A DNA stretch of 5,158 nt, taken from Amoeboradix gromovi X-113 (Eukaryota > Fungi > Sanchytriomycota). The notes below the pieces were generated by a model. It searched no databases. It was given only the letters and a program-made list of their open reading frames with translations, and was not told the origin of the DNA. Where the stretch lies: positions 1-5,158 of the forward strand of contig JADGIF010000687.1 of NCBI GenBank assembly GCA_018985225.1. Reading direction: 5' to 3'. This document shows, one piece after another, positions 1-5,158 of this stretch. Each line of letters opens with the position of its first letter. Positions within the stretch are counted from its first letter, which is position 1. Both the position numbers and the translations under genes were made by a program.

Positions 1-108
1 GATGCAATGAAGCATTTGCTAGTCAAGCATGTGTACCAGGGTGAACTATTTCTAGCTTCTCTGTGGAAACTCTTGATTTTTTAGGAAAGCAGGACTTTGA
101 TTAGTAAC
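1..108 (+). repeat. Repeat copy A (subfamily X): 3' end of a Fanzor/TnpB-type element, candidate omegaRNA scaffold; cut by the window edge
   Basis: 1..86 is the reverse complement of 4554..4639 at 84/86 identity (mismatches at 10 and 74). Similarity continues with small indels through GGAC(T)TTGATTAGTAAC to 108 (partner 4534). The 18-bp core CTAGCTTCTCTGTGGAAA (52..69) is identical in copies B and C and nearly so in D. Confidence 0.9.
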
Positions 109-143
109 TATTTAGTTACAACCACAATTTGTGATTACTTGTC

Positions 144-151
144 TCACGTGA
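144..151. promoter_or_regulatory. Palindromic E-box TCACGTGA (possible bHLH site of the Cbf1/Pho4 type) upstream of the phosphatase gene
   Basis: Exact TCACGTGA about 55 bp before ATG 207. A single 8-mer could arise by chance. Confidence 0.3.
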
Positions 152-206
152 TTTTGTAATTTAGGAGAAACATGACATTGCACAGAAAAGTGGATTTATT
201 TGACTA

Positions 207-1331
207 ATGATAGCGTTCTACATTTTGTTTGCAAAGCTGATCGTAATACATGAAGAAGTAGTTTCAATGGCATCTGCCCAAAGTGAAGTTTTTGAGTCAC
301 TGATGAGATTGAAATCTCATTTTACTATCATGATTGTTGGGTCAAGGGCCGGCTTATCTGAGGTCGAGTCTGTCATTATTCGTACCGGTGATTTGGAGAA
401 TATATTTATAGCTTATGACAACGAGGCAAGCCAGGCGTGCAGAAAGTATTTTGCAGAACTGAGTGGAACCGATCTGGAAAACAGTGCTATAAAAAGTGAA
501 GAGGATTGTGCTATCATGAGTCACAATGGTGAAATAACAGATATTCAAAACGAAACTGCTCAGGATAAACTGCTGCCAAAAATTGAAGGTTTTTTGAGAG
601 AAAATGACTTTGAAATATGGATTTCTCAAGATCACTTTCATGTCAAAGAGATTGAGATTCAAAGCATCAAAGAATTGAAAACGCAAATCAATAATCATAA
701 ACCTGTTATGATACTGGATGTTGACGATACTTTCTGTGGCGTTTCTGAGTATGATGTACACCGTAACCCTAGTTATTATGCAAGACACGGCACTATTGAC
801 TTTATTTCGGGCGCTCAAGTTCATTTTGATGTCTATTTGGTTAGTTTATCCTCAAAATACTGGATTTACCAGAAGCTAACCCAACTTGGTTTGCTGAATA
901 TGATTCAGGATGATCATATCATCGGTGTATATAATCTACATTGCCTAAAGTATTATTATATTTACAAATACGCCCATAAAAACCGCTGCATCACTGACTC
1001 TACATGTTTTATCGAATCAAATGATAATGTATCAGAATCTGATAGGAGAGCAGTAGTGGAAGCATGGCGCTCTTATTTCGATATTCTTGCTGATTATCCT
1101 GCTAAATTTTTGTTATCGATTCCAAGTATTGAGCAACGAATTAAAAATGGTGATTTCGTTATTGTGGATGATAATACAAATCCATATAAAGAAGAATATG
1201 AGCACAAAATTGCACAAGTGGAACCAATGGATGGGAGTGCAGACAAAGTGTTTGAATGGCTTGCCCAAGATGATTTTAGCATCTTAAAATACTTGTCCAA
1301 GCTTCAAGTGGATCCCAAAAATGGATTGTAA
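207..1331 (+). CDS. Divergent FCP1/SCP (NLI-interacting factor, NIF)-like HAD-superfamily phosphatase with an uncharacterised N-terminal region; alternative start at ATG 267
   Basis: 374-aa ORF. HAD motif I VMILDVDDT (D171-x-D173-x-T175, nt 717-731). YARHGTIDFI...FDVYLVSLS resembles the NIF segment KRPGVDEFL...FECVLFTAS (motif II, S213). YPAKFL gives motif III K300 and FVIVDDN gives motif IV (D321/D322). C-terminal QVEPMDGSADKVFEWL...LKYLSKL resembles the NIF tail PI..(W/F).G...D..L..L. The second ATG (267, tcaATGG) has a better initiation context. Confidence 0.75.
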   Translation: MIAFYILFAKLIVIHEEVVSMASAQSEVFESLMRLKSHFTIMIVGSRAGLSEVESVIIRTGDLENIFIAYDNEASQACRKYFAELSGTDLENSAIKSEEDCAIMSHNGEITDIQNETAQDKLLPKIEGFLRENDFEIWISQDHFHVKEIEIQSIKELKTQINNHKPVMILDVDDTFCGVSEYDVHRNPSYYARHGTIDFISGAQVHFDVYLVSLSSKYWIYQKLTQLGLLNMIQDDHIIGVYNLHCLKYYYIYKYAHKNRCITDSTCFIESNDNVSESDRRAVVEAWRSYFDILADYPAKFLLSIPSIEQRIKNGDFVIVDDNTNPYKEEYEHKIAQVEPMDGSADKVFEWLAQDDFSILKYLSKLQVDPKNGL

Positions 1332-1336
1332 TTAAA
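1331..1336 (+). terminator. Putative polyadenylation signal ATTAAA overlapping the phosphatase stop codon
   Basis: TTG TAA TTAAAAA at the ORF end; AT-rich background limits specificity. Confidence 0.35.
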
Positions 1337-1507
1337 AATACTATTTGGGGACTCTGACGGAACCAGTTAATTGAAAGTTGCGATTCCAATTTCACGAAGT
1401 TACTAATTTACAGATTTGAGACTGATGGACAGTCAGACGAAAACTTTAGCTAGGAAATGCACGAGTCTTTGCAACCTGGGGTCAATATTTTATACAATTG
1501 AGGCGCA

Positions 1508-1660
1508 TTCTCCTCGTAAAAAAGTCCTAATTTCCACAGAGAAGCTAGCAATGCTAGATGCTCCGTTACAGTGATTGCTCACGCTTTCACTACCCTGAAG
1601 CAGGATTGAATATGGATGCAGATACTTGATTTAAATATTCCTTGCTGCCATAATCTCTAT
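1508..1660 (-). repeat. Repeat copy B (subfamily Y): Fanzor/TnpB C-terminal remnant plus candidate omegaRNA scaffold
   Basis: Direct repeat of 4946..5118. 1546..1598 is identical to 5002..5054 (53 bp), 1599..1652 differs by 9 substitutions, and D carries an extra 19-bp duplication. Core TTTCCACAGAGAAGCTAG at 1531..1548 on +. Confidence 0.9.
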
Positions 1661-1747
1661 TGTTGCACATGTGGTAAGGTCAATTACATAAGAATTATTG
1701 AATAAATAGTTTACAAGTTTATTTATCGTTGATCTCTTTCTAGGCAT
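1631..1747 (-). pseudogene. Internally deleted, frameshifted Fanzor/TnpB-like nuclease fragment
   Basis: Minus frame reads MPRKRSTINKLVNYLFNNSYVIDLTTCATIEIMAARNI*. The DNA just before the MAARNI ATG is AAT AGA GAT T, i.e. N-R-D shifted out of frame by a 2-bp loss relative to copy D, which restores NRDxMAARNI. YVIDLTTC resembles a collapsed V.IDE..TS..C segment. Confidence 0.55.
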
Positions 1748-2591
1748 TTATAAACACAATTGTTCCATGTTTGGACCAGCTCTCTTAGCGTAGATGAACG
1801 TATGCTGTACCTATCAGTTATTTCTTTAGATTTGATTTACCGTTTGTGAAAATGAAGAATATCGAGTATATTAAATATTGGAAAATGGAAAAGTCTTGAA
1901 ATTATACAAAAATATAAACAAATTCTCGATAATTTATTTATTTAATAATCTTACATTTGGGACATCAAATATAAAAACTGGACTAACTTTCTGAGACAGT
2001 TTGAATCATTATTTCAAGTGTATTAAACGATATTAAATTAAATTAATCTGACTGGATCAAGTAAATTGTTGTAGTATAAAAGCTTTCATCCATCAAAATC
2101 TTGGAAACAATGATCAATAAGAACAGAAAACAGAAACAAGTTATACCAAAGGTAGTAAGAAGAATAAGAAATGAAACAGATAAAGAGTATCGTCTAAGAA
2201 AATGCACCTTTTGCTTAGACACTCAGAGACCTCATATATTTTAAAGAAGGGAATGACATTAATGAAAGAAAATTGGTTTGAAAGAAGGAATTTTATTAAT
2301 AATAGTATTTCCTCCTTAAAGAGCAGCTCCTTTAAAGACGGCTTGGTCTAGTTTTTATATTTGGTGTCCGAATTAGATTATGTTCGAAGTTTGGAATATT
2401 GTACTCTATTGCTTCGCGATATCTTTAGATTGACATCTCGGACTATTGCAATATGCCATATACGAGAAAAATGGAACACATCATTTTGCTTAATTAGAAA
2501 GTATAGTAAGAAGAGCAATTGAAGCGATGAAATTTATATCACGATAAATGTTTTACTCAGTGAAAATTGTTAAGTATGCCTTTATTCAAAC

Positions 2592-2654
2592 ATGATACTC
2601 CGATTTTGTAGAACAAAATTTCTGTCGAAGAGATCCCATTCAACAGTCAATGGA
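2592..2654 (+). other. Putative short mitochondrial targeting presequence of Atm1
   Basis: MILRFCRTKFLSKRSHSTVNG is rich in R/K/S/T and has no acidic residue before D22, as is typical of mitochondrial presequences. Confidence 0.7.
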
Positions 2655-4412
2655 GATCCAGGCAAGGTTGATTATAAAATTTTAAAAATGCTAGGATCCT
2701 ATGTTTGGCCAAAGGACGATCATAAGACCAAAAAAACCGTCGGAGTTGCTATGGGCCTACTTATATCAGGCAAGATATTGAACATACAAGTCCCTCTGCT
2801 ACTCAAATACATTGTTGACCATATAGATCAGCCGAGATCTGTTTTTTATGGTATAATAGGATATGGCGCTGTTCGTACCATGGCGATGTCATTTGGTGAG
2901 CTAAGGAGTGCTGTATTTGCAGGTATTAGCAATCGCACAATCCGGCAAGTATCCAAGCAAACATTTCAACACCTGCTTAACATGGATATGCAGTATCATC
3001 TAAAACGTGAAACTGGTGGACTTAGTCGTGCAATAGACAGAGGTACCAAAGGAATATCATTTGTGCTAAACGCAATGGTATTCCATATATTTCCTACTGC
3101 CTTTGAACTATCTCTGGTGTGCGGGTTGTTAGGTTGGAAATATGGATCTACTTTCGCTGTTGGAACTCTTGCTAGCATCAGTGCTTACACAGTATTTACT
3201 CTATCAACCACTCAATGGCGTACAAAGTTTCGCAGACTGATGAATAAAGCAGATAATGAAGCAGCAACGACAAGCATAGACAGCTTAATAAATATCGAAT
3301 CGGTCAAGTATTTTCAAAACGAGAGTGTGGAACTAAAGCAGTATGATAAAGCCTTGGAAAACTATGAGAGTGCATCTTTAAAAACAATATACTCTCTAGC
3401 ATTTCTAAATGCAGGTCAGCAATTGATATTTACGAGTGGCTTAACATACATGATGTACTTGGCTAGCAAGGGAATAGCAGGTGGATCACTGGGAGTGGGT
3501 GATTTGGTAATGATAAATGCACTGCTATTTCAATTGTCAGCACCATTGAACTTTCTAGGAAGTGTTTACCGTGAGTTGAAGCAATCTTTTATTGATATGA
3601 CAACTCTTTTTAATTTGCAGTCAGATCATCCAACAATAACCAACGGGACTAAAGAGCTGGTTTATAGTCATGGTGATATTGAATTCAGAAATGTGTTCTT
3701 TAGATACGAGGACAAATACATTTTAAATGGGCTGAACTTGAGAATTCCTGGGGGTAAGAAAGTAGCTGTAGTTGGGAGTAGTGGATGTGGTAAATCAACA
3801 CTGTTAAGGATGATATTTCGACACTATGACCCAAATGAAGGCTCGGTTCTAATTGATGGTCAAAATATCAAGGATTGCGATTTTAACTCTTTTCGCAATT
3901 TGCTTGCCGTTTGTCCACAGGACAACTCATTATTTAACCAGAGCATAATGTACAATATCAGATACGGTAATTCATTAGCTACTGACAGGCAAGTTATGGA
4001 TGCAGCCAGGTTGGCACAGTGCCACGATTTAATTGATGGATTTAAAAATAAATATGACACTCAGGTGGGGGAACGAGGATTGATTTTGAGTGGTGGAGAG
4101 AAGCAGCGTATATTACTAGCTAGAGTGATACTAAGAAACCCAAAGATTTTATTGATCGACGAGGCTACAAGTGCTTTGGACAGCCAAACAGAGAAGTTGG
4201 TAATGCAGAGTATAAATAACATTATCAAAATACAACACACTAGTGCATTAATAATAGCACATAGACTAAGTACTGTTAGCGATGCAGATAACATAATTGT
4301 AATGGACAATGGAAAAGTAGCAGAGAGTGGTACTCATGATGAATTGATTAATAAGAAGGGATTATACTTGAACATGTGGAAAGCTCAAGAAAGACAAAAG
4401 ACTGTTAAATAA
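2592..4412 (+). CDS. ATM1: Mitochondrial inner-membrane ABC half-transporter Atm1/ABCB7 (Fe-S cluster precursor export)
   Basis: 606-aa intronless ORF with TMD then NBD. Atm1-typical motifs RETGGLSRAIDRGTKGISF, WRTKFRR.MNKADN, IDSLIN.E.VKYFQNE and GDLVMINALLFQLS.PLNFLGSVYRELKQS. Walker A GSSGCGKS, Q-loop VCPQD, signature LSGGEKQR, Walker B/D-loop LLIDEATSALD, H-loop IIAHRLST. Confidence 0.96.
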   Translation: MILRFCRTKFLSKRSHSTVNGDPGKVDYKILKMLGSYVWPKDDHKTKKTVGVAMGLLISGKILNIQVPLLLKYIVDHIDQPRSVFYGIIGYGAVRTMAMSFGELRSAVFAGISNRTIRQVSKQTFQHLLNMDMQYHLKRETGGLSRAIDRGTKGISFVLNAMVFHIFPTAFELSLVCGLLGWKYGSTFAVGTLASISAYTVFTLSTTQWRTKFRRLMNKADNEAATTSIDSLINIESVKYFQNESVELKQYDKALENYESASLKTIYSLAFLNAGQQLIFTSGLTYMMYLASKGIAGGSLGVGDLVMINALLFQLSAPLNFLGSVYRELKQSFIDMTTLFNLQSDHPTITNGTKELVYSHGDIEFRNVFFRYEDKYILNGLNLRIPGGKKVAVVGSSGCGKSTLLRMIFRHYDPNEGSVLIDGQNIKDCDFNSFRNLLAVCPQDNSLFNQSIMYNIRYGNSLATDRQVMDAARLAQCHDLIDGFKNKYDTQVGERGLILSGGEKQRILLARVILRNPKILLIDEATSALDSQTEKLVMQSINNIIKIQHTSALIIAHRLSTVSDADNIIVMDNGKVAESGTHDELINKKGLYLNMWKAQERQKTVK

Positions 4413-4413
4413 A
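4408..4413 (+). terminator. Putative polyadenylation signal AATAAA overlapping the ATM1 stop codon
   Basis: AAA TAA AAA, with the stop at 4410..4412 embedded in AATAAA. Confidence 0.45.
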
Positions 4414-4503
4414 AAGTATTTTAGACTTCATTTTGCTGATTTAGTTGCGCTAACCAAGGAACACAACAGTTTATGGTTATAACCTAATGTCCCGAATGTT
4501 TTT

Positions 4504-4519
4504 CGAGAAAGCTTTCTCG
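4504..4519. repeat. Perfect 16-bp palindrome CGAGAAAGCTTTCTCG
   Basis: Self-reverse-complementary; ends 14 bp outside the boundary of repeat copy C. Confidence 0.85.
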
Positions 4520-4533
4520 CTTTTCAATATTAT

Positions 4534-4661
4534 GTTACTAATCAAGTCCACCCTCCTAAAAAATCGAGAGTTTCCACAGAGAAGCTAGAAATAGTTCACC
4601 CTGGTACACATGCTTGACTAGCAAATGCTCCATTGCATCCACCGTTGCCTCTTTCTCTTCC
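4534..4661 (-). repeat. Repeat copy C (subfamily X): candidate omegaRNA scaffold and element 3' end
   Basis: Inverted partner of 1..108. Also aligns with B and D: minus GGA AGA GAA AGA..TGC AAT GGA GCA versus GGT AGT GAA AGC..TGT AAC GGA GCA, then a 27-bp insertion, then the shared TTCTCTGTGGAAA core. Confidence 0.88.
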
Positions 4662-4672
4662 AGCACGACAGT

Positions 4673-4945
4673 CTAGTTTAGACCCTCTCTAAGTCTAGAA
4701 GAGTGCGTTACATATCGCTCAGCGATGTCCTGAGTCCTCGAGCATTCTGAGCAAGAGCACTCGGAGACATTTGTCATGGATAAGAAGATCGACAATCGAA
4801 TTTTGAGTTCAGATGCAAAGCTCTAGAATAGCAGGTTGTTCAAGCTGCAAATCATGCAATATATCCTTTATTCAGTTATGTCCATGACTACTAGAGTAAT
4901 CGGGATATCATTAAGCAAGAATTTAAATCTATTCGACTTCAGAGT
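4673..4945 (-). pseudogene. Heavily decayed Fanzor/TnpB-like C-terminal region (Glu motif, CxxC...CxxC zinc ribbon, degenerate RuvC-III)
   Basis: One minus frame reads ...TLVVMDITE*RIYCMIC...SECSCSECSRTQDIAERYV...GLN*. E at 4871-4873, CMIC 4847-4858, CSEC 4742-4753, DIAERYV 4709-4729 (compare DHMAARNI). Two internal stops. The Asp codon lies 92 nt before the scaffold's TGYAAYGGAGCA, versus 87 nt in D and about 85 nt in B. Confidence 0.5.
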
Positions 4946-5118
4946 TTCTCCTCGTTAAAAGTTCTAATTTCCCAGAGAATCGAGAATTTCCACAGAGAAA
5001 TTAGCAATGCTAGATGCTCCGTTACAGTGATTGCTCACGCTTTCACTACCCTGAGGCGGGATTAAATAAGGATGCATATACTTGATGTATATGTTCCTTG
5101 CAGCCATATGGTCTCTAT
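4946..5118 (-). repeat. Repeat copy D (subfamily Y): candidate omegaRNA scaffold overlapping the nuclease 3' end
   Basis: Direct repeat of 1508..1660. Contains the tandem AATTTCCCAGAGAATCGAG (4966..4984) / AATTTCCACAGAGAAATTAG (4985..5004). Confidence 0.9.
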
Positions 5119-5158
5119 ATATCTTCAAATGACACTTTGTGCAGGTTCAGGTTTCTAA
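4964..5158 (-). pseudogene. Fanzor/TnpB-family RNA-guided nuclease, C-terminal fragment (second zinc-ribbon CxxC plus RuvC-III); runs off the window
   Basis: Minus frame 5146..4964 reads TCTKCHLKIYRDHMAARNIYIKYMHPYLIPPQGSESVSNHCNGASSIANFSVEILDSLGN*, matching the TnpB/Fanzor consensus CxxC-x5-RDxNAAxNI. The in-frame TGA at 5147..5149 would disappear if one base were removed (AGA AAC CTG [A] ACC TGC = R-N-L-T-C). Confidence 0.72.

Follow-up and report, generated by a model that had tools for sequence, protein, structure and literature searches.

The four copies of a 13-nt core found in the window (the whole 5,158-nt stretch of Amoeboradix gromovi DNA analysed here) very probably mark right-end (RE) modules of transposons of the IS607 type, which have Fanzor2 now or had it in the past; most copies, these four included, are probably inert. 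They lead to a well-bounded and very abundant IS607/Fanzor2 'ghost' family of about 600 copies. A literature search found no paper that treats Fanzor together with the phylum Sanchytriomycota, and transposable elements go unmentioned in the Amoeboradix gromovi genome paper.

Four transposon right ends in the window

The core, TTCTCTGTGGAAA, matches the window exactly at 57-69 on the plus strand (copy A) and at 1531-1543 (copy B), 4571-4583 (copy C) and 4987-4999 (copy D) on the minus strand, the same four occurrences and orientations that the original prediction had listed. The expectation by chance is 0.26 matches, and none of 200 shuffled sequences contained four or more. Across the genome the core occurs about 590 times (592) in 10.5 Mb, compared with 16 occurrences of the reversed control. 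Over 86 nt, A is 98% complementary to C (4554-4639 on the C side), and the two copies share 94% identity across 106 nt; between B and D the identity is 91% across 124 nt.

Copy B (1510 to ~1950, minus strand), which had been read as a fragment, is instead a nearly complete mini-element of the B/D family with its right end at 1510, and can be aligned over its whole length with four genomic copies of 450 nt. At its left end, which adjoins a MITE, the first ~20 nt are diverged or truncated. It contains a remnant of the TnpA head, a remnant of the Fanzor tail with stop codons, and a 19-nt internal deletion near the right end. The missing 19 nt (CTCGATTTTCTCGGAAATC) lie between the core and the end, so that the scaffold, which had been supposed constant, varies among the four loci.

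Copies A, C and D have the same right-end module and are incomplete through contig ends or another insertion. Copy A (1 to 108, plus strand) is the last 108 nt of an IS607/Fanzor2 element of the A/C family, the rest being cut off by the start of the contig. Copy C (4534 to 4945, minus strand) preserves 412 nt from the 3' side of an A/C-family element, including the decayed remains of a Fanzor tail whose frame reads ...SSFSVETLDFLGG plus stop codons; its internal part has a 94% match on contig C20, and a third right end of the A/C type lies on contig C508. Copy D (4948 to 5158, minus strand) retains 211 nt from the 3' side of a mini-element of the B/D family that the end of the contig truncates, and at least 40 genomic copies match it at 91-95% identity. 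Its RuvC-III remnant, YRDHMAARNI at about 5081-5143, has Y in place of D, and its open tail frame stops 10 nt short of the right end at 4948. Thus the nuclease fragments are broken, as first described: that of D is altered and cut by the contig end, and those of B and C contain stops. The placement of candidate omegaRNA loci at these sites was also apt, since they are the right ends of Fanzor/TnpB-type elements, where such elements would, by analogy, encode their omegaRNA.

Element ends and junctions

Similarity between A and C stops at 108|109 in A and at 4534|4533 in C. The B/D right end, ...AACGAGGAG|, is fixed by 86 genomic copies, in which information content falls in a single step from 1.3 bits to 0.05. 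The 3' boundaries originally proposed were therefore correct in being fixed genome-wide rather than ragged, but those of B and D lie at 1510 and 4948, not at 1508 and 4946. The flanks of B and D begin 2 nt earlier than first given (AATGCGCC... and AAACTCTG...), and the ends were misplaced because both flanks happen to begin with AA. In 9-14% of copies the element stops 3 nt short of this point, at the first AG within CGAGGAG, the inner one.

Neither a TIR nor a TSD was seen across 43 left and 86 right junctions. The dinucleotide AG stands at both ends of the element (C-AG-CTCG... and ...GAGG-AG; the junctions compared included no empty site), and the left flank shows a weak G-N-W-R signal, at most 0.66 bits per position, upstream of a CAG that is conserved at 93-98%. 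We suggest that AG is the probable crossover dinucleotide and that the adjacent motif may be of the CAG type.

The mini-element family and its autonomous relatives

The B/D family is a mini-element of 450-620 bp present in ~600 copies, by our estimate about 3% of the 10.5-Mb genome, and A and C belong to a three-copy sister family. From left to right, a mini-element has a left end of the IS607 type (~115 nt), some 40 codons from the start of the serine recombinase TnpA, an internal deletion, the Fanzor2 tail and the RE. The head encodes the helix-turn-helix of TnpA, homologous to the apparently intact TnpA on contig C459, and the Fanzor2 part represents the last 60-145 codons (zinc ribbon and RuvC-III), which encode ...CxxC...DRDHMAARNI... 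and read CTRCG...CTNCHLEIDRDHMAARNI. Pfam domain PF07282 (TnpB/Cas12f zinc ribbon) identifies 560 candidate genomic sites ~100 nt upstream of the core, scoring up to 74 bits in family copies against a cut-off of 26.3. Downstream of this C-terminal zinc ribbon, family copies have a RuvC-III motif of the D-R-D-x-N/L-A-A-x-N-I type; in the window, D keeps only YRDHMAARNI of these features, and B and C are decayed. The genomic copies have sharp 5' and 3' ends without TIR, TSD or poly-A. Such repeats explain why the assembly is in more than 1,300 contigs, and both ends of the window's contig fall in them.

Full IS607 units, with a resolvase beside Fanzor2, are present on contigs C542 and C459, and the genome contains 12 resolvase loci. 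The sole intact Fanzor2 found in the assembly is a 671-aa protein on C542, ~50% identical to the B/D family in the shared C-terminal part; copy D matches it by tblastn at E = 1e-4. Open frames were also observed on contigs C373 and C787. For both the C542 protein and the B/D tail, the best PDB match is the mimivirus L79 Fanzor2 (ApmFz2, 9b0l; E = 1.6e-13 and 7e-12), and the Fanzor2 analysis found an HTH_OrfB_IS605 domain. The family is nearer to Fanzor2/TnpB than to Fanzor1. The closest full-length relatives come from assembly GCA_013565735.1, and the full-length relatives P0006 and P0007 have similar tails (...SSFQEILQFLH and ...VDFQRILAIH).

The original prediction invoked an intact Fanzor elsewhere in the genome. 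One does exist, on C542, but it belongs to another family, and in the 3' region compared its end has no similarity to the B/D scaffold. Nor do the autonomous elements on C459 and C542 resemble the B/D family at either end, left or right. A search of the fragmented short-read assembly for a full-length Fanzor2 of the B/D family found only fragments; because the assembly breaks at these very repeats, a full-length cognate element could have escaped detection.

Flanks of the four copies

The unrelated sequence past each end is insertion-site DNA, as for any TnpB/Fanzor element. The flank of A (109 to 128, plus strand), which would take the guide position if an omegaRNA were made, is ordinary unique DNA; at up to 3 mismatches the genome contains only the self-match, save one match at chance level. 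The corresponding flank of B (AATGCGCCTCAATTGTATAA, 1490 to 1509, minus strand) is unique in the genome, where the search gave the self-match and one 3-mismatch match, at control level. That of D (AAACTCTGAAGTCGAATAGA, 4928 to 4947, minus strand) lies inside the body of copy C and had only its self-match in the genome search. For the flank of C (4514 to 4533, minus strand) we found the self-match and six near-matches at 2-3 mismatches, compared with 2-4 in controls; it may belong to a low-copy repeat.

These results do not bear out the CRISPR-style guide set that had been envisaged: the 20-nt flanks of A, B and D have no further genomic targets beyond chance, and that of C only a few near-matches. 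Because the copies landed in different places, their flanks differ automatically, and the difference is no evidence of a guide set. The flanks being insertion-site DNA, the four loci are of the 'ghost' type as Saito et al. 2023 use the term. That label, already given to them, fits the published concept, as the transposon ends and the right-end region are kept and a usable nuclease ORF is absent.

Decay and structure of the right end

We looked over 70 copies for a conservation gradient from a kept scaffold to decayed coding sequence, and found a flat profile of 92-97% over the last 160 nt. This uniform decay, at 92-97% identity to the consensus, looks neutral. Predicted folds are only mildly better than those of shuffled sequences (z-scores -0.6 to -2.2). 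RNAalifold gave a consensus of -0.83 kcal/mol, in effect no structure, for 81 copies, and 0 pairs for eight diverged right ends from across the clades. Compensatory changes, counted on the structure of one copy, amounted to 13 double-change cells compared with 11-19 in slid controls. An Rfam scan of the window returned nothing relevant. Protein conservation is low in the middle of the tail, but inspection by eye shows a local DNA hairpin there in every lineage.

A model for the ghost elements and its alternatives

If these elements behave as IS607-type transposons, they would lack inverted repeats and target duplications, and TnpA would mobilise them in trans through a dinucleotide crossover; the mini-elements were probably moved in this way in the past. 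By analogy with characterised TnpB and Fanzor2 systems, the ~250-nt RE module would be the omegaRNA-coding region, and its transcript would span the RE and take up neighbouring host DNA as guide. Since the adjacent host DNA would be taken, each copy's 'guide' would differ, and its sole match would be the empty site of that copy, serving homing or retention. The majority of copies, with the four in the window among them, are probably inert remnants of an earlier burst. If RE-spanning transcripts appear, the family would offer hundreds of natural variants of scaffold and flank pairs for studying the co-evolution of Fanzor2 guide RNAs with IS607 ends, and a model for non-autonomous elements that exploit an RNA-guided nuclease in trans.

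We consider it unlikely that the ~600 right ends constitute a working guide repertoire, in which their omegaRNA transcripts would be loaded in trans by an intact Fanzor2 from another locus and the dispersed guides would retain the mini-elements (homing) or target other DNA. There are precedents: SpuFz1 cutting is supported by ghost omegaRNAs and a guide repertoire has been proposed for S. punctatus, and bacterial PATEs bear omegaRNAs that need TnpB in trans. The fixed RE boundary and the module itself, the last ~246-257 nt being kept by all deletion variants, would suit such a system, and the 98-99% identity between some pairs of copies with different flanks suggests fairly recent activity. 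Several TnpA frames are open, but the one intact Fanzor2 is the divergent C542 protein with its dissimilar 3' region, and the longer B/D-type copies on contigs C385 and C565 are broken. A working scaffold is also hard to reconcile with the even decay, which spares no part of it, with the loss of 19 scaffold nt from B, and with guides that match nothing but themselves. With no covariation above controls and no cognate intact nuclease found, the functioning repertoire of the original prediction is not borne out.

It is likewise doubtful that the ~600 mini-elements are a still-active eukaryotic counterpart of the PATEs, borrowing TnpA and Fanzor2 from a few autonomous copies while their own right-end omegaRNA serves to re-cut the empty site. 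Were this the case, they would be the densest known natural set of trans-served Fanzor2 guides, in a 10-Mb fungal genome.

Very improbable, in our judgment, is the absence of any RNA role, with conservation of the core and RE reflecting only the ancestral C-terminal tail of Fanzor2 (…SFSVEILDFLGNQDF) and the recombinase sites of the right end. The core codons, F-S-V-E-I, lie inside the ancestral Fanzor2 reading frame, which meets no stop until 10 nt before the RE, so conservation of the core between subfamilies need not stem from RNA. Because most of the RE module also lies in the open frame and the tail is conserved as protein, coding and TnpA-binding constraints could together explain the conservation. 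P0006 and P0007, which share the similar tail, have DNA that likewise ends ...CTAGGAG soon past the stop codon; the left end shares the motifs CTCGATT and GACTTTT with the right end, as expected of recombinase sites; and the structural signal that was sought did not appear. However, to our knowledge right-end RNA is used by every TnpB/Fanzor system tested so far. The mimivirus Fanzor2 stops ~10 residues past RuvC-III, and the 40-residue tail may therefore be read-through of an RNA gene; the lineage-specific hairpins in a mid-tail that is weak as protein also speak against a purely coding role. Recombinase sites are assumed to need a few tens of base pairs. Retention of ~250 nt exceeds that need and fits the 150-205-nt scaffolds of IS607 TnpB and ApmFz2, as would be expected if the four loci are RE modules of the omegaRNA-coding kind.

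Readings as a SINE, an LTR element or a TIR-MITE were rejected, given the lack of poly-A, TG...CA, TIR and TSD and the clear TnpA and Fanzor coding homology.

Comparison with known systems

Ghost omegaRNAs without a Fanzor gene were shown to support cutting by SpuFz1 in the chytrid Spizellomyces punctatus, for which the idea of a guide repertoire has already been stated (Saito et al. 2023, Nature; PMC10432273). Like ghost Spu-1 of that species, the Amoeboradix mini-elements are non-autonomous elements of ~550 nt in a zoosporic fungus that retain both transposon ends together with the right-end region for the omegaRNA (putative in Amoeboradix), have lost the Fanzor gene and have their own flank in the place of a guide. 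In both cases they outnumber the gene-bearing loci (134 to 42 in S. punctatus; PMC10432273). Spu-1 belongs to the Fanzor1 type and has inverted repeats of 30 nt as well as a CA motif, whereas the Amoeboradix elements are of the IS607/Fanzor2 type without inverted repeats, retain the TnpA head and Fanzor tail as coding relics, and number ~600. They also differ in that no cognate intact Fanzor was found for them and that they are known here from DNA alone.

The PATE-like elements of the IS200/IS605 group have lost their genes and are mobilised by TnpA acting in trans; often they still carry omegaRNAs, for which TnpB has to be supplied from elsewhere (Meers et al. 2023; PMC10055086). They are bacterial and depend on a Y1 transposase, single-stranded peel-and-paste transposition and hairpin ends (PMC10055086), while the Amoeboradix elements are eukaryotic, have serine-recombinase (IS607) ends and reach a far higher copy number.

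The elements also resemble IS607-type Fanzor2 elements (mimivirus ISvMimi/ApmFz2 and NlovFz2) and bacterial ISXfa1, which combine a TnpA serine recombinase with TnpB or Fanzor2, have no TIRs or TSDs and insert by dinucleotide crossover, a mode that we presume here as well. In IS607-type TnpB and Fanzor2 systems the guide RNA is ~150-205 nt long and spans the right end. Known IS607-type Fanzor2 elements use a GG crossover with a GGG motif; in Amoeboradix the dinucleotide is probably AG, preceded by C. Unlike in those elements, the Amoeboradix frame reaches almost to the RE, so that any scaffold would lie inside coding sequence. Finally, described IS607-type Fanzor2 elements are present in 3-24 copies, whereas the Amoeboradix mini-copies number in the hundreds.

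Core repeats and a bounded mini-element

The 13-nt core TTCTCTGTGGAAA occurs in the window at 57 on the forward strand and at 1531, 4571 and 4987 on the reverse strand. These exact positions bear out the four copies (A to D) of the original prediction: 0.26 matches were expected by chance, and none of 200 shuffles of the window contained four or more. Genome-wide, we counted 592 cores against 16 for a reversed control. Loci A (1-108) and C (4534-4945) form an inverted pair, 98% complementary over 86 nt, and loci B (1510 to about 1950) and D (4948-5158) have 124 nt in common at 91% identity. The window, with a GC content of 36%, is one entire contig of an assembly of 10.55 Mb in 1,319 contigs, and both of its ends fall within A/C- and B/D-type repeats. 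The published Amoeboradix gromovi assembly (10.5 Mb, 36.27% GC) derives from short reads, assembled by SPAdes in its single-cell mode.

With copy D as the query, a first look at the genome returned 738 candidates; 40 were scored, all of them 91-95% identical to D. Comparison of oriented copies revealed a bounded unit of 450-620 bp, the B/D mini-element, which begins with (C)AGCT[CT]GA[CT]T... and ends with ...GGACTTTTAACGAGGAG. About 600 copies of this family are present in the genome. Across 86 right junctions, the information content goes from 1.3 bits to 0.05 within one position; the defined 3' boundary that had been proposed is therefore real and not ragged. Its placement for B and D was 2 nt too far out, because both flanks start with AA, and the true ends are 1510 and 4948. 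We found no poly-A, inverted terminal repeat or target duplication in the oriented genomic copies of the unit. An internal segment of about 112 nt is present twice, in tandem, in forms of 560-620 nt and once in those of 450 nt (for example, L008:1142-1711 versus L004:1258-1711, both genomic stretches). Copies are on average 89% identical in pairwise comparison; a few pairs whose flanks differ reach 98-99%, which suggests that some activity was fairly recent.

Copy B aligns end to end with the 450-nt copies, with its first 20 nt or so diverged or truncated against an adjoining MITE and 19 nt deleted between the core and the right end. Copy D, a mini-element truncated by the contig end, retains only the final 211 nt, and its RuvC-III motif is mutated to YRDHMAARNI. 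A/C is a sister family of B/D with only three right ends genome-wide; right-end variants of intermediate type are numerous.

Origin of the mini-element

The right part of the mini-element carries a reading frame (...LPSFNTSQM...TSQTCTRCG...CTNCHLEIDRDHMAARNIYIKY...) that corresponds to a zinc ribbon and RuvC-III, and Pfam PF07282 (TnpB/Cas12f zinc ribbon) matches at 560 candidate sites genome-wide, each some 100 nt upstream of a core. The left part codes for about 40 residues (...KEITSRYSIHSSTLRNWSKHGRIRCLSTPG...) that share homology with the helix-turn-helix of TnpA, the serine recombinase adjoining a Fanzor gene on contigs C459 and C542. Both contigs hold complete IS607-type units (resolvase, E = 8.8e-9; zinc ribbon (TNB), 6.9e-19; HTH_OrfB_IS605 present). 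Among solved structures, mimivirus L79 (Fanzor2 structure 9b0l) is the best match both for the intact C542 protein and for the B/D tail. These homologies make B/D an IS607/Fanzor2 transposon shortened by deletion to left end, TnpA head, Fanzor tail and right end. Several deletion breakpoints coexist among the mini-elements, and at some of them, as in L011, the TnpA head runs in frame into the Fanzor tail. In about 20 of the 150 copies scored, a frame of 142-150 codons spanning the Fanzor C-terminus is free of stops and has no start codon at its head; these frames are probably just tails that have not yet decayed in the youngest copies.

The dinucleotide AG is found at both junctions (C-AG-CTCGATT... 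on the left, ...AACGAGG-AG on the right), and roughly 9-14% of copies stop three bases sooner, at the inner AG of CGAGGAG. IS607 integration is a crossover at a matching dinucleotide, GG in known cases, and in ApmFz2 GGG serves as adjacent motif and overlaps the crossover dinucleotide. By analogy, B/D insertion would proceed by crossover at AG with C-AG as the adjacent motif; upstream of C-AG there is a weak G-N-W-R preference of at most 0.66 bits.

Neighboring sequence

Abutting the left end of copy B is a probable MITE of about 416 bp (1957-2372) bounded by 30-nt inverted repeats with 87% complementarity (TTGGGACATCAAATATAAAAACTGGACTAA...). Mini-element ends recurrently lie 0-35 nt from MITE termini of the type GGGACA[CT]C...ATAAAAACT: at the left end of B, in the right flank of C (4481-4533) and in the right flanks of three further stretches, L014, L028 and L059, the first two of which have identical right flanks and different left flanks. 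This proximity may stem from a common preference for certain insertion sites or from nesting of one element in another. A 374-aa open frame on the forward strand (207-1331) has no Pfam hit; its DVDDT motif (...VMILDVDDTFCG...) recalls HAD-type phosphatases. A further frame on the forward strand (2592-4412), flanked by the right ends of A and C, which both point inward, encodes an intact half-size ABC transporter of 606 aa (ABC_membrane and ABC_tran), which by its architecture may be an ATM1-like mitochondrial exporter.

Evidence for and against a guide RNA

To our knowledge, every TnpB or Fanzor system characterised so far makes its guide RNA from a transcript that crosses the right end, and the position of the B/D module there argues for an omegaRNA gene. 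The last 246-257 nt or so are kept by all deletion variants, a length compatible with scaffolds of 150-205 nt; a recombinase site is expected to need less. Direct tests of folding, consensus structure, covariation and conservation bring no added support. Folding is only slightly better than that of shuffles (z from -0.6 to -2.2), RNAalifold found essentially no consensus structure on 81 copies (-0.83 kcal/mol) and none across diverged right ends with two full-length relatives included, and there was no compensatory excess on the structure from one copy (13 double-change cells versus 11-19 in slid controls). Conservation is flat at 92-97% over the last 160 nt, the pattern expected if copies decay neutrally once inserted.

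The core itself sits in the reading frame as codons F-S-V-E-I, and no stop interrupts this frame until 10 nt before the right end. An exhaustive protein search identified full-length Fanzor2 relatives in GCA_013565735.1, P0006 (551 aa) and P0007 (604 aa), whose tails resemble the B/D tail and whose DNA ends ...CTAGGAG right after the stop; most other relatives, mimivirus Fanzor2 included, end about 40 residues sooner. Any scaffold in this clade would thus lie within coding sequence. Because the core lies in an open frame whose tail is like that of full-length relatives, its conservation between A/C and B/D is not assignable to RNA alone. The contigs carrying P0006 and P0007 (L101 and L102) are gene-dense, with one Fanzor2 adjoining a ricin-B lectin gene and no TnpA called next to either relative.

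The different flanks just past the right ends had been read as a possible guide repertoire, for which the genome gives no support: none of the four 20-nt flanks has a second genome site beyond control level, except that C's flank has a few relatives at 2-3 mismatches, consistent with a low-copy repeat. This outcome agrees with the standard model, in which each flank is the DNA beside its own insertion and would match only its empty site; variable flanks are therefore no evidence for a repertoire.

Supply of nuclease and recombinase

We searched the assembly with the intact protein at full length and, separately, with residues 1-440 of it. A single full-length Fanzor2 emerged, the 671-aa protein on C542, in which the motifs ALDPG, LPE and DRD are present along with a zinc ribbon of the form CxC...CxxC. 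An intact Fanzor elsewhere, as proposed, does exist, but it belongs to another family, with about 50% identity to the B/D tail and a 3' region without similarity to the B/D scaffold. Its open frame reaches 100 codons further upstream, overlapping the TnpA frame. Longer B/D-type copies on C385 and C565 are interrupted by stop codons. The idea of service in trans is weakened, though a full-length cognate element may be unassembled, because short-read assembly breaks at these repeats.

Four of the 12 resolvase loci are stop-free over the matched stretch (C542, C459, C690 and C787). Beside the only intact Fanzor2, the C542 TnpA head (helix-turn-helix; L078, about 3346-3447, reverse strand) has an in-frame stop, which could be a break or one of the genome's reported 19-nt introns. 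On C459 (8500-13500, stretch L098), about 270 nt separate a diverged B/D-type mini-element (690-1276) from the downstream TnpA start of a different IS607 unit (1548-3129). This unit is nearly intact, with a 233-aa TnpA and a Fanzor2 broken by a stop.

Comparison with known systems

Overall, the observation behind the original prediction is confirmed with small corrections, and its interpretation is partly supported. Its statement on 'ghost' loci is correct and already published: Spizellomyces punctatus carries 134 ghost Spu-1 elements of about 550 nt without a Fanzor gene, whose 75-nt omegaRNAs support SpuFz1 cutting, and for which the authors propose 'a repertoire of guide sequences' (PMC10432273). 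PATEs in bacteria are the IS200/IS605 analogue (PMC10055086). Our literature search found no published link between Fanzors and sanchytrids. Unlike Spu-1 ghosts and PATEs, the B/D family lacks a cognate nuclease in the assembly, is of IS607/Fanzor2 type without inverted repeats, retains a TnpA head and a Fanzor tail, and numbers about 600 copies.
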